Source: Candidatus Latescibacterota bacterium
GTDB taxonomy: Bacteria > Latescibacterota > UBA2968 > GCA-2709665
Direction of reading: 5' to 3'
Length of the DNA stretch: 64,000 bases
Assembly: GCA_963667175.2 (NCBI GenBank)
Contig: CAXXXF010000015.1
Coordinates: 160,001-224,000, forward strand
In this document: one piece after another, positions 1-64,000 of the stretch
Layout: the number at the start of each line of letters is the position of its first letter
Position numbering within the stretch: the stretch's first letter is position 1
Program-made: the position numbers and the translations under genes
The notes under the pieces: model-generated
Databases searched by the model: none
What the model was told of the DNA's origin: nothing
What the model saw: the letters and a program-made list of their open reading frames with translations, nothing else

Positions 1-2
1 GC

Positions 3-1979
3 CCGCCGTTTCTCAGCGCCAACCTCGGCTTCGGGGACGAACCGGAACTGGCCGGTCTCGTCGCTTCCGGCCGGATTGCCGGGAGCACGGTCGTCAGCGT
101 CGACGGCGAACACATCGGCATCGTGGGCGCCACCACCCCCGACCTGGCGTTCATCTCCAGTCCACGAAACGTGAGGCTGGACGGCCGGCTGCGGGAAGCC
201 ATCCAGGCGGAAGTGACCGGGCTGGCGCGACGCGGCGTGAGTATCATCATTCTGATCAGCCACCTCCAGTCCATCAACAACGATCTGGAACTCGCCAGGC
301 AATTGCGGGGCGTGGACGTGGTGATCGCGGGCGGCGGCGACGACGTCCTGGCAAATCCAGGCACGCGTCTTATTCCCGGCGACGAAGCCGAGATTTCCGG
401 ACCGTACCCGATACTCGAACAGAGCGCTGATGGAAACGACGTCCGCGTTGTTAGCACCGCGGGGAATTATCGTTACGTTGGACGGCTCGTGGCCGGTTTC
501 AATGCTGCCGGCGTCATTACGTCAATCGACCGGGACGCCAGCGGTCCGGTGCGGGTGGCCGGCGGCGATCAGCCGGATGCCGTAGACCCCGACGTCGAGG
601 TCCGTAACCGTGTCGTCGCCCCGGTCATCGATGCCCTTGCTTCCCTTTCTTCCAACCCGGTGGGAACGTCGAGCGTTGTGCTCGACGGCGTGAAGAGTAG
701 AATTCGAACCCGGGAGACCAATGAAGGCAACCTGGTGGCCGACGCCCTCCGGTGGCAGAGCGCACGGCTTGCATCGTCGTTCGGCGTTCCCGTTCCACAG
801 GTCGGCATCGTGAACGGAGGGGGAATACGCAACGCCAGCGAAATTCCCGCCGGCGCACTATCCGAACTCACGACCTTCGATATGTTGCCATTTCCCGACT
901 TCGTCGCCGTCGTGCCCGCCGTTCCCGCAACACAATTCAGGGAAATCATGGAAAACGCGGTCTCCAAGGTAGAAGACGCCTCGGGGCGATTCGCCCAGAT
1001 TTCGGGCTTCACGATGGTCTGGAATCCCGACGGCGTCGCCCAGGAACTGGATGAGAGCGGAAACGTCAAGCGACGCGGCGGCCGGATCGTGAATATTACC
1101 CTCGACACGGGCGCCGGCATCGTCGAAAACGGAAACGTCGTATCCGGCGCGCCGGACATTCACGTGGCAACCGTCGACTTTCTCGCCAGGGGCGGCGACC
1201 AGTACCCCTATCGGGGCGCCCGCTCCACGCGTCTGGGCGTGACCTACCAGCAGGCGCTTGTCAACTTCATCAGGGAAGCCCTCGGCGGCCGCATCACGGC
1301 GGCGGCTTATCCGGCAGGGGGACATGGCCGGATTGCCACCGGACAACCGGCGCCGACGGACCGCCCGAACGTCCGCAATCGTTCTGTCGTACACGTCTTC
1401 CTCACGGGAGACGGCGGGCCTGTACCGGACGCCCGGGTCGAATTCTCCCGTTCCGTCTCCGGCCGTGCGAAGGTCTACAGGTGGAGAGGAACGACCGATG
1501 CCGAAGGCCGCGCCACAATAGAAATCCGACCTGAAAACCGCCGAAGCGTCTCGGGCTACTACGCGGTCCGGGCGGTGGATATCGCGGGCCATGCGTTCTC
1601 CAGTTGGGAGAGCGTCCCGATCAACAGCGGGCGGGAAATCACACTCCTCCTGTCGGTGGGCGGCGTCGCCCGCGTGGAAGAGGAACAACCGCTGGCCGCG
1701 GAGACCCTGGCGCTTTACCCGAACGCCCCCAACCCGTTCAACCCGTCCACCCAGATTGTCTATCGGATCCCTGAGCCCGGGCAGGTCGACCTCAGGGTCT
1801 ACAACCTGCTGGGCCAGCAGGTCCGGGTTCTGGTACGGGATCACCAGGAACCGGGCCGGTACGAGGTCCCGTGGGACGGAAGGGACGGGTTCGGGCGTTA
1901 CGTTTCCAGCGGCGTTTATTTCTATCGACTGGCGCATCCGGCCGGCACACACACCAAACGCATGCTCCTGGTCAAGTAA
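3..1979 (+). CDS. 5'-nucleotidase family protein (metallophosphoesterase + 5_nucleotid_C) with C-terminal FlgD-Ig/secretion-sorting-like domain; 5' partial
   Basis: Frame open from base 3 (PFLSAN...IGIVGATT); motifs DVVIAGG, RTRETNEGNLVADA, NGGGIR, GRFAQISG, DFLARGGDQY; C-terminal LYPNAPNPFNPST...WDGRD...SGVYFYRL...KRMLLVK. Confidence 0.85.
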   Translation, partial: PPFLSANLGFGDEPELAGLVASGRIAGSTVVSVDGEHIGIVGATTPDLAFISSPRNVRLDGRLREAIQAEVTGLARRGVSIIILISHLQSINNDLELARQLRGVDVVIAGGGDDVLANPGTRLIPGDEAEISGPYPILEQSADGNDVRVVSTAGNYRYVGRLVAGFNAAGVITSIDRDASGPVRVAGGDQPDAVDPDVEVRNRVVAPVIDALASLSSNPVGTSSVVLDGVKSRIRTRETNEGNLVADALRWQSARLASSFGVPVPQVGIVNGGGIRNASEIPAGALSELTTFDMLPFPDFVAVVPAVPATQFREIMENAVSKVEDASGRFAQISGFTMVWNPDGVAQELDESGNVKRRGGRIVNITLDTGAGIVENGNVVSGAPDIHVATVDFLARGGDQYPYRGARSTRLGVTYQQALVNFIREALGGRITAAAYPAGGHGRIATGQPAPTDRPNVRNRSVVHVFLTGDGGPVPDARVEFSRSVSGRAKVYRWRGTTDAEGRATIEIRPENRRSVSGYYAVRAVDIAGHAFSSWESVPINSGREITLLLSVGGVARVEEEQPLAAETLALYPNAPNPFNPSTQIVYRIPEPGQVDLRVYNLLGQQVRVLVRDHQEPGRYEVPWDGRDGFGRYVSSGVYFYRLAHPAGTHTKRMLLVK

Positions 1980-2163
1980 CGATCGGCACAGACCTGACGC
2001 ACAGTCAAAGAACCGGGCGATCGACGTGCTGATCGCCCGGTTCAATTTGCAGAGACCACGCGGACTGGTTTGCCACGGGCATCTCCCGGGTTGGATGTGA
2101 ACGCCGGGCGGCCCTCGTGCACGCCACGTCGGACCGTCGACTTCCTTCCGGACTTCTGTTCAC

Positions 2164-2192
2164 TTGACGAAGCAGACCATTTCCGGTATATT
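2164..2192 (+). promoter_or_regulatory. sigma70-type promoter for the uORF-lipoprotein-TBDR unit
   Basis: TTGACG-N17-TATATT, 45 nt upstream of ATG 2238. Confidence 0.6.
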
Positions 2193-2237
2193 TTGGTTCT
2201 ATCCAAGTTCGTTCTGCGCTGATCTGGAGACCGCAGG

Positions 2238-2531
2238 ATGTTTTTTTCCACCGGACGGATTCATCCGGTTGTTCTTTTCGCGGTGGCGATATTCGCGGCC
2301 TACCTCGCGGTATTCCTGCTTGCCGCCTTTCCCGAACACGATCACGATCAACAATGTCACGATCACGAACAGTGTACGGTCTGCACATGGTTCAATAGCC
2401 TCAGCGTCGTCTTGCCGGCAATATTGGCGGTGCAACTTTGCTTTCTTTATTTCCGGCAGTTCTTCTCCTCGTGTCGCGCACCGCGCAATTCCTTCCTGCT
2501 TCCCGATGGCCGCGCACCTCCCGCGTCCTGA
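2238..2531 (+). CDS. DUF2946-like leader protein (TM/signal segment, His-rich CxxC, C-terminal RAPP)
   Basis: GGAGA RBS; hydrophobic N-terminus, EHDHDQQCHDHEQCTVC, ends DGRAPPAS; lies upstream of a TonB-dependent receptor operon as CruR/CutF-type uORFs do. Confidence 0.75.
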   Translation: MFFSTGRIHPVVLFAVAIFAAYLAVFLLAAFPEHDHDQQCHDHEQCTVCTWFNSLSVVLPAILAVQLCFLYFRQFFSSCRAPRNSFLLPDGRAPPAS

Positions 2532-2549
2532 TCCATCCTCCCGTGTCTA

Positions 2550-2730
2550 ACAGCCCGTTGAAAAAGCCCATCCGGGCTACGTCCGGCCCTTGTGGCCGAA
2601 TAACTGCGTTGCCTGCCTGCGGCAGGCAGGCGCTCCCTCCCCGAATCCAGGGATTCGCGTCGGTCGCGCGCCTTGTCTTCGGCCACAATGACTCGGCCTC
2701 GCCTGCAGAGCGACTTTTTCAACGGACTGC
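2550..2730. mobile_element. MITE-like element family A, copy 1
   Basis: TIRs ACAGCCCGTTGAAAAA / TTTTTCAACGGACTGC, flanked by TA on both sides; homologous to 13866-14060, 36845-37000 and partial copies. Confidence 0.8.
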
Positions 2731-3042
2731 TAAGAGACACGTCCTTAAACGTTACAAGGTCGTTTCCACATCAGTAACTCCGGCTTGGGACTTTGTCCGA
2801 ATCCGTATGAGCAGGAGAGCGGAACTTTCCCGCGCCGCGGCGGGCTTCAGTCTGCCGGGATCGGCATCGTGCCATCCTCCGCTTTCTCCGCAGGGCGTCT
2901 GCTGCAGCAACGGCAGGGCTGTCGCCTGAGGCGTCGGCATGGCGCCAATATGTCGTCAGATCGGGTTCAGGTCATGCACGCAGGCGGCTGCCCATGCCAG
3001 GTACGGGGTGCGTTAAATAAGCTCTTATACAGGAGAAAATCG

Positions 3043-4293
3043 ATGTTCAGCACGCTGAGAACGAAAAAACCGCATCACTGGATCGCAGCCGTAGCTGCAG
3101 CGGTCATTCTGGCCGGTTGCGGCAAGGATGACCCCCTGACGACGCAGGAAGAACACTATGAAGCCGAAGGCCTCGTGCTCATCGACGGCGGCCAGCGGTT
3201 CTTCCGCTATTTCCAGGGCAGGATCGACTCGGGCGACGGCCGGGCGGAAGCCCTGGAGGTCGCTCACGGCGAAGTCACCAACAAGTGGAGCATCCGCTTC
3301 CTGGACGAAGACGGAAACGAAATGGCGCCTCCCACCGGCGAGGATTTCAGTTTCACGTGGGAAATTGAGGACAAGTCCATCGTCGAAGTCGTCCAGGAAG
3401 CGGGAGAAGCGGGCCAGTTCGTCTTCGCCCTGCGCGGTCTGGAACACGGCGAGACCACCATCACGCTTCAAATCTCGCACGAAGGCCACGTGGACTTTAC
3501 CACACGGCCCATCCCCGTGCACGTGGAAGAAGAGTTTGAGGCGGAAGGGCTTGTCATCATCGAATCGGGCTTTCGATTCTTCCGTTATTTCAAGGGAGAA
3601 ATCGACTCTGGCGAGGGCCGTGCGGAAGTCCTGGAAGCGCCGATCGGCATGACGCCTCACTGGCGCATCATGTTCCTGGACGAACACGGCGATGAAATAG
3701 ACCCGCCGGACGATCCCGAGTTCACCTTCGGCTGGACCATTGCCGATCCCGACATCCTCGAAGTCGTCCAGGACGAGGGGGACGAGGGTTCGTTCGAATT
3801 CCACCTGCGCGGCTTGCACGAGGGCGAAACCACCATTGTGCTTAAGGTCGAACACGACGGACACACGGACTTCAGCACCCAACCCATCCCCGTGCACGTG
3901 GAATCACAAGAGGGGCAACACGAGGAACCCGTGGGCGTGCGGCTCAAGGAGGAAGACAGCGGTGAGTTGCTCACGCAGGCGCCCTTAAAGGGAGAGGGTT
4001 CAGCCACCGAAGACCTGACGGTTGCCGCAGGCGACACCACCGACCACATCGCGACCGTCTTCTTTGACGAACACGACGTTGAGTTCCAGCCCGAAGCGCC
4101 CGACCATACGCTGGGCATTGCGGTGGCCGACACCTCGCTGCTCGGTATCGACCCGCCTGCAGCGCCCGAATACTGGGCTTTCAGGCTCATTGGCAAAAAG
4201 GCCGGCGCCACCACCATCGCGCTTTCCATTCTCCACGACGGAGAGACGGAGGAAGAGTTCGCGCCGGTCTCCGTGACGATCACCGCGCCGTAG
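3043..4293 (+). CDS. Lipoprotein with three tandem ~125-aa beta-rich (Ig-like) repeats carrying HxGHxDF motifs; putative surface metal-binding partner of the TBDR
   Basis: AGGAG RBS before ATG 3043; lipobox LAGC; repeats begin EAEGLV and end HEGHVDF..PIPVHV / HDGHTDF..PIPVHV / HDGETEE..PVSVTI. Confidence 0.8.
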   Translation: MFSTLRTKKPHHWIAAVAAAVILAGCGKDDPLTTQEEHYEAEGLVLIDGGQRFFRYFQGRIDSGDGRAEALEVAHGEVTNKWSIRFLDEDGNEMAPPTGEDFSFTWEIEDKSIVEVVQEAGEAGQFVFALRGLEHGETTITLQISHEGHVDFTTRPIPVHVEEEFEAEGLVIIESGFRFFRYFKGEIDSGEGRAEVLEAPIGMTPHWRIMFLDEHGDEIDPPDDPEFTFGWTIADPDILEVVQDEGDEGSFEFHLRGLHEGETTIVLKVEHDGHTDFSTQPIPVHVESQEGQHEEPVGVRLKEEDSGELLTQAPLKGEGSATEDLTVAAGDTTDHIATVFFDEHDVEFQPEAPDHTLGIAVADTSLLGIDPPAAPEYWAFRLIGKKAGATTIALSILHDGETEEEFAPVSVTITAP

Positions 4294-4303
4294 CAGAAAA
4301 CGC

Positions 4304-4333
4304 GGCGGGAGGGTTCTTCTCGCCCTCCCGCCC
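4304..4333 (+). terminator. GC-rich hairpin between lipoprotein and TBDR genes
   Basis: GGCGGGAGGG...CCCTCCCGCC inverted repeat, no U-tract. Confidence 0.35.
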
Positions 4334-4490
4334 CTCTCCGGGTCAGGCTACGTCCCCATAGGCGTATAACCGACCCGGCGCTTTGGCATTTCGCAGGCAT
4401 GTCCGCAAATCCGAAGTTCGTCCGCCGCGCAGGCGGTTGCCCACGCGGAATTCGGGGCGAAGTGAGATTTCCATATACAGGAGGACATGA

Positions 4491-6737
4491 ATGTCCAGCA
4501 CGCTGAAAGCGAAAACACCCAATCCATGGATAGCCACGGCAGGCGTTCTTGCCGTGTTCCTGTCCGTGTCCTGTCTGGCCGGGCTCAGCTCGGCCGCTCA
4601 GGCGGTGTTGATCGAAGGGTATATCTTCGACAGCGAGTCCGGACTCCCCATCCGGAACGTGAACGTCCAGCCCGCGGAACCCGCCGCGGGCACGTCTACC
4701 GACGAAAAAGGCCGGTTCGTGCTTCACCTGTCTCCAGGTGTCTATCGGCTGTCCTTTACGCACGTCGGCTATCGGGAAATGCGCCGCGAACTGAACGTCT
4801 CGGGAACGAAGCATCCTGTTGTCTATCTGGAACTGGCGCGACTGGACCTCAAGCTGGATCCCATCGACGTCGTGGCCAAACGCGCTGAAACCCGGTTTGA
4901 CGAACTCAAGCAGGCAACCCGCGTGCTTTCGGGCGACGAACTCAAGAAGAAATATAGCATGACGTTGGCCGAGACCATGAAAAACGAACTCGGCGTGGCC
5001 ATCCGCAGCATGGGTCCGGCGCCCGCCCGGCCGGTCATCCGCGGCCTCAGCGGGGACCGCGTCCAGATCAACGTCGACGGCATCGAGTCCCAGGACCTCT
5101 CATCCACGTCCTCGGACCACGCGGTCACGGTGGAGACGTTCAACGCGGAACGCCTGGAAATCATCCGCGGACCCCGCACGCTGCTCCACACGACCACGGC
5201 CGGCGGCGGCGTCATCAACGTCGTCAAGCACAAGATTCCGGAAACGCGACCACGGCGTTTCTTCGGAAGCGTCGGCGCCTATGGAGAGACGGTCAACCGG
5301 GGCTATTTCTCGTCCGCCGCCCTCACCGCGCCCCTCGGGCCGTTGGCGCTTTACGCCGAATCCACGTACCGGGATACCAGGGACATCCGGACCCCGGTCG
5401 GCAGACTCGCCAATACCCCCATCAACACCAATACATATACACTCGGCATGTCCTATGCGGGCGACCTGGGCTACTTCGGGGCTTCTTTCGATCAGTTCGA
5501 AACGCAATACGGCATTCCGGGCGGATTCATCGGCGCCCATCCCAACGGCGCGGACCTCGATATCGTGCGGCGGGTCTTCGACGGGAAGGCGGTCTATCGG
5601 TTCGACGGCCTTAAGATAGACCGGGCCGAGGTAGGTTTCGCCAGGGCCTATTACTACCACGTCGAGTACGAGTCCAGCGGCAGCATCGGATCCGAGTTCC
5701 TCTTTCATGACTACAGCGGTGAACTCAAACTCTACCTGAACCCGGGAGATCAGGAACACAACACCGTTCTCACCTCCGGTTTTCAACACAGAAACCTGAA
5801 ACTGGGGGGGTTTGTCTTTACCCCTCCCACGCGAAAGCAGGATCTCAACGTCGGGTTGTATCACGAGACGACCTACCGCAATATCGAACTTCAGGCCGCC
5901 GCCAGGTACAACTATACCACCTTCGACCCGCGCCTCACCGCGTTCTCCAACACGAGCCTGGACGTAGACCGCGCCTTCCATACCTGGTCCGCGGCCTTCA
6001 GCCCGCTCGTGCCGGTCACCGACCAGCTGACAGCGGGCATCAGCCTCAGCCGTTCTCAACGCGCCCCCACCATCGAGGAACTCTACAACGAGGGACCGCA
6101 CCTGGCCGCATTCACCTTTGAGATTGGCAATGTGGAACTCAACGCCGAACGCAGTTTCGGCCTGGAGGCCTTCCTCCACTTTCTGCAACCGGGCTTCGAC
6201 CTGGTCGTCACGGGATTCTGGAACGAGTTCGGCAATTACATCGTGCCTCGAAATACGGGAAAAATCAACTATTCGAAGCTCCTCCCCATCTACGCCGCCG
6301 ACGGCATCGACGCGAGAATGCTGGGCGTGGAAAGCCACATGAAGTGGCGTCCGAACGCGCGCGTGGAACTGGAGATGAACCTGAGCCACGTGCGCGGGGA
6401 GAACCGGGACGAACGCATTCCCCTGCCCGAAATACCGCCGCTCAAGTTCGCTGGCAGCGCGACCTACAGGCACCCCTGGTTAAGCGCGGGAGGAACCGTG
6501 GAATGGGCCGCGGGACAGAAGCGCGTGGATACCTACGAAGATCCCACCGACGGTTATACCGTCTTCGGCGTTACCATTCAGCGCGACTTCCTCGCGAATC
6601 AGGCCCGCCACAGCGTTATCCTTTCCCTCGAGAATCTCTTCGACGTGGAATACCGGAACCACCTGTCGCGCGTCCGATCCGTGATGCCCGAAACGGGCCG
6701 CAGCCTGAAATTGCACTACAGGATGTATTTCTTTTAG
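4491..6737 (+). CDS. TonB-dependent receptor with N-terminal carboxypeptidase-regulatory-like domain, ZnuD-like
   Basis: Signal peptide; plug motifs GPAPARPVIRGLSGDRV, SSDHAVT, IEIIRGP-like; ELYNEGPHLA; YRNHLSR; C-terminal F. Confidence 0.9.
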   Translation: MSSTLKAKTPNPWIATAGVLAVFLSVSCLAGLSSAAQAVLIEGYIFDSESGLPIRNVNVQPAEPAAGTSTDEKGRFVLHLSPGVYRLSFTHVGYREMRRELNVSGTKHPVVYLELARLDLKLDPIDVVAKRAETRFDELKQATRVLSGDELKKKYSMTLAETMKNELGVAIRSMGPAPARPVIRGLSGDRVQINVDGIESQDLSSTSSDHAVTVETFNAERLEIIRGPRTLLHTTTAGGGVINVVKHKIPETRPRRFFGSVGAYGETVNRGYFSSAALTAPLGPLALYAESTYRDTRDIRTPVGRLANTPINTNTYTLGMSYAGDLGYFGASFDQFETQYGIPGGFIGAHPNGADLDIVRRVFDGKAVYRFDGLKIDRAEVGFARAYYYHVEYESSGSIGSEFLFHDYSGELKLYLNPGDQEHNTVLTSGFQHRNLKLGGFVFTPPTRKQDLNVGLYHETTYRNIELQAAARYNYTTFDPRLTAFSNTSLDVDRAFHTWSAAFSPLVPVTDQLTAGISLSRSQRAPTIEELYNEGPHLAAFTFEIGNVELNAERSFGLEAFLHFLQPGFDLVVTGFWNEFGNYIVPRNTGKINYSKLLPIYAADGIDARMLGVESHMKWRPNARVELEMNLSHVRGENRDERIPLPEIPPLKFAGSATYRHPWLSAGGTVEWAAGQKRVDTYEDPTDGYTVFGVTIQRDFLANQARHSVILSLENLFDVEYRNHLSRVRSVMPETGRSLKLHYRMYFF

Positions 6738-6810
6738 TCCCGAGCAGACAATCGAAGCAGATGCGCCACCCATCCGATGTTGGCAGCGTTGGTTGATCTC
6801 CGGCAATTCA

Positions 6811-6842
6811 AAGCCCCGGATCCAAAAGCCGATCCGGGGCTT
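6811..6842 (+). terminator. Hairpin/terminator after TBDR
   Basis: AAGCCCCGGATC-N8-GATCCGGGGCTT. Confidence 0.55.
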
Positions 6843-6869
6843 GCACTTTTTATATTCAGGCTTTATCTT
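6841..6869 (+). promoter_or_regulatory. sigma70-type promoter for TauD-like gene
   Basis: TTGCAC-N17-TATCTT. Confidence 0.4.
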
Positions 6870-6977
6870 TCAGGGACAGAAAATCGTAACGAATACGTGG
6901 CAGATGATGGCAACGTGTGCCCGTGGGGATAGCGAGTAAAGGGAAGACGAACAGACACGACAAGGAAGGTTTCTCAG

Positions 6978-7916
6978 ATGTTGTCACACGAAGTTTTCCG
7001 CGAGCGGGCATGGCGGACCGACAGTATCGACGATTCCGCAGCCTGGCACTACACGCTGTCCGAGGATTGTCTTTCCAACCTCAGGCGCATCATCCGGCAC
7101 GCGCGGGGGCATACCGGACCGATCACGGAGATTTCCCTGCCGGACGTCACGTCCAATGGCTGCGGAGAATGCCTTCAGCCGGCACGTGACGCTCTGAGTT
7201 CTGGACGGGGGTTTGCGATCGTCGAACGGGCGCCTTGCGAAGTCGAGGATGCGCTCGCGATGTACTGGGCGGTCGGCAACTTCCTCGGAAGCCCCATGGC
7301 GCAGAATATCGAAGGAACGCTGCTGTACGACGTGCGGGACACGGGCATGGACGTGGCACAGGGCGCCAGGTTTTCAGTGACCAACGCAGAGAGCACGTTC
7401 CATAACGACAATGCCTTCGGCAAGCCGCTGCCCGACGTCGTGGGACTGCTCTGCGTGCGCACGGCAATTTCCGGCGGACAGAGTCAGCTGATCAGCGGCT
7501 ACGCCCTCCATAACGAGTTGCTGGAAAATCACGCCGACGTCCTTGAAATCCTGTATCGACGGTTCTATTTTGATCGTCGAGGACAGTTCGAAGCCGGGGA
7601 ACCGCCAACGTCTGAATTCCCCGTTTTTCAGTGGCACAGCGGGGAATTGACGCTCCGGTATTTATACTACTACATCCAGGTGGGTCACGAGCGCGCGGGC
7701 AAATCACTGACCGCGGATCAAAGAAGAGCGCTGGGCGTTGTGGAAGCGCTGCTGCGCCGCGAGGACTTCAGGGTGGAGTTCAATCTGCAACCGGGTCAGA
7801 TGCTGTTCACGAATAACCGCTGGATCCTGCACAATCGCACCGCATTCGAGGACCATCCCGACCCGGAACGCCGCCGGCATTACGTGCGGCTCTGGCTGCG
7901 CCGCCGCGGCCTGTAA
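6978..7916 (+). CDS. TauD/TfdA-family Fe(II)/2-oxoglutarate dioxygenase
   Basis: HND (HxD), DVVGLLC, NNRWILHNRTAF, RRHYVRLW motifs. Confidence 0.85.
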   Translation: MLSHEVFRERAWRTDSIDDSAAWHYTLSEDCLSNLRRIIRHARGHTGPITEISLPDVTSNGCGECLQPARDALSSGRGFAIVERAPCEVEDALAMYWAVGNFLGSPMAQNIEGTLLYDVRDTGMDVAQGARFSVTNAESTFHNDNAFGKPLPDVVGLLCVRTAISGGQSQLISGYALHNELLENHADVLEILYRRFYFDRRGQFEAGEPPTSEFPVFQWHSGELTLRYLYYYIQVGHERAGKSLTADQRRALGVVEALLRREDFRVEFNLQPGQMLFTNNRWILHNRTAFEDHPDPERRRHYVRLWLRRRGL

Positions 7917-7952
7917 TTGAGAAATTGGTATCCGTTTGCATGTAACCGGCGC

Positions 7953-8411
7953 TTACCCGTCCACAACCTCATAGGCGCCCGAATTGTACATATTCTCCCG
8001 GGTCTCCACCCGGTATACCCAGCAACGTCCATCGGTCGTCCCGCGGATCATCCGGTCGGCATAGTCGAACGCGAATTTGGAGGATGCCTCCATCCCGACG
8101 TTCGGCATCACGCGCAGGTCCACAATTCCCCTCCGGTGCATTTCCTCGAACAGCTCGCGCTCCGGGTCGTCTTCGTTGATCAGCATCGTGTGGTCGAACA
8201 TGTGCTCCAACCAGGCCTTCAGATCCTTGAGTTTGCCGAAATCCACCACAAAGTGATTCTCGTCCAGCTCGTTGCACGTAAAGTGGAACGTTATGACGCG
8301 GTTGTAGCCGTGGATGAACTGGCAGTGCCCGTCGTGATGCGCCTGTCGGTGCGAACACGGCAGATTGTGAAATGTCTTGGTGGACGAAAACCGCCCTTTT
8401 CCCCTGGCCAT
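7953..8411 (-). CDS. queD: 6-carboxytetrahydropterin synthase / PTPS family
   Basis: CSHRQ, HCQFIHGY, VVDFG, FDHT, RE motifs. Confidence 0.8.
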   Translation of the reverse strand: MARGKGRFSSTKTFHNLPCSHRQAHHDGHCQFIHGYNRVITFHFTCNELDENHFVVDFGKLKDLKAWLEHMFDHTMLINEDDPERELFEEMHRRGIVDLRVMPNVGMEASSKFAFDYADRMIRGTTDGRCWVYRVETRENMYNSGAYEVVDG

Positions 8412-8517
8412 AGACCCGTCCCGCATCGAAGTCAGACTTGGGTGAACACCCTAGAAAATATCGATTTCGCCCACTCTGTCAAGGTTTCCGCACCTGAAGA
8501 CCGAAAGGAACGCGCCG

Positions 8518-9360
8518 ATGATCATTGACACCCACACCCACTTCTACAATCCCGGCCGACCGGAAGGGGTGCCGTGGCCGCCGCAGGACGACACCCTGCT
8601 CTACCGCCGCGTGCTTCCTGAAAACTACAAGGCCGTTGCGGTTCCGGAGGGCGTGACCGGCGCCGTGGTCGTGGAGGCCAGCGAGTGGTTCGAAGACAAT
8701 CGCTGGATCCTCGACCTGGCCGAAAAAGAGCCGTTCATCGTAGGCTTTGTCGGCAATCTCGACCCGGACGCCGACGCCTTTCAGGACCGGCTTGCAAGCC
8801 TGGCGGACAACCCGCTTTTCCGGGGCATACGCCTTCACAGAAACGAGGTCCGGACCGTTGGCGGTCCGCTGTTTTCCAAACTCGAGTTGCTGGTTCGGCA
8901 CGACCTTTCCCTCGACCTCCTCATCGACGTCGAGCAGCTTCATTCCGCCGTCCGAATTGCCGAGCGGCTGCCGGACCTGCGCATTGTGCTCAATCACGTC
9001 ATCCACGTACCCATCGACGGCAAGACGCCGGACCCCGAGTGGATCGACGGCCTGCACAATATCGCGCAGTTCCCGAACGTCTACTGCAAGGTGTCCGGCC
9101 TCGTCGAAACCGCCCGACAACGACCCGCTCCTCCCGAGTTGAACTATTATGCGCCGACGCTGGACCACCTCTGGGAGATTCTCGGCGTGGACCGACTCAT
9201 CTACGCCAGCAACTGGCCCGTGTGCGAACACGGCGCCGACTACGCGACTGTGCAGCGCGTCCCCATGGAGTATTTCAGAGCCATTGGTGAAGAAGCGGTC
9301 GAAAGGGTATTCTGGAAGAACGCAAAAGCGGCTTACAGGTGGCCCGATCGCAAGCATTAG
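8518..9360 (+). CDS. Amidohydrolase_2 family (sugar-lactonase-like) protein
   Basis: IIDTHTHF, GIR, VLNH, NVYCKVSG, ASNWPV. Confidence 0.85.
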   Translation: MIIDTHTHFYNPGRPEGVPWPPQDDTLLYRRVLPENYKAVAVPEGVTGAVVVEASEWFEDNRWILDLAEKEPFIVGFVGNLDPDADAFQDRLASLADNPLFRGIRLHRNEVRTVGGPLFSKLELLVRHDLSLDLLIDVEQLHSAVRIAERLPDLRIVLNHVIHVPIDGKTPDPEWIDGLHNIAQFPNVYCKVSGLVETARQRPAPPELNYYAPTLDHLWEILGVDRLIYASNWPVCEHGADYATVQRVPMEYFRAIGEEAVERVFWKNAKAAYRWPDRKH

Positions 9361-9462
9361 CAAATCACGAGGCGACGGGAACGCGCCGCGCGGACGGTCC
9401 TGCCGGGGACCGGATCTTTCGTCAGGGCTCTATTGTTCGTCCGGCCGGTTCGCGGACAGACG

Positions 9463-9819
9463 TTAACGTCGCCGGGTGAGCATGGGCCCGAGCGGACGTC
9501 CTCCAAGCAGATGCATATGCAGGTGGTAGACCTCCTGGCCGCCGTGGTCCCGGCAATTCACGATCAACCGGTATCCGTCATCGGAAAACCCTTCCTGTTC
9601 CGCGAGCCGGGCCGCCACGGTAAACAACCGGCCAAGCGCGGCCTCATCTTTGGACGATACATCGCTGACGGTGGGTATCACCTTGTTTGGAACAATCAGA
9701 ATGTGAGTCGGCGCCTGCGGATTGATATCTCGAAACGCCGTCACCAGCTCATCCTGATACGTGATTTCAGACGGTATCTCCTTCCGTATGATCTTGCTGA
9801 AGATGGTCTCGTCCGCCAT
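9463..9819 (-). CDS. hinT: Histidine triad nucleotide-binding protein
   Basis: [39 protein letters not shown]; AAGGAG RBS. Confidence 0.9.
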
Positions 9820-9952
9820 GAATTCTCCTTTCGGCAATCACCTCCATTTGCTATCTTCCGTGGCCAACGCTGAACAAAAAAACAACGCGCAAACCACAAA
9901 TCAAGGAATTCTTTAACCCGAGTAGCTGTTGTCCCGGAGAGAAGGCGGGAAC

Positions 9953-10216
9953 ATGCTTCCTATCCTCGATCGACTCCTGGCCGCATTTGCGACAATCCTT
10001 CTGCGGTTCTACCGGTTATTTGTCTCTCCTTTTTTACATTTCGTTTTCGGTCCCGGCAGCGGGTGCCGGTTTTATCCCACGTGCTCCCGGTACGCGCGTG
10101 ATTGCTTTCGGCAACATTCCGTTCCTGTCGCCCTGTTTCTGTCGGTCTCGCGAGTGCTGAAATGTCATCCCTTTCACCCGGGGGGATTTGATCCCGTCCC
10201 GCCGAAGCGCCAATAG
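9953..10216 (+). CDS. yidD: Membrane protein insertion efficiency factor YidD
   Basis: CRFYPTCS and CHPFHPGGFDPVP signature motifs. Confidence 0.9.
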   Translation: MLPILDRLLAAFATILLRFYRLFVSPFLHFVFGPGSGCRFYPTCSRYARDCFRQHSVPVALFLSVSRVLKCHPFHPGGFDPVPPKRQ

Positions 10217-10468
10217 ACGCGACACCCGTCAACGCCGGGCGCCCTGCCCTCCGAAGCAAGACCATCGACGGCTTCGGGACCACCCTGGCGATGCCCGGCT
10301 TTGGCCCGCGTGTCCGTTCAGACCTCCCCGTACCTTCGCTTGCTGCGGCCAGCGAGGCATTTCCCCCGCCTTTCGATACGGCGCCCCTCATCTGAGCGCC
10401 GGAGGGCCTTCAACCTTCCTGACCCGGACGCTGTCCAGCTCACACTTCCCACCCCCTCCGCCACCCTC

Positions 10469-10497
10469 TTGACTTGATATCGAAAAATCATTATCGT
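10469..10497 (+). promoter_or_regulatory. sigma70 promoter overlapped by a Fur-family-like box
   Basis: TTGACT-N17-TATCGT containing GAAAAATCATTATCG (right half AATCATTATC identical to the Fur consensus). Confidence 0.5.
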
Positions 10498-11019
10498 TAA
10501 TTTCGTGAGGGTCGCGTCCTCTTTCCGCTCCTGCCGTGAGCGCGACGCCATCGACATCATTCGCGGACCACCCCCACGTCACGGATCGGTTGGTCGATCA
10601 CGACGGCGACGCGATTCCACTCGACGACGGCTGGGTGGGGTCAGCCGGTCGAAGCAGGTCCTCCAGTCCTCCCCGGAGATGCCCGGGTTTTCCCGCCACT
10701 TGATCGTGATTGTCTCGCAATCCTCGCATGCCGGAATCCGTCACGGCCCAACGGCAAGAAACGCAGATCGTGCGGACGTTTGTTGTATAAGTGGAGTTCT
10801 CACGCACGGCACAACCTTCATCTTTCCCGTAATAATGAACCGGGTAAAGTCCCGGTTTTACCGATCGTGTGGAGTGCGTCTCGCTCTACACGTCGGAACC
10901 GGAGACAGGTGTATACGGCGGGAGCGACGTCCGAAGTCCCTCCGCGCAAGCATTCCGGGGCGTGCGCCGCCATCCGGACCTATACTTGGTCCCGCTGTTT
11001 CACAGGGAGAAGAGAGAGC

Positions 11020-11328
11020 ATGTTGATCAACACGTCACTACGCCGCCCGAACCTCGAACGGGTACGACGCATCAAGGAGGCATTGCGCGAAGCGCTAGGA
11101 CTCTCCCCTGACGCGACGGTCACGGTCACCGAGCTGGCTTGTCTCGAAGAAGGCTGCGCCCCCGTCGAAACCGTGATCGGCCTGCTTCGGCCCGATGCGC
11201 CACAGCTTCAGCATAAGTTACACAAACCCATAGACGCCGTTGACGCCAGGGACCTGATCCAGGTCTGCAAGGCGTGGGGGTTCGACGTCCGAATTTCAAT
11301 ACTCGCACATCGGCTCCGGGAGAACTAG
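11020..11328 (+). CDS. Small Cys-containing protein of the type found beside COG0523 GTPases
   Basis: ELACLEEGCAPVETVI motif; ATG after GAGAGAG; abuts the COG0523 remnant. Confidence 0.6.
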   Translation: MLINTSLRRPNLERVRRIKEALREALGLSPDATVTVTELACLEEGCAPVETVIGLLRPDAPQLQHKLHKPIDAVDARDLIQVCKAWGFDVRISILAHRLREN

Positions 11329-11592
11329 ATGAACACGCCGCGAAAAGTGCCTGTTTCCATCCTCACCGGCTTCCTCGGCTCTGGCAAGACGACCCTGCTC
11401 AACCGGATCTTGAGTGAGGAGCACGGCAAGCGCATTGCCGTGATCGAGAACGAGTACTGCGAGGTCGGCATCGATCAGGCGCTCGTCATCGACGCTGACG
11501 AAGAGACCTTCGAGCGCAATCAGCTCGTCTTCAACGGCCGCTACCTCGATGAGCAGAGCATGCGGCGGGGGTTCGAAGCATGTCTGATGTGA
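11329..11592 (+). pseudogene. COG0523/CobW-family GTPase with large in-frame internal deletion
   Basis: Walker A GFLGSGKT and IAVIENE.EVGID joined directly to the CobW_C tail RNQLVF.GR.LDE...GFEACL; only 87 aa, no CxCC motif. Confidence 0.8.
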
Positions 11593-12623
11593 ACGTCGAC
11601 AGACCCAGGGGCGTTCTTCGCCGGGGTTGGTCTGCAGCGGTCGGCGACTATGCCATCGCCGGGGGTTGGAGCCTGCGCGGTGAGGCGCTGATGGTCGGTG
11701 ACGCTGCGGGTGGCGTCTACGCCTTCGACGGCAAGTCCGGCGCGACCGCCTGGGCACGGCGGGAGGTTCATGACGGTGGTGTGCTCGCAATGGCGATCCA
11801 CCCAGGCGGAACCGCGTTCGCGACGGCCGGCCAGGACAGCCGAATCTTAATCTGGACCGCCGCCGAAGGTCAGGTAAGCCGGGCTATCGACGTCGGAAGC
11901 GGCTGGGTAGAAAACGCGGCGTGGTCGCCGGACGGCCAGTGGTTGGCGGCATCCTGCTCCCGGGAGGTCCGCGTATATGACGCCGACGGCGTGGAAGTTT
12001 GGCGATCTGATGATCATCCCAGCACCGTCAGCGCGATTGCCTGGTCGAGCTCAGGGGAGCTGGCGACGGCCTGTTACGGTCGAGTGACGTTCTTCGACGC
12101 GGCCACCGGCGAGCCACGCCAGAAGCTGGAGTGGCAGGGCTCCCTGGTGTCGATGGTCCTGAGTTCGGACGGCGATATCGTGGCCTGCGGCAGCCAGGAC
12201 AACTCGGTGCACTTCTGGCGTCGCTCCACGGAGGAGGACTCCATGATGTCGGGATATCCTGCCAAGCCGTCGGCACTGGCTTTCGACGACACCGGCGCCC
12301 TCCTAGCCACCGGGGGAGGGGAGGCGGTGACGGTCTGGAGCTTCCACGGAAGTGGTCCCGAAGGCACGCGGCCCGGCGTTTTAGAGCTTCATGTTCAGCC
12401 CGTCACGACGCTTGCCTTCGATCGCCGCTCGATGCGCCTGGCATCCGGAGGCCGTGACCGTGCCGTGGTCGTGTGGTCGCTTCAGAGAGATGGAGAAGGC
12501 GGTCCGATAGGGGTCGCGGTTGTGGAGGGCGCAGTGGCCGAATTGTACTGGCGGCCAGACGGCCGCGCGCTTGCCGCGCTCGACGCGCGGGGTGGCGTGA
12601 CGGTTTGGCGGACTCGATCTTGA
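11580..12623 (+). CDS. WD40-repeat beta-propeller protein
   Basis: Repeated ATAGQDSRILIW, ACGSQDNSVHFW, LASGGRDRAVVVW units; typical neighbour of COG0523 genes. Confidence 0.85.
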   Translation: MSDVNVDRPRGVLRRGWSAAVGDYAIAGGWSLRGEALMVGDAAGGVYAFDGKSGATAWARREVHDGGVLAMAIHPGGTAFATAGQDSRILIWTAAEGQVSRAIDVGSGWVENAAWSPDGQWLAASCSREVRVYDADGVEVWRSDDHPSTVSAIAWSSSGELATACYGRVTFFDAATGEPRQKLEWQGSLVSMVLSSDGDIVACGSQDNSVHFWRRSTEEDSMMSGYPAKPSALAFDDTGALLATGGGEAVTVWSFHGSGPEGTRPGVLELHVQPVTTLAFDRRSMRLASGGRDRAVVVWSLQRDGEGGPIGVAVVEGAVAELYWRPDGRALAALDARGGVTVWRTRS

Positions 12624-12688
12624 CGCTCAAGGGCACGGGACTTTCGCCGCCGACCGAACGCCTCTCTCTTTTCAACCAAAAATAGTAC

Positions 12689-12716
12689 TTGCCCATGAGA
12701 AAAAGTATCATATGAT
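12689..12716 (+). promoter_or_regulatory. Candidate promoter with Fur-family-like 7-1-7 box upstream of the ABC genes
   Basis: TTGCCC-N16-TATGAT; TGAGAAA-A-AGTATCA matches TGATAAT-N-ATTATCA at 11/14. Confidence 0.35.
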
Positions 12717-12720
12717 TCTG

Positions 12721-12879
12721 GTGTTCTGTCCCGATAATAAGTTGCCTGAATTCGGCCGTCGAGACGAGATGAATCGGCCGAAGAATGGTGAGGGAGCGCC
12801 TGCCTGCCGCAGGCAGGCAACGCCGTATTTCGGTCACAAGGGCCGGACGTAGCCCGGATGGACTTTATCAACGGGCTGT
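12721..12879. mobile_element. Chimeric MITE: family B left part fused to a family A end
   Basis: 12721-12793 matches 32361-32522 with an internal deletion; 12790-12879 matches the end of 13866-14060; junction at shared GAGG. Confidence 0.7.
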
Positions 12880-12979
12880 TATGGTAGGGTATCTCTGAAT
12901 CGTCACTTGCGCCTTTTGTGCTTTTTGTGGCCAATTTGACGGTTATCTCTTTTCGAATTGAGGCTATTCGGAGACTGCG

Positions 12980-13642
12980 ATGTCACTTTTGACAGTCACG
13001 AACCTCGTAAAGGCTTACGCTTCGCCTGAAGGTTCACAGAGCCGCATCATTGATGTTCCCCATTTTGAGATAGACGCAGGAAAACAGATTGCGCTCAGAG
13101 GGAGCAGCGGCGCTGGAAAAACGACGTTTCTGAATCTGATCGCTGGAATTCTACAAGCCGACGACGGATGCATTGTGCTCGCCGGCGTGGAGACGACCGC
13201 TCTCTCAGAATCCGAGCGGGACAGGCTGCGTGCCCACCACATCGGGTATATTTTCCAAACATTCAATCTACTTGCCGGCTACACAGCTTTAGAGAACGTT
13301 ATGCTCGGAATGATGTTCGGAAAAGGAATTGAAGCCAATTTTGCCCAACATCTGCTTGAACGGGTCGGACTTGGCGATCGAATGCAGTATCGCCCTTCGC
13401 AGCTATCGGTCGGGCAGCAACAACGTGTTGCGGTTGCCCGCGCCGTAGCCAATCGACCCCGTCTCGTACTCGCCGATGAACCGACCGGCAATCTGGATTC
13501 TCATCATGCCAGCGAAGCGGTGACACTTATCCGCGATATTTGCTGCGAAAACAGTGCATCGCTGCTTATCGTCAGCCACGACTCAAGCGTTCTGGGCCAG
13601 TTTGAGGAGGCAAAGGATTTCGCGCAAGTAAATCGCGTATAA
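12980..13642 (+). CDS. ABC transporter ATP-binding protein (LolD/ZrgB-like)
   Basis: GSSGAGKT, LSVGQQQRVAVARA, LADEPTGNLD, SH. Confidence 0.9.
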   Translation: MSLLTVTNLVKAYASPEGSQSRIIDVPHFEIDAGKQIALRGSSGAGKTTFLNLIAGILQADDGCIVLAGVETTALSESERDRLRAHHIGYIFQTFNLLAGYTALENVMLGMMFGKGIEANFAQHLLERVGLGDRMQYRPSQLSVGQQQRVAVARAVANRPRLVLADEPTGNLDSHHASEAVTLIRDICCENSASLLIVSHDSSVLGQFEEAKDFAQVNRV

Positions 13643-13865
13643 CGTAACTCATTCACGAAAATTCCACGTTTTCTTGAATGATTGGACGATCTCTACGCCC
13701 CGTTTCGGAAGATTTCTCCGCGGTGTCGACGTTCCGGATTTTTCGATGGAAGGCAAATTGCCGCAAGAGGCACAGAAACAGCGAATCTGTTACAGGGCGT
13801 TTCGCCGAGAGACAAGGAATACCTTGTAGGGTCACGGCGTTACGACACACGCCGTTTGGTGTCTA

Positions 13866-14060
13866 ACAGTCCGTTGAAAAAGTCGCTCTGCAGGCGAGGC
13901 CGAGTCATTGTGGCCGAAGACAAGGCGCGCGACCGACGCGAATCCCTGGATTCGGGGAGGGAGCGCCTGCCTGCCGCGCTTCGCTTGGCGCAGGCAGGCA
14001 ACGCCGTATTTCGGTCACAAGGGCCGGACGTAGCCCGGATGGACTTTATCAACGGGCTGC
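13866..14060. mobile_element. MITE-like element family A, copy 2 (inverted relative to copy 1)
   Basis: ACAGTCCGTTGAAAAA...TTTATCAACGGGCTGC, TA-flanked. Confidence 0.8.
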
Positions 14061-14135
14061 TAACCCTTTTGTGCTTTTTGTGGCCAATTTAGCGGTTATC
14101 TCTTTCGAATTGAGGTTAATGGGGATCGGAGAAAC

Positions 14136-15416
14136 GTGTTTGAGTCGAAAATGAAGAGACGGATTGGGTTGTTTTTCATCGTTCAACGCAGTCTTCGACA
14201 ACACGCGCTTTCGACCCTCATCACAACGTTGTCAATTGCGCTCGGCACGGGGCTTGTGATGGCGGTTATCGCCATCAGAACGCAATCCGTCTCGGCATTC
14301 ACGGGCGGTCCGATTGGCTTTGACGCGGTCTTGGGAGCACGCGGCAGTCCGTTACAATTGGTGCTGAACACCGTATTTCATCTCGAAACCTCGCCGGGGA
14401 ATATCCCCTGGACGATGTATCAGGCGGTGAAAGACGATCCGCGTGTCGAGCTCGCCATTCCTTACGCGCTTGGAGACAATTATTATGGTTTCCGTATTGT
14501 CGGTACGGCAGTGGAGTTGTTCACGGAGTTTGAATACCGCAAAGGGGTTCGATTTCGGACGCATGGGGATGGACGTTTTTTCGATCCCAACCGGCAGGAA
14601 GCCGTCCTTGGCAGCTACGTCGCGCAGAAGTTGAACTTAAGGGTGGGGGATACGTTTCATCCGTATCACGGCCTGGTGTTCGATGAATCCATGCGGCATG
14701 ATGAACGATATGTTATTGTTGGTGTGCTCGAAGCGACCAATTCACCGTCCGACCGTGTCATCTGGATACCAATCGAGGGCGTTTATCGACTGGAGGGGCA
14801 TGTGTTGCGGGGCGGTGGTGAAGACTATGTTGCCCAACCCGGTCGAGAGATCCCCGACGTCCACAAAGAGGTCAGCGCAGTCATGCTGAAGTTTCGCAAT
14901 CCGCAGATCGGTTTCATGATGGATGCAATGATCAACAAACAGGGGAAGGCGGCAACGTTGGCATGGCCCATCGGAGCTGTGATGGCTGGCCTGTTTGACA
15001 AAATCGGTTGGATGAAACAAATCCTGGCACTCGTCTCTTATCTGGTTGTCCTTGTTGCGTCGGGTTCAATTCTCGCAAGCATCTACAACTCCATCAACGA
15101 GCGGCGGCGCGAATTTGCCATCTTGAGATCACTTGGCGCACGTCGTAAGACGGTGTTTACGGTAATTGTGCTGGAAGCTGCATCGATCGCGGCGTTAGGA
15201 GTCATCATAGGATTTATAGTTTACGGTGCGATTTTCACCTCAGCATCAGCAATTGTCCGCACCCAGACGGGTATCGTCTTGGACCTGTTGGAATTTCATC
15301 TCGCGTTCGTACTCGTGCCGGTTTGCGTCGTACTTCTGGGTGTGATCTCTGGCATTGTGCCCGCCTTCAAGGCGTATCAGACGGACGTCGCAACGAGTTT
15401 AACACCCATAGGCTAA
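14136..15416 (+). CDS. ABC permease, MacB/FtsX family (ZrgC-like)
   Basis: DAVLGARGSPLQLVLNTVFH, IPYALGDNY, ERRREFAILRSLGA, four TM segments; start may be ATG 14151. Confidence 0.85.
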   Translation: MFESKMKRRIGLFFIVQRSLRQHALSTLITTLSIALGTGLVMAVIAIRTQSVSAFTGGPIGFDAVLGARGSPLQLVLNTVFHLETSPGNIPWTMYQAVKDDPRVELAIPYALGDNYYGFRIVGTAVELFTEFEYRKGVRFRTHGDGRFFDPNRQEAVLGSYVAQKLNLRVGDTFHPYHGLVFDESMRHDERYVIVGVLEATNSPSDRVIWIPIEGVYRLEGHVLRGGGEDYVAQPGREIPDVHKEVSAVMLKFRNPQIGFMMDAMINKQGKAATLAWPIGAVMAGLFDKIGWMKQILALVSYLVVLVASGSILASIYNSINERRREFAILRSLGARRKTVFTVIVLEAASIAALGVIIGFIVYGAIFTSASAIVRTQTGIVLDLLEFHLAFVLVPVCVVLLGVISGIVPAFKAYQTDVATSLTPIG

Positions 15417-15633
15417 TTCCCCGTCCCAAAAAATCCTCGCCATTCTTCCGCCTGCCTGCGCAGTGCCCTGCGCTGCAGGCAGGCAGATTCATCCCGTCTC
15501 GCTGCGTTCCGCCTCGCTCGCCGACCCTACGCAGGGCGCCTGCGATCAGGCGCTGGGACCTGAGCCTGTCCAGGGATGCGAGCCGGGCTACTCTGCGGCC
15601 GAATTCAGGCGGATTATTTCCCGGACGGAACAC
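15416..15633. mobile_element. MITE-like element family B (inverted copy, one TIR degenerate)
   Basis: Reverse-complement homology to 32361-32522 (GTCCCAAAAA..CCATTCTTCCG...CGGCCGAATTCAGGC..TTATTTCC.GGAC.GAACAC). Confidence 0.7.
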
Positions 15634-15691
15634 TGCTAATCGTGCGATACAACACCAACGTCAAGTCAACGTTGCAGACAGGGAGATCATC

Positions 15692-16237
15692 ATGAAGATC
15701 CAAAGAAGGCTCTTGATATGGACGGCAATTCTAGCGCTTACTATTGCTCACGCCAGTTGCGAGAAAGAGGGGGAACATCGCCACGAACACGAGGAAACAC
15801 ACGAATCCAGCGCACATCATGAACATGTGGCGCCTCACGGCGGGACCCTGGTTGTTTTTGGCGATGAGTTCGCGCACATTGAGTTTGTGCTGGACCAGAC
15901 AACGGGAAAACTCACAGGCTACGTGCTTGACGGCGAAGCGGAAAAATCGGTGAGGCTCTCACAGAAGACAATCGAACTCAAGGTACATCGAGAAGACGTC
16001 GAGTCCGACTTTCCTGTGCAACTTTCAGCGATTGCAAACGTCCTGACCGGAGAGACCGAAGGCAATACCTCCCAATTCGAAGCCCAATCGGACGCACTGA
16101 AGGGAGCATCGGAATTTCATGCGGAAATTGTCTCTATTGAAGTAAAGGGGCAGGTGTTCACTCACATTGACTTTGAGTTTCCCGAAGGCAACGAGGGAAC
16201 GCACAGTAAGCATGGCGGACATTCGTCAGGAGATTGA
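15692..16237 (+). CDS. His-rich putative lipoprotein (metal-binding accessory protein)
   Basis: Signal peptide with AHASC lipobox-like motif; EHRHEHEETHESSAHHEHVAPHGG. Confidence 0.75.
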   Translation: MKIQRRLLIWTAILALTIAHASCEKEGEHRHEHEETHESSAHHEHVAPHGGTLVVFGDEFAHIEFVLDQTTGKLTGYVLDGEAEKSVRLSQKTIELKVHREDVESDFPVQLSAIANVLTGETEGNTSQFEAQSDALKGASEFHAEIVSIEVKGQVFTHIDFEFPEGNEGTHSKHGGHSSGD

Positions 16238-16242
16238 GAAAT

Positions 16243-17343
16243 ATGGTTGGCGTATTCTCTTTTTGCGGATCACGTTTTGCCTTCTATGCAACGGTTTTTG
16301 GGTTAGTCCTCGGGATATTTGGCTTTGCCTCCGCTCAAAACGACCCGTCTGCGAGGTTAAAGACATTCACGCTGGACAAAGAGAGAAATGCGTTCATGTT
16401 TGGGGGCGGTCAGTTCAGGGCGACAGCCGAGCGTATCAATGGCAGCATTGTACTCGACCCCGATGCGTTGCAAAAGACGTTTAAGGCGACGTTCCAACTT
16501 GATATGAAACGTCTGAAAATGCAGACCGGCATTGATAAGGGGGCACAGAAGGTTTGGTGGAACGCTGACGTTTATCCGCAAGCGATCCTTCGGATTGAAA
16601 GCCTGAATGTTTCCCAGGACGTCCGACTGGTCGATGCTTTGCCCGTCACTGCCGATGCCGAGGCGACGTTTGAGTTCCATGGTGTCAAGAAGCCGGTGAA
16701 ATTGAAAGAGTTACAGTTCACCTATTTTTCAAGAAGCAGTCGGTTCGCCCAATGGTTACCCGGCGAAGTTCTACGGCTCGTCGGCGATTTTGAAATCCAA
16801 TCCTCGGACTACAACATTGAAGCTGAGCCGGAACGAACCGCTCCAATGCCGATCGATTTTGTTCTGTTTGCTATTGACAGGACCGACGCTGATGCCGCCC
16901 CTGCTGAAATGATCGGTGAGTACTTACGCGTCCCATTCAGTTTCTTGAGTGATTACTGGCTGGATGAGCCGGATTGGAGGCAGTTGGCAGATTCGGAATA
17001 CGTCGGCTCGCTCTCTTACGACTCCGAGATCCCCGATAAAGTGAAGCAACTCGATGAGAAAAAGGTCGCAATCACAGGATATATGCTGCCGATCGACGTT
17101 GACGGGGGAGAAGTGAAACGGCTCCTGCTGCTCCAGTCGACGATGTCGTGCTGTTTCGGAGTTGCACCTCGTATCAATGAGGTTATCTACGTCGAATCCT
17201 CAAGAAAGCAGAAGATTCAAATGGTGATGGACGTGCCAATCACTGTTTTTGGCAGACTGTCAGTCGGTCAGCAGTTTCGGGAGGATTTGATGCTGATGGG
17301 CGTTTATCAATTGGAGTTGGATGAGGTAAAACGTGCACGCTGA
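16243..17343 (+). CDS. YceI-like domain fused to DUF3299 (ZrgD-like) domain
   Basis: Signal peptide; FEFHGVKKPV and FEIQSSDYNI (YceI-like); IPDKVKQLDEKKVAITGYMLP...SCCFG (DUF3299-like); start uncertain (16234/16243). Confidence 0.65.
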   Translation: MVGVFSFCGSRFAFYATVFGLVLGIFGFASAQNDPSARLKTFTLDKERNAFMFGGGQFRATAERINGSIVLDPDALQKTFKATFQLDMKRLKMQTGIDKGAQKVWWNADVYPQAILRIESLNVSQDVRLVDALPVTADAEATFEFHGVKKPVKLKELQFTYFSRSSRFAQWLPGEVLRLVGDFEIQSSDYNIEAEPERTAPMPIDFVLFAIDRTDADAAPAEMIGEYLRVPFSFLSDYWLDEPDWRQLADSEYVGSLSYDSEIPDKVKQLDEKKVAITGYMLPIDVDGGEVKRLLLLQSTMSCCFGVAPRINEVIYVESSRKQKIQMVMDVPITVFGRLSVGQQFREDLMLMGVYQLELDEVKRAR

Positions 17344-17399
17344 AACGCCATCCCTTTCAACCGGGCGGATTTGATCCCGTCCCCTCGAAAAGCCCATAA
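17339..17399 (+). repeat. Duplicated 3' end of yidD
   Basis: Reads LKRHPFQPGGFDPVPSKSP* versus LKCHPFHPGGFDPVPPKRQ* in yidD. Confidence 0.85.
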
Positions 17400-17410
17400 A
17401 CCGGTCTTCC

Positions 17411-18220
17411 ATGTTCGGAATCGCCCAGATCCACTGGAGTGCCGACCCCGAGATTCTCCGCATCGGTCCGGTCGTCCTGCGCTGGTACAGCCTGTGCTTT
17501 CTGGTCACCTTCGTCCTCGGCTATTGCCTGATGCGCCGAATGTTCCGGTTCGAAGGAAAACCCGCAAAGGACCTGGACAGACTGGTAAACCATATGGTTC
17601 TCGGCACCCTCATCGGCGCACGTCTGGGACATTGTCTGTTTTACGACCCTGTATTCTACCTGACAAACCCGATCGAGATCTTCAAGATCTGGCGAGGCGG
17701 CCTTGCCAGCCACGGCGCAGCCATCGGCATTTTTTCCGCACTCTATCTGTACGCCCGAAACCGGCCGGATCAATCCTATCTCTGGATACTTGACCGCGTT
17801 GTCGTGACGGTTGCCCTTGGCGGGTTCTTCATCCGCATCGGCAACTTCTTCAACTCCGAAATATACGGCATCCCGGCTGAACTGCCCTGGGCGATCGTCT
17901 TTTCACGCGTCGATGCCGTCCCGAGGCATCCGGCGCAACTCTATGAATCGCTCGCCTACGGACTGATCTTCCTCCTCCTCTACGCGGTCTATTCCAGACA
18001 GCGCGCCGAGACGCCATCCGGACTGCTTCTCGGTCTGTTCCTCGTAACCGTGTTCTCATTCCGGGTGATCGTTGAATTCGTCAAGGTCCGCCAGGCCGCT
18101 TACGGTCACGGCTTCCCCCTCAGCGTGGGGCAGTGGCTCAGCTTCCCGCTCATCATCCTGGGCATCGTCCTTCTCGTGAATGCATCGAGGAATGCAGGCT
18201 CGAAAGCCCCGACGCCGTAA
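17411..18220 (+). CDS. lgt: Prolipoprotein diacylglyceryl transferase
   Basis: LRWYS, IGARLGH, GGLASHG, IRIGNFFNSEIYG, RHPAQLYE. Confidence 0.95.
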   Translation: MFGIAQIHWSADPEILRIGPVVLRWYSLCFLVTFVLGYCLMRRMFRFEGKPAKDLDRLVNHMVLGTLIGARLGHCLFYDPVFYLTNPIEIFKIWRGGLASHGAAIGIFSALYLYARNRPDQSYLWILDRVVVTVALGGFFIRIGNFFNSEIYGIPAELPWAIVFSRVDAVPRHPAQLYESLAYGLIFLLLYAVYSRQRAETPSGLLLGLFLVTVFSFRVIVEFVKVRQAAYGHGFPLSVGQWLSFPLIILGIVLLVNASRNAGSKAPTP

Positions 18221-18274
18221 GATCGGAGCGCCAGACACCACTGTCCCGAACGTACCTCAGAAAGGTGGAATTCG

Positions 18275-19030
18275 ATGAACTCGTACACCGCGATTGCCGG
18301 CGCCCTGCAGAAATCTCTAAACCTTGCCCTGCCTCCCATTGCCGTCTGTATTTCGGACGCAGTGCCCGAAGGCGTACCGGAATACGATGGCCGGGCGCCC
18401 GCCGGCTGTCTGTTCTGGCAGGAGGCAGGAAAAGGCCGCTTTTCCACCCGAACCACCCACCATGAACTGTGCGCCATCGGCGTACACACACACCATATGG
18501 CCAACCCTCCGGCCTCGTACGAAGCGGAACTGGGCGACGTTCTGAAAACCATGGCCGGGATGGATTACGTTCGCGAAGAGGACGTTATGGAGATTCCTGT
18601 GCTGGATAACGAAACCAGGCACGTCATCTACGCCCCTTTGAACGAAACGCCACTCGATCCGTCTGTAGTGCTTCTGTTCGCCCATTCACGTCAGAGCCTG
18701 ATTATTACCGAAGCCGTCCAGCAGGTCGAACCGGCCGTCCCGCCCGCAATGGGCAGGCCCGCCTGCGCCGTGGTTCCCCATGCCGTCAAGACCGGGCGGG
18801 CCGCGCTCAGTCTTGGCTGCTGCGGCGCCAGGGCATACCTGGATGCCCTCACGGACGACGTCGCCGTATGGGCGCTGCCTGGCGACAAGGTACATCTGTA
18901 CGCAGCACGCATCGACGTGTTCGCCAGAGCCAACAACGTCCTGGGCGAATTCCATTCCCTGCGTCGAAAAGACGTCGAAGCCGGTCTTGAACCCACGGTT
19001 TCCGAGTCACTTTCACGGTTGGAGAACTGA
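18275..19030 (+). CDS. DUF169-family Cys-rich protein
   Basis: AGCLFW, HELCAIG, GRPACAVVP, SLGCCGAR. Confidence 0.7.
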   Translation: MNSYTAIAGALQKSLNLALPPIAVCISDAVPEGVPEYDGRAPAGCLFWQEAGKGRFSTRTTHHELCAIGVHTHHMANPPASYEAELGDVLKTMAGMDYVREEDVMEIPVLDNETRHVIYAPLNETPLDPSVVLLFAHSRQSLIITEAVQQVEPAVPPAMGRPACAVVPHAVKTGRAALSLGCCGARAYLDALTDDVAVWALPGDKVHLYAARIDVFARANNVLGEFHSLRRKDVEAGLEPTVSESLSRLEN

Positions 19031-19142
19031 TTGACAACACCGATTTCACGGTGTGCGACTCTTTCGCTTGAAACAGCACGGATGCATGGTATATTGAGAG
19101 AAAATTCCCGCGTCCGCACCTTCACGTCAGACGGAATCCTCA

Positions 19143-19865
19143 ATGCGTTCCACGTCGAAAGAACCAACTCCGGACCTGCGCGAAAAAGGCAAACCCATCA
19201 ATGGACAGACGCAGGCCAGCAACCGACGGCTCTATATGCAGCTGCACGTATTCGGAAACTGCGCGTGCGCGCGCACGCTTGCCCATGCGCTCCGAGATTC
19301 CGGCGTCGACGCCGTCCTGTACGCGGACCTGAACGACCCGTCCGGCGTCGGCATTCTTACGCTATCCGAGTCTCCGGACGCCTTTACGGGGGAAGTCCGC
19401 ACATTGTTGAATACCAGTCCCTTCGCCGAACTTCAACGCCATCCCGACCTTACGATGTTCGGAAGGACCTACGCGCACGGGTACGAGCCCGATCTTGACG
19501 AGGCGCTGTTGAAAAAGCCACGCCGCAAGGTCCTGAACCCGGACTGGCCCTGGGCCGTGTGGTATCCGTTGCGACGCAAACCCGAATTCGGACTGCTGCC
19601 GGGCGAGGATCTGCGCGGGATTCTGGGTGAACACGCCAGAATTGGACGGACCTACGCCGAGGCCGGTTTTGCCCAGGACGTCCGCCTTGCCTGCTACGGC
19701 CTTGACCGCAACGACAATGACTTCGTCATCGGCCTGCTGGGTCCCGAATTGCATCCGCTCTCGCACGTTGTCCAGGAAATGCGGAAGACCCGGCAGACTG
19801 CGCAATACGTGCAATCGCTGGGACCGTTTTTCGTAGGTAAAGCCATCTGGCAAACCCCTCAATGA
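19143..19865 (+). CDS. Chlorite dismutase/coproheme decarboxylase (ChdC/HemQ)-like heme protein
   Basis: WYPLRR, EHARIGR, YGLD..DNDFVIG, VQEMR, GPFFVG. Confidence 0.75.
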   Translation: MRSTSKEPTPDLREKGKPINGQTQASNRRLYMQLHVFGNCACARTLAHALRDSGVDAVLYADLNDPSGVGILTLSESPDAFTGEVRTLLNTSPFAELQRHPDLTMFGRTYAHGYEPDLDEALLKKPRRKVLNPDWPWAVWYPLRRKPEFGLLPGEDLRGILGEHARIGRTYAEAGFAQDVRLACYGLDRNDNDFVIGLLGPELHPLSHVVQEMRKTRQTAQYVQSLGPFFVGKAIWQTPQ

Positions 19866-19913
19866 CCCTGGTGAAAAGACACGTAGAGGAATCTTGAATC
19901 ACGGCAGGCCGAC

Positions 19914-21167
19914 ATGATTCGCAAGATCGAAGTCCTCCGTTACGGCTGCCTGCGTTTCATCAGCCGACCGCTGGATGCGTTCCACGTTCTGGTTGGGCCC
20001 AATGCCAGCGGTAAAACCACCCTGCTGGATGCCATCGCTTTCCTCGGCGATCTCGTCTCCGACGGGCTGGAGGAGACCGTCGAAAAACGCACGGCCGACC
20101 TGCGCGATCTGGTCTGGCGCCGTACCTTCGATCCGTTCGAACTGGCCATCGACCTGAGTATACCGGAACAGAAGACCGACCTTTTCGACAACCGGCAATA
20201 CGATCGGTGCCGGTACGAAGTCACCATCGGGCCGTCAGCTGAAACGGGTGAGACCTCCATTCTGGCCGAACGCGTTCTGCTTCTCCCCGACGCTCCCCAT
20301 GAAGAGCCCGAGTGCGAACAGCAGACGCTTTTCCCGGTCGACCGCCCGATGCCCGACACGCTGGCCCTGCCCCGCGTCAGAGGCGCCAGGACCATCGTGC
20401 ACAAGGTTCACGGGAGCAATGACAACTTCCACTACGAGACCGGTACCGGATGGGACCACTCATTCAAGCTGGGTCCGCGGCGGTCCGCTCTGGCCAATCT
20501 GCCCGAAGACGAGACCCGATATCCCGTAGCGACCTGGCTGAAGGGCGTACTCAACAGCGGAATCCAGCGCCTGGTGCTGAACAGCGCCAGTATGCGTCGT
20601 CCCAGCCCGCCCGGCCGCCCCTCCGGGTTTCAGCCCGATGGATCCAATCTGCCCTGGGTGATCGCCGCCCTGCGTGCCAGCGCACCCGACAGGTTCACGG
20701 CGTGGATCGATTGTCTGCAGTCCGTTCTTCCCGACCTGAGGTCCATTCGCACGATCGAACGTCCTGAGGACCGGCATTGCTATCTGGTTTTCCAGGATCA
20801 AAACGGACTGGAAGCGCCCTCCTGGGCGATTTCAGATGGCACCCTTCGCCTTCTGGCCCTTACACTTCCGGCATACCTGCCGGATTTTGGCGGCGTCCAT
20901 CTGGTAGAAGAACCCGAAAACGGAATTCATCCCCGGGCCGTCGAAACGGTTTTTCGTGCGCTCTCCTCCATAGAAAACGTCCAGGTCCTCTTAACCACAC
21001 ACTCCCCCGTCGTTGTGGGCCTGGCGGAAGACAGTCAGGTCATCTGTTTTTCCAGGACGCAATCCGGCGCCGCCGACCTGGTCCTCAGTACTGAAAATCC
21101 AGCGCTTCGCGAATGGCCGGGCGAGACCGACCTGGGCGCCCTGTTCGCCGACGGCGTGCTGGGATAG
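19914..21167 (+). CDS. AAA_21/ABC-type ATPase resembling defence-associated (MAD3-like) ATPases
   Basis: VGPNASGKT, SDGTLRLLAL, EEPENGIHP, TTHSP; ends LFADGVLG. Confidence 0.8.
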   Translation: MIRKIEVLRYGCLRFISRPLDAFHVLVGPNASGKTTLLDAIAFLGDLVSDGLEETVEKRTADLRDLVWRRTFDPFELAIDLSIPEQKTDLFDNRQYDRCRYEVTIGPSAETGETSILAERVLLLPDAPHEEPECEQQTLFPVDRPMPDTLALPRVRGARTIVHKVHGSNDNFHYETGTGWDHSFKLGPRRSALANLPEDETRYPVATWLKGVLNSGIQRLVLNSASMRRPSPPGRPSGFQPDGSNLPWVIAALRASAPDRFTAWIDCLQSVLPDLRSIRTIERPEDRHCYLVFQDQNGLEAPSWAISDGTLRLLALTLPAYLPDFGGVHLVEEPENGIHPRAVETVFRALSSIENVQVLLTTHSPVVVGLAEDSQVICFSRTQSGAADLVLSTENPALREWPGETDLGALFADGVLG

Positions 21168-21283
21168 AACCGCGTGCGTGGAAGGGGCGAGAGCGGGCGG
21201 ACCCACCGACGACACGACCGCCCGGGCGATTGTATTCCAACTACGTCACTGTGGAATAACAAGGGCATTCGAGGACACGCCCC

Positions 21284-22453
21284 ATGAATGAACTCACTCT
21301 GAAATACGGTTGCAACCCACACCAGAAGCCCGCGAGAATTTACAACGAACACGGCCCGCTGCCCTTCCGTGTCCTGAACGGTTCGGCCGGCTATATAAAC
21401 CTTCTCGATGCGCTCAATTCCTGGCAGCTTGTAAAGGAACTCAGGGAGACGCTCGGCACGCCCGCCGCGGCTTCCTTCAAACACCTCAGCCCCGCCGGCG
21501 CCGCCGTGGCGGCGCCTCTCAGCGAAGACGTGAGAAAAGCTCTGTTTGTGGAAGACCTGGACCTTTCGCCGCCGGCCGTGGCGTACGCCCGCGCCCGGGG
21601 CGCCGACCGGCTTTCTTCGTACGGCGATTGGGCGGCCCTGAGCGACACGGTTGACGTCGCCACCGCCAGGCTTCTTCGCCGGGAGGTCTCCGACGGCGTG
21701 ATTGCGCCCGGATATCATCCGGAAGCCCTGGAAATATTGAAGCGGAAAAAGGGAGGCGTCTACCCGGTCCTTCAAATCGATCCGGATTACATGCCCCGGG
21801 AGACCGAGCGTCGTGAGGTATTCGGACTCACCTTCGAGCAGCAGTCCAACACCCGGTCCACCGGCCCTGAGATATTGAAAGACGTCGTCACCCGCAATCG
21901 GGAAATCCCGCCGGAAAAGGCCCGCGATATGCTGGTGGCCACGATAACGCTCAAGTTCACCCAGTCCAACTCCATCTGCTTCGCACTGCAAGGTCAGGCA
22001 ATCGGCGTGGGCGCGGGCCAGCAAAACCGTCTTGCGTGCACGGACATTGCCGCCAGGAAAGCCGAAGCATGGTTTCTGCGCCAGCACCCGGCGGTGCTCG
22101 ATCTGAAATTCAGACGGGGCGCCAGGCGGCCCGAGAAGATAAACGCCATCGAACGCTATCTCAAGGGGGACATGACTCCCGAAGAACAGAGCGTCTGGCG
22201 CGCTTCATTCCGCAAAGCGCCGCCGCCGCTCCGGGAATCGTCCAGGCGGGAATGGCTGCATCGCCTCAAGGGTGTCACTCTGGGCTCCGACGCGTATATT
22301 CCCTTTCGCGACAACATCGACCGCGCCGCCCGAACGGGGGTGGAATACGTGATTCAGACGGGCGGTTCCGTACAGGACGATGCCGTAACCGCCGCCGCCG
22401 ACGAATATGGCATGGTCATGGTCAACACCGGCATCAGGCTCTTTCATCACTGA
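21284..22453 (+). CDS. purH: AICAR transformylase (PurH short form lacking the N-terminal IMP cyclohydrolase domain)
   Basis: LKYGCNPHQ, SFKHLSPAG, KFTQSNS, GAGQQNR, SDAYIPFRD, RLFHH. Confidence 0.9.
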   Translation: MNELTLKYGCNPHQKPARIYNEHGPLPFRVLNGSAGYINLLDALNSWQLVKELRETLGTPAAASFKHLSPAGAAVAAPLSEDVRKALFVEDLDLSPPAVAYARARGADRLSSYGDWAALSDTVDVATARLLRREVSDGVIAPGYHPEALEILKRKKGGVYPVLQIDPDYMPRETERREVFGLTFEQQSNTRSTGPEILKDVVTRNREIPPEKARDMLVATITLKFTQSNSICFALQGQAIGVGAGQQNRLACTDIAARKAEAWFLRQHPAVLDLKFRRGARRPEKINAIERYLKGDMTPEEQSVWRASFRKAPPPLRESSRREWLHRLKGVTLGSDAYIPFRDNIDRAARTGVEYVIQTGGSVQDDAVTAAADEYGMVMVNTGIRLFHH

Positions 22454-22501
22454 CCTTGATTCGTCAATTTTCGCTAACGTCAAATCGAACGTACGCAAGG
22501 T
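22453..22501. repeat. 49-bp intergenic motif, copy 1
   Basis: Near-identical to 26206-26253; ends ACCTTG/CAAGGT are inverted. Confidence 0.75.
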
Positions 22502-22555
22502 GACGTTGAGATGACCGAAATTCTCCAAAAGAGTGAAAAAGTGCCAAATTTCCCG

Positions 22556-22584
22556 TTGACGACCGCGCGAACGGGCCTTATATT
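22556..22584 (+). promoter_or_regulatory. sigma70-type promoter of the RpoD-family sigma gene
   Basis: TTGACG-N17-TATATT. Confidence 0.55.
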
Positions 22585-22673
22585 TATCGTCCGACACGGC
22601 GTCAGGACGCCACAAATCCAGGATAAGCCGGTGTACCTGAGGCATACACCGCAGCAAATGGAGATTTTCGGAC

Positions 22674-23510
22674 ATGCAATCCAGAGGATCGATTGGCGAC
22701 ACAGAAATCTATCTGCGCGATATCCGAAAATTCACGCCGCTGAGCAGGGAAGACGAAGCCGACGTGATCGCTGACGCCCAGAAGGGAAACCGCAGAGCTC
22801 TTGACCGTCTCATCACCGCCAATCTCCGATTTGTCGTCCGAATCGCTCGGGAATACAGCGGACGGGGTCTTCCCCTCTCCGACCTGATCGCCGAGGGCAA
22901 CCTGGGTCTGATTCGAGCCACACGGACATTCGATCTGGCGCGCGGGCACAAATTCATCACGTACGCGGTCTGGTGGATTCGTCAGGCGATACTGTCGGCA
23001 CTCAACAAATATTCCCATCCGGTTGTGTTTCCGGTGAATCAGATCGACGACCTCGACATCATCAACAGGACCAAGAACGCCCTCTCGCAATCGCTGGGCC
23101 GGATTCCCGATCTGGGCGAGCTTGTCGAGAAGACCGGCATGCCGCTCCGAAGGCTGCGCCGCGCCCTCGAGGCCAACCGGTCTACCGTATCGCTGGACAG
23201 CCCCACGCACGAAGGGTCTTCCGGCGTATACGCAGACACGCTTCCATCCCAGGACTCCCGCCCTGACGAACAATTCGAGGATGCCCGGATCAAGAAGCTG
23301 TTGAAGGAATGCCTGAATCGGTTACCGCGACGCGAAGCGCGGATACTGAGTCTGTATTTCGGTCTGGATTCCGATAAGCCGGAGCCCCTCGAACGGATCG
23401 GCAGACGCCTGCAGATCAGCAGGGAACGCGTCCGACAACTGAAAGACAGGGCGCTCAACAGGCTCCGGCTCAACTTCGTGCAGGAAAACATGATTTCGCA
23501 GACGGAATAA
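22674..23510 (+). CDS. RpoD/SigA-family sigma factor, short form lacking region 1.1
   Basis: NLRFVV, DLIAEGNLGLI, KFITYAVWWIRQAI, ISRERVRQ. Confidence 0.9.
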   Translation: MQSRGSIGDTEIYLRDIRKFTPLSREDEADVIADAQKGNRRALDRLITANLRFVVRIAREYSGRGLPLSDLIAEGNLGLIRATRTFDLARGHKFITYAVWWIRQAILSALNKYSHPVVFPVNQIDDLDIINRTKNALSQSLGRIPDLGELVEKTGMPLRRLRRALEANRSTVSLDSPTHEGSSGVYADTLPSQDSRPDEQFEDARIKKLLKECLNRLPRREARILSLYFGLDSDKPEPLERIGRRLQISRERVRQLKDRALNRLRLNFVQENMISQTE

Positions 23511-23524
23511 AACGACACCCACAC

Positions 23525-23558
23525 AAAAAAAGGCGGCCTGAGTGGCCGCCCTTTTTTT
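23525..23558. terminator. Bidirectional intrinsic terminator
   Basis: A7-GGCGGCC-tgagt-GGCCGCC-c-T7 between convergent genes. Confidence 0.85.
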
Positions 23559-23600
23559 GTACATACGTTACCCGCTTACTGCCCCGAATAACCCCGTCGG

Positions 23601-24779
23601 TTACTTGGTCATCTGCTGCCTCAACAGCTGCATCTCCCGCTGGAGACGAAGGACTTCACGATACAGGACCTCGTTGCCCCGCTGGATTGAAAGCTGAGAC
23701 GAGGCCGAAAATGCGTCGAAGCCAGCGGGCGGGAATCCACCGGATTCCGGCGAAAGCTCGCCCACCTCGACGCGGGGCGTGTCCGGCTGCTCACCCCGCT
23801 TGATCTTCATCCGGACCTCGGTTCCGGGCGTTGTGGAAAGGACCAGGCTCTGCAGATGTTCGGCGCTCTCCACCTGCTGGTTCTGGAACGCAATAATCAG
23901 ATCGCCCTGCACGATACCACTACTGGCCGCAGGTCCGTCGGGCGCAATGCTGTCGACGCGCACGCCGTGGTATTCGGGAACGTATTCTCCCGTGACACCC
24001 AGCCATCCGTATACGGTCCGTGAACCGTTCAGGAGACGTTGCGCGATACGAATCGCGCGGTTGATGGGTACCACAAATACAGTGGTTTGAATCTCCAGCG
24101 CCATTCGGGCGCCCGGCGCCGCGTCGAGCGGGGCGCCGGACCACGGTTCCGGCCTTAACGACGCCCAAACAAGACCCAGGGTCTCCCCGGAGCTGCAAAA
24201 CACCGGCGCGCCGCCAAAACTGAGGCGCACCGGCGCCCCAATGTAAATCAGGTCCTGTGTGCGGTCAACATTGTGAACCGAGCCAAACGAAGGCACCAGA
24301 TTTCCGAAGCTGTTGCCAAGTATAAACGCGCAGTGGCCCACGCGAACCCGGTCGGAATCCCCGATCGCAATGGGTTGCAGACCTTCCGCTTCGACCCGGA
24401 TAACCGCCACTTCCGAAACCGGATCCGATGCCACGAAACGGGCCGGGAGACGACGCTCCGTACTCAGGGTTACCCAGATCTCCTCGGCGCCTTTAACAGC
24501 ACGATGGACCGTAATGATGTTGCCCGTGGTATCCAGGACGAATCCGGTGCCATGCATGAATCCCTTGCCGTACTGCAGTCCTTCGACCGACCCCGCATGG
24601 GTAAAGCTGGTATGGACGCGCACGACTCCGGGCCTGTTCTTTTCCAGGATCTCGGCTCTCTCTTCGTCGATGCCCTTGAGCACGCCGCCGCCGACGCACT
24701 CCTTCGCACCCGGCCCGGCCAAGAGTAACCCCGTTAAAAGGGGAACCGTCCACAGGGGTCTGTACCGTCGTGTTTTCAT
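23601..24779 (-). CDS. HtrA/S1C trypsin-like + PDZ protein, probably catalytically inactive
   Basis: GTGFVLD, IGDSDRVRVG, GWLGV, GPAASSGIVQGDLI; the GNSGG motif is replaced by LSFGGAP. Confidence 0.8.
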   Translation of the reverse strand: MKTRRYRPLWTVPLLTGLLLAGPGAKECVGGGVLKGIDEERAEILEKNRPGVVRVHTSFTHAGSVEGLQYGKGFMHGTGFVLDTTGNIITVHRAVKGAEEIWVTLSTERRLPARFVASDPVSEVAVIRVEAEGLQPIAIGDSDRVRVGHCAFILGNSFGNLVPSFGSVHNVDRTQDLIYIGAPVRLSFGGAPVFCSSGETLGLVWASLRPEPWSGAPLDAAPGARMALEIQTTVFVVPINRAIRIAQRLLNGSRTVYGWLGVTGEYVPEYHGVRVDSIAPDGPAASSGIVQGDLIIAFQNQQVESAEHLQSLVLSTTPGTEVRMKIKRGEQPDTPRVEVGELSPESGGFPPAGFDAFSASSQLSIQRGNEVLYREVLRLQREMQLLRQQMTK

Positions 24780-24812
24780 CCTACGAGTCGACTTTCTCTC
24801 CCCAGAGATTCA

Positions 24813-25415
24813 CTAAAAGGACACCCGGCGCACGTTTGCCAGGTGTCTACCCGGCCGCTTAAGAACCATGGACGCGCCCTTTACGGAATCCGCCCGTCCG
24901 GTCCGATGAACCTGTTCTGAAAACAGTAACGAGGCTTTCTGTGGAAGCATCTTTAACGCGCCACGCCGGTCCCCGGCAGGAAACGGGGCAAACGCGGGCG
25001 CAACCACCGTCAATTGACGTACGTGATCATTGGCGACCGCGCGTGTTTCCGGCGCCTCGTCGAGTGCCGTGGTCATGCCCAGCGCCATCAGCACAACGGC
25101 CGCCGCCGATGCAACCGCTCTTGGTATGGTCGGAAAAAATACGTCGGGCAGTCTGTTCCAGAACGAAGGCTTTTGTGCCGCCTCCATCATCAGACGGCTC
25201 CGAAGCGCAAAATCGAAGCCTGCGGAAGGTTTCTCACGCGACATCCGGGCCAACCGCCGGGTCAGGTTCCTGACGCCTTCCAGCGAATTTGCGCAGGCAG
25301 CGCACGCTTGCGCATGGCTTTCCATCTGCGCCCGCTTTGTACCTGCGACCTCGTTTTCGAGATAGTCCGATAATCGGGCCGCAAACTCGCCGCAAGTGAT
25401 GTGACCCTCACCCAT
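24813..25415 (-). CDS. Zinc-finger (ZAS/zf-HC2) transmembrane anti-sigma factor
   Basis: C..F..RLSDYLE...HAQACAAC, single TM segment; GGAGG RBS before ATG 25415. Confidence 0.85.
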   Translation of the reverse strand: MGEGHITCGEFAARLSDYLENEVAGTKRAQMESHAQACAACANSLEGVRNLTRRLARMSREKPSAGFDFALRSRLMMEAAQKPSFWNRLPDVFFPTIPRAVASAAAVVLMALGMTTALDEAPETRAVANDHVRQLTVVAPAFAPFPAGDRRGALKMLPQKASLLFSEQVHRTGRADSVKGASMVLKRPGRHLANVRRVSF

Positions 25416-25481
25416 GTTCTTCCTCCAATGTTCCCACTCGTTGACCAATTTCCGTGCGGTTCGGCAGACGGTATCAGGCTT

Positions 25482-26087
25482 TCAGACCACCAACCCGACG
25501 TCCCTTCCTTCGTTTTTCAGCTTTTGCTGCAGTTTCAGACGAGCCCGGTTCACGCGGGACTTGACCGTACCCACCGGACACCGGCTGATCTTTGCAATCT
25601 CCTGGTACGACAGTCCCTCGACGTCCCGAAGCAGGATGACCTGCCGGTAGTTTTCCGACAGAGACATGATGGCCTGATGAATCTGTACATCCGCGATTGA
25701 AGATTCGGTGATCCGATCCGGCCGGTACGACTCGTCGGGCAGTTCAATCCCTGTCTCGTTCTCGTCGTCCCGGTGAAGCGGAAACAGCCGCCAGCGTTTT
25801 CGACGCCTCAATTCGCTCTTGGCCAGGTTGCCGGCAATTGTAAACAACCAGGTGGAGAAATTCGCGATCGCCCGATATTCGTTCCGTTTGCGATACGCCC
25901 TGAGGAAGGCCTCCTGTACGATATCCTCCGCTGTCTCCCGGTCGCCGACGAATCGAAAGACAAAATTGTATAACCGACCTCTGTAACGATTGACAATCTT
26001 TCCATAGGCTTCAATATCGCCATTCGCAACGTCCGTCAGAATATCAACGTCCGAAACCGTACCGTTTTCCGTGCCCGCCATAAGCAT
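25482..26087 (-). CDS. ECF sigma factor (RpoE/SigW-like)
   Basis: AEDIVQEAFLRAY, FSTWLFTIA, GLSYQEIA, GTVKSRVNRAR. Confidence 0.9.
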   Translation of the reverse strand: MLMAGTENGTVSDVDILTDVANGDIEAYGKIVNRYRGRLYNFVFRFVGDRETAEDIVQEAFLRAYRKRNEYRAIANFSTWLFTIAGNLAKSELRRRKRWRLFPLHRDDENETGIELPDESYRPDRITESSIADVQIHQAIMSLSENYRQVILLRDVEGLSYQEIAKISRCPVGTVKSRVNRARLKLQQKLKNEGRDVGLVV

Positions 26088-26167
26088 TGACTTCCCCCCT
26101 TTCACCTGCCACGTCCTTGGGAATGGGGTCTGCTAAACCCTCAATCCAGACGATTGCCGAACAGCTT

Positions 26168-26195
26168 TTAAACCCTCTGGTTTGAGAAAGGTTCC
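26168..26195 (-). promoter_or_regulatory. Candidate ECF autoregulatory promoter
   Basis: Minus strand GGAACC-N16-GTTTAA about 80 nt upstream of the ECF sigma start. Confidence 0.55.
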
Positions 26196-26205
26196 CGAAA
26201 AGCCA

Positions 26206-26253
26206 ACCTTGATTCGTCATTTTTCGGTGACGTTAAATCGAACGTACGCAGGT
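26206..26253. repeat. 48-bp intergenic motif, copy 2
   Basis: ACCTTGATTCGTCATTTTTCGGTGACGTTAAATCGAACGTACGCAGGT versus 22453-22501. Confidence 0.75.
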
Positions 26254-26540
26254 TAATAAAGGCGATTTAACATCCGATTTCCAGGATACATCCGGTCACT
26301 GGACGTGAACGGAAAAAATGTACAATTCAACGACGTTTTCGTCCCGGTTCGGAAGGGTTTGTCGCGTCGCCGCGTTGCTGCTTTTGGAGAATCTCCACGC
26401 TTTCGATGGGGTTTCTCCGCTTGACATCCGGCGCCGTTGTGGGTTAATTATAGCCGTTCCAACCAGGAATCGCAAGACCCGCACGTACCCACGTCGAATC
26501 TGCCATTTCAACCGTTCAAAACCGAATGAAGGGGTTTTCA

Positions 26541-28541
26541 ATGGCGGCACATCCAGACCGGACGATAGAACGGGGCGGGCGATATTTCCCGCCTCAGAAA
26601 CTCGGTGAACAGGCCCACGTCAGTGGTTTCGAAGCATACGAGCGGCGGTATAAGGAATCCATCAGGGACGTCGAGGCATTCTGGGCCGACGTGGCGGGAG
26701 ATTTCCACTGGTTCAGAAAATGGGATAACGTACGCGCGTATAACTACAACCTTAATGAGGGACCCATCTCCATCCGATGGTTTGAAGGCGCGAAAACCAG
26801 CATCGCGTACAACTGCCTCGACCGTCACCTGCAACCACGCGGAGACCAGATTGCCATCATCTGGGAAGGCAATGAACCGGGTGAAGACGGAAAGCTGACC
26901 TACCGGGAACTCCACGAGCAGGTCTGCAAATTCGCCAACGTGCTGAAGTCTCGAGGCGTGGACAAGGGTGACCGGGTTTCCATCTATATGCCAATGATCC
27001 CCGAACTGGCCATCGCGATGCTCGCATGCGCCAGGATCGGCGCCGTACACTCCATCGTATTCGGCGGCTTTTCCGCCGATGCGCTTGCCGACCGAATTGT
27101 CGATTCCACCTGCCGGGTTGTCATTACTACCGACGGCATGTTTCGGGGCGACCGGCCGATGGAGCGCAAGGCTTTCGCCGACCACGCCATGGCCAATGCC
27201 GATGCACGCATGAACGGCAAATCCGTGGAAACCTGCATTGTCGTCCGCCGCGTGGGCGAACATCAGGGTGTTTCATGTCCCATGCAGGACGGCAGAGACA
27301 TCTGGTGGCACGACGCCATGGCAACCGCCAGTCCGGATTGTCCCTGCGAAGAGATGGACGCTGAAGATCCGCTATACATCCTGTATACCTCCGGGTCCAC
27401 CGGCAAACCCAAGGGCGTGCAGCACAATGTCGGCGGATATATGGTATACACCGCCTATTCCCACAAAAATGTCTTCGACTATCATGATGGCGACGTTTAT
27501 TTCTGCGCCGCCGACATCGGGTGGGTCACAGGACACTCGTACATCATCTACGGTCCATTGGCGAATGGCGCAACCACCGTCATGTTCGAAAGCACACCGG
27601 TCTATCCCGATCCGGGGCGCTATTGGCAGGTCATCGACAAATACAAGGTCAATCAGTTCTATACGGCGCCTACGGCGATCCGGGCAGTCGCGAAAGAGGG
27701 GGAAGCGTGGCCGGCCAAATACGACCTCTCTTCGCTGAAGCTTCTGGGGACCGTTGGCGAGCCCATCAATCCGGAAGCCTGGATGTGGTACCACAACAAC
27801 GTGGGGCGGGGCCGGTGTCCCATAGTCGACACCTGGTGGCAGACCGAAACCGGCGGTATTCTCATCACCCCGCTTCCGGGCGCAACGGCCACGAAGCCCG
27901 GCTCTGCTACCTTTCCCTTCTTCGGTATCCGACCGGTCGTCCTCGATCCGGAGACCGGCAGGGAACTGGAAGGGAACGACGTCCAGGGCGTTCTGGCGAT
28001 CGCGGAACCCTGGCCCGGCCAGATGCGCACCGTGTACGGCGACCACAACCGATTCGAGGAAACCTACTTCCAGCAATACAAAGGCTATTATTTCACCGGA
28101 GACGGATGCCGCAGGGACGAAGACGGCTATTACTGGATCACCGGTCGGGTGGATGACGTCATCAACATTTCCGGTCACCGCATGGGCACGGCCGAGGTGG
28201 AGTCCGCCCTTGTCTCTCACGAGGGCGTGGCGGAAGCGGCGGTGGTGGGTTTCCCGCACGATATCAAGGGCCAGGGAATCTACGCCTACGTAACCCTGAA
28301 CGTGGGCGTGGAATACGTCGATGCGTTGAAAGACGAACTGAAGTCCTGGGTTCGAAAGGAGATCGGTCCCATCGCCACACCCGACGTGATCCACTGGGCG
28401 CCGGGGCTGCCCAAAACCCGATCAGGCAAAATTATGCGCCGTATCCTGCGCAAAATAGCCGCTGACGACACCGGCGATCTCGGTGACACGTCCACGCTTG
28501 CGGAGCCGGCGGTTGTGGATCAGCTTCTGGAGAATCGGTAG
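26541..28541 (+). CDS. acs: Acetate--CoA ligase
   Basis: [36 protein letters not shown]. Confidence 0.95.
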
Positions 28542-28563
28542 CAATCAGATTTGAATGCAGAAC

Positions 28564-28595
28564 GTCAAGAGGGAGCCGGATGGCTCCCTCTTGAC
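28564..28595 (+). terminator. Hairpin after acs
   Basis: GTCAAGAGGGAGCC-ggat-GGCTCCCTCTTGAC. Confidence 0.55.
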
Positions 28596-28621
28596 GTATT
28601 TACGTGACGCATCGTACCGGC

Positions 28622-29329
28622 ATGAACCCCTCACCCCTGAAATCTCTTCTCCTGCTCTCCGGCGGCATGGATTCCACCACCCTGCTATGGTGGATGCGGG
28701 ACCGCGGCATCTCGGAAATCCACACCGTTTCGGTCGACTATGGCCAACGCCACGCAGTCGAACTCGAATCCAGCGCGACGCTCTCCCGGATGGCCGGCGC
28801 GTCGTCCCACCGCTGTCTGAAACTCGACCTTCGGCAGATTGGCGGGAATCCGCTCACGGACACGGGACAGGCGGTTCCCGCAGCGAAGCAGAGTCGACAG
28901 ACGCTAACCGTTGTCTCTTTCCGCAACATGCTCTTCGTGACCCTGGCTGCCGCCTGGGCAGAGATGAAAGGTTGCAGAAATCTCTATCTCTCGCCGGTCC
29001 GGAATGACTTTGAGATTTACCGGGACTGCCGTCGAGAATTTTACGATATGCTTGAAAAGACCCTGTGCCTGGGCGCCACGCGGCCCACGGACTACCGGAT
29101 CCACACCCCGTTTGTGGAGAAATGGAAAGACGAAGTCGTGAGCATGGGGCTGAACCTGGGCGTGCCCTACGCCGAGACCCACACCTGCTACGAAGGCAGA
29201 CGCCCCGCCTGCGGCCGCTGCGACGCCTGCGTGGAACGCGTCGCCGCATTTCGCGCCAATCGCGCCGTGGATCCGCTGTCCTACGAAATCGAAATCGACT
29301 GGACAGGATCCTGGAAACCCCGTCGATAG
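28622..29329 (+). CDS. queC: 7-cyano-7-deazaguanine synthase
   Basis: SGGMDST, DYGQRH, FRNMLF, YRDCR, CYEG..ACGRCDAC. Confidence 0.9.
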   Translation: MNPSPLKSLLLLSGGMDSTTLLWWMRDRGISEIHTVSVDYGQRHAVELESSATLSRMAGASSHRCLKLDLRQIGGNPLTDTGQAVPAAKQSRQTLTVVSFRNMLFVTLAAAWAEMKGCRNLYLSPVRNDFEIYRDCRREFYDMLEKTLCLGATRPTDYRIHTPFVEKWKDEVVSMGLNLGVPYAETHTCYEGRRPACGRCDACVERVAAFRANRAVDPLSYEIEIDWTGSWKPRR

Positions 29330-29359
29330 GTGTCCTCGCGTGCCGTTTCTCCGGCCGGA

Positions 29360-30403
29360 CTACGCATTCTTCAGCGCCGTCACTGTTTCGATCAGGCGAC
29401 GGTCCGCGTTGTATCGTAGCTGCAGGATCTGGTCGAGTTGCTCAGGGCTGGCGTTTCCGGACGTCAGCTGATAGACCTCGAGTCTGTCCGCCAGCGCGTT
29501 CATGACCATATCGAGAAGGATGAGGTCCGAAGCGTCGTCCTCGACCATACACTCATCCGCCAGCACGCGCCGAACCACCTTCAGGCGATCCCGCAATGCT
29601 TCCTCGTCTATCTGCTCGACCTTGGACCGACTGACAAGGGGGGTGGAAAGCGTCGCCAGAAATCCTTCACTCAGATATTTGCGGGCTTTCTCTTCGGTCC
29701 AGGTGTCCGACAGGATTTCCACAACGGACTGCGGAATCCGATCGGCCCGATCCCGGTTTTCAGCAGACCCGCCGCCTTCGTTCTGCCGGCGCGGCTGTCG
29801 GCGCCGTCGCGTTCGGCGATGCTCCTGTGCGCCTCTGGACTGGGGCTCCGGCGTCCTTTCAGCCGGGGTATCGGACGGCGCGTCCGCCGCCGGTTCGGGA
29901 GGCGGCGGCGCAGGCTTCGTGGTCTCCGGCATGGCCTCGGCAACGGGTTCCCCGGCCTTCGCCGGCTCAGGGGACACCGTTTCTGTTGCCTCGGCTTCCG
30001 GAGGCGCCGCGGCACTGTCAGCTTCTTTTTCGGTTTGACTCTGCTGCTTGTCGTCCGCTTTCGCCCGTGTCGTGCGCTTCGTGGACTTTGTCGATTTCCG
30101 GGGCCGTTTCGCGGGCCGCCGCGAAATCACGCGTTTCTCGGAAACATCCGCCGTTTTCTCGGCTGACTGACCTGTATCTTCCTGGGGGGCGGCTTCGGTC
30201 TCCTTACTCTCTTCCTCCGCCGGCGCCGTGCGGCTTCGAGTCGTTCTCTTCGGTTTCTTGCTGCCGCTCCGGGTACGCTTGGCGGGCCGCCGCGAGACCA
30301 CGCGTCTTTCGGAATCCCTGACGTCTTCCTTCTTCTCCGTGCCCGAGGCTTCCGATACGGGTTGATCATTCTCCCCGGAAGGAGAATCCTGAATAACGTC
30401 CAT
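29360..30403 (-). CDS. Hypothetical protein: long disordered basic/acidic N-terminus with two repeats, helical C-terminal domain
   Basis: GGAGG RBS before ATG 30403; repeats SERRVVSRRPAKR..KRTTR / SEKRVISRRPAKR..KRTTR. Confidence 0.7.
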   Translation of the reverse strand: MDVIQDSPSGENDQPVSEASGTEKKEDVRDSERRVVSRRPAKRTRSGSKKPKRTTRSRTAPAEEESKETEAAPQEDTGQSAEKTADVSEKRVISRRPAKRPRKSTKSTKRTTRAKADDKQQSQTEKEADSAAAPPEAEATETVSPEPAKAGEPVAEAMPETTKPAPPPPEPAADAPSDTPAERTPEPQSRGAQEHRRTRRRRQPRRQNEGGGSAENRDRADRIPQSVVEILSDTWTEEKARKYLSEGFLATLSTPLVSRSKVEQIDEEALRDRLKVVRRVLADECMVEDDASDLILLDMVMNALADRLEVYQLTSGNASPEQLDQILQLRYNADRRLIETVTALKNA

Positions 30404-30534
30404 ATACCTCCCTTCGAGCCGTAAACGTCGCGTCACATGCGAATTCGTCCACAACCCTCCACAATGTTGAATCCGACCGAAAACATCAAGCGAGTCCGAT
30501 AATATAAGCAAATGTTATCTTCGTTTACCAGATG

Positions 30535-30563
30535 AAAAAGGGTCGGCCAGTATCGGCCGACCC
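30535..30563 (-). terminator. Intrinsic terminator of groESL
   Basis: Minus strand GGGTCGGCC-N6-GGCCGACCC-TTTTT. Confidence 0.7.
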
Positions 30564-30594
30564 GTCTACTTCCGCGGGATGTTTCGGTCGTGGA

Positions 30595-32220
30595 TTAGTG
30601 ATGTTCGTGGCCGTGACCCGGTGGTGGCTCCTTTTCCTCTTCCGGGACTTCCGTGACAAGCGTTTCCGTTGTCAGCAGAAGCCCGGCGATGCTGGCCGCG
30701 TTCTCAACTGCAGAACGCACAACCTTGGTGGGATCGGCCACGCCCGATTCAATCAGGTCTTCGTAGGTTTCGGTGAGCGCGTTGAATCCGAAAGCGCCTT
30801 CTCCCTCGATGACCCGCTGCACAACGAGGCTGCCCTCGTGGCCCGCGTTATCGGCAATCTTTCTCAGTGGCGCCTCCAGTGCCTTGCCCAGAAGGTCCAC
30901 ACCTGTCTTCTGGTCGCCGCGAACCCGGCTGCGAACCTTATCCAGCGAAGGAATGCACCTCACGAGGGCCACACCGCCGCCAGGCACGATTCCCTCCTCA
31001 ACAGCCGCCCGGGTCGCGTGCAGAGCATCTTCCACTCTCGCCTTTTTCTCCTTCATCTCGGTTTCGGTCGCAGCGCCGACGTTTACCACCGCCACGCCGC
31101 CGGCGAGCTTGGCGAGTCGCTCCTGAAGTTTCTCCCGGTCATAGTCCGAGGTGGTTTCCTCTATCTGCAAGCGAATCTGGCTGACCCGCCCCTGGATGTC
31201 GTCGGTGGCCCCGGCGCCCTCCACGATCGTCGTATTGTCCTTATCGATGACGATTCGCTTGGCCTGCCCCAGGTCGTCGAGCTGTATATTCTCCAGCTTG
31301 ATTCCCAAATCTTCGGAAATCACCCGGCCGCCGGTGAGAATAGCGATATCCGCAAGCATTTCCTTCCGACGGTCGCCGTACCCGGGAGCCTTTACCGCTG
31401 CCGCTTTGATGGTCCCCCGAACCTTGTTCACGACAAACGTCGCCAGCGCCTCACCCTCCACGTCTTCGGCGATTACCAGGAGCGCCTTGCCGGCTTGCGC
31501 AGTTTTCTCCAGCAAGGGAAGAAGATCTTTCATATTGGAAAGCTTTTTCTCGTAGATCAGCAGATACGCGTCTTCCAGAATCGCTTCCATGTCGTCCTGG
31601 TCGGTCACAAAATACGGCGAAATATATCCCCGATCGAATTGCATGCCCTCCACCACGTCCAGCGTGGTTTCGATCGATTTTGCTTCCTCGACGGTTATCG
31701 TGCCGTCTTTGCCTACCTTCTCCATCGAATCGGCGATAATTTCTCCTATGCTGCTGTCGTTATTGGCAGAGACCGTCGCCACCTGCGCGATTTCCTTACG
31801 GCCCGTGACCTCCTGGGACTGTGCCCTTAGCGCGTCGGTCACGTCCCTGACACCCTCGTCGATTCCCCGCTTGATGTCCATGGGGTTTGCGCCGGCCGTC
31901 ACGTTCTTGAGCCCATCGCGATAGATGGCTTCCGCAAGGACTGTGGCAGTGGTGGTGCCGTCGCCCGCAACGTCGGACGTCTTGGAAGCGACCTCTTTCA
32001 CCATCTGGGCGCCCATGTTCTCATAGGGATCGGGCAGCTCGATCTCTTTGGCCACCGTCACACCGTCCTTTGTAACCGTTGGCGAGCCCCATTTCTTGCC
32101 GAGAACGACGTTCCGGCCGCGCGGGCCCAGCGTCGCTTTAACGGCTTTGCTCAGGATGTCCACGCCGTCGAGAACCTTTGACCGGGCGTCTATCCCGTAG
32201 CTCAGTTGCTTGGCTGGCAT
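30595..32220 (-). CDS. groEL: Chaperonin GroEL with His-rich C-terminus
   Basis: [30 protein letters not shown]; true start MPAKQL at 32220; ends GHGHEHH. Confidence 0.97.
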
Positions 32221-32360
32221 TATGACCCTCCTGTTTTCGGTTGAGTTCGAACGCGCTAACGATTCGATGCCGGGGAGGCCGCGCCACCTTGCCCATTGGA
32301 CCTCCCATTCGTGCCCCGTTCGCCTCAGGACACGCAAAAACGCGGCGTTCCCGGCTCCTG

Positions 32361-32522
32361 GTGTTCTGTCCCGGAAATAAGTTGCCTGAATTCGGCCGTC
32401 GAGTCGCCCGGCTCGCAAGGCGCCAGAGCGCAGGCGACCTGGCCAGGTCGGCAAGCGTTGGCAACGCAGCGAGACGGGATGAATCGACGGAAGAATGGTG
32501 AGGTATTTTTGGGACAGGACAC
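32361..32522. mobile_element. MITE-like element family B, full-length copy between groES and groEL
   Basis: TIRs GTGTTCTGTCCC / GGGACAGGACAC (11/12); homologues at 12721, 15416-15633 and a degenerate one at ~45036. Confidence 0.75.
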
Positions 32523-32525
32523 TCG

Positions 32526-32816
32526 TTATTCCAGGATTCCCAGAATATCGTCTTCGGATGCAATGACGAGTTCCTCTCCGCCCACCTCCACCTCGGTCCC
32601 TGCAAATTGTCCGATCAGGACGCGGTTGCCCACGCTTACCGCAACCGGTACCGGATCGCCGGTCTTTTCGTTGACTTTGCCCGACCCCACCGCGACGACC
32701 TCGGCTTCGAGTGGTTTCTCCTTGGCTGTATCGGGAATAATGATGCCGCCCTGGACCTGTTCATCGGCTTCAATCCGCCGGAGAAGTACCCGGTCGGCCA
32801 GAGGCTTCACTGTCAT
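32526..32816 (-). CDS. groES: Co-chaperonin GroES
   Basis: [28 protein letters not shown]. Confidence 0.97.
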
Positions 32817-32882
32817 CAGGCCCTCCTTTGCAAGTATGCCGTTTACGTTAACCCCTTTATTAATATATGTTTTTTCGGATTA

Positions 32883-32909
32883 TTAGCACTCAGTACGGAA
32901 GAGTGCCAA
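32883..32909. promoter_or_regulatory. CIRCE element (HrcA operator)
   Basis: TTAGCACTC-N9-GAGTGCCAA upstream of groES. Confidence 0.9.
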
Positions 32910-33044
32910 CACAACAAATATACATGCTTTGATTTTGTCACGCAAGGATAAATTCTCTGAAAGCACAAAAAAGCGCATTACGTATCGCAATGCGCCCGGG
33001 ACCGAATTCCTGTTGCCGCCTGGTGACCGTCCGCGGTACACCTT

Positions 33045-33521
33045 CTACTGTATCGACCGACCCAGCAGCTTTTTCTTCCGGGCAATCCGTTTCTGCAGGT
33101 GTTCAATCTCAGCTTCCAGCAGTTCAGGACGGTCCATATCGTGGGTCTCTTCCGGCGGAGGCGGCTGTTCCGACGGGAGGGATGCATCTGCCCAGTCGTC
33201 GTACCCACCCGCCATTGAAATCACCCGCTCGTAGCCCAGTTCCTTCAGAGACTCCGCGGCCAGCAGAGAACGGACACCTCCGGCGCAATACACCACCACT
33301 TCCCGAAATTTGTCGGGGATCCTGGATTCGGCCTCGGCTTCAAGGCGTCCTCTGGGAATATGGACGGCCCCGTGCAAATGTCCGGACTCCCACTCGTCAA
33401 GGGCGCGCACGTCCAGCAGGACGGGGCTTTCGCCGCTATTCAGATGATGATGCACCTCCTGAACGCTCATTTCCGGAATCTCCCTGCGGGCTTCACTCAA
33501 CAGGTCATCTCGGGACTTCAT
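33045..33521 (-). CDS. Rhodanese-like domain protein with C-terminal coiled coil
   Basis: LLDVR..EW..GH..GAVHIP, YCAGGVRS, MAGGYDDW. Confidence 0.85.
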   Translation of the reverse strand: MKSRDDLLSEARREIPEMSVQEVHHHLNSGESPVLLDVRALDEWESGHLHGAVHIPRGRLEAEAESRIPDKFREVVVYCAGGVRSLLAAESLKELGYERVISMAGGYDDWADASLPSEQPPPPEETHDMDRPELLEAEIEHLQKRIARKKKLLGRSIQ

Positions 33522-33593
33522 TGCCTCTGAGCTCCTATTCTCGTTCGGGTGTGATTTCGTGCCGGGCTGCAACGGCGCCGCCGCCGTGGTTCC

Positions 33594-36500
33594 TCAGGCG
33601 GGTACCCGACCCGGCTGACCGTGACATTTCTTGTATTTCTTTCCGCTTCCGCACGGACATGGGCTGTTCCTGCCCACCTTCTGCACCCGTACCGGACGCT
33701 GTCTGGGCGGCCCCCCTTCCGACGCGCTGGTGGCGGTATCGGCCACCGGCGACGCCGCGACGCCAACGTCAAACCCCATGCCGGTGGCATCCCGATGCAC
33801 GAGCGAGACCTGCTGTGGCTGGCGGCTTCCGGGCCTTGTCATTTCCTCTTCGACGGGGATTCGAAACAGCGTTTTCAGTGTTTCCCGGTTGATCTCGTCC
33901 AGGAGATCGATGAACATCTGAAACCCTTCACGCTTGTATTCGATCAGCGGGTCCTTCTGACCGTATCCGCGCAGGCCGATGCCCTCCTTAAGGTCGTCCA
34001 TTTCCCTGAGGTGGTCCTTCCACTTTTCGTCGGTTACCCCCAGGTAGACCATCCGCTCGATTTCCCGCATCCTTCCAGTGCCAATCAGGCTCTCGCGTCG
34101 CCGATATGACGCCCTGATCCCATCGAACAACCTCTCCCGGAATCCGTCTTCTTTAAGCTCGGGCAACGTCTCCGGTGGCACTTCCGGGACCTGAAGGAAT
34201 ATCTGGCGCAGGTCGCGATAGAGTCCGTCAAGGTCCCAGTCATCCTGGGTGCCTTCATCCGGAAGATGGCTCCCGAAAGAGGCGTTTACCACCTCCTCCA
34301 TCTCTTCCTCGATCTGTTCGTAGATATTGTGTTGCTCCAGCGCGTGGCGCCGCCGGTCATATACGACCTCCCGCTGCTGGTTCATCACGTCGTCGTATTC
34401 GAGCAGATGTTTGCGTACCTCGAAGTTCCGCGCTTCCACGCGTTTCTGCGCCCGCTCAATGGATCGGGTGACCATCCGGTGTTCGATCACCTCGCCCTCT
34501 TCAGCTCCCAGCCGGTCCATGATCCGGGCGATCCGTTCGGATCCGAAGAGCCGCATCAGATCGTCTTCCAATGAAATGAAAAACCGGGAATTTCCGGGGT
34601 CGCCCTGTCGCCCCGCACGCCCCCTGAGCTGCCGGTCTATTCGCCGCGCCTCGTGTCGCTCGGTTCCAATGATGTGTAATCCGCAGGGCACTTCCTCCCG
34701 GCAACGATATTCCTCCAGGTGCGGGCACAGCGTGCCGTCGCCATCGGCGCCCGGTATCAGCGCGCATTGATGGTCTTCCGGCGCCTTGACGACGCCGTCA
34801 CCCAGCTTGATGTCCGTCCCACGACCCGCCATATTGGTCGCAATGGTCACCGCTCCCGGCTGTCCGGCCCTTGCGACGATCTGGGCCTCCTGCTGGTTGT
34901 GGCGGGCGTTGAGCACCGAATGTCTGATGCCCTTGCGTTTCAACATGCGCGACAACAGTTCAGACACTTCGACGCTGATCGTGCCGACCAAAACGGGCAG
35001 GTTCTTGTGATTCAACCGCTCGATCTCATCCACGATGGCGTTGTATTTCTCCCGTTTGGTCCTGAAGATCAAGTCCTCCGAGTCGATCCGCCGCACGGGT
35101 TCGTTCGTGGGCATCACCACAACGTCGAGCTTGTAGATCTGGAACAGTTCCGCCGCCTCGGTCTCGGCGGTTCCGGTCATCCCCGCCAGCTTGTAGTACA
35201 GGCGGAAGTAGTTCTGCAAGGTGATCGTGGCAATCGTCTGGGTGTCCCGTTCCACCTTGACCCGCTCTTTCGCCTCCAGAGCCTGGTGCAGCCCGTCCGC
35301 GAACCGTCGACCCGGCTGGGGGCGTCCGGTGAATTCGTCCACAATAATCACCTGGCCGCCGTCCACGATATACCTTACATCCTTTTCGTATAGCGAATAG
35401 GCGACCAGTAGCTGCTGCACACTGTGAATCGCTTCGCTCTTGCGGGCGTAGTCCTGGTACGCGTCGTCCTGGGCTCTGGCCTTTTCGTCCGGCGGCTTCG
35501 AGTCGTCGGCTTCGATTTCGTGAAGGACTTCATCCAGATCGGGCAGAACAAAGTCGTCCGGCTTTCTGCTGATCTCAACGCGCCCCTTATCGGTCAGATC
35601 GATCACATGGCTCTTCTCGTCCACGCTGAAGTAGAGGTCCTCGTCAATCTCGCCCATTCGCTTGTCTCGAAGATAGTCCGCCTCAACCCGGCCGATGAGG
35701 CGTTTGATTCCCTCTTCCTGTAACAGCTTCATGAACCGGCGGTTCTTAGGCATGCCCCGCTGGACCTGAAGCAGCCGGATGCCGGCCTCGTATTCCTCCT
35801 CTTCGAGACGTTCCTCCGCTTCGTTCAACGTCCCTGTCACCACCCGCGTCTGCGCCCTGACCAGCCGCTCCACCAGCGGCCGCATCTCGTCGAACCGCTG
35901 GTTGTCGGCCTCCGCCACCGCGCCGGAGATGATCAGCGGCGTCCTCGCTTCGTCGATCAGGATGCTGTCGGCCTCGTCGATGATCGCGAAATAGTGTTCG
36001 CGCTGCATCAGATCTTCCGGGCGAACCGACATATTGTCATAGAGGTAGTCGAACCCGAACTGGTCCTTCGTGCCATAGATGATATCGGCCCGATAGGCTT
36101 CCTGGTGATCGCATTCCCGCAACCGGTACCCGCTCTGTCCATCCTCCTCCAGGCGATACGCCTCCGCCTCCATGGAGCGGTCCTGAATGATGCCCACGCT
36201 CATCCCGAGAAAGAGATACACGGGGCCAAGCCACATGGCGTCTCTCTTTGCCAGATAGGAGTTCACCGTTACGAGATGCGCGCCCCGTCCCGTCAATCCG
36301 TTCAGATAAAGCGGCAAACCCGCCACCAGCGTCTTGCCCTCGCCAGTGGCCATTTCTGCGATCTTTCCCTGGTGCAGCACGATGCCGCCGAGCAACTGCA
36401 CGTCGTAAGGCGCCATATCCCAGACGATGGTTTCCCCGGCCCGCTCCCACTGCTTTCCCTCCGCCTTGAAACGGCGGCACGTCTCTTTATAGACCGCATA

Positions 36501-36824
36501 TGCTTCAGGCAGTACTTCCTCCAGAGCCTCCGCCTCGACTTCCCTGGCTTCCTCCTCCAGTTCCGAGACTTCGTCCAGCAGCGAGGAACGATCCACTTCG
36601 TCCTCGCTCTTCAACTCCTCGCGCAGCCGATTCAGCCGTTCCGTATATTCGGCTGTCTCCTCGGTCAACCATTGTTTGAACTCAGCCGTCTTTTCGCGGA
36701 GATCCGCATCCGAAAGCGCGGCCAGAGACTCGCAATGCCCGTTTATCACTTCGACCGTCGGCCAGAGCTTCTTCAGGTCTCGATCGTACTTGGTCCCGAA
36801 AACTTTTTTGATCACACCCATCAT
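33594..36824 (-). CDS. secA: Preprotein translocase ATPase SecA
   Basis: MATGEGKT, IDEADSILIDEARTPLIISG, ATNMAGRGTDI, QLRGRAGRQGDPG, SEC-C CPCGSGKKYKKCH. Confidence 0.97.
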   Translation of the reverse strand: MMGVIKKVFGTKYDRDLKKLWPTVEVINGHCESLAALSDADLREKTAEFKQWLTEETAEYTERLNRLREELKSEDEVDRSSLLDEVSELEEEAREVEAEALEEVLPEAYAVYKETCRRFKAEGKQWERAGETIVWDMAPYDVQLLGGIVLHQGKIAEMATGEGKTLVAGLPLYLNGLTGRGAHLVTVNSYLAKRDAMWLGPVYLFLGMSVGIIQDRSMEAEAYRLEEDGQSGYRLRECDHQEAYRADIIYGTKDQFGFDYLYDNMSVRPEDLMQREHYFAIIDEADSILIDEARTPLIISGAVAEADNQRFDEMRPLVERLVRAQTRVVTGTLNEAEERLEEEEYEAGIRLLQVQRGMPKNRRFMKLLQEEGIKRLIGRVEADYLRDKRMGEIDEDLYFSVDEKSHVIDLTDKGRVEISRKPDDFVLPDLDEVLHEIEADDSKPPDEKARAQDDAYQDYARKSEAIHSVQQLLVAYSLYEKDVRYIVDGGQVIIVDEFTGRPQPGRRFADGLHQALEAKERVKVERDTQTIATITLQNYFRLYYKLAGMTGTAETEAAELFQIYKLDVVVMPTNEPVRRIDSEDLIFRTKREKYNAIVDEIERLNHKNLPVLVGTISVEVSELLSRMLKRKGIRHSVLNARHNQQEAQIVARAGQPGAVTIATNMAGRGTDIKLGDGVVKAPEDHQCALIPGADGDGTLCPHLEEYRCREEVPCGLHIIGTERHEARRIDRQLRGRAGRQGDPGNSRFFISLEDDLMRLFGSERIARIMDRLGAEEGEVIEHRMVTRSIERAQKRVEARNFEVRKHLLEYDDVMNQQREVVYDRRRHALEQHNIYEQIEEEMEEVVNASFGSHLPDEGTQDDWDLDGLYRDLRQIFLQVPEVPPETLPELKEDGFRERLFDGIRASYRRRESLIGTGRMREIERMVYLGVTDEKWKDHLREMDDLKEGIGLRGYGQKDPLIEYKREGFQMFIDLLDEINRETLKTLFRIPVEEEMTRPGSRQPQQVSLVHRDATGMGFDVGVAASPVADTATSASEGGPPRQRPVRVQKVGRNSPCPCGSGKKYKKCHGQPGRVPA

Positions 36825-36844
36825 AGCCGGTTATCCACCGTTTA

Positions 36845-37000
36845 GCAGCCCGTTGAAAAACTCCATCCGGTTTGCGTCCGGCCCCTGTGACCGAAAAACG
36901 GCGTTGCCTGCCTGTGCGTGTCCGCACGCAGACAGGCGCGCCTTGTCTTCGGCCACAATGGCTCGGCCTCGCCTGCAGAGCGACTTCCTCAACGGACTGT
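36845..37000. mobile_element. MITE-like element family A, copy 3 (nusB-secA spacer)
   Basis: GCAGCCCGTTGAAAAA...TCAACGGACTGT, TA-flanked; overlaps the nusB stop codon. Confidence 0.8.
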
Positions 37001-37434
37001 TAGCGACAATCCGCGTTCTCTGCCGTAATTCCCTGTTGCCTGACCAGCGCATCGAGAATGCCGTTGATAAACGTCGGCGCCTTCTCGACACTGTACCGCT
37101 TCGCGAGTTCAATGGCTTCGTTTATCGAGACCCTGAAGGGGATATTGTCGAATGCCAGCATTTCCGTAAGCGCCATCCACAACAGGATCCGATCGATTCT
37201 CGAGATGCGTTCCAACGCCCAGTTTCTGGATATCCCCTCGACCATCCGGTTCAGTTCTTCTTTTCTCGCCCAGGCCTCCCGGCCCAGCGCCCGCGCGAAT
37301 TCTGCCGCGTCGTCCGACAGTTCCGCGCGAAGCGCCATGGTATGAAGCGTCCGGTGCACGGGGTCCCCGGAACTCTCGCTCCAATATAGCGCCTGCAGCG
37401 CAACTTCACGGGCCTTTCGGCGCGAACCCGTCAT
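37000..37434 (-). CDS. nusB: Transcription antitermination factor NusB
   Basis: [33 protein letters not shown]; ATGA overlap with ribH. Confidence 0.95.
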
Positions 37435-37910
37435 TCCTGGTCGTCGTCCCAGGACGCCAGCAGATTCGCCATCTCCAAGGCGCCCATGGCGGCCTCCCAC
37501 CCCTTGTTACCGGCCTTGTTTCCCGCCCTTTCGATTGCCTGTTCGACAGTGTCGGTGGTCAACACGCCGAAAAGACACGGCACGCCGGATTCCAGCCCTA
37601 CCGACGCGATCCCCCTCGAGACCCCGTTGGCCACGTAATCGAAATGGGGCGTACTCCCGCGAATCACGGCGCCCAGACAGATCACCGCGTCGTAACGTCC
37701 GCTGAGCGCCATTTTCTTTGCGATCAGCGGAATCTCGAAGGCGCCCGGAACCCAGGCCACGTCCACGTTTTCCGGATCGCCCCCGTGACGCGCCAGACAA
37801 TCCCTTGCGCCTTCCAGCAACTGCTTGCTGATCAGCGCATTAAAGCGACTCACCACAATACCGATGCGTTTGCCGCCCGCATGCAATCCACCATCAAGCA
37901 CTCTCGCCAT
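37431..37910 (-). CDS. ribH: 6,7-dimethyl-8-ribityllumazine synthase
   Basis: [26 protein letters not shown]. Confidence 0.95.
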
Positions 37911-39168
37911 ACGTTTCCTCCGGGCCGCCGTCGACCAACTTCAGATCTTCTTCACTGAACATGTGTCCCATTTTCTTCTTCTTGGTGCGCAAATACCGAA
38001 TGTTCCACGGCGTTGGATCGATTCTCACCGGTACCCGTTCCACAATCTCGATTCCATACGCCTCCAGTCCCACCCGCTTGGCCGGGTTGTTGGTGATCAA
38101 CCGCGCCTTCCTGATGCCCAGATCCAGCAGGATCTGGGCGCCGATGCCGTAATCGCGCTCGTCCATCTTGAATCCCAATTTCAGATTCGCCTCCACGGTA
38201 TCGTAGCCCTCTTCCTGCAGCTGGTACGCGTTGATCTTTTCGCGCAGGCCGATACCCCGGCCCTCCTGCCGCATGTAGACAACGGCGCCGCGACCCTCCC
38301 GCTCAATCAACTCGATCGCCGAGTGGAGGTTTGTGTTGCAGTCGCACCTGAGGGATCCGAAGGTGTCTCCCGTAAGGCACTCGGAGTGCATCCGCACCAG
38401 CACGGGATCGGCTGCCAAGAGGTCTCCCTTGGTCAGAGCCACGTGTTCACGCTGGTCGACTTCACTATCGTAGAGGCAAAGGTTGAAATCACCGAACTGC
38501 GTGGGGAGGCGCACGGTCCCCAGGCGTTCGACCAGTTTTTCCGATCGGCGGCGATACGCGATCAGATCGCGAATGGTAATAATCTTGAGGTCGAACTGCC
38601 GGGCCATTTCCGTCAGTTGCGGCAGCCGGGCCATCGTCCCGTCCGGATTCAATATTTCGCACAGTACGCCCGCGGGATAGAGGCCGGCCAACCTTGCCAG
38701 ATCCACGGTTGCCTCCGTGTGGCCCGCCCGGCGCAACACACCTCCGGGACGTGCAGACAGTGGGAAGACGTGTCCGGGTCTGGCGAAATCGGGCGCCCGG
38801 GCGTCCGCGTCGACAAACCGCCGTATGGTGACGGCTCGATCCTGCGCCGAAATCCCGGTGGTGGTGCCCTCGACCGCGTCGATACTCACCGTGAACGGCG
38901 TACCGTGCAACGCGGTGTTCCTGCCCACCATCATATCCAGTTCCAACTCCCGCAAACGCTCGGGCGTTGCCGGCAGGCAGACCAGACCACGCCCGTGAAG
39001 GGCCATGAAATTGATAATCTCGGGCGTGACCTTTTCCGCCGCGGCGATCAGGTCCCCTTCGTTTTCCCGGTCCTCATCGTCCACGACGATCACCAGTCTA
39101 CCCGCCCGAATATCGTCCAGCGCCTCTTCGATGGACGCAATTTGGAACCCGTTGTCGGTTTCAGACAT
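37894..39168 (-). CDS. ribBA: Bifunctional DHBP synthase / GTP cyclohydrolase II
   Basis: [40 protein letters not shown]. Confidence 0.95.
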
Positions 39169-39202
39169 TGAATGCTGCTCCGGGAAAAAAGACGTTGAGA
39201 TA

Positions 39203-39874
39203 TCAAGTTCTGGGATTGTCGTCAAACCCTTCTCTTTCAGCAACGTATCCAATGGCCGGTACCGCGGGCAATTCGCCGTTATCCACGTGAGTTCCTGTTA
39301 GCCTCTCCAGGTACCGCGCAACCATGTCGACCTCCAGATTCACCGCGTCGCCGACCCGGCGTTCGCCGATCGTCGTCGCTTCCATCGTGTGCGGAATCAC
39401 CGCTACCGTGAAGTCACGCGCGCCCGCGGACACAACCGTCAGGCTGATTCCGTCCACGGCTATCGAACCTTTTCCGGCCACGAACCGGGCGAGTTCCGCC
39501 GGCATCCCGATCCGGAACGTGACGTTGTCCGCCCATCGCCGCCGCTCCTGCACCCGGCCCACGCCATCCACGTGTCCGGCCACCAGATGCCCGCCAAGCC
39601 GATCCGACAGCTTCAGCGACCGTTCCAGATTCACCCTGTCACCCGCTCTCAACCTCCCCAGGGTCGTTCGCTCCAGGGTCTCCTGGACGGACTCGAACGA
39701 GAACCCCCGCCGCCCCAGGTCGACAACCGTGTGGCAGGCGCCGTCGATCGAAATGCTATCGCCGATGGCGACGTCCGCCGGAACGCGGCTCGCTTCCAGC
39801 GCCGTGAGCTGATACCCCGCCCGTCTTCGAACGTCGCAAACCAGCCCCACTTCCTCGACGATCCCCGTAAACAT
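39203..39874 (-). CDS. ribE: Riboflavin synthase
   Basis: [38 protein letters not shown]. Confidence 0.95.
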
Positions 39875-39887
39875 CGACCCCTTCCTT

Positions 39888-40997
39888 TCACGGGCCTCGG
39901 GTTCCCGGTACCACGGCATCCTTCACCCGTGCCGTGTAGAACAGATCCGGTCCGCACCAATCCACGTCCACGTCATGCAGAAGAATCGCATCGGCCATTC
40001 TTGTTATCCCCAGATCGCCAACCGAATCAATCCCTCTACCGAGAATCGCGGGGGCGATAAACACGGCCAGCCGGTCGATCAACCGGTCCCGCATCGCGGA
40101 CGCCGCCACGGAACCGCCGCCTTCGATCAACACGTGCGTGATTCCTTCGCCGCCCGCGCGGGAAAGCACTTCTCGCAGCCGGGGCCTGCCATCCAGGTGC
40201 GAACAGACCCAGACGCGAGCGCCGCGTTCCTTCATCGCTTCGACTCTTTTTTTTGAAACCCCTTGCGCCGCGGCAAGAATCAGCGGCGCCCCTTCGAATA
40301 CCCTTGCGTCCCGTGACGTCTCGAGGCGGCCGTCCAGCACGATTTTCATCGGATCGGGGCCGTCCAGGTGACGAACCGACAGCAGCGGATCGTCCGCGTC
40401 GACCGTTCGCCGCCCTACGATCACCGCCGTTGCCTCAGCACGCAACCCGTGAGCGCGGATTCGGGACACGTCGGAGGAAATCCATCTTGATTCGCGCGTA
40501 GCGGTCGCGATCCGGCCATCGAGGGTCTGCGCCAGCTTCAGGGTAACGAAAGGCAACCCCGTCGTCCGGTGTTTGACGAAAGCCTCGTTCAGTCGCCGCG
40601 CCTCGTCCTCGAGCACGCCGACTTCCACCCGTATGCCCGCCTCGCGCAAGCGGCGGATTCCTCTGCCCGACGTCCGTTTATCCGGATCCACCATCCCACA
40701 CACGACCCGCGCCACTCCCTTTCGGATCAACAGATCGACGCACGGCGGCGTTCGGCCTGTATGAGCGCACGGCTCAAGCGTCACGTAGAGCGTGACGTCC
40801 GGCGTTCCGGCGGCGACGTCTTCGAGCGCATACACCTCCGCGTGCGGTTTCCCGGACTCCGGATAGTGCCCCTTTCCGACAACCTGCCCGTTCCTGACGG
40901 CCACCGCGCCCACCAGGGCGCCGTCCCGAACCCGACCGCGTCCTTTCTCGGCCAGCGACAATGCCAGCCGCATATAATCCGCATCCGTCATCACCAT
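39888..40997 (-). CDS. ribD: Bifunctional deaminase/reductase of riboflavin synthesis
   Basis: HAE, TLEPCAHTGRTPPC, AQTLDGRIA, EGGG. Confidence 0.95.
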   Translation of the reverse strand: MVMTDADYMRLALSLAEKGRGRVRDGALVGAVAVRNGQVVGKGHYPESGKPHAEVYALEDVAAGTPDVTLYVTLEPCAHTGRTPPCVDLLIRKGVARVVCGMVDPDKRTSGRGIRRLREAGIRVEVGVLEDEARRLNEAFVKHRTTGLPFVTLKLAQTLDGRIATATRESRWISSDVSRIRAHGLRAEATAVIVGRRTVDADDPLLSVRHLDGPDPMKIVLDGRLETSRDARVFEGAPLILAAAQGVSKKRVEAMKERGARVWVCSHLDGRPRLREVLSRAGGEGITHVLIEGGGSVAASAMRDRLIDRLAVFIAPAILGRGIDSVGDLGITRMADAILLHDVDVDWCGPDLFYTARVKDAVVPGTRGP

Positions 40998-41003
40998 CCC
41001 GTG

Positions 41004-43076
41004 TTACTTCACGTCCACCATCGCCTTGCCGACCCCCACGTTGCCAAGCGCATCGGTCGCGCGGACCACCACCGTATGTTCTCCCGAGGTTAGCTCCCGA
41101 AGTTCGAAACGCAGGGTTTCCGTCCTGGAATCGAAGATCCGATCAACCGGAAAAACCACCTTCCAGTCACCCGAATTCACCGCGTAGTCCGCCTTCCACA
41201 GCGGGCTCGCATCGTCATTCAGCGTTCCCTCGACGAGTACGGTCCCCCCCGCAACGGCCTGTATCTGAAGCCGGACCGTGGGCGGGGTGTGGTCAAGATC
41301 GAACGGCTCACTGATCTTCTCACCCGCCATTGCCAGTTCTTCCGGGTTCGCCAGCCGGTCCGACGCCACCACCCGGACCAGCATCGTACCCTCGGGGGCA
41401 GACTCGGTATGCCAGTCGTAGGCATTTGCAAGCAGGTCTTCCTCCAGGAGTTTCCAGGTTTTCTCGGAGCGACCCCTGTAATATAACGCGTACACCAGCC
41501 GGTCGTCATTTGCGTCTTCGGCCTTCCAGGAGATTCGCCAGACGCCTCTGGCGTACCCCTGCGCCTGCCTGCCGTTCCCGGCGTCATTCGGCGCGGCGCC
41601 GTTACCCTGGGCGTCAAGGGGTGAAACGGCGAGCGCAGTCACCCGCGGGCCCATGTTTTCCTGGAGGCCCACCAGACTCACCTCTCGAATCATCGGCGTC
41701 GCCGCGCCCGCCGCCGAACTCAACTCGGCACGATACTGCAGGAATCGGGCGGGCGGGCTGGATATCTGACCGCCCTGGTCGACTGTAGACCACCCACTCC
41801 ATGTATCGTCCGGTTTCTTGCTGTTTCCCGAACGGGTCCGGAATTGAATCGACGCGCCCCTGGCGGTCTCAGAATTCCACCTCATCCTGCCCCATTTCGA
41901 AACCAGATAGAAATCTCTCGCCCGGGATTCCAGGCTGCCTTCGCGCGCGTATGACGTACCCAACCGGTACACTCTCCCGGCGCCCGCGGTTCCCACCCAA
42001 ACCTCGCCGGTCGCGGACCTGCAGAATGCCCATGGTTGTACGTCTTTAAGTCGGGTCAACAGCGTGGCACGACCGCTAAGGTCCACGCGATAAATGCTCC
42101 CGCTGTCACCCGTGAGCGCGGTAATCTCTGCATCGTCTGCATGTAACGCCAGGAGCATCGGCTCTTCCACGTCCCAGAGACGAACCGTCGCGCCCGATGG
42201 CCGTATGGCGTACAACACGGAACCCTGTTGCGAGGCAGACGATCCCTGACCCTTGGCGGCCTGCTGCGACCCAGCCTTTCCGCCCCCCTTGGAACGCCTG
42301 GACATCGCGCCCGCAAACAGGATCCCGTCCGGTCCCATCGCCAGCGCATGGATCTCATCTTCCTCCGCGTCGTACAACACTTCCACTCGTCCCTGCGCGT
42401 TGACCCGGTAGACCAGCCCGCTCTGATCCGTACCCGCGTACACCCGGCCGTCGGCGTCCCGAATCAGCGAAACCACGTTGTGGTCTTCGCTCTGATAGAT
42501 CTCGTCGACCTTTCCGGCCGAAGAGATTCGCAGGATGCGTCCGTGTCGCCCGCCGGTGGCCGCGTACAGGCCTCCCCGTCCATCCGGCGCCAGCGCCCAG
42601 ACGTGCTCATTTCCCGTCCGACAGAACAGTTCCGGCTCTTTGCCCGGAACAACCCTGTACACAATACCGTCCGGGGAGGAGCCGGCATAGAGCGTCCCGT
42701 CCGTTCCTACGGCGAGACTGAAAATGGCCACTTCGGGAGAGTCGAACAGGAGCGTCGGCGCCTCCGAGCCGTTGGACGCAAAGATCCTTCCGCGATTGCC
42801 CGTGGCGATATACAACCGACCGTCTCTCGCTTCGGCGAGCGCCCAGACGAAATCTTCGCCCGTATCCGCTACGACCTCCACCTCGGGAGCCAGTAACACC
42901 GTGCCGTCTCTGGTTATTGAGACGCCGTCGGCTTCGCCACTGTAAAAGGCTTTATGCGACTGGTCGCGCCAGACAATCGGTTCAACGCCGTCTGCTGAGC
43001 CCGGCGGGAAGTTCAGCACGAACCAGAGGCACGCCAACAATACACGAACCTTCGGACGTCCGTTTCCCCTTTCCAA
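41004..43076 (-). CDS. Secreted beta-propeller protein with C-terminal beta-sandwich domains
   Basis: Signal peptide; repeated VWALA..DG.LY.G/AT blades; RSGNSKKPDDTWSGWS, RFLQYR; TTG start with AGGAGG RBS. Confidence 0.75.
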   Translation of the reverse strand: MERGNGRPKVRVLLACLWFVLNFPPGSADGVEPIVWRDQSHKAFYSGEADGVSITRDGTVLLAPEVEVVADTGEDFVWALAEARDGRLYIATGNRGRIFASNGSEAPTLLFDSPEVAIFSLAVGTDGTLYAGSSPDGIVYRVVPGKEPELFCRTGNEHVWALAPDGRGGLYAATGGRHGRILRISSAGKVDEIYQSEDHNVVSLIRDADGRVYAGTDQSGLVYRVNAQGRVEVLYDAEEDEIHALAMGPDGILFAGAMSRRSKGGGKAGSQQAAKGQGSSASQQGSVLYAIRPSGATVRLWDVEEPMLLALHADDAEITALTGDSGSIYRVDLSGRATLLTRLKDVQPWAFCRSATGEVWVGTAGAGRVYRLGTSYAREGSLESRARDFYLVSKWGRMRWNSETARGASIQFRTRSGNSKKPDDTWSGWSTVDQGGQISSPPARFLQYRAELSSAAGAATPMIREVSLVGLQENMGPRVTALAVSPLDAQGNGAAPNDAGNGRQAQGYARGVWRISWKAEDANDDRLVYALYYRGRSEKTWKLLEEDLLANAYDWHTESAPEGTMLVRVVASDRLANPEELAMAGEKISEPFDLDHTPPTVRLQIQAVAGGTVLVEGTLNDDASPLWKADYAVNSGDWKVVFPVDRIFDSRTETLRFELRELTSGEHTVVVRATDALGNVGVGKAMVDVK

Positions 43077-43147
43077 CGACCTCTCCTCCTGCTATTTGCA
43101 GTCTCTCTCCGCTGCCTGTCGCCCGCAACGGGCGCGACTGTGCCGGA

Positions 43148-44953
43148 CTACTTCCCTTTTCCGCCGCCGCCCTCGGTGAAAATGACGCCGTTTCGTTTTC
43201 TGTTCACGTCCAGGACAACGACCTGACTTCCAGACAACACATAGGCCGTGGGAATCCGGGTCCTTTGTACAACGGTCTGCCGAACCGGTTTTACCGCATC
43301 CGAGGAGCGGGAAAACTTAAGCGCCGAAAGTACCGAGGAAGGCAGCCTTGACAATTCGCGTCCCTCAATCGTCACGCCGGGGGCGCCGGACAGCAACTCA
43401 ACGACCAGTTCATTGTTTCGGCTGACCTGCCCCAGCAGGCGGATGAGATGATCCAGGTTTCCGGCGTTATGTTCACCCGGCGCCCGCTTGGCTTCCTGTT
43501 TGCCGTGGGCCGATGCGCTGGAAACCCGAAGAATCAGCCGACCGCCGGGCGCCCGACCAGGAATGACCAGCGCCTCCCGAATATGCTCCAGGCCGCCCCA
43601 ATAGGGCCTCAGGGAAACCGTGACGTGCACCGTATCGCCGGGCTGGTACGACGTCTTCTGCAGACCGACCGAATTGACGTGGGCGGTATGTGCCCGCTCG
43701 GCTTCAACGTCCAGGTCGAAGGTGACCCTCTCGATCTGAACGGGCTCAAAAGGATTCCGGATCAGTTGCGTCAGTGGCATCGTGACACCCGTCACAGCCT
43801 GTCCGAGGCCCAGCGGGCCGGCATAGACGTTTTCGGCCTCTATAGACGGACGCCCGCTCAGTTCAATTCTCACGCGGGACGTTACCGTCACCTCTCCAGT
43901 CAACTTCTCGGACGAAACCATCGCGCTGAATACGGCAATCCTCAAGAGCGCGGGGGTGAGGTCACGGTTTCGCAGGACCTCCATTCGGAACCGCGCCTGC
44001 TTTCCCGGGGAACGCAGATTGATCTGCGCAGGCATCATGTCCACGTCGAGCCCGACGGTTCCCGCGATGCCCGGAGCACGGTCCTGAACGATGGCGCCCA
44101 TGGTTTCACCGGCCACGCCCAGCTTGAATGACGCGTATTGGCTGGGCAATACTTCGTGAATATAGGCAGCCGTCATCGGCAACGCCGTGGCGCCGCCAAA
44201 AATCATGGAATGCCCGAAACCGACCACCCGGTCGCCGTCGCGATGGGTCAGCGTTCCGATTCCCGTAACGCTGAGATCGCCACGTACGAGTTGTACGCCA
44301 AGGGCGGCGCCGGGTTCGAATGCGCCCGAAGGCAGGCCGGGGTCCGCGCTGCCGCCACCTTGAACCGGCATCCATCCCAGTTCAGAGAATTCCCTTCGGA
44401 ATTCAGCCACCGCACGTTGCGCGAAGCCGGAGACAACGATCGGCAGGCTGATCGGCGTCAGCTCAGCTGCATCGATCCCCGTCAGATCAAGCAGTCGGCG
44501 CGCGCCGGCTTCCGGCGATCGGGCTGCCGAACGGACGCCATCCGGCGCGGACGGCCGGTTGAACAGATCAACCATGGCCGCAATTGGCGTGATCCCGGCG
44601 ATGGGTTCCTTGGCAAAAGCGCCAACCCGGTAAGACACCGCGCCGATCAGCTTTCCATCGACGTAAACCGGGCTGCCGCTCATCCCCAGGATCACCCCCG
44701 TATTTGACAGGGGGCCGCCGGACAACCGGGCGAGAATCAAGTCGCTGCGGGGCCCGATCGCGTTGTGCAGCACACCCAGGATTTCGACCTGAAACGTATC
44801 GATCCGCGTGCCCTGGAAGACCGTCCGTCCGAACCCCCGCATCCCCCTGCGAAGTTCATTTACGGGAAGGGTCGCCACAGTTCCCCAGGAATTGGCGACA
44901 ATTGCGCACCACAGCAATGCGGGAAGCGTTGTTTTCAGAAGACGCGCCAACAC
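43148..44953 (-). CDS. SpoIVB peptidase S55 domain-containing protein
   Basis: GVILGMSGSPVYVDGKLIGAV, GTLT...VGFGH, QDR..GIAG; signal peptide. Confidence 0.85.
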   Translation of the reverse strand: MLARLLKTTLPALLWCAIVANSWGTVATLPVNELRRGMRGFGRTVFQGTRIDTFQVEILGVLHNAIGPRSDLILARLSGGPLSNTGVILGMSGSPVYVDGKLIGAVSYRVGAFAKEPIAGITPIAAMVDLFNRPSAPDGVRSAARSPEAGARRLLDLTGIDAAELTPISLPIVVSGFAQRAVAEFRREFSELGWMPVQGGGSADPGLPSGAFEPGAALGVQLVRGDLSVTGIGTLTHRDGDRVVGFGHSMIFGGATALPMTAAYIHEVLPSQYASFKLGVAGETMGAIVQDRAPGIAGTVGLDVDMMPAQINLRSPGKQARFRMEVLRNRDLTPALLRIAVFSAMVSSEKLTGEVTVTSRVRIELSGRPSIEAENVYAGPLGLGQAVTGVTMPLTQLIRNPFEPVQIERVTFDLDVEAERAHTAHVNSVGLQKTSYQPGDTVHVTVSLRPYWGGLEHIREALVIPGRAPGGRLILRVSSASAHGKQEAKRAPGEHNAGNLDHLIRLLGQVSRNNELVVELLSGAPGVTIEGRELSRLPSSVLSALKFSRSSDAVKPVRQTVVQRTRIPTAYVLSGSQVVVLDVNRKRNGVIFTEGGGGKGK

Positions 44954-44990
44954 TCAGACCCTTTCGCGTCAAACGGTACGGGAGCCACGA

Positions 44991-45019
44991 AATCTACGTT
45001 GCGCCTGCGGGAATGTCAA
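44991..45019 (-). promoter_or_regulatory. sigma70 promoter of the S55 peptidase-rib-nusB-secA gene run
   Basis: Minus strand TTGACA-N17-TAGATT. Confidence 0.6.
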
Positions 45020-45247
45020 GCGTTGCAAGGTCCTAATTTCCTGTCCCGGAAACAGATTGCCGAGACTTGTCCGGCCGGTCGCCCTGCAGATACCAGATCG
45101 CGGTCCTTCGCGGCCTACGTCTCGCCCATCCGGTGGGATTGCAGATCATCGTCGGAGACCGGGTTCAATCACGCAGATATTATACCCGTTTTTGGAGAGT
45201 GGAACAAGCCCCTTGTGAAATCCCGATCTTATCCGTATCATAATCCC

Positions 45248-45718
45248 ATGCAGATCATGTTGATTGCGGTTGGCAGATGCCGCAAACCGTACCTGAGAGA
45301 AGGCGTATCGGACTATATCGAACGCATCGGAAGATACGCCAGCCTGGAGCATATCGAACTGAGAGAGGAACGGACCCCGAAGAAGGGCGCGGCGCAAGGC
45401 AGTCTTAACGTCGAGGCCGAACGCATTCTCCGCAACGTACCGGAGAGGGCCTATCTTGTCGCTCTGGATCCTGCCGGAGACGTTTGCACTTCCGACGCCC
45501 TCGCAAGCCGTATAGGAAGAATCGGTATTGACGGCACAAGCCGAATCGCGTTTGTCATTGGCGGCCCTACCGGCCTTTCTTCCCGGGTGACCCGGCGCGC
45601 CGACTGGCGACTTTCGCTTTCTTCCTTTACCTTTCCGCACGAAATCACCCGTCTGGTGCTTCTCGAACAGATCTACAGGGCATTTACCATCATACGCGGC
45701 GAACCGTATCACAGGTAG
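45248..45718 (+). CDS. rlmH: 23S rRNA pseudouridine-1915 N3-methyltransferase
   Basis: FVIGGPTG, LSSFTFPH, LLEQIYRAFTI..GEPYHR. Confidence 0.95.
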   Translation: MQIMLIAVGRCRKPYLREGVSDYIERIGRYASLEHIELREERTPKKGAAQGSLNVEAERILRNVPERAYLVALDPAGDVCTSDALASRIGRIGIDGTSRIAFVIGGPTGLSSRVTRRADWRLSLSSFTFPHEITRLVLLEQIYRAFTIIRGEPYHR

Positions 45719-45741
45719 GCGCCGCCACGGGCAATCCCCAA

Positions 45742-45982
45742 TAAAAAGCCCGGAAAACAGGTCCATCCGACAGCCGTGGAGAGATGATTCCGCCACTGGA
45801 ATCCGGCTGCCGCGAACGTCTCCTGTTTCCGGGCTTTTTAATTCAGACCGATTTGCCTGGACATACAGTTTCGGGGGAACGGAAGAAATCCGGATCCGAC
45901 AACCACGGTGAACGGCCGGAGGGGTATCGGCCAGGGGTGCGCCGGAAGATGGGTTGTCTCAATCGCATGCTCCTTGAGAGCA
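45742..45982 (-). ncRNA. Candidate ~240-nt structured sRNA (or 39-41-aa small-protein mRNA)
   Basis: Own promoter TTGACT-N17-TATCTT (46016-45988), several hairpins, ends in a 99-nt rod with U-tract. Confidence 0.4.
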
Positions 45983-46255
45983 ACTGAAAGATAAGCCATA
46001 GTTTTTTCCCAGTCAAGGGTAAGTTTGTCGTAATATACTGTTTTACATTATCTTGTGGTCTGCACGCTGAGGTATACCTTATATGGAATTTCACGTGGCG
46101 AAGCCCGGAAACCTGGTGAAGAGGCCGAACGTCCCCGCCTCCGGCGATATCTCTGGACAGGTTTCACGTCCGGCGCTATCTTCGACGTTCAGTCATGCGA
46201 GCCGGGTCTGTAGAGACCGAACTCACAAGCGTTCGTGGTTCGACACGATTCCACC

Positions 46256-47608
46256 ATGCCGCATACCCTTACGATAACCCGCGCCGCGGCGGAAATCCGG
46301 GCGGGCCGTCTTTCTCCCCGGGAACTGCTGCAGGCCTGTCTTGCGCAGATCGACGCTCTCGACGGCGGCCTGCGCGCCTGGGTCCACGTGGACAGGGAAG
46401 GGGCCCAACGTCAGGCACGGGGTCTCCAGGAGGAACTCGCCCGCGGCCGGTACCGCGGTCCCCTGCACGGAATCCCTTTGGGAATTAAGGACATCATCAA
46501 CGTGAAAGGGCTGCCTGCCACGGCTGGCGCAAGCCATCTCTACAACCTGGTACCGGAAGAAGACGCAACGGTGGTTGCCCGTTTGCGCAGGTCCGGCGCC
46601 GTCATCCTCGGCAAGACGGTGACCACGCCGTTTGCATGTTTCGACCCGGCCGAAACCAGGAACCCCTGGAAGCCCGATCATACGCCCGGCGGTTCCAGCA
46701 GCGGTTCCGCCGCAGCCGTAGCCTCGCGCATGTGTCCGGCCGCTCTCGGCTCCCAGACCGGCGGCTCCATCAGTCGTCCGGCCGCGTACTGCGGACTCGT
46801 GGGTCTCAAACCCACCTTCGGCCGTATCAGCCTGCGCGGAATCCTGCCCGTCAGCTGCGAACTCGACCATCCCGGTCCCATCACACGTTCAGTCGTCGAC
46901 GCCGCTCTGATCCTCGAAAGTCTGGCCGGCAAAGATCCGCTGGATGCGCTCAGCGCCGACGTCCCCGCCGGAGAATACCGCATCAACCCGTTGACCCGTC
47001 CGCCCCGCATCGGCGTTGTCCGTACTTATTTCCCTGAGCACGCTGACGAAACCATGCGTGCGGCAACCGACGACGCCAGACAGCGACTCGACGCCGCGGG
47101 CGCCGAATTCATCGACGTGCACATGCCGGAATCCTTCGCGGAACTGCACGAAAGTCATGCCCTGCTGCTCGCGGTTGGCGCGGCGAGCGTTCACGGGGAC
47201 AGGTATGACGCACACCGCGACCGATTTCCGCCCGGCCTGTGCGAAATCATCGAAAAGGGTCGCGCCGCCGGCGCCGTGGACTACGCCAAGGCACGACGCC
47301 ACCAGATTGCGTTCAAATCGGAGGTCCTCTCCGCTTTCGAAGGCGTGGACCTGCTCCTCACCCCCGCAACCCCCACGCCGGCGCCATCGGGCCTGGAGTC
47401 GACCGGCAACCCCGGCTTCAACAGCCCCTGGAGCTACGCCGGCCTGCCCACGACGGTCCTTCCCGTCACGTGTACCTCCCGTGGACTGCCCGCCGGCATC
47501 CAGCTGGTTGCCCGCCCCTTCGCCGAGTCCCGCCTGCTGGCCATCTCCGCCTGGTGCGAAACCCACCTCGAGTGGAACCGCGTCCCATCGATTCTCGCGG
47601 GCAATTAG
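46256..47608 (+). CDS. Amidase (amidase-signature family)
   Basis: PLHGIPLGIKD, PGGSSSGSAAAV, GSQTGGSISRPA. Confidence 0.9.
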   Translation: MPHTLTITRAAAEIRAGRLSPRELLQACLAQIDALDGGLRAWVHVDREGAQRQARGLQEELARGRYRGPLHGIPLGIKDIINVKGLPATAGASHLYNLVPEEDATVVARLRRSGAVILGKTVTTPFACFDPAETRNPWKPDHTPGGSSSGSAAAVASRMCPAALGSQTGGSISRPAAYCGLVGLKPTFGRISLRGILPVSCELDHPGPITRSVVDAALILESLAGKDPLDALSADVPAGEYRINPLTRPPRIGVVRTYFPEHADETMRAATDDARQRLDAAGAEFIDVHMPESFAELHESHALLLAVGAASVHGDRYDAHRDRFPPGLCEIIEKGRAAGAVDYAKARRHQIAFKSEVLSAFEGVDLLLTPATPTPAPSGLESTGNPGFNSPWSYAGLPTTVLPVTCTSRGLPAGIQLVARPFAESRLLAISAWCETHLEWNRVPSILAGN

Positions 47609-47612
47609 ATCC

Positions 47613-48830
47613 ATGAATCCGTATCGGGTCCTCAGGTGTCTCGCGTGGCTGCCGCTCGTTTTCCTTCCTTCCGGCGTATTTCCAGCTTCGCGCGAGGACG
47701 TCCCCAGGCACCACGCCGTCCGCCGGGGGATTGACTATATGCTCGACGAGCGGTACGCCCTGTCCCACGCCATTTTCGATTCACTCATCTCCGTGGAGCC
47801 TGAACGCCCGGAGGGCTATCTGGGCAAGGCCCTTTCGTTCTGGAACGAAAGCATGCTACTGGCGGACGGCGAACGGTTTGTCGACTCCGTCGACCACCTG
47901 ACCGGGCACGCGATCAAACTCGCCGAACGCGCGCTCAAGCGCGACGATAACAACGCGGAGATGGTCTTTCTTCTCGGCAAAGCCTACGGACTTCGCGCGG
48001 GCCTGGCGCTTATCCACGGCAGCCCCATCGACGGCGTGCTTCACGGCTTGAAATGCCGCGATTACCTGACGGAAACCATTCGTCTGGATCCGGACATGGC
48101 AGACGCCAATTTCGGACTGGGCCTCGCAGAATACGTCGCCGCCCGCCAGCCTCGATTCCTCAGGATGGTGAGCCGGCTCCTGTCGCTTCCAGACGGCAAT
48201 CGAAAACGCGGGCTCGAGCGCCTGGAGCGGGTCGCCCGGGAGGGGATCTACACGCAACGGCACGCCGTTTCGAGCCGCGCCTACATCGCCCTGTATTACG
48301 AGAAGGACTATAGCGACGCCCGCCTTCGTTTTCAGGATCTGCACCGGCGCTATCCCTACAGCCTGGATTACCGTATTCGCTTCCTGGACGCGCTCTTCGG
48401 GCTCACGATTCGAGGAAGGCGGGACTACCAACAAGCCCTGATCGACTCCGCGCGATCGATCCGTCGCCTGGCTGAATCGCGCGATTGGGACCTGAACCGC
48501 TGGTCGCGTACCAAGCTGGACTTTATCGAAGGCTTTGGTCACTATCTCACCGGCAACGCGGACGCAGCTCGCGAACGACTGGAAATCTACATCGCGGAAG
48601 CGGCCAAAAAGAGCTGGCTGCTGGGCCCCTCGCATCTCATTCTGGGCAAACTGGCCGACGTGCGAAACGACCGGGAAACCGCGATCCGCCATTACCGCCG
48701 TGCGCGAAAATACGAAGACGTATGGGGCGTCCACGACGAAGCCGCGGCCTACCTTCGGCAACCCTTCACCGGCGAGGAGCCCGTCCGGCGCCCTCCGGAC
48801 ACGGTCCGGCGATATCCCGAGAAACCTTGA
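47613..48830 (+). CDS. Secreted tetratricopeptide-repeat-like protein
   Basis: Signal peptide, helical repeats such as IRLDPDMADANFGLG; ATG 4 nt after the amidase stop. Confidence 0.7.
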   Translation: MNPYRVLRCLAWLPLVFLPSGVFPASREDVPRHHAVRRGIDYMLDERYALSHAIFDSLISVEPERPEGYLGKALSFWNESMLLADGERFVDSVDHLTGHAIKLAERALKRDDNNAEMVFLLGKAYGLRAGLALIHGSPIDGVLHGLKCRDYLTETIRLDPDMADANFGLGLAEYVAARQPRFLRMVSRLLSLPDGNRKRGLERLERVAREGIYTQRHAVSSRAYIALYYEKDYSDARLRFQDLHRRYPYSLDYRIRFLDALFGLTIRGRRDYQQALIDSARSIRRLAESRDWDLNRWSRTKLDFIEGFGHYLTGNADAARERLEIYIAEAAKKSWLLGPSHLILGKLADVRNDRETAIRHYRRARKYEDVWGVHDEAAAYLRQPFTGEEPVRRPPDTVRRYPEKP

Positions 48831-49095
48831 GACCTTATCAAAGCCGTCTGCTGACCGCCCGGCAAAGCCGGTTGCGAGATCACGATCAAATCCGTATATT
48901 ACATCAGGCGCATTCAACGGCACGCTTATCACCACGCTGACGCTTGGCAGCCCGTCGATAAGGTCTATCCGGGCTGCAATCAGGCTTCTTGTGGCGATTG
49001 ATTTCAGCCATGGATTTTTCGTTGTTTTCGCGTGTTTCGTAGTTTCTGACGTTGCCTTCCAAGTAGCTTCTTAGCGTTCGTTCGAGTGGCGGAAC

Positions 49096-49389
49096 ATGGC
49101 CGAAACGACCGATCCTCAAGCGGCTTCAACCCCGGATAACACCCATTGGGGAGTTGCCTATCTGCGCGAAGATCTGCAGGACCTGCGCCTCCAGATGCGC
49201 GAAGACGTCAAAGACCTCCGCCAGCAGATCGCCGAAACCAACAGGCGCATCGACGAGACCAATAGGCGCATCGACGAGATGAATAAGCGAATCGACCGGA
49301 CAAATGAACTCATCGGCTCCCGTTTCACCTGGCTCATTACGACCATGGTGGCGCTGGCGGGCATTCTCGCCGCCCTGATCAAACTGTGA
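49096..49389 (+). CDS. Small coiled-coil protein with C-terminal TM anchor (DUF1640/CCDC90-like)
   Basis: Heptads IAETNRR-IDETNRR-IDEMNKR-IDRTNEL then WLITTMVALAGILAALIKL. Confidence 0.7.
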   Translation: MAETTDPQAASTPDNTHWGVAYLREDLQDLRLQMREDVKDLRQQIAETNRRIDETNRRIDEMNKRIDRTNELIGSRFTWLITTMVALAGILAALIKL

Positions 49390-49438
49390 GATCCGTCTCA
49401 TACCGGGCGCACGCATGCTCGCCGAGTCGCCCCCGGCC

Positions 49439-50443
49439 TCAATCCCCACGGCCGCGACCGACCGCCCCGCCGGAATAAATCACCTCCATCAATCGATCCC
49501 GTTCATCCAGCCGAACGCGCAGGGTGAACGCCCGCCTGTTCAGAAATTGCGGGTTATGGTCCAGCGCCATGCCCAGGACCAGCGAACCCAGCCACCCAAG
49601 GGCGTCTGCCCGGACTCCAAACCGTAGATCGTGGATCAGGAACGTCCGAGCGCTTTCGTCCGACTCGATCACTGCCGGGAAGCGGGCGAACCAGCGATAG
49701 ATCCGCCCGTCCCGCCGTTCCCACAGGCGTTCCAGACGGGGTTCTTCAAGCGCCGATCGGTACGACTTCGGCGACCCGGCAACCCCTGAAAACAGAGATA
49801 CGGGCGCCTCGTGCCATTTCCCTTTGCCGGACGCGATTCCACGCCGGTGCAAAGGAGAAAAGGGCACTGGAACCGCCGCCACCGCCGTCAGACCCTTTTC
49901 GGTCGCCCAGCGGTCCATATGATGGAAGGTGATACCCGATACGGTGATATTGAATGCCATGTAGACGACGAGCGCCGCCGCGCCCAGACGGTACCCATCC
50001 GGCCGCCGTACCTTCCACCCGAGAACCAGGCCGCCGATCAGAATCAGATCCAGGTACGGGTCGATAACAAACAGCACGTCGAACAACGCCCGGTACCTGG
50101 AAAAAGGCATAAGGACCATGGTCCCGTATGAGGTTACCAGGTCGAACAGTATATGCAGCAACAGACCGGTAAGAGCGACAGCATACAGCTTTGTGAACGG
50201 GACGTCCTTGAGTATGAAACGCCGCACGACCCACGCCACGGCGACCGCGCCGATTGCGGCGCCGAACAGCGAATGCGTCATCCCCCGATGCGTCTGCAGG
50301 CTGTCGAGCGCGTCGCTGGAAAGGAATACATCCACGTCCGGCAATATACTGGTCACGGTCACCAGATTCACAAGTCCCCGTTCCCGGGGCCAGACGGATC
50401 GCGCGACGAGGCGGCCAACCAGGCCATGTGTGGGGGTGTCCAT
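49439..50443 (-). CDS. YdjM-like inner-membrane metal-dependent hydrolase
   Basis: MDTPTHG, LPDVD, HRGMTHSL, HILFDLVTSYGT, FVIDP. Confidence 0.85.
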   Translation of the reverse strand: MDTPTHGLVGRLVARSVWPRERGLVNLVTVTSILPDVDVFLSSDALDSLQTHRGMTHSLFGAAIGAVAVAWVVRRFILKDVPFTKLYAVALTGLLLHILFDLVTSYGTMVLMPFSRYRALFDVLFVIDPYLDLILIGGLVLGWKVRRPDGYRLGAAALVVYMAFNITVSGITFHHMDRWATEKGLTAVAAVPVPFSPLHRRGIASGKGKWHEAPVSLFSGVAGSPKSYRSALEEPRLERLWERRDGRIYRWFARFPAVIESDESARTFLIHDLRFGVRADALGWLGSLVLGMALDHNPQFLNRRAFTLRVRLDERDRLMEVIYSGGAVGRGRGD

Positions 50444-50726
50444 TGCGTTCACCTCATTACGGGAAACGAAAACGCGCGCCAACATTCTCCCGTTCCGGCT
50501 TTGCCCGTGCGGCGATTTCGGAAACGGTCGTCTGACGCCGGAGAACCACAACTATCGCATGAATGGCCGCACACACGGAATATACCCAATGACCGGGCTG
50601 AATCAACCCCGCGCAATCGATGCTTGACAGCGTGCGTCCCGTCGATTGAACATAGTTGCGGATTCCGGGCCAGAACGTTAATTCGCCGTTCTTTTCGTGA
50701 GGAATCAACGGTGGGAGGCTGACAGG

Positions 50727-51458
50727 ATGTCCAGACTCGAAGGCAAGGTCGCCCTGATAACCGGCGGAAATCAGGGCATCGGAAAGGGAATCGCGCGCGC
50801 GCTGGCCAGAGAGGGCGCGAACGTCGTGCTGACCGCCAGAACGGGCGGGAAGCTTGAATCGGCGGCGGCGGAGATCCGGGCGGAAGGCGTGGAGGCGCTG
50901 GTCGCGCCCGCGGACGTCACCGACGAATCCCAGGTGGAGGCCGTGTTCGCGCAAACGATGGAACGGTTCGGAAGGCTGGACGTGCTGGTGAACAACGCGG
51001 CTGCTTTTGACGGCGGAAGAATCGACGAGCTTTCCGCGTCGTCCTGGGACTGGGCAATGGCGGTGAATCTGCGCGGACCCTTCCTGTGCACACGGGCGGC
51101 GTTCCGCATTATGAAAAAACAGGGCGGAGGTCGGATAATCAATATAGGCAGCATTTCCGCGCAACGGGTCCGCCCGAATTCGGCGCCTTACAGCACGAGC
51201 AAGTTCGGCATCACCGGCCTGACGCATGCCACGGCGCTGGACGGCAGGGACTACGGGATCGTCTGCTCCTGCCTGCACCCCGGCAACACGCTGGTGGAAC
51301 GACGCGAGGAATCCGACGCGCCAACGGACGACGAACCGATGATGACGGTGGATGAACTGGCGCAGGCCGCGCTGACCATGGCGACGCTGCCGCTTCACGT
51401 CAACATGCTGGAGGCGATCGTGTTGCCCGTCGGACAGCTGTACGTTGGCAGAGGTTGA
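50727..51458 (+). CDS. SDR family oxidoreductase
   Basis: TGGNQGIG, VNNA, YSTSK. Confidence 0.9.
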   Translation: MSRLEGKVALITGGNQGIGKGIARALAREGANVVLTARTGGKLESAAAEIRAEGVEALVAPADVTDESQVEAVFAQTMERFGRLDVLVNNAAAFDGGRIDELSASSWDWAMAVNLRGPFLCTRAAFRIMKKQGGGRIINIGSISAQRVRPNSAPYSTSKFGITGLTHATALDGRDYGIVCSCLHPGNTLVERREESDAPTDDEPMMTVDELAQAALTMATLPLHVNMLEAIVLPVGQLYVGRG

Positions 51459-51561
51459 ATGGGCAACGTATTTCCGGGTTGGCAAAACAGGCATTTCCTC
51501 CGGCCTTCCGGTTCTAATCCTGTTCATTCTGTTCATCCATCTAATCCTGATCGGATTTAAC

Positions 51562-51590
51562 TTGACACTCTCGATATGATTGTTTAACGT
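51562..51590 (+). promoter_or_regulatory. sigma70 promoter of the aromatic supraoperon
   Basis: TTGACA-N17-TAACGT. Confidence 0.6.
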
Positions 51591-51655
51591 TAGACCGTTC
51601 CTGTTGGAAAGGCGGGTTGCCGCAACCCGGCGCGAGACCGGCAGGACGCTGGATC

Positions 51656-51778
51656 ATGCGAGGATCGAACGTGACGGATCGTGGCCGGAACAGGCTTGCC
51701 TGGCGTGGGTATTTTTATCGCTCCTACCGGTGGTACTACCGGGAGGCCGCGGAACGTCATATCTGCCCACGCGAGTAA
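51656..51778 (+). CDS. Leader peptide rich in Trp/Tyr/Phe codons (40 aa; 35 aa if GTG 51671 is the start)
   Basis: MRGSNVTDRGRNRLAWRGYFYRSYRWYYREAAERHICPRE*; 8 of 13 consecutive codons aromatic; too short for the ORF track. Confidence 0.8.
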   Translation: MRGSNVTDRGRNRLAWRGYFYRSYRWYYREAAERHICPRE

Positions 51779-51801
51779 ACCGTTGACAAGTCCGGAAATC
51801 T

Positions 51802-51831
51802 GGCCGTGGGCATCTGCTCACGGTTTTTTTT
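51802..51831 (+). terminator. Attenuator terminator (segments 3:4)
   Basis: CCGTGGGC-atct-GCTCACGG followed by T8, ~100 nt before trpE. Confidence 0.85.
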
Positions 51832-51928
51832 GTCCCGTACGGGATGGGGACATCTGACCGTTCGCTGTCCGGCAAAACACGACGTGGCTATCAGGTTCAC
51901 GAATTCTGATGGCAGGCAGGTGAACTTT

Positions 51929-53410
51929 GTGAGTACGCCCGACCTGGAAACGCTGAAGACGCTGGCTGAAGGCCGGGGACTGGTTCCAATATCCCGAGAG
52001 ATCCTCGGGGATACGGAAACGCCGGTGTCCGCCTATCTCAAGCTGCGGCCCGGGAGTCCCTACAGCTTTCTCTTCGAAAGCGTGGAAGGAGGAGAGAAGA
52101 TCGGGCGCTATTCGTTCCTGGGTGTGGCGCCTTTTCTCGCGTTCAGGTCGTGGAAATCCCGGATCGAGGTGGAGGATCTGAAGCGAGGCGGCATTCGCAG
52201 ATTCGAGGGTTCGCCCATTGCCGAGCTCAGGCTTTTGCTGAAGCAATATCGTTCAGCGCACCTGGAGGGTCTGCCCAGGTTCACCGGCGGGGCCGTGGGA
52301 TACGTGGGCTACGATGCGGTCCGGCTGATTGAAGATATCCCCGACCGAACGGATGACGACCACGGTCTTCCCGACGTTGCGCTGCTGTTCTACGATACGC
52401 TTCTTTGCTTCGACAACGCGCGGCAGAAGATTCATCTGATTTCCAACGTGCACACCTCCGGCGATATCGAGAACAACTTTCGTGAGGCGGAGGCGAGGAT
52501 CGATTCGCTGGAAGGGGCCTTGCGCGCGGCGATTCCCGCGAACGGTGTTTCCCGGGAATCGCCGCGCCGCAAAGCGCGCGAGATCCGGTCCAACACGGAG
52601 AGATCGGTCTTTCTGGACAAGGTGCGGCGCTGCAGGGAGTATATCGTGGCGGGCGATATCTTTCAGGTCGTACTTTCCCAGCGCTTCGAGACGGAGGTAT
52701 CCGCCGGCTCGCTGGACATTTACCGGGCGCTTCGGACGGTAAATCCGTCGCCATACATGTTCCATCTGGATCTGAAAGACGCGCAACTCGTCGGGGCATC
52801 GCCCGAACTGCTGGTGCGTGTCGAAAACGGCGTCGTGCAGGTGCGACCGATCGCGGGTACGCGCTGGAGGGGCGCCACGGAAGAGGAGGACGCCGCCCTG
52901 GAAGCGGACTTGCTGGCCGACGAAAAGGAACGCGCGGAGCACATCATGCTCCTCGATCTCGGCCGGAACGACGTGGGGCGGGTATCCCGATACGACACGG
53001 TACGGGTCACGGAACAGATGGCGATTGAGCGGTATTCTCACGTCATGCATATTGTTTCGAACGTTCAGGGGCATCTCAAAGACGGCGTGGATGCGCTGGA
53101 CGCGCTCTATGCGTGTTACCCGGCGGGCACGGTTTCCGGCGCGCCCAAGATCCGCGCGATGGAGATCATCGACGAACTGGAGCCGACTCGCCGAGGACCT
53201 TACTCGGGGGCAGTGGGCTATATTGACTTTTCCGGCAATATGGATACGTGCATTGCCATACGCACGATGGTGCTGCAGGGACGGAAGGCGTACGTCCAGG
53301 CGGGCGGGGGCATCGTGTTCGATTCCGTACCGGAATACGAGCACCAGGAAACGCTAAACAAGGCGAAGGCGCTGTTCAAGGCGGTCGAGTTGGCGGAAGG
53401 CGCGTTGTAG
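51929..53410 (+). CDS. trpE: Anthranilate synthase component I
   Basis: LFESVEGGEKIGRYSF, NPSPYM, RPIAGT, KERAEHIML, PAGTVSGAPK; start GTG 51920 or 51929. Confidence 0.93.
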   Translation: MSTPDLETLKTLAEGRGLVPISREILGDTETPVSAYLKLRPGSPYSFLFESVEGGEKIGRYSFLGVAPFLAFRSWKSRIEVEDLKRGGIRRFEGSPIAELRLLLKQYRSAHLEGLPRFTGGAVGYVGYDAVRLIEDIPDRTDDDHGLPDVALLFYDTLLCFDNARQKIHLISNVHTSGDIENNFREAEARIDSLEGALRAAIPANGVSRESPRRKAREIRSNTERSVFLDKVRRCREYIVAGDIFQVVLSQRFETEVSAGSLDIYRALRTVNPSPYMFHLDLKDAQLVGASPELLVRVENGVVQVRPIAGTRWRGATEEEDAALEADLLADEKERAEHIMLLDLGRNDVGRVSRYDTVRVTEQMAIERYSHVMHIVSNVQGHLKDGVDALDALYACYPAGTVSGAPKIRAMEIIDELEPTRRGPYSGAVGYIDFSGNMDTCIAIRTMVLQGRKAYVQAGGGIVFDSVPEYEHQETLNKAKALFKAVELAEGAL

Positions 53411-53459
53411 CGGCAACCGTGGATGACGCGATTCCTCAGCAGTCACGATTGGTTGGCCT

Positions 53460-54023
53460 ATGATTCTGGTAATCGACAATTACGACTCGTTCACGTACAA
53501 TCTGGTTCAGTACCTGGGTGAGTTGGGCGCGCGGATGGAAGTATTCCGGAACGACCGGATTGCAATGGACCGGATTGACGCGTCCCAGCCCGAGAAGGTG
53601 GTGATTTCACCCGGTCCTTGTACGCCGAACGAGGCGGGAATCTCCGTGGACCTGATCCGGCGTTTTAGCGGGCGGATTCCGATGCTGGGGGTCTGTCTCG
53701 GACATCAGTGCATCGGGCAGGCCTTCGGAGGCAAGGTCGTTCGGGCGCCTGCGATTCTTCATGGAAAGGTGTCCGAAATCCATCACGACGGTCGTTCGAT
53801 TTTCAGGGGGTTGTCACAGCCCTTTATTGCGACGCGATACCATTCGCTGATTGTCGAACGGGAGAGCCTTCCGGACTGCCTCGAGGTATCCGCACAGACT
53901 CACGACGGTATCATCATGGGACTGCGGCACAGGGACTACCCTGTTGAAGGCGTGCAGTTTCATCCGGAGTCGATATTAACGGCCGAAGGCAAAGTACTGT
54001 TGAAGAATTTCCTGGATGGATGA
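53460..54023 (+). CDS. trpG: Anthranilate synthase component II (glutamine amidotransferase)
   Basis: [29 protein letters not shown]. Confidence 0.93.
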
Positions 54024-54077
54024 AATCGGGGACAGGGAACCGGGTTCCGGCCCCCGTTTGCAAGTTGGGAGACGGCT

Positions 54078-55091
54078 ATGTCGATACAGGATGCGATTTC
54101 GAGACTGATTGAGGGGCAGGATCTGACCCGTGACCGGACGATCGGTTCGATGAACCAGATCATGTCCGGTGAGGCGACAGACGCGCAGATCGGCGCCTAT
54201 CTGGTGGCCCTGCGAGTGAAGGGCGAGACCGTCGAAGAGATCGCGGGCGCCGCGGAGGTGATGAGGGAAAAGGCGACGCGCGTCGTCACGCGGCACGCGA
54301 CGGTGGTGGATACGTGCGGTACCGGGGGTGACGGGGCGGGAACGTTCAATATATCGACGGCGGCGGCTTTTGTGGCGGCCGGCGCCGGGCTGTGTGTTGC
54401 CAAACATGGAAACCGCGCCGCGAGCAGCCTGTGCGGCAGTGCCGACGTCCTGAATGAACTGGGGGTGAATATCGAAGCGTCGCCGAAGACGATGGGTCGG
54501 TGTCTGGATGAGGTTGGCATCGGATTCCTGTTTGCGCCCGCTCTGCACGGCGCCATGAAGTTCGCAATCGGTCCCAGACGCGAGGTCGGCGTGCGTACGA
54601 TTTTCAACGCTCTGGGGCCGCTGACGAATCCCGCGGGCGCAACCCGGCACCTGATCGGCGTCTACAGTCGACCGCTGACCGGCAGGCTTGCCGAGGTGTT
54701 ACGCACGTTGAAATCGGAACGCGCGTTTGTTGTGCACGGGTTGGACGGGCTGGATGAAATCACCACGACCGGACCGACGCAGGTGAGCGAGCTGAACGAT
54801 GGCGCCGTGACATCGTACGAGATCCGACCTGAGGATCTTGGCATCCAAAGGTCGACGCCCGGTGATCTGGCGGGGGGCAACGCCGAAACCAATGCGTCGA
54901 TCCTGCGCAGGGTGCTCAATGGTGAGCCCGGTCCGCGGCGGGACGTCGTCGTTTTGAACGCGGCAGCCGCCATCGTAGCCGGTGGCGCCGCGGTCGATCT
55001 GCAGGCGGGTATTGAACTTGCCGGCGAGACGGTGGATTCGGGGCGGGCAATGGATAAGCTGGAAGAACTGAAACGGGTTTCGGCCGGATGA
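54078..55091 (+). CDS. trpD: Anthranilate phosphoribosyltransferase
   Basis: DTCGTGGDG, NIST, KHGNR, GLDE. Confidence 0.95.
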   Translation: MSIQDAISRLIEGQDLTRDRTIGSMNQIMSGEATDAQIGAYLVALRVKGETVEEIAGAAEVMREKATRVVTRHATVVDTCGTGGDGAGTFNISTAAAFVAAGAGLCVAKHGNRAASSLCGSADVLNELGVNIEASPKTMGRCLDEVGIGFLFAPALHGAMKFAIGPRREVGVRTIFNALGPLTNPAGATRHLIGVYSRPLTGRLAEVLRTLKSERAFVVHGLDGLDEITTTGPTQVSELNDGAVTSYEIRPEDLGIQRSTPGDLAGGNAETNASILRRVLNGEPGPRRDVVVLNAAAAIVAGGAAVDLQAGIELAGETVDSGRAMDKLEELKRVSAG

Positions 55092-55184
55092 AGCCGGCGC
55101 CGAACCTTTACGATATCCTCGCCCTCGATTTACGCCAGGGACGGGACTGGCGCCTGTTGGCGCGCGGAAACGAAGAAGGGGAAC

Positions 55185-55976
55185 ATGGCTACGATTCTGG
55201 ATGAGATCATCGCATATAAACGCCGCGTTGTGGCCGAGGCAAAGCGGCAGGTATCCCCTGAGGCGTTGCGGAAGCAGGCAGACCTGGTTCGTCAGCCGGA
55301 CTCGCTGATGGACAGCTTGACTGCCGGGGAGGATATCGCGCTGATTGCGGAGATAAAAAAGGCATCTCCGTCCAAAGGGATAATCAGGGAGAGTTTCGAT
55401 CCTGTTGAAATCGGCCGGTCTTACGAGAAAAACGGCGCGGCGGCCATTTCCGTGCTGACGGATGTAAAGTATTTCCGGGGCTCCGATGCCAGTCTGAAGG
55501 CCGTGAGCGAGGCCGTGGAATTGCCGGTGCTCCGGAAGGATTTCGTGGTTGATCCGTATCAGATCCACGAGGCCAGGACAATCGGCGCGTCCGCGGTTTT
55601 GCTCATTGTTTCAGCGCTTTCCCCGCGCAAATTGTCAGAGATGCTCAGCGTTTGCAGGGAGTCGCAACTGGACGCCCTGGTGGAAGTGCACACTCCGGAT
55701 GAAGCGAGGATGGCGCTGGACGCGGGCGCGGATCTCGTGGGGGTGAATAACCGCGACTTGAAGACGTTTGCTACGGATTTGCAGACCACGTTCGATCTGC
55801 TTGAACATCTGCCGGACGATCTTGTCGTTGTAAGCGAGAGCGGCATCAGGAACAGAGACCACGTCGTCCGGTTGAGGGATGGCGGTGTGGACGCGGTACT
55901 GGTCGGGGAACATCTGATGCGCCAACCCGACGTGGGTCGGGAGCTTCGAGCGTTGTTGGGCGTGGAAGGCGGCTGA
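55185..55976 (+). CDS. trpC: Indole-3-glycerol phosphate synthase
   Basis: IAEIKKASPSKG, LRKDF, GVNNRDL, SESGI. Confidence 0.95.
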   Translation: MATILDEIIAYKRRVVAEAKRQVSPEALRKQADLVRQPDSLMDSLTAGEDIALIAEIKKASPSKGIIRESFDPVEIGRSYEKNGAAAISVLTDVKYFRGSDASLKAVSEAVELPVLRKDFVVDPYQIHEARTIGASAVLLIVSALSPRKLSEMLSVCRESQLDALVEVHTPDEARMALDAGADLVGVNNRDLKTFATDLQTTFDLLEHLPDDLVVVSESGIRNRDHVVRLRDGGVDAVLVGEHLMRQPDVGRELRALLGVEGG

Positions 55977-55984
55977 TTCAACCT

Positions 55985-56617
55985 ATGGTTCGGGTGAAGA
56001 TTTGCGGAATTACGAATCCGGAGGATGCGCTCTTTGCGGTCGCACAGGGTGTGGACGCCCTGGGGTTCATCTTCTACGAGCGCAGCCCGCGTTACGTGCA
56101 TCCGGAACGCGTCGGCAGGATCGTGTCGGCGTTGCCGCCCTTCGTGACGCCCGTAGGGGTTTTCGTGAACACGGCCAGGGAGGACGTCCTGGCGATCGCA
56201 CGGTTGACAGGGCTGCGAGCGGTCCAACTGCACGGCGACGAGACGCCCGCCGAATGTCTTGGATATCCGATTCCGGTCATCCGGGCATTGCGGGTCGGCG
56301 ACGGTTTCGACCCCGCTTCTCTGAGCGACTTTCCGGTAGACACGTTTCTGCTGGATACGGCCAAAAAGGGATGGTACGGCGGCACCGGAGAGTCTTTTGA
56401 CTGGCGGGTCGCATCGGCGGCCGCGGCACACGGACGGATCATTCTCTCGGGGGGAATCAATCCGTCGAACGTGGCAGACGCGGTGCGGACGGTGAATCCG
56501 TACGCGGTGGACTGCGGCAGCGGCGTCGAGGCCGCGCCGGGACGGAAGGACCCCGACAGAATCGCGGAATTCTTCGAAGCGCTTCGCTCGGTAACCCGAG
56601 GAAACCGGAATTCCTGA
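55985..56617 (+). CDS. trpF: Phosphoribosylanthranilate isomerase
   Basis: VKICGIT, QLHGDE, GGTG..FDW, SGVE. Confidence 0.95.
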   Translation: MVRVKICGITNPEDALFAVAQGVDALGFIFYERSPRYVHPERVGRIVSALPPFVTPVGVFVNTAREDVLAIARLTGLRAVQLHGDETPAECLGYPIPVIRALRVGDGFDPASLSDFPVDTFLLDTAKKGWYGGTGESFDWRVASAAAAHGRIILSGGINPSNVADAVRTVNPYAVDCGSGVEAAPGRKDPDRIAEFFEALRSVTRGNRNS

Positions 56618-56651
56618 ACCCATCGTTCGAATTGAATCGGAGCCTGAACCC

Positions 56652-57914
56652 GTGGACGTCATGAAGGATCTGGATTTTCGGGGATACGTCTTTCAGGTAA
56701 CGGACCCCGGCGGCCTTGAAACGCGACTCGACCGGGGGCCGATCACGCTATACTCGGGATTCGACCCCACGGCAGAGAGCTTGCACGTCGGCAACCTGAT
56801 TCCCATACTGGGACTGCGGCGGTTTCAATTGGCGGGGCATCATGCAATCGGGCTTATCGGCGGTGGCACGGGTTTGATTGGCGACCCGAGCGGCAGCAAG
56901 GAAGAACGCCCGTTGAACCCGCCCGAGCTGATCGCGGAATATACCCGGAAGCTCACGGAGCAACTGGCCAGATTCCTGGATTTCGAATCGGGAACCAATC
57001 CCGCCCGCGTGGTCAGCAATCTGGGCTGGCTTTCCAAATTGAAGGCGATTGACTTCCTGAGAGACACGGGCAAGCACTTCTCCGTGGGCTATATGCTGGC
57101 GAAAGAGTCCGTGGCATCGCGGCTGGAGTCCGGGATCTCTTTCACCGAGTTCAGTTACATGGTCATTCAGGCCTATGATTTCATGGAGTTGTTTCGGACA
57201 CATGGGTGTGAACTCCAGATCGGCGGAAGCGATCAATGGGGAAATATAACAGCGGGAATCGAGTTGATCCGACGGCGGCTGGGAGGGCAGGCCCACGGCC
57301 TGACGTTTCCGCTGCTGCAGAAAGCCGACGGCGCCAAGTTCGGCAAGACCGCGTCGGGCGCCGTCTGGCTGGACGCGGAAAAGACGTCGCCGTACCAGCT
57401 GTACCAGCACATGATAAATACAGGCGACCGGGACGTGGTGACGTTTCTCAAGCTGTTTACCTTTCTATCCGAGGATGAGATCGGAAATCTGGAACTGGAG
57501 GTGTCACAACACCCTGAGAAGCGGGAAGCGCAGCGCGTGCTGGCCGAGGAGGTCACCACCCTCGTTCACGACAGCGCCGCCGCCGGGCGCGCGCACAGGA
57601 TTTCCGAGGCGTTGTTCTACGGTGATCTGCGCAATCTGAGTGCGAGAGAGATCGAGGAAGGGTTCAGCGACGTGCCGTCTCACGCGCTCAACGGCGTGGC
57701 AGAAGCGGGTCTGGTCAATCTTCTGGTGGATGCGGGCATTTCATCTTCGATGCGCCAGGCCCGCGAAGACGTCAGGTCCGGCGCCGTATATCTCAATGGA
57801 CTGCGTTGCGTCGACGTGGGCCGGACCCTGGACCCTGACGACAGGCTCGCAGGCAGATACCTTATCGTACGACGCGGCAAACGCCGCTACTTTCTGGTAC
57901 GCTGGAACCTTTGA
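56652..57914 (+). CDS. tyrS: Tyrosine--tRNA ligase
   Basis: GFDPTAESLHVGN, QIGGSDQWGNI, KFGKT, RRGKRRY; start may be ATG 56661. Confidence 0.95.
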   Translation: MDVMKDLDFRGYVFQVTDPGGLETRLDRGPITLYSGFDPTAESLHVGNLIPILGLRRFQLAGHHAIGLIGGGTGLIGDPSGSKEERPLNPPELIAEYTRKLTEQLARFLDFESGTNPARVVSNLGWLSKLKAIDFLRDTGKHFSVGYMLAKESVASRLESGISFTEFSYMVIQAYDFMELFRTHGCELQIGGSDQWGNITAGIELIRRRLGGQAHGLTFPLLQKADGAKFGKTASGAVWLDAEKTSPYQLYQHMINTGDRDVVTFLKLFTFLSEDEIGNLELEVSQHPEKREAQRVLAEEVTTLVHDSAAAGRAHRISEALFYGDLRNLSAREIEEGFSDVPSHALNGVAEAGLVNLLVDAGISSSMRQAREDVRSGAVYLNGLRCVDVGRTLDPDDRLAGRYLIVRRGKRRYFLVRWNL

Positions 57915-58010
57915 CGGGCGATCGTGCGACCGCTCTTGCGTATGGATGCAATGATCCGGTTTTGAATGTTCGAAGCTCGGCAGGAAAATCAAAAAGAGAG
58001 GATTCATTCG

Positions 58011-58988
58011 ATGAAAGCACCGTGGATAACCTACCGGCCGGAACTGAAAGTACTTGATTGTACGATTCGTGACGGCGGATTGATGAACGACCACCAGTTC
58101 TCCGATGATTTCGTGAAGGCGGTATATGAAACCTGCGTCAACGCGGGTGTCGATTATATGGAAATCGGTTACCGGAACTCCAAGGAGATGTTTCCCAAAG
58201 ACCAGTTCGGGGCTTTCCGACATAGCGACGAAGAAGACATCCGGAAGATTACCGGCGACCACGACCCGGAAACGACCGGCCTGAAGCTCGCCGTCATGGC
58301 GGACGCGGGCAAGAGTGACTGGGCGGAAGACGTCCTGCCGGCCAGCGACAGCGTCGTCAGTATGGTACGGGTCGCCTGTTACGTCGAGCAGATTCCCGAG
58401 ACCGTCGAAATGCTCTGCGACGCCCATGAGAAAGGATATGAAACCAGCTGCAACATAATGGCCGTCTCCACCGTGCAGGAGGTCGAGATCGACCAGGCGC
58501 TGGAAGTGCTTGTACAGACGCCCGTCGGAACGATCTGCGTCGTAGACAGTTTTGGCGCATTGTACCGCGAGCAGGTGGATATGCTGATCCGGAAGTACAT
58601 GGACGCCGTCAGCGGGACGGGGAAAGAAGTGGGCATTCACGCGCACAACAACCAGCAACTTGCATTTGCCAATACCATCGAAGCGCTCATTCTCGGCGCA
58701 AACCGCGTGGATGCCACGGTGGACGGCCTTGGAAGGGGCGCGGGGAACTGCCCCCTGGAACTGCTCCTCGGATTCCTCCGAAATCCCAAGTTCAAGATCC
58801 GTCCCGTCTACAAGCTGCTGGAAGACCATTTTGTCAAACTGCGCGGTGAATTGACGTGGGGCCCTCTCGTTCCGTATAATATCACGGGGCAGCACAATCA
58901 GCATCCCCGCTCGGCAATGGCGCTGCTGGACGGGAAGGACCGCGATCGCTACCTGGCATTCTACGATCAGGTGATGAGGGACATCTGA
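58011..58988 (+). CDS. DRE-TIM metallolyase, 4-hydroxy-2-oxovalerate aldolase-like
   Basis: LDCTIRDGG, VDSFG, GIHAHNN, GLGRGAGNCPLE. Confidence 0.8.
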   Translation: MKAPWITYRPELKVLDCTIRDGGLMNDHQFSDDFVKAVYETCVNAGVDYMEIGYRNSKEMFPKDQFGAFRHSDEEDIRKITGDHDPETTGLKLAVMADAGKSDWAEDVLPASDSVVSMVRVACYVEQIPETVEMLCDAHEKGYETSCNIMAVSTVQEVEIDQALEVLVQTPVGTICVVDSFGALYREQVDMLIRKYMDAVSGTGKEVGIHAHNNQQLAFANTIEALILGANRVDATVDGLGRGAGNCPLELLLGFLRNPKFKIRPVYKLLEDHFVKLRGELTWGPLVPYNITGQHNQHPRSAMALLDGKDRDRYLAFYDQVMRDI

Positions 58989-59056
58989 TCGGGCGACTCC
59001 CTGCCCCGGCGAGGGGCTGAATCCGCCCGGGGACCACACCTTTACAGGATAGGGAA

Positions 59057-60268
59057 ATGGCGCTACCGAGAGCAGATGGACCATCCCGTACATTGCCGGA
59101 TTCCGGGGGGCATTTCGGTCCCTACGGCGGGCGATACGTGCCGGAGACGTTGATGCCGTTGCTGGAGGACCTGGAGGCAGCCTATCGCGAAGCGAAGGAC
59201 CGTCCGGATTTTCAGGAGGAACTGAACCGGTATCTCAGGGAGTTTGTGGGCAGGCCCACGCCGCTCACCTTCGCGCAACGACTGACATCGGAACTGGGTG
59301 GGGCGAGAATCTATCTGAAGCGAGAGGACCTCGCCCACACCGGCGCGCACAAGATCAACCACGCTATGGGTCAGATTCTGCTTGCCCGGCGGATGGGCAA
59401 GACGCGGATCATCGCGGAAACCGGCGCCGGGCAGCACGGTGTGGCAACGGCAACCGTGGCTGCGATGTTCGGACTGGACTGCGAGGTTTACATGGGCACG
59501 GAAGACATGGAGCGGCAGGCGCTGAACGTGTTTCGGATGCGGCTCCTCGGCGCAAAGGTGACGGGTGTGGATTCGGGCAGCAGGACGCTGAAGGATGCGA
59601 TTAACGAAGCCATTCGCGATTGGGTGACGAACGTGGACGATACGTTCTACATTTTCGGATCCGTCCTGGGACCTCACCCGTATCCGATGATCGTACGCGA
59701 TTTTCAGCGCGTCATCGGAGTGGAGACTCGAAAGCAGATCCTGCGGGCCGAGGGCCGGCTGCCGGAATGTCTTATCGCGTGCGTCGGCGGCGGCAGCAAT
59801 TCCATCGGTCTGTTTCACGCATTTCTCGAGGACGCGGACGTCCGGATGATCGGTGTCGAAGCGGGCGGGCATGGAATCGCCTCGGGCGATCACGCGGCGC
59901 GATTTCAGGGTGGGGATCTGGGCGTGCTGCACGGCGCCAGGATATATCTCCTGCAGGACGAGGACGGGCAGATCGCGCTGACCCATTCCGTTTCCGCCGG
60001 CCTGGATTATTCCGGAGTCGGCCCTGAACACTGCCATCTGCGCGACGCGGGACGGATCGAATATGCCTATGCAACCGATGACGAGACACTGAAGGCCTTC
60101 CAACTGCTGAGCCGCACCGAGGGGATCATCCCCGCACTCGAAAGCGCGCATGCGATCGCGTACGTGTCAAAAGCCGCACCTGAGATGGACAGGGATGCCG
60201 TCATTGTGGCGAATCTCTCAGGCAGGGGAGACAAAGACGTGCAGCAGGCGGCGAAGTTCCTGGACTAG
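59057..60268 (+). CDS. trpB: Tryptophan synthase beta chain
   Basis: [36 protein letters not shown]. Confidence 0.97.
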
Positions 60269-60308
60269 TCCTGTCCCAGGGATGCGTTCGACACAAGGGA
60301 TTGTTCGG

Positions 60309-61121
60309 ATGACAAGAATCGGAAAGCGGTTCGCACTGTTGAAGAAAACGAGAAGGACCGGATTCGTCGCATATATCACTGCCGGAGATCCGGACCTGGA
60401 AACCACCCGCAAACTGGCGCCGGAGCTCGAACGGCGCGGGGTGGACGTTCTCGAACTGGGGGTGCCGTTCTCCGACCCGCTGGCGGACGGACCGGAGATC
60501 CAGCGGGCGTCACAGCGGGCCCTTCGGCATCGGGTGTCGATCGGCGACGTACTGGATCTGGTATCGGACCTGCGGCGCGAGACGGAATTGCCCATCGTGC
60601 TCTTTACGTATTTCAATCCTATGCATCGCTTCGGTCTTGAACGGCTTGTCGACAGGGCGGCCGAAGCGGGGGTGGACGGCTTTCTGGCATTGGATCTTCC
60701 GCCTGAGGAGGCGGCCGAGTACAGGAGTCTGATGGGGGAACGGGGATTGGACACGGTTTTCCTGATCGCGCCGACGAGCCGCGAGGATCGCATCCGGCGG
60801 ATCGCGTCATACACCAGCGGCTTTGTGTATTACGTGTCGCGTACGGGCGTTACGGGGGAGCGGGACAGCCTGGAGGAGACTCTCGGCGCCAGGGTGGCGA
60901 CCATCAGACGACATACCTCTCTACCGGTTGCGGTGGGATTCGGTATTTCAACCCCGGAACAGTCCAGGGAGATTGCGGGATACGCGGATGCCGTCGTTGT
61001 CGGCAGCGCAATCGTCCGGCGAATCGCCGAGCGGCAGACGGACCCGGATCTCGTTTTACACGTCGGGGCATTCGTGGAGGAACTGGCGCAACCCCTGAAG
61101 GGAACATCCGATGGATCTTGA
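60309..61121 (+). CDS. trpA: Tryptophan synthase alpha chain
   Basis: ELGVPFSDPLADGP.IQ, SRTGVTG, VGFGIS, VVGSA. Confidence 0.95.
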   Translation: MTRIGKRFALLKKTRRTGFVAYITAGDPDLETTRKLAPELERRGVDVLELGVPFSDPLADGPEIQRASQRALRHRVSIGDVLDLVSDLRRETELPIVLFTYFNPMHRFGLERLVDRAAEAGVDGFLALDLPPEEAAEYRSLMGERGLDTVFLIAPTSREDRIRRIASYTSGFVYYVSRTGVTGERDSLEETLGARVATIRRHTSLPVAVGFGISTPEQSREIAGYADAVVVGSAIVRRIAERQTDPDLVLHVGAFVEELAQPLKGTSDGS

Positions 61122-61404
61122 AGACTGGCGGAAGGAAATCGACGCCCTGGATCAACAGCTTCTGGCGCTTCTGAAACGACGAGCCGAATGTGCGCTTCAA
61201 ATTGGCATGATCAAACAGACGATCGAACAGCCGATTTACGCGCCGGAACGCGAGACGTCGATCCTGAACCGAATTCGCGAACTGAACGCCGGACCCCTGA
61301 CCGACGAAGCGGTGCAACGAATATTTCAGCAGATTATCGATGAATCCAGGCGGCTCGAACAGGAGCACGGCGAACGGCAGTCGGGAGACGTGAAACACCC
61401 CTGA
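61111..61404 (+). CDS. Monofunctional AroQ-type chorismate mutase
   Basis: R.EID.LD..L..LL..R, IG..K, PERE, IIDESR. Confidence 0.9.
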   Translation: MDLEDWRKEIDALDQQLLALLKRRAECALQIGMIKQTIEQPIYAPERETSILNRIRELNAGPLTDEAVQRIFQQIIDESRRLEQEHGERQSGDVKHP

Positions 61405-61427
61405 TTCATAAGCGGAGCATCCAGCGG

Positions 61428-62456
61428 ATGGCTTTTACGAAAAACATGAAGATTCCCACACCGGAAGCCGTGCTGGAAGAAATGCCGCTTCCGAAGAGAC
61501 TGAAGGACGTAAAGGAGCAGCGGGATGCGCAGATCAGGGACATCTTCGCACGCACGAGCCGTAAATTTCTACTGGTGATCGGCCCCTGTTCAGCGCACGA
61601 TGAAGATGCCGTATGCGAATACGTCTCCAGGCTGGCGAAACTGCAGGAGGCAGTCCGTGAAACGCTGGTTCTGGTGCCTCGAATCTATACCAACAAACCC
61701 CGCACGACCGGCGAAGGGTACAAGGGCATGGGGCATCAGCCGGACCCCCGAAAGGCGCCGGACCTGTCCGAAGGCATTTACGCGGTTCGTCAGATGCACA
61801 TCCGCGCGGTCAGGGAGTCCCACCTGACGGCGGCCGACGAAATGCTGTATCCGGGCAATCTGCCGTACGTCGAAGATCTGCTGAGTTATATCGCCGTGGG
61901 CGCCCGGTCGGTGGAAAACCAACAGCACCGACTAACCTGCAGCGGCGTCGACGTCCCCGTTGGAATGAAGAACCCGACGGCGGGCGACCTGTCTGTGACG
62001 TTGAATGCGATTCACGCCTCGCAGATCCCACACGTCTTCATCTATAACGGATGGGAAGTCAGCACCAGCGGCAATTCCCTGACACACGCCGTGCTTCGCG
62101 GCGCCGTGGACGTGAACGGGCGAAGTATGCCGAACTATCATTTCGAAGACCTCATGTACGCGGCGGCACTCTACGGGCAAAGGCAGCTTGCCAACGCCAC
62201 AATCGTCGTGGATACGAATCACGACAATTCCGGCAAGCAGTTCAGCGAACAACCCAGGATCGGATTGGACGTGGTCCGCAGCCGGCGGAGTTCAACGATA
62301 TTACACGGCATGATCCGCGGGTTGATGGTTGAGAGCTATCTGGAAGAAGGCGCCCAGAACGTCAATGAAGGCGTGTTCGGCAAGTCCATTACCGATCCGT
62401 GCCTGGGTTGGGAAGATACCGAGGCGTTCGTAAAGGAACTGGCGGAGGGGATATGA
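61428..62456 (+). CDS. DAHP synthase, class I-alpha
   Basis: GPCSA, KPRTTG.GYKG, GARS.E.Q.HR, GMKNP, ITDPC. Confidence 0.93.
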   Translation: MAFTKNMKIPTPEAVLEEMPLPKRLKDVKEQRDAQIRDIFARTSRKFLLVIGPCSAHDEDAVCEYVSRLAKLQEAVRETLVLVPRIYTNKPRTTGEGYKGMGHQPDPRKAPDLSEGIYAVRQMHIRAVRESHLTAADEMLYPGNLPYVEDLLSYIAVGARSVENQQHRLTCSGVDVPVGMKNPTAGDLSVTLNAIHASQIPHVFIYNGWEVSTSGNSLTHAVLRGAVDVNGRSMPNYHFEDLMYAAALYGQRQLANATIVVDTNHDNSGKQFSEQPRIGLDVVRSRRSSTILHGMIRGLMVESYLEEGAQNVNEGVFGKSITDPCLGWEDTEAFVKELAEGI

Positions 62457-62534
62457 TAACGAACGGAATCGGAAAACAGGAACGGAGCCGGACGTTCCGC
62501 AGGCGCTCTGGCCTCCGTTTCCGAGGATGACTGC

Positions 62535-63647
62535 ATGGCCATCGATCCTCCGTTTGCGCGTGAGACCATTGCGATTGTGGGTGTCGGGCTGATTGGCGGT
62601 TCTCTTGGCGTGGGGTTCAAGAGTCTGGGCATCGGGCGACGCGTCATTGGCATCGGCAGGCAGGAGACGCTGGAGGCGGCAGGCAATCTGAACGTAATCG
62701 ACGCGGGCTATCGTTACGAGGAACTCGCATCCGGGATTCGCGAAGCCGCGCTCGTTTTCCTGTGCACCCCCATTGTGCGTATTCTTGACCTGCTGCCGGA
62801 GGTGCTGGCGGCGGCGCGCCAGAATGCGGTCGTGACCGACGTGGGCAGCACCAAGCACGCGATTGTTTCCGCCGCGGCGGCCCATCGACGGGGCGGCGTG
62901 CATTTCGTGGGCGGGCACCCGATGGCGGGTTCCGAGCACCGCGGGGTTGGCGCGGCGGATCCGTTCCTGTTTCAGAATGCGATCTACGTACTGACACCCT
63001 CGCCGGGCACGCCCGATTTCGTGGTCGATAAGCTCTCACGCCTCGTCAGGAGGCTCGGGGCGAGACCGATGAGGATGACGCCCCGGGAACACGACCGCGC
63101 GGCGGCGGCGGTAAGTCACCTTCCGCAGATGATGGCCACAACCCTGGTATCCATGATCGGACGGATGACCGAGACCGAAGGCCTGCCGATTCGAATGACG
63201 GCGGGCGGGTTTCGGGATCTGACGCGCATTGCATCCAGCCCGTATGAGATGTGGCGGGACATCTGCCGAACAAACGCGGCCCCGATCCGCGAGATGATCG
63301 ATCTGTATATCGAGTCGCTGGCGGCGATTCGCGGCGCCGTGGACGACGACCGGCTGGAGCAGGCGTTTGCCGTTGCGAACCGGGTACGCGGGCAGATCCC
63401 GAAGGACTCCAAGGGGTTCTTGCATCCGCTGCACGAGATACTCCTGGTGGCGGAAGACAGGCCGGGCGTGATCGCCGACGTCGCCCGGAAGCTGGCTGCG
63501 GAGAAAATCAACATCAACGACATCGAGGTGTTGAACGTCCGTGAGGGAGAAGGAGGCACCATCCGGATGGGTTTCGATTCACGTCCTTGCGCGGAACAGG
63601 CCGTAGACGTGTTGGGGAAGGCGGGATACAGCGTCAGATTGAGGTAA
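62535..63647 (+). CDS. tyrA: Prephenate dehydrogenase with C-terminal ACT domain
   Basis: GVGLIGGS, DVGSTK, GGHPMAGSE, HD...VSHLP, GFRDLTRIA, DRPG. Confidence 0.92.
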   Translation: MAIDPPFARETIAIVGVGLIGGSLGVGFKSLGIGRRVIGIGRQETLEAAGNLNVIDAGYRYEELASGIREAALVFLCTPIVRILDLLPEVLAAARQNAVVTDVGSTKHAIVSAAAAHRRGGVHFVGGHPMAGSEHRGVGAADPFLFQNAIYVLTPSPGTPDFVVDKLSRLVRRLGARPMRMTPREHDRAAAAVSHLPQMMATTLVSMIGRMTETEGLPIRMTAGGFRDLTRIASSPYEMWRDICRTNAAPIREMIDLYIESLAAIRGAVDDDRLEQAFAVANRVRGQIPKDSKGFLHPLHEILLVAEDRPGVIADVARKLAAEKININDIEVLNVREGEGGTIRMGFDSRPCAEQAVDVLGKAGYSVRLR

Positions 63648-63697
63648 ATGGACGAATCCCGGGACCATGAATAGATTGGCTGCGGTTTTGTGGGATA

Positions 63698-63756
63698 ACG
63701 GTCCGTTGAAAAAGTCGCTCTGCAGGCGAGCCGGATGGACTTTATCGACGGACTGA
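63698..63756. mobile_element. Family A MITE reduced to its two ends (59 bp)
   Basis: ACGGTCCGTTGAAAAAGTCGCTCTGCAGGCGAG joined to CCGGATGGACTTTATCGACGGACTGA, TA-flanked. Confidence 0.7.
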
Positions 63757-63840
63757 TACCGCGCAGGTCGTCCAATTGCCCGCGACGGATCGTCAATGCA
63801 CGATACGGTGTGGGTTAATCATCAGTGCGAGGAGAGTCTT

Positions 63841-63981
63841 ATGAGACTGGTCTTCAGGTTATTTCTTCTGGCGTTGTTGGTGTTTCTGGGTGGCGTCGTA
63901 TATATCCGGTTCACCTACAACTGCTCCTGGAAGGAGAGTTTCGCCATTGCCGACCAGTTCGTGTCTGACCTGACCGGTTGA
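63841..63981 (+). CDS. Small membrane protein (46 aa)
   Basis: GAGGAG RBS, ATG 63841, one TM helix. Confidence 0.55.
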   Translation: MRLVFRLFLLALLVFLGGVVYIRFTYNCSWKESFAIADQFVSDLTG

Positions 63982-64000
63982 GCGACGTGTTGAAATCGGG

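Follow-up and report, generated by a model that had tools for sequence, protein, structure and literature searches.

The window analysed here is a 64,000-nt stretch of a Candidatus Latescibacterota genome, in which a forward-strand module runs from a promoter through a short upstream open reading frame (uORF) to genes for a lipoprotein and a TonB-dependent receptor. The sigma-70-type promoter occupies positions 2164–2192 (+ strand), with a −35 hexamer at 2164–2169, a 17-nt spacer and a −10 hexamer at 2187–2192 (10/12 consensus match). Taken alone, the consensus scan is not significant, since it returned 3 sites vs. 1.9 ± 1.2 in shuffled sequence. The identical −35/−10 pair precedes the uORF at 14/15 related loci, in agreement with the initial annotation, which had placed a promoter there.

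The uORF (2238–2531, + strand) encodes 97 aa and is a candidate arrest-peptide metal sensor based on its motifs, selection and family alignment. It carries a membrane segment (19-residue Kyte–Doolittle maximum of 2.86), His34/His36, Cys46-x-x-Cys49, a 42-residue spacer and RAPP at residues 92–95; the membrane segment, His/Cys stretch and terminal RAPP claimed from the initial reading were all found. A second hydrophobic segment lies at about residues 54–72. It had been held that a non-conserved uORF would speak against an arrest module; instead, the uORF is kept as a protein under purifying selection (dN/dS of 0.20–0.31 in 15/15 pairs), and the window copy is undisrupted and selected in the same way as its relatives. 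The arrest core varies (RAPP in 53, RSPP in 21 and RGPP in 19 of 93 uORFs), and the first Cys lies 46–50 residues N-terminal of the RxPP Arg in 89/89 uORFs, the kind of fixed distance expected for a nascent-chain sensor. A His-x(1-3)-His pair precedes this Cys in 84 of the 89, and the second-Cys position is occupied by Cys (41/89), His (13/89) or another residue (35/89). The putative sensor core conserved in the family is therefore His-x-His plus one Cys at 46–50 residues from the Arg, and the second Cys is apparently dispensable. The window uORF itself has the full CxxC (C46/C49), as the copper sensor does. Its extra His cluster, highlighted earlier, is indeed present but belongs to a variable CHDHEQ expansion that is lacking in 10/16 close copies, which have just HxH-x-x-CxxC or one extra residue. 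The DUF2946 search proposed in the initial annotation did not place the uORF in that family: Pfam PF11162 matched residues 32–95 at 15.0 bits (E = 0.042), under the gathering cut-off of 23.7, which was reached by 0/16 uORF relatives (best two 16.3 bits). When the genus uORFs were compared as a profile with one distant metagenomic uORF, the match fell short of significance (probability 0.7), and their likeness is one of architecture.

The uORF and the lipoprotein gene are separated by 511 nt. Overlooked in the initial annotation, a MITE-like repeat element of ~185 bp with terminal inverted repeats (2548–2733, no strand assigned) is inserted 16 nt 3′ of the uORF stop; it has 52 near-full-length copies in the genome and is absent in close relatives. 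None of the contigs from three sequencing runs at the locus joins across the whole element, and four members of the genus (L004, L005, L008 and L017) carry different insertions at the same leader position. The remaining long leader (2734–3042, + strand), kept in the genus when compared with relatives, ends in the lipoprotein ribosome-binding site. Repeat comparison showed that a second leader (4294–4490, + strand) repeats the 3′ portion of the first and has a duplicated start region.

Within the uORF, a pyrimidine stretch (2463–2474, + strand) is the predicted partner of the lipoprotein ribosome-binding site, a long-range, low-confidence pairing with a pair probability of ~0.85. In addition, a C-rich, G-poor stretch found by C/G scan across the uORF end (2434–2590, + strand) is a possible Rho loading site, and the Rho gene is present in the genome. 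Across related loci, the uORF end pairs with its own start region better than with foreign starts in 81/93 cases and better than synonymous recodings do in 82/93, and the C/G maximum at uORF ends has a median of 3.0 vs. 1.62 at 369 other stops, although these counts are overstated because C is intrinsically frequent in the codons for RAPP, Leu, Ser and Pro, and the loci are not independent. For the window uORF, pairing with the lipoprotein start reached −8.5 kcal/mol, weaker than the −11.0 obtained with foreign starts and at the 39th percentile among recodings, and the C/G value at the uORF end was 2.64, which is equalled or exceeded at 3.8% of 2353 control stops. A riboswitch was also considered over positions 1900–7000 and rejected, with the 3 Rfam matches all far under gathering.

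The lipoprotein gene (3043–4293, + strand) encodes 416 aa, with the assignment resting on the ORF, the single Cys26 and the family alignment. Specifically, the protein contains 4 Met and, apart from the lipid-anchor Cys26, lacks Cys, and His38, His146 and His149 are invariant in its family, with Asp151 nearly so. The earlier description of a triple His-motif lipoprotein held for the three Ig-like repeats but not for the motif, as the complete His set is confined to repeat 1; the N-terminal His is missing from repeat 2, and of the HxxH pair repeat 3 retains one His. Fold searches gave generic Ig-like matches and no functional relative (best SbsC; Z 9.7, rmsd 2.5, 89 aligned), and the protein atlas placed the lipoprotein in unnamed clusters only, with a recognition value under the tool's mark. 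The family spans at least 1136 sequence clusters. A precomputed PF26181 match is recorded on the lipoprotein. When receptor residues 118–748, one lipoprotein repeat and zinc were submitted to complex prediction, the score was 0.06.

The receptor gene (4491–6737, + strand; 748 aa) is followed by a terminator-like hairpin (6811–6852, + strand), identified by consensus scan only, which found 9 such hairpins vs. 8.5 in shuffles. ZnuD was the best NCBIfam model for the receptor (NF038289; 202.5 bits, under the cut-off of 950), which bears out the initial assignment of an unknown lipoprotein followed by a ZnuD-like receptor. The profile match to ZnuD (E = 1.8e-63) was far closer than that to OprC (E = 1.9e-24). 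The high-affinity zinc ligands of ZnuD (D99/H100/E340/H499; PMC4557270) align, with one offset, to receptor Asp209, His210, Glu392 and His537, and all four are kept in 44/44 receptors (14/14 and 30/30). In contrast, the CxxxM motif of the OprC copper site (CxxxM-HxM; PMC8610252) is absent from 14/14 receptor rows and from the plug region of 30/30 others. The His-rich loop 3 of ZnuD is missing (profile positions 336–347 opposite ZnuD chain residues 255–318), and the receptor has an extra N-terminal carboxypeptidase-regulatory-like domain. The cargo genes point to zinc over copper on these sequence features, bearing in mind that His/Asp/Glu sites cannot separate Zn from Ni, Co or Mn.

The synteny of uORF, lipoprotein and receptor proposed for checking holds over a wide range. 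An R[A/G/S]PP-ending uORF lies upstream of 95/99 related lipoprotein genes (63/66 genomic, 32/33 metagenomic), compared with a chance rate of 84/2305 control genes (3.6%), and a receptor gene lies within 2.5 kb in 36/36 evaluable metagenome loci. Conservation of the uORF as a protein and its tie to the lipoprotein–receptor pair thus support the arrest-module interpretation. Those relatives that carry a name are assigned to Ca. Latescibacterota or Gemmatimonadota, which agrees with the earlier guess of an FCB-type lineage. The uORF is degenerate or missing at L007, L020, L056, L076 and L137, and a paralogous lipoprotein gene in the source genome has the promoter without the uORF and without the receptor. 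A metagenome locus search with a single distant protein as query gave no match.

Zur-type operators are a feature of znuD genes. As the initial annotation had stated, the uORF promoter carries no such box: the best site has 7 mismatches in 16 against the genome's own Fur-family palindrome, which occurs elsewhere in the genome at 2 perfect sites and 1 site with 2 mismatches. This 8-4-8 pattern was derived from the same sites it detects, and it therefore proves only that such operators exist in the genome and miss this promoter. Known Fur/Zur consensus patterns fitted the genome's sites poorly and had no match at the uORF promoter. No Fur-family match was found in six genomes with a uORF-led module. 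With regard to gene neighbours, COG0523, ZIP, CDF and Fur-family genes adjoin the module in several relatives. At L076, only a remnant of the uORF is left; a Fur-family operator precedes the lipoprotein–receptor pair, and COG0523 and a Fur-family gene lie next to it.

On balance, we consider it somewhat probable that the uORF is an arrest switch of the CruR/CutF kind that has been adapted to zinc and controls an outer-membrane uptake pair. What the sequence itself establishes is the promoter, the uORF, the selection acting on it and the way it is tied to the lipoprotein and receptor genes. The ribosome would stall at the RAPP of the uORF and thereby keep expression of the downstream genes switched on. 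For most relatives, the stalled ribosome would sit on the uORF end and so prevent it from pairing with the lipoprotein ribosome-binding site; it could also shield the C-rich Rho site, a route that seems likelier in this genus because of the 300–500 nt leader. The membrane segment would set the His/Cys cluster 46–60 residues away from the peptidyl-transferase centre; zinc bound there could fold it, releasing the stall and turning the operon off. The module would thus probably be shut down under a plentiful supply of its metal, which is most likely zinc. The His-bearing Ig-like lipoprotein may gather the ion, substituting for the His-rich capture loop that is missing when compared with ZnuD, and the receptor would import it via the ZnuD-type Asp/His/Glu/His site. 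Speaking against this view are the DUF2946 and ZnuD scores under their cut-offs, the poor pairing and the inserted element in the window, the full CxxC of its uORF, the SCO1/SenC gene at L055, the source genome's other, Fur-family-linked cluster with a receptor gene, and the paralogous lipoprotein gene that has neither uORF nor receptor. More speculatively, and at a confidence short of even, a zinc-sensing arrest peptide may stand in for Zur in Latescibacterota and in further FCB-type lineages that are poorly cultured, reading zinc via a fixed-distance His-x-His/single-Cys site, controlling a new His-triad Ig-like lipoprotein family that supplies the receptor's missing capture loop, and being interchangeable with a Fur-family operator (L076).

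CruR (Bp2923, DUF2946/PF11162), which heads bfrG in Bordetella pertussis, is likewise first in a transporter operon with a long intergenic region, and it shares the export signal/membrane segment, CxxC and C-terminal RAPP (PMC9426467). CruR also shows Rho-dependent termination at a C>G bubble where its uORF ends, for which the C-rich stretch here is a possible counterpart. Its CxxC-to-RAPP spacing is 45 residues and its Cys-to-Arg distance 49 (PMC9426467); against the published criterion of 45 ± 1–2 residues, the window uORF has 42, with a Cys-to-Arg distance of 46. CruR arrests at RAPP in vitro (PMC12992588) and responds to Cu, and to Zn only moderately (PMC9426467). Unlike CruR, the window uORF falls under the Pfam cut-off and has His-x-His beside the membrane segment, the second Cys is dispensable in its family, the lipoprotein is the first target, and the receptor has the ZnuD zinc ligands. 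CutF of Rhodobacter capsulatus, which the candidate sensor here resembles, is an exported nascent sensor with a Pro-rich end; the ribosome-binding site that follows is hidden in a stem, and the same is predicted for most relatives of the module (10.1101/2022.11.11.516240, 10.1101/2025.02.05.636593). CutF, however, has CxxxC and PPP, a Cu-induced stall and a detoxifying oxidase as target; because the target here is an importer, the regulatory sign is probably opposite. ZnuD of Neisseria meningitidis (PMC4557270, PDB 4rdr) is the best structural relative of the receptor by sequence; unlike it, the module adds a lipoprotein partner and is not headed by a Fur-family operator. RAPP and RGPP are versatile arrest cores and RSPP is partly permissive (PMC12992588). 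That study places RAPP/RGPP uORFs upstream of TonB-dependent receptors, with His-rich RAPP uORFs before "zinc-regulated" receptors as rows in its supplement; its main text does not mention zinc, no such lipoprotein is described in the passages covered, and Latescibacter, Ignavibacter, Calditrich and ZnuD had no match in the supplementary files searched (file 8 in part).

Several other readings need to be weighed. The same switch could sense nickel or cobalt, or several divalent metals, which we regard as unlikely. COG0523 and CDF neighbours are not exclusive to zinc, and His-rich sites with a dispensable second Cys would suit such metals. Moreover, His-only CutF-like proteins upstream of HupE/UreJ genes have been proposed as Ni/Co binders (10.1101/2022.11.11.516240). 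The exact ZnuD ligands in every receptor and a ZIP gene near L071 argue for zinc instead, and no HupE/UreJ or Cbi families occur among 106 neighbour ORFs hand-picked from ~30 loci. A distant copper-sensing CruR equivalent heading a copper importer would explain the CxxC with RAPP, the similar Cys-to-Arg distance, the weak DUF2946 match and the SCO1/SenC gene that lies upstream at L055 on the opposite strand. This is improbable given that the second Cys is absent in 48/89 uORFs, that the lipoprotein is poor in Met with Cys in its lipid anchor only, and that the receptors lack CxxxM and resemble ZnuD far more than OprC.

It is about as improbable that the switch is real in the family while the repeat insertion and lost pairing have left the window copy weaker or rewired, or that the uORF is a small trans-acting membrane protein. 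The poor cognate pairing, the inserted element, the second hydrophobic segment and the five loci with a degenerate or missing uORF would fit these views. However, the window uORF is intact and equally selected, an alternative pairing partner and the C-rich stretch persist, other genus members tolerate insertions at that position, and the fixed Cys-to-Arg distance fits a nascent-chain sensor. Least probable in our estimation is a SecM/ApdP-type export/insertion monitor that only adjusts synthesis of the lipoprotein and the receptor to translocon capacity, with structural His/Cys residues. Known Sec/YidC monitors include RAPP peptides with an export signal (PMC12992588), and both products are exported, but the invariant Cys at fixed distance, the prevalent His pairs and targets that are metal-uptake genes rather than Sec components all favour a metal sensor.

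To the best of our knowledge, metal-responsive arrest peptides have so far been demonstrated for copper only (CruR and CutF). Our literature search, which covered mainly open-access papers, found no report of the lipoprotein or of a zinc-responsive arrest peptide. Non-copper relatives of CutF-type sensors are already anticipated in print (10.1101/2022.11.11.516240), and, according to PMC9426467, neither copper nor zinc has a known riboswitch. The module is a zinc candidate open to direct test, with natural variants of both sensor (CxxC, CxxH, single Cys) and arrest core (RAPP, RSPP, RGPP), and it suggests a role for a large unnamed lipoprotein family. It also offers, in L076, one locus where a repressor operator appears to have taken over from the uORF. 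Separately from the module, the source genome has AztC-like, COG0523 and receptor genes in a cluster linked to the Fur family.

The module proposed in the initial annotation lies on the forward strand, where a sequence scan places a sigma-70-type promoter at 2164–2192, ahead of the uORF (2238–2531; 97 codons with its own ribosome-binding site), the lipoprotein gene (3043–4293; 416 aa) and the TonB-dependent receptor gene (4491–6737; 748 aa). As that annotation had described, the uORF is 97 aa long, with a hydrophobic N-terminal segment and RAPP two residues ahead of the stop; between them are His34/His36 and Cys46-x-x-Cys49, which is followed by 42 more residues before RAPP. Likewise overlooked initially, the receptor gene is preceded by a copy of the lipoprotein gene's leader and start region: the two start regions (3026–3086 for the lipoprotein vs. 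4474–4534 for the receptor) are 79% identical, and ~150 nt of leader is present a second time ahead of the receptor gene. A 10-bp GC hairpin is found just 3′ of the lipoprotein stop.

The window uORF is conserved in a purifying pattern when compared with 15 close copies (dN/dS 0.20–0.31; 487 of 995 substitutions at third codon positions). Of the phylum's 168 genomes, 98 gave a match to the lipoprotein; those relatives that have names carry the label Ca. Latescibacterota or Gemmatimonadota. Our survey included the window, 18 named loci, 40 hand-picked regions among the lipoprotein matches and 46 metagenome loci, and yielded 109 distinct lipoprotein ORFs, of which 99 were scored after leaving out 10 with <500 nt upstream. 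An ORF ending in R[A/G/S]PP was located ≤1.3 kb upstream in 95/99 (95/100 when counting L020, a paralogue in the window's genome that lacks the uORF and stands outside the survey set), compared with 84/2305 long ORFs of the window's genome and 0/32 opposite-strand ORFs of the metagenome loci. A related receptor was downstream in 36/36 metagenome loci with enough DNA. The uORF is genuine and linked to the lipoprotein–receptor pair.

The L020 lipoprotein (G000:C1:43605-44867) is 81% identical to that of the window; the promoter and 3′ leader are retained, the uORF is lost and no receptor follows. At L068:4085-5148, a single lipoprotein gene is headed by two different tandem uORFs (one RAPP, one RSPP). 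The uORF–lipoprotein pair or the whole module is tandemly repeated in L071–L074, L090, L057, L059, L061, L004 and L007, where sister uORFs differ by CxxC vs. CxxY and in His-tract length; in one case the lipoprotein frame extends to about 800 aa.

To characterize the sensor we used 89 of 93 distinct uORFs; the four left out were too short (three cut at contig ends and one internally shortened, without a Cys at the 46–50-residue distance). A Cys 46–50 residues N-terminal to the Arg of R[A/G/S]PP was present in 89/89, and a His-x(1–3)-His pair ahead of this Cys in 84/89. Cys occupies the fourth position in 41 uORFs and His does so in 13, while the remaining 35 have some other residue there. In CruR, Cys90 and Arg139 are 49 residues apart, and both motifs and their spacing are required (PMC9426467). 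The sensor of this family thus follows the CruR plan, but it rests on His plus one Cys. Distant uORFs and genus copies share a common architecture, with no sequence likeness detectable by profile comparison. Neither the window uORF nor any of 16 relatives reached the cut-off in the DUF2946 profile search. A cis-acting metal-sensing arrest switch is, in our assessment, quite probable. From our analysis, the switch likely operates in the manner of CruR and CutF, yet it is not classed as a DUF2946 member.

Two routes with the same logic (stalled = on) could transmit the signal. A stalled ribosome may cover the uORF end that would otherwise pair with the lipoprotein ribosome-binding site, or it may cover a C>G bubble at the uORF end that would otherwise serve Rho. 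The ribosome-binding site was predicted to pair with the stretch under a stalled ribosome in 62/87 folded loci (six long ones skipped), and the cognate duplex of uORF end and start region was stronger than with foreign start regions in 81/93 and than with synonymous recodings in 82/93, counts that are inflated because the loci are akin and uORF-end codons are C-rich. The paired sequences vary from clade to clade. The window departs from this pattern: its cognate duplex comes to −8.5 kcal/mol vs. −11.0 for foreign starts, and an alternative partner is predicted at 2463–2474. With regard to Rho, which the window's genome encodes, the C>G bubble over the window uORF end has a C/G value of 2.64, which 3.8% of control stops attain; the family median is 3.0 vs. 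1.62 at other stops, subject to the same inflation.

As initially annotated, the receptor is ZnuD-like, with ZnuD as its top match in both NCBIfam and PDB. The four zinc ligands of ZnuD (PMC4557270) align with Asp209, His210, Glu392 and His537 at one constant offset (14), and these residues are invariant in 14/14 genomic and 30/30 metagenomic receptors. The CxxxM motif of OprC (PMC8610252) was absent from all 14 genomic receptors and from the plug region of all 30 metagenomic ones. The alignment passes over the His-rich loop 3 of ZnuD. The cargo genes, judged by sequence, point to zinc, and overall we lean slightly towards zinc as the metal of the switch. PMC12992588 describes RAPP uORFs ahead of TonB-dependent receptors as widespread and CruR arrest as demonstrated in vitro; 9 RAPP uORFs with His residues appear in its supplement ahead of receptors that carry a zinc label, on which the main text is silent. 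Ni/Co binding has been proposed for non-copper CutF-like proteins (10.1101/2022.11.11.516240). Literature searches yielded no demonstration of a zinc-responsive arrest peptide and no description of the lipoprotein, and the supplements of these two works may hold family members.

The predicted lipoprotein fold has three Ig-like repeats (mean pLDDT 88), and fold searches returned generic Ig matches. The family has no name and comprises at least 1136 clusters. The lipid-anchor Cys, His38, His146 and His149 are invariant in 38/38 diverse family domains, and the three His may form one site that stands in for the missing ZnuD loop of the receptor.

Module neighbours in several genera included COG0523, WD40, ZIP, ArsP-type permease, CDF and Fur-family genes ("COG0523" and "Zur-type" being labels that we presume from context), many metagenome loci had unrelated housekeeping neighbours, and SCO1/SenC was on the opposite strand at one locus. 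In six loci of one genus (L057, L059, L060, L061, L063, L064), a chlorite dismutase-family gene comes after the receptor, and in two of these loci a CDF transporter follows the receptor.

The only Fur-family gene of the window's genome, for which NCBIfam leaves Fur, PerR and Zur undecided, lies in a cluster (G000:C15:856500-866000) with an AztC-like ABC system, COG0523, WD40 and another TonB-dependent receptor. Both perfect copies of the Fur-family palindrome are within this cluster. At the uORF promoter the best match had 7 mismatches in the window, 6–8 in 15 close loci and 4–8 in 20 distant loci, consistent with the earlier observation of no Fur/Zur-like box there. Among 86 loci, only L076 had a site with ≤2 mismatches. 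L076 is one of four loci without an intact uORF and keeps a uORF-end remnant behind the palindrome operator, with a Fur-family gene alongside and COG0523 after the receptor; from its sequence, the putative operator in place of the uORF is one substitution, a single case. The first-pass search, within its sensitivity, matched no Fur-family gene in six genomes that are 97–99% complete and carry the uORF-led module (G040, G058, G060, G081, G084, G087).

A further palindrome copy in the window (10476; 2 mismatches) overlaps the promoter of 10469–12623, which is followed by a small ORF, a cobW remnant and a WD40 gene. The COG0523/cobW gene here is internally deleted (87 aa, only its N and C termini left), and a near-copy of the promoter stands ahead of the module in L076.

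Overlooked initially was an element of ~185 bp at 2548–2733, 16 nt past the uORF stop, which carries terminal inverted repeats and which we take to be MITE-like. It folds well above shuffles (z −4.6) and has 52 near-full-length copies genome-wide with TAA-like flanks; other copies in the window are at about 12787–12881, 13864–14063, 36842–37003 and 63696–63758. Lastly, 10156–10218, at the end of a short ORF (9929–10216), is 84% identical to 17339–17401, a likeness that suggests a duplicated small gene.

Follow-up and report, generated by a model that had tools for sequence, protein, structure and literature searches.

A leader-peptide attenuator that works by ribosome stalling is described for trpL of Escherichia coli (PMC11802643). 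The nearest described case to the leader reported here is aroR of Corynebacterium glutamicum, which carries Phe-Tyr-Phe and lies ahead of aroF, a gene for DAHP synthase (Neshat et al., 2014; PMC11802643, PMC7356990). According to PMC11802643, aroR responded to Phe limitation and not to Tyr availability, so that the presence of a codon is no proof that its amino acid is sensed. The first-pass annotation of our locus had stated that no example of a leader integrating Trp, Tyr and Phe was described; given aroR, a described mixed aromatic leader, this wording was too strong. Leader attenuators also precede tRNA synthetase genes, as for E. coli pheST and Streptomyces trpS and leuS (PMC11802643, PMC1262725) and for cysS in Rhodobacterales (PMC8632094). 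The uORFC-13-1 motif, an upstream ORF by a terminator stem before aroF in Acholeplasma, has been proposed as an aromatic sensor (PMC8632094); it concerns Phe, precedes aroF alone and belongs to a different lineage.

The E. coli trpL leader has 14 codons, against 35 in the leader reported here. The leaders of the thr and ilv operons contain codons for more than one amino acid of the pathway, and they sense Thr and Ile or Ile, Leu and Val, none of which is aromatic. The aromatic supraoperon of Bacillus subtilis is one long unit in which tyrA and common-pathway genes accompany the trp genes; its trp genes are controlled by the TRAP protein and not by a leader peptide, its gene order differs from the one seen here, and it is not known to include tyrS. 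To our knowledge, the known aromatic leaders each sense one amino acid (Trp for trp, Phe for pheA and pheST), and aroR, the sole mixed case, responded to Phe only. A literature search outside most subscription journals turned up neither a trpE leader of the Tyr/Trp/Phe kind nor a Tyr leader preceding tyrS.

Layout of the leader and its operon

The window, a 64,000-nucleotide stretch of DNA from a Candidatus Latescibacterota bacterium, contains a leader region upstream of trpE with the following parts.

51562-51590, + strand: putative promoter, with -35 TTGACA (51562-51567), a 17-nt spacer and -10 TAACGT (51585-51590)
51660-51664, + strand: Shine-Dalgarno sequence GAGGA, 6 nt 5' of the GTG at 51671
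51671-51778, + strand: leader ORF with GTG start, 35 codons and TAA at 51776-51778, VTDRGRNRLAWRGYFYRSYRWYYREAAERHICPRE
51701-51739, + strand: control codons W-R-G-Y-F-Y-R-S-Y-R-W-Y-Y (2 Trp, 5 Tyr, 1 Phe; 8 aromatic residues in 13)
51703-51711, + strand: segment 1, GCGTGGGTA, pairing with segment 2 (51703-51710 is GCGTGGGT)
51718-51752, + strand: inner hairpin inside the loop of the 1:2 pairing, covering codons 17-27 in the minimum free energy (MFE) fold
51764-51772, + strand: segment 2, TGCCCACGC, pairing with segment 1 or segment 3 (51765-51772 is GCCCACGC)
51802-51831, + strand: intrinsic terminator, with stem 51802-51811/51816-51825 (segments 3 and 4), loop ATCT and T8 at 51824-51831
51805-51812, + strand: segment 3, CGTGGGCA, pairing with segment 2 or segment 4
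51816-51823, + strand: segment 4, GCTCACGG, pairing with segment 3

The promoter, the ORF, the control stretch, segments 1 to 4 and the T8 run had all been reported in the first-pass annotation, and each was found in its place. In translation the frame gives MRGSNVTDRGRNRLAWRGYFYRSYRWYYREAAERHICPRE (2 Trp, 5 Tyr, 1 Phe). The control codons (51701-51739) overlap segment 1 (51703-51711). The last nucleotide of segment 2, 51772, is 4 nt ahead of the stop codon, as had been claimed in placing the stop just past this segment, and segment 3 begins 26 nt past the stop. The form TTGACA-N16/17-TAnnnT is present at the equivalent position in relatives from both families of the order, and GGAGGA or GGAGA occupies the Shine-Dalgarno position in other members of the genus as well as in genera g2 and g4. 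The promoter is absent from the list of a simple promoter scan because its -10 element matches at only 3 of 6 positions.

An in-frame ATG at 51656 is also open to the TAA at 51776-51778, which gives a 40-codon version. This longer ORF had been proposed at first; its frame and stop are confirmed, but its start is not kept in relatives. The GTG at 51671 is kept together with a GGAGGA-type Shine-Dalgarno sequence, and GTG is the first codon in 13 of the 14 species of the genus. In a metatranscriptome contig of about 93% identity, one extra G after 51659 puts the ATG out of frame. Judged from these sequences, the leader most likely begins at GTG 51671 (35 codons) and not at ATG 51656 (40 codons).

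Twelve genes follow.

51929-53410, + strand: trpE (anthranilate synthase I); Pfam Chorismate_bind and Anth_synt_I_N, TIGR00564 above cut-off
53460-54023, + strand: trpG; Pfam GATase
54078-55091, + strand: trpD; Pfam Glycos_transf_3
55185-55976, + strand: trpC; Pfam IGPS
55985-56617, + strand: trpF; Pfam PRAI
56652-57914, + strand: tyrS; TIGR00234 at 382.5 bits, the sole tyrosyl-tRNA synthetase match in the genome (G000)
57966-58988, + strand: HMGL-like gene (DRE-TIM aldolase family); Pfam HMGL-like
59057-60268, + strand: trpB; Pfam PALP
60150-61121, + strand: longest ORF for trpA; Pfam Trp_syntA from ORF residue 61
61111-61404, + strand: chorismate mutase (AroQ type), overlapping the end of trpA; TIGR01807 at 86 bits, above cut-off
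61428-62456, + strand: DAHP synthase (AroF/G/H type); TIGR00034 at 245 bits, above cut-off
62535-63647, + strand: tyrA, prephenate dehydrogenase with an ACT domain; Pfam PDH_N, PDH_C and ACT

The true start of trpA is probably later than 60150. The NCBIfam prephenate dehydrogenase models match tyrA, all below their curated cut-offs. For the HMGL-like gene every NCBIfam match is below cut-off, and the nearest Protein Data Bank entry is 3dxi, a "putative aldolase". The earlier gene list was right for the trp genes, tyrS, chorismate mutase, DAHP synthase and tyrA, and it had missed this aldolase-like gene between tyrS and trpB. The order trpEGDCF-tyrS-(aldolase-like)-trpBA-chorismate mutase-DAHP synthase-tyrA is kept in all 15 loci examined. 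In 38 of 41 genomes, tyrS follows trpE on the same strand at a distance of 3-7 kb, and it is the sole tyrS match in each. The genes from trpE to tyrA presumably form a single transcription unit. A candidate internal promoter at 58851-58880 (11/12), which would feed trpB to tyrA, is not kept in any of nine relatives and is therefore treated as a by-product of the coding sequence.

Compared with E. coli trpL, the locus shares the short ORF before trpE, the regulatory codons at segment 1, 1:2, 2:3 and 3:4 pairings that are here predicted to be mutually exclusive, the intrinsic terminator with its T run and, as proposed below, the stalling logic. It differs in having 5 Tyr, 2 Trp and 1 Phe codons where trpL has two Trp codons, in a stop codon that lies past segment 2, and in an operon that also contains tyrS, chorismate mutase, DAHP synthase and tyrA. 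With aroR the locus shares a leader with mixed aromatic codons and a DAHP synthase gene that would here likewise be controlled by ribosome stalling; aroR, however, is without Trp and controls an aroF operon with no trp genes or tRNA synthetase, whereas here Tyr is dominant and Trp is present. As in the thr and ilv leaders, codons for several amino acids made by the pathway are found in one leader. As in the pheST, trpS, leuS and cysS leaders, a synthetase gene (here tyrS) lies behind codons for its own amino acid, but tyrS is inside a biosynthetic operon with which it shares one leader. The joining of trp genes, common-pathway genes and tyrA resembles the B. subtilis supraoperon.

Pairing alternatives and the proposed switch

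The perfect pairing claimed earlier between segments 2 and 3 is borne out by an 8-nt inverted repeat (51764-51771/51805-51812), a pattern with a single occurrence in the window where 0.01 would be expected. Segments 1 and 3 are alike at 8 of 9 positions, and segments 2 and 4 at 10 of 11. The predicted energy of the 1:2 domain (51700-51775) is -32.6 kcal/mol, that of the 2:3 domain is -20.7 kcal/mol, and that of the 3:4 terminator hairpin is -15.6 kcal/mol; in these models the ranking 1:2, 2:3, 3:4 is the order demanded by attenuator logic. In the MFE fold, the helices of the inner hairpin are 51718-51721/51749-51752, 51723-51725/51744-51746 and 51727-51732/51737-51742, and this element may possibly serve as a pause hairpin.

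The terminator is present in the MFE fold of all 29 sequences compared across the order. Its stem is paired in 98.3% of the cells of this alignment, with compensatory change at 2 of the 10 pairs. The antiterminator (2:3) core shows no compensatory change, and 500 of 500 shuffles reach its covariation score. Covariation backs the terminator only. The 1:2 pairing of the window holds in 68% of cells across the order, and segment 1 differs by genus: the codons that it overlaps are, for instance, A-T-C-F-W in family f2 and, in g4, A-A-Y-N-S-F-F-W. Among the genera the three-way pairing architecture is nevertheless kept.

The alternative folds were computed as the first-pass annotation had advised. 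With the ribosome modelled at the final aromatic codon and the transcript truncated ahead of segment 4, upstream pairing of segment 3 is seen in 28 of 29 sequences, with energies that are often within 1-2 standard deviations of shuffled sequences (for L008, -16.7 against -16.8 +/- 3.2). For the full transcript at equilibrium with segment 1 masked, the antiterminator displaces the terminator in only 4 of the 29, and the terminator wins in the other 25. Therefore the switch must be kinetic, the kinetic order being assumed, and transcripts cut before segment 4 were used as the test in place of the equilibrium MFE on the full length.

We propose that the locus is a ribosome-mediated transcription attenuator before the twelve-gene aromatic operon, with Tyr as the main signal and Trp as the second, a reading that we hold with good confidence. 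Transcription would begin a few bases past the -10 element at 51585-51590. The ribosome would initiate at GTG 51671 and read the 35-codon leader with its 5 Tyr, 2 Trp and 1 Phe core codons. When charged tRNA-Tyr, probably tRNA-Trp and perhaps tRNA-Phe are plentiful, it would reach the stop at 51776 and mask segment 2; segments 3 and 4 would then pair as the terminator, and transcription would stop within the T run at 51824-51831. A stall on the aromatic codons, which overlap or lie past segment 1, would mask segment 1 and leave segment 2 free; the 2:3 pairing would form while segment 4 is still to be transcribed, and RNA polymerase would continue into trpE and the rest of the operon. If there is no translation, the 1:2 and 3:4 pairings would both form, leading to termination. 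Both the response to starvation and the kinetic order of folding are inferred. As the main signal, Tyr would fit tyrS, tyrA, chorismate mutase and DAHP synthase in the operon; Trp as the second signal would fit the seven trp genes, and the single Phe codon may contribute a little.

In four metatranscriptome runs, the only contigs found were 90-95% alike and come from a relative. Two runs of one study contain short contigs over 51611-51811 and 51632-51831, others cover parts of trpE, and there is no cover of 51840-52213. The leader of the relative is thus present in RNA libraries, in the form of assembled contigs that cannot show ends, strand or level, from libraries that may also contain DNA. 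Such short contigs over the leader would fit a terminated RNA or peptide that also, or mainly, acts in trans, as described for the Sinorhizobium trpL RNA and peptide (rnTrpL and peTrpL). A second promoter-like block after the terminator in several other genera likewise points this way, as the leader unit could stand alone there. On the other side, the flanks of the peptide vary freely across the 14 species of the genus, no target is known, and the contigs do not define transcript ends. We regard a role in trans as improbable, and it would supplement attenuation, not replace it.

Conservation across the order and the amino acids sensed

An aromatic-rich short ORF that ends just before a terminator is present upstream of trpE in 29 of 30 loci, representing 9 genera and 2 families; the single missing locus, L023, has only about 140 nt before the contig end. 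A covariance model built from these trpE-upstream loci has matches in all 18 genomes of one family and in 29 of 30 of the other, which makes 47 of the 48 other genomes of the order, with one strong match per genome. Among the listed strong matches (E <= 5e-6) with a known trpE position, all are within about 0.5 kb of trpE except G027, at a record end. The model found no match in 64 genomes of the sister family or in 36 genomes of ten further families, and one of two genomes of another family matches weakly. An Rfam scan of 50000-64000 with E up to 10 gave three chance-level matches, none of them in the leader; neither Trp_leader nor any other curated leader family was among them. Four versions of the leader ORF were absent from a collection of 15 billion proteins.

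This distribution bears on whether the ORF could be a chance reading frame beside a terminator that serves the upstream gene. The energy of the overall fold is indeed ordinary (z = -1.14; 26 of 200 shuffles fold equally well). However, 344 nt, with the promoter among them, separate the end of the upstream gene at 51458 from the terminator. At least 8 aromatic residues in 13 occur in only 3 of 59,834 short ORFs (15-70 amino acids) of the whole genome, and only the trpE leader among these three has a hairpin and T run in the 90 nt downstream. Together with the retention beside trpE in 47 of 48 genomes, which already contradicts it, chance origin can practically be set aside. The proposed trpL-type, four-segment attenuator is supported, with aromatic codons conserved across two families, and it is very probably of the leader-peptide type.

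Comparison of related trpE upstream regions, another check that had been suggested, showed the Trp, Tyr and Phe codons kept and compensatory change in the terminator, with none in the antiterminator. Among the 14 species of the genus, the Tyr positions change only synonymously (TAT/TAC) or to Phe, and one Phe is conserved in the core. The Trp positions are the least conserved of the core, kept in 12 and 9 of the 14 species and replaced by Leu, Arg or Tyr. Families with very different leader DNA still encode F-W-Y-F-W-R-R-F-D-G-R-Y-Y-Y-Y. Tyr, Trp and Phe each occur in all 29 leaders, with at least one Trp in each, and Tyr outnumbers Trp in every one, as the earlier claim of Tyr dominance held. 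Conservation of the Tyr codons within the genus could be due in part to the inner hairpin at 51718-51752 instead of to coding.

The location of some Tyr codons in the stem of that hairpin, together with an operon that starts with trpE as in classical trp attenuators, would suit a usual Trp attenuator in which the Tyr and Phe codons are unsensed by-products of a U/A-rich RNA structure. Against this, the aromatic codons are kept in families with a different RNA sequence and segment 1, and the Tyr codons vary synonymously. A plain W-W leader does exist in this genome where only Trp matters, before trpS. Such an attenuator is very unlikely in our estimate, and Tyr is likely to be sensed.

A different question is whether the five Tyr codons, with their tandem Y-Y, are the only ones on which stalling is productive. 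The Trp codons would then be leftovers of a Trp-rich ancestor like the leader of the sister family, which is indeed Trp-rich, and the Phe codon would be incidental. The invariance of the Tyr positions, or their change to Phe, in all 14 species, next to the looser retention of Trp, would agree with this, as does the reported response of aroR to one of its two encoded amino acids. Yet each of the 29 leaders retains Trp, although Trp is rare in proteins, and the first Trp codon is right at segment 1. Seven trp genes are under the leader, and no other control is visible in the genus: the second promoter-like block between terminator and trpE, seen in several other genera, is lacking in 14 of 14 species. 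In those other genera the attenuator cannot be the sole control. Control by Tyr alone seems to us rather unlikely. That at least two amino acids are sensed is moderately probable, and sensing of all three, judged from the codons, is a tentative suggestion.

Leader composition and the tRNA synthetase gene of the operon

The trpE leader of the sister family is Trp-rich (R-Y-W-W-R-F-W), with 2-4 Trp and 0-2 Tyr codons, and Trp equals or exceeds Tyr in all 14 cases. Its operon is trpEGDC-trpS-CM-tyrA-aroA-aroE-argS; in 13 of 14 genomes the slot of tyrS is taken by trpS, at a distance of 2.5-4 kb downstream from trpE. Tyr thus outnumbers Trp in 29 of 29 leaders with tyrS in the operon and in 0 of 14 with trpS, a contrast between lineages that represents one or two evolutionary events and not 55 independent ones, and which also speaks against a Trp-only attenuator. 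The composition of the leader tracks the synthetase gene, Trp-rich with trpS and Tyr-rich with tyrS. In G034, tyrS has been relocated, yet the leader retains Y-Y-Y.

Synthetase genes located elsewhere have leaders of their own. In the genome of the window, trpS is preceded by a plain Trp leader, C-W-W-R, with its own terminator, and in the sister family 3 of 5 tyrS loci carry Tyr leaders (A-Y-Y-R-Y-Y-R, S-Y-Y-Y-R). A crude genome scan for short ORFs before a hairpin and T run, insensitive enough to miss the trpS leader, found no His, Leu, Thr, Ile/Val or Phe leader. For pheA at C2:94412, no aromatic-rich ORF was found in the 350 nt upstream.

These comparisons raise the possibility, which we put forward with reserve, of a composite sensor: the mix of codons in the leader would change in evolution together with the tRNA synthetase gene that the operon carries. 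A Trp module (F-F-W-R or W-R-F-W), as in the trp-trpS operon of the sister family, would be joined to a Tyr module (R-Y-Y-R-Y-Y-R), as in the stand-alone tyrS leader of that family. A single peptide would in that case respond to the charging of tRNA-Tyr and tRNA-Trp, perhaps also of tRNA-Phe, and would jointly adjust the synthesis of Trp and of Tyr, entry into the common pathway and the cell's sole tyrosyl-tRNA synthetase.

A Tyr-dominated leader with Trp and Phe codons thus heads an operon in which Trp and Tyr synthesis are combined with the entry step of the common pathway and with the single tyrS of the genome, and this leader is conserved over the whole order. For annotation, the case shows a leader ORF that is absent from 15 billion predicted proteins and found by no Rfam model. 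A comparison is built in: in the sister family the trpS-containing operon has a Trp-rich leader and tyrS has a Tyr leader of its own, and in this genome trpS has its own Trp leader, which makes the evolution of attenuator amino acid specificity directly testable by a few codon swaps. If the composite reading is true, integration of Trp, Tyr and Phe by one leader would be seen here for the first time, and the exchange of trpS for tyrS would be a natural case in which attenuator specificity was rewritten.

Organization and conservation of the leader region

The region 5' of trpE contains the promoter, the reading frame with its aromatic control stretch, four pairing segments, and the run of eight T described by the first-pass annotation between 51562 and 51831.

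Parts of the leader region, read in the sequence
51562-51567, +, promoter -35 TTGACA
51585-51590, +, promoter -10 TAACGT, after a spacer of 17 nt
51656 (ATG) to 51776-51778 (TAA), +, open reading frame in its longer form, translation MRGSNVTDRGRNRLAWRGYFYRSYRWYYREAAERHICPRE
51703-51710, +, segment 1
51765-51772, +, segment 2
51805-51812, +, segment 3
51816-51823, +, segment 4
51824-51831, +, T run, eight T

A terminator scan reported an intrinsic terminator for this region, and a repeat search revealed that segments 2 and 3 form a perfect 8-nt inverted repeat, a pattern occurring once in the 64-kb window against 0.01 expected. Segment 1 resembles segment 3 at 8 of 9 positions, and segment 2 resembles segment 4 at 10 of 11; such likeness is a hallmark of attenuators. 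At least eight aromatic residues in 13 are encoded by 3 of 59,834 short ORFs in the whole genome. Chance, as a rival reading of the arrangement, is very unlikely. Two results are unfavorable to the observation: the region as a whole has an ordinary fold energy (z = -1.14), and the candidate promoter was missed by a simple promoter scan because its -10 is weak.

TrpE was found in all 41 related genomes (two families, nine genera). Of the 30 loci fetched, 29 have a short aromatic-rich ORF 5' of trpE that stops just ahead of a G+C hairpin with a T run; the thirtieth offers only ~140 nt before the contig end. Conservation of the aromatic codons, a check named at first pass, was borne out. Examples are WRGYFYRSYRWYYRE from the window's genus, FFWRSFRYYRYYRQ from genus g2, and FWYFWRRFDGRYYYYRR from the second family of the order. 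A covariance model built on the 3' 130 nt of the element was searched against 151 genomes drawn from across the phylum.

Genomes with covariance-model matches
Own family (f1), 18/18
Second family of the same order (f2), 29/30
Sister family (f3), 0/64
Family f4, 1/2, weak
Ten further families, 0/36

Each positive genome has one strong match (E at or below 5e-6). The listed strong matches with a mapped trpE all lie within ~0.5 kb of that gene, except in genome G027, where the match is at an end of a single-contig record. Seven weaker matches are also listed (E 1.7e-4 to 5.8e-3), of which the one in genome G114 is directly 5' of trpE and the other six have no trpE position on record beside them. 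The aromatic leader element before trpE is real and well conserved.

Other sequence signals surround the element. Short repeated words (ATCCTGTTCATCC / CATCCTGTCCATCC) occupy the intergenic stretch 51500-51550 just 5' of the promoter and recur elsewhere in the genome, for example on contig C6 near 59470 and 240000; one reading frame of such words gives Phe-rich pseudo-ORFs, and similar words occur 3' of the terminator in f2 loci. Between the attenuator terminator and trpE, loci L016 and L018 carry a second promoter-like block, TTGACA-N18-TATTAT, and in L015, L021, and L022 inspection by eye shows a similar block with a weaker -10. The conserved word AATTCTTACAGTTA, in this or a closely similar form, precedes trpE in all five, and both block and word are absent from 14/14 loci of the window's genus. 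They may represent a second, separately controlled promoter or an operator.

Probable translation of the leader and proposed RNA switch

The 40-codon frame proposed at first pass, starting from ATG 51656, most likely begins too early. The in-frame ATG is absent from the relatives, and in an RNA-library contig of ~93% identity an additional G behind 51659 throws this ATG out of frame. GTG 51671 is the conserved start, with a GGAGGA-type Shine-Dalgarno sequence six bases 5' of it, and opens the frame in 13 of the 14 species of the genus. The leader ORF therefore most likely comprises 35 codons from this GTG, VTDRGRNRLAWRGYFYRSYRWYYREAAERHICPRE.

Across the 14 species, both flanks vary freely around an unchanging core, R-G-Y-F-Y-R-S-Y-R-x-Y-Y-R. 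An inner hairpin (51718-51752) could account for part of this conservation. Families with greatly different leader DNA still encode a dense run of Phe, Trp, and Tyr, which speaks for selection acting on the codons as such. Judged from the codons, sensing of Tyr by the leader is likely, sensing of at least two amino acids is somewhat favored, and sensing of Tyr, Trp, and Phe together is less likely than not. Tyr would be the main signal and Trp the second, with Phe at most minor. A less probable rival is a sensor for Tyr only; the two Trp positions, kept in just 12/14 and 9/14 species, speak for it, and the presence of at least one Trp in each of the 29 leaders speaks against it. Unlikely rivals are a sensor for Trp only with incidental Tyr codons, against which stand the excess of Tyr over Trp in all 29 and Tyr positions that change only between TAT and TAC or to Phe in the 14 species, and an additional role of the leader in trans.

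Arg provides 9 of the 35 residues (51671-51775), and R12, R17, R20, and R24 are invariant in the 14 species. Leaders of the sister family likewise alternate aromatic residues with Arg, and argS closes that family's operon. The Arg residues may reflect a demand for G+C in the stems, sensing of Arg, or another cause.

Fold energies in the window are -32.6 (1:2 domain), -20.7 (2:3 domain), and -15.6 kcal/mol (terminator hairpin), and the order 1:2 < 2:3 < 3:4 is the one required by the trpL logic. The terminator is in the minimum free energy fold of 29/29 sequences and is 98.3% paired. Of the compensatory changes sought by the first-pass annotation, two pairs were found in the terminator and none in the antiterminator core, which is 87.5% paired in the 29 sequences and scores no better than shuffles. 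Pairing of segment 1 with segment 2 as in the window is kept in 68% of cells; other genera have a different segment 1, still over the first aromatic codons.

With a stalled ribosome modelled over segment 1, the terminator remains the favored fold of the complete transcript in 25/29 sequences. If the transcript ends ahead of segment 4, pairing of segment 3 with segment 2 is seen in 28/29, the single exception stemming from the rule used to place the ribosome; the energies of these shortened folds are in many cases matched by shuffled controls. From these two results we infer that the choice between terminator and antiterminator must be kinetic, as in E. coli. The element is very probably a classical leader-peptide attenuator.

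The operon and its synthetase gene

Operon genes were assigned by Pfam and NCBIfam, and the trp, tyrS, chorismate mutase, DAHP synthase, and tyrA genes named at first pass were all recovered.

Genes downstream of the leader
51929-53410, +, trpE
53460-54023, +, trpG
54078-55091, +, trpD
55185-55976, +, trpC
55985-56617, +, trpF
56652-57914, +, tyrS
57966-58988, +, HMGL-like aldolase-family gene
59057-60268, +, trpB
ending at 61121, +, trpA
61111-61404, +, chorismate mutase
61428-62456, +, DAHP synthase
62535-63647, +, tyrA with ACT domain

The genes overlap or are separated by 9 to 94 nt, and no terminator-like site was found between them on the plus strand, suggesting that trpE to tyrA form a single transcription unit. 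The total of such sites is no higher than in shuffles. The gene order is kept in 15/15 loci read over 16 kb; pheA and trpS are on other contigs.

The HMGL-like gene (DRE-TIM aldolase family), between tyrS and trpB, is found in 9 of the 15 operon loci and shows 87-96% identity from one of the two families to the other, against ~70% for TrpE. Its NCBIfam matches are all under their cut-offs, the closest among solved structures is 3dxi ("putative aldolase"), and its atlas clusters carry only the name "aldolase catalytic domain." A strong promoter-like match inside this gene, 5' of trpB (58851-58880, TTGACG-18-TATAAT, 11/12), is not kept in 9/9 relatives checked.

In 38 of the 41 genomes of the order, a tyrS gene lies 3-7 kb 3' of trpE and on its strand, and none of the 38 has a second tyrS match. 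Of the other three, two cannot be judged, and the operon is split in genome G034 (L205, L206). There, trpE-trpG-trpD remain behind the leader, tyrS and the aldolase-like gene are placed 1.85 Mb from them behind a tract of short repeats, and the leader retains Y-Y-Y despite the displaced tyrS. Three genomes have a different tyrS type in the same slot (L116 5223-6446, L125, L166), ~30% identical to the window's TyrS and still tyrS by TIGR00234; this looks like replacement in place.

The window's TrpE type is present in 14 of 41 sampled genomes of the sister family, with the operon trpEGDC-trpS-CM-tyrA-aroA-aroE-argS. Leaders here are Trp-rich, e.g. RRWWWRFWSY and RYWWRFWF (W 2-4, Y 0-2, with one particular ORF reading used for locus L158), and trpS lies 2.5-4 kb 3' of trpE in 13/14 genomes; one cannot be judged. 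One genome of a further family combines the leader SFFESSRFYYYWRFYGG with tyrS.

Separate synthetase genes also have leaders. In the window's genome, trpS (contig C4, 185152-186141; L169) is preceded at ~100-300 nt by the ORF MAARGIHSGCWWRHDFNRAGRLTAC with tandem Trp, a TTGACA-N17-TATCGT promoter, and a G+C hairpin with T run just before the gene; on this predicted layout, trpS has its own leader-peptide attenuator. A crude scan found this type in 14/17 loci of the window's family versus 0/11 of the other. Sister-family tyrS has the Tyr leaders RAYYRYYRS, KSYYYR, and RYRGYAYYS in 3/5 loci; in these three (L171, L172, and L173), a G+C hairpin with T run comes after the leader ORF (MTTHRLRAYYRYYRSPGAFD, MALKSYYYRLEKQYGG, MRTIKRRYRGYAYYSTRG...). 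The motif R-Y-Y-R-Y-Y-R is common to the sister family's tyrS leader and the operon leader of genus g2. Leader composition following the synthetase gene carried in the operon is a suggestive match, not a statistical one, because the evolutionary events are few.

Relation to described leaders

The mechanism proposed here is that of trpL, and no Rfam family matches the window's leader. Synthetase genes reported under leader control include pheST and the trpS and leuS of Streptomyces (PMC11802643, PMC1262725) and cysS (PMC8632094). No Tyr leader before tyrS was described in the literature searched, which covers older attenuation work thinly, and the same search yielded no Tyr/Trp/Phe leader before trpE. 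The first-pass statement that no example is described nevertheless goes too far. The nearest described case is the aroR leader of C. glutamicum, Phe-Tyr-Phe before aroF (as given in two later papers, PMC11802643 and PMC7356990), where Phe limitation is reported to give a response and Tyr availability none (PMC11802643); in Acholeplasma, an upstream ORF before aroF is a proposed Phe sensor (PMC8632094). The interest of the present leader is that it is mixed, dominated by Tyr, and stands before the operon in which the only tyrS is found, and that the Trp-rich, trpS-bearing operon of the sister family offers a natural comparison.
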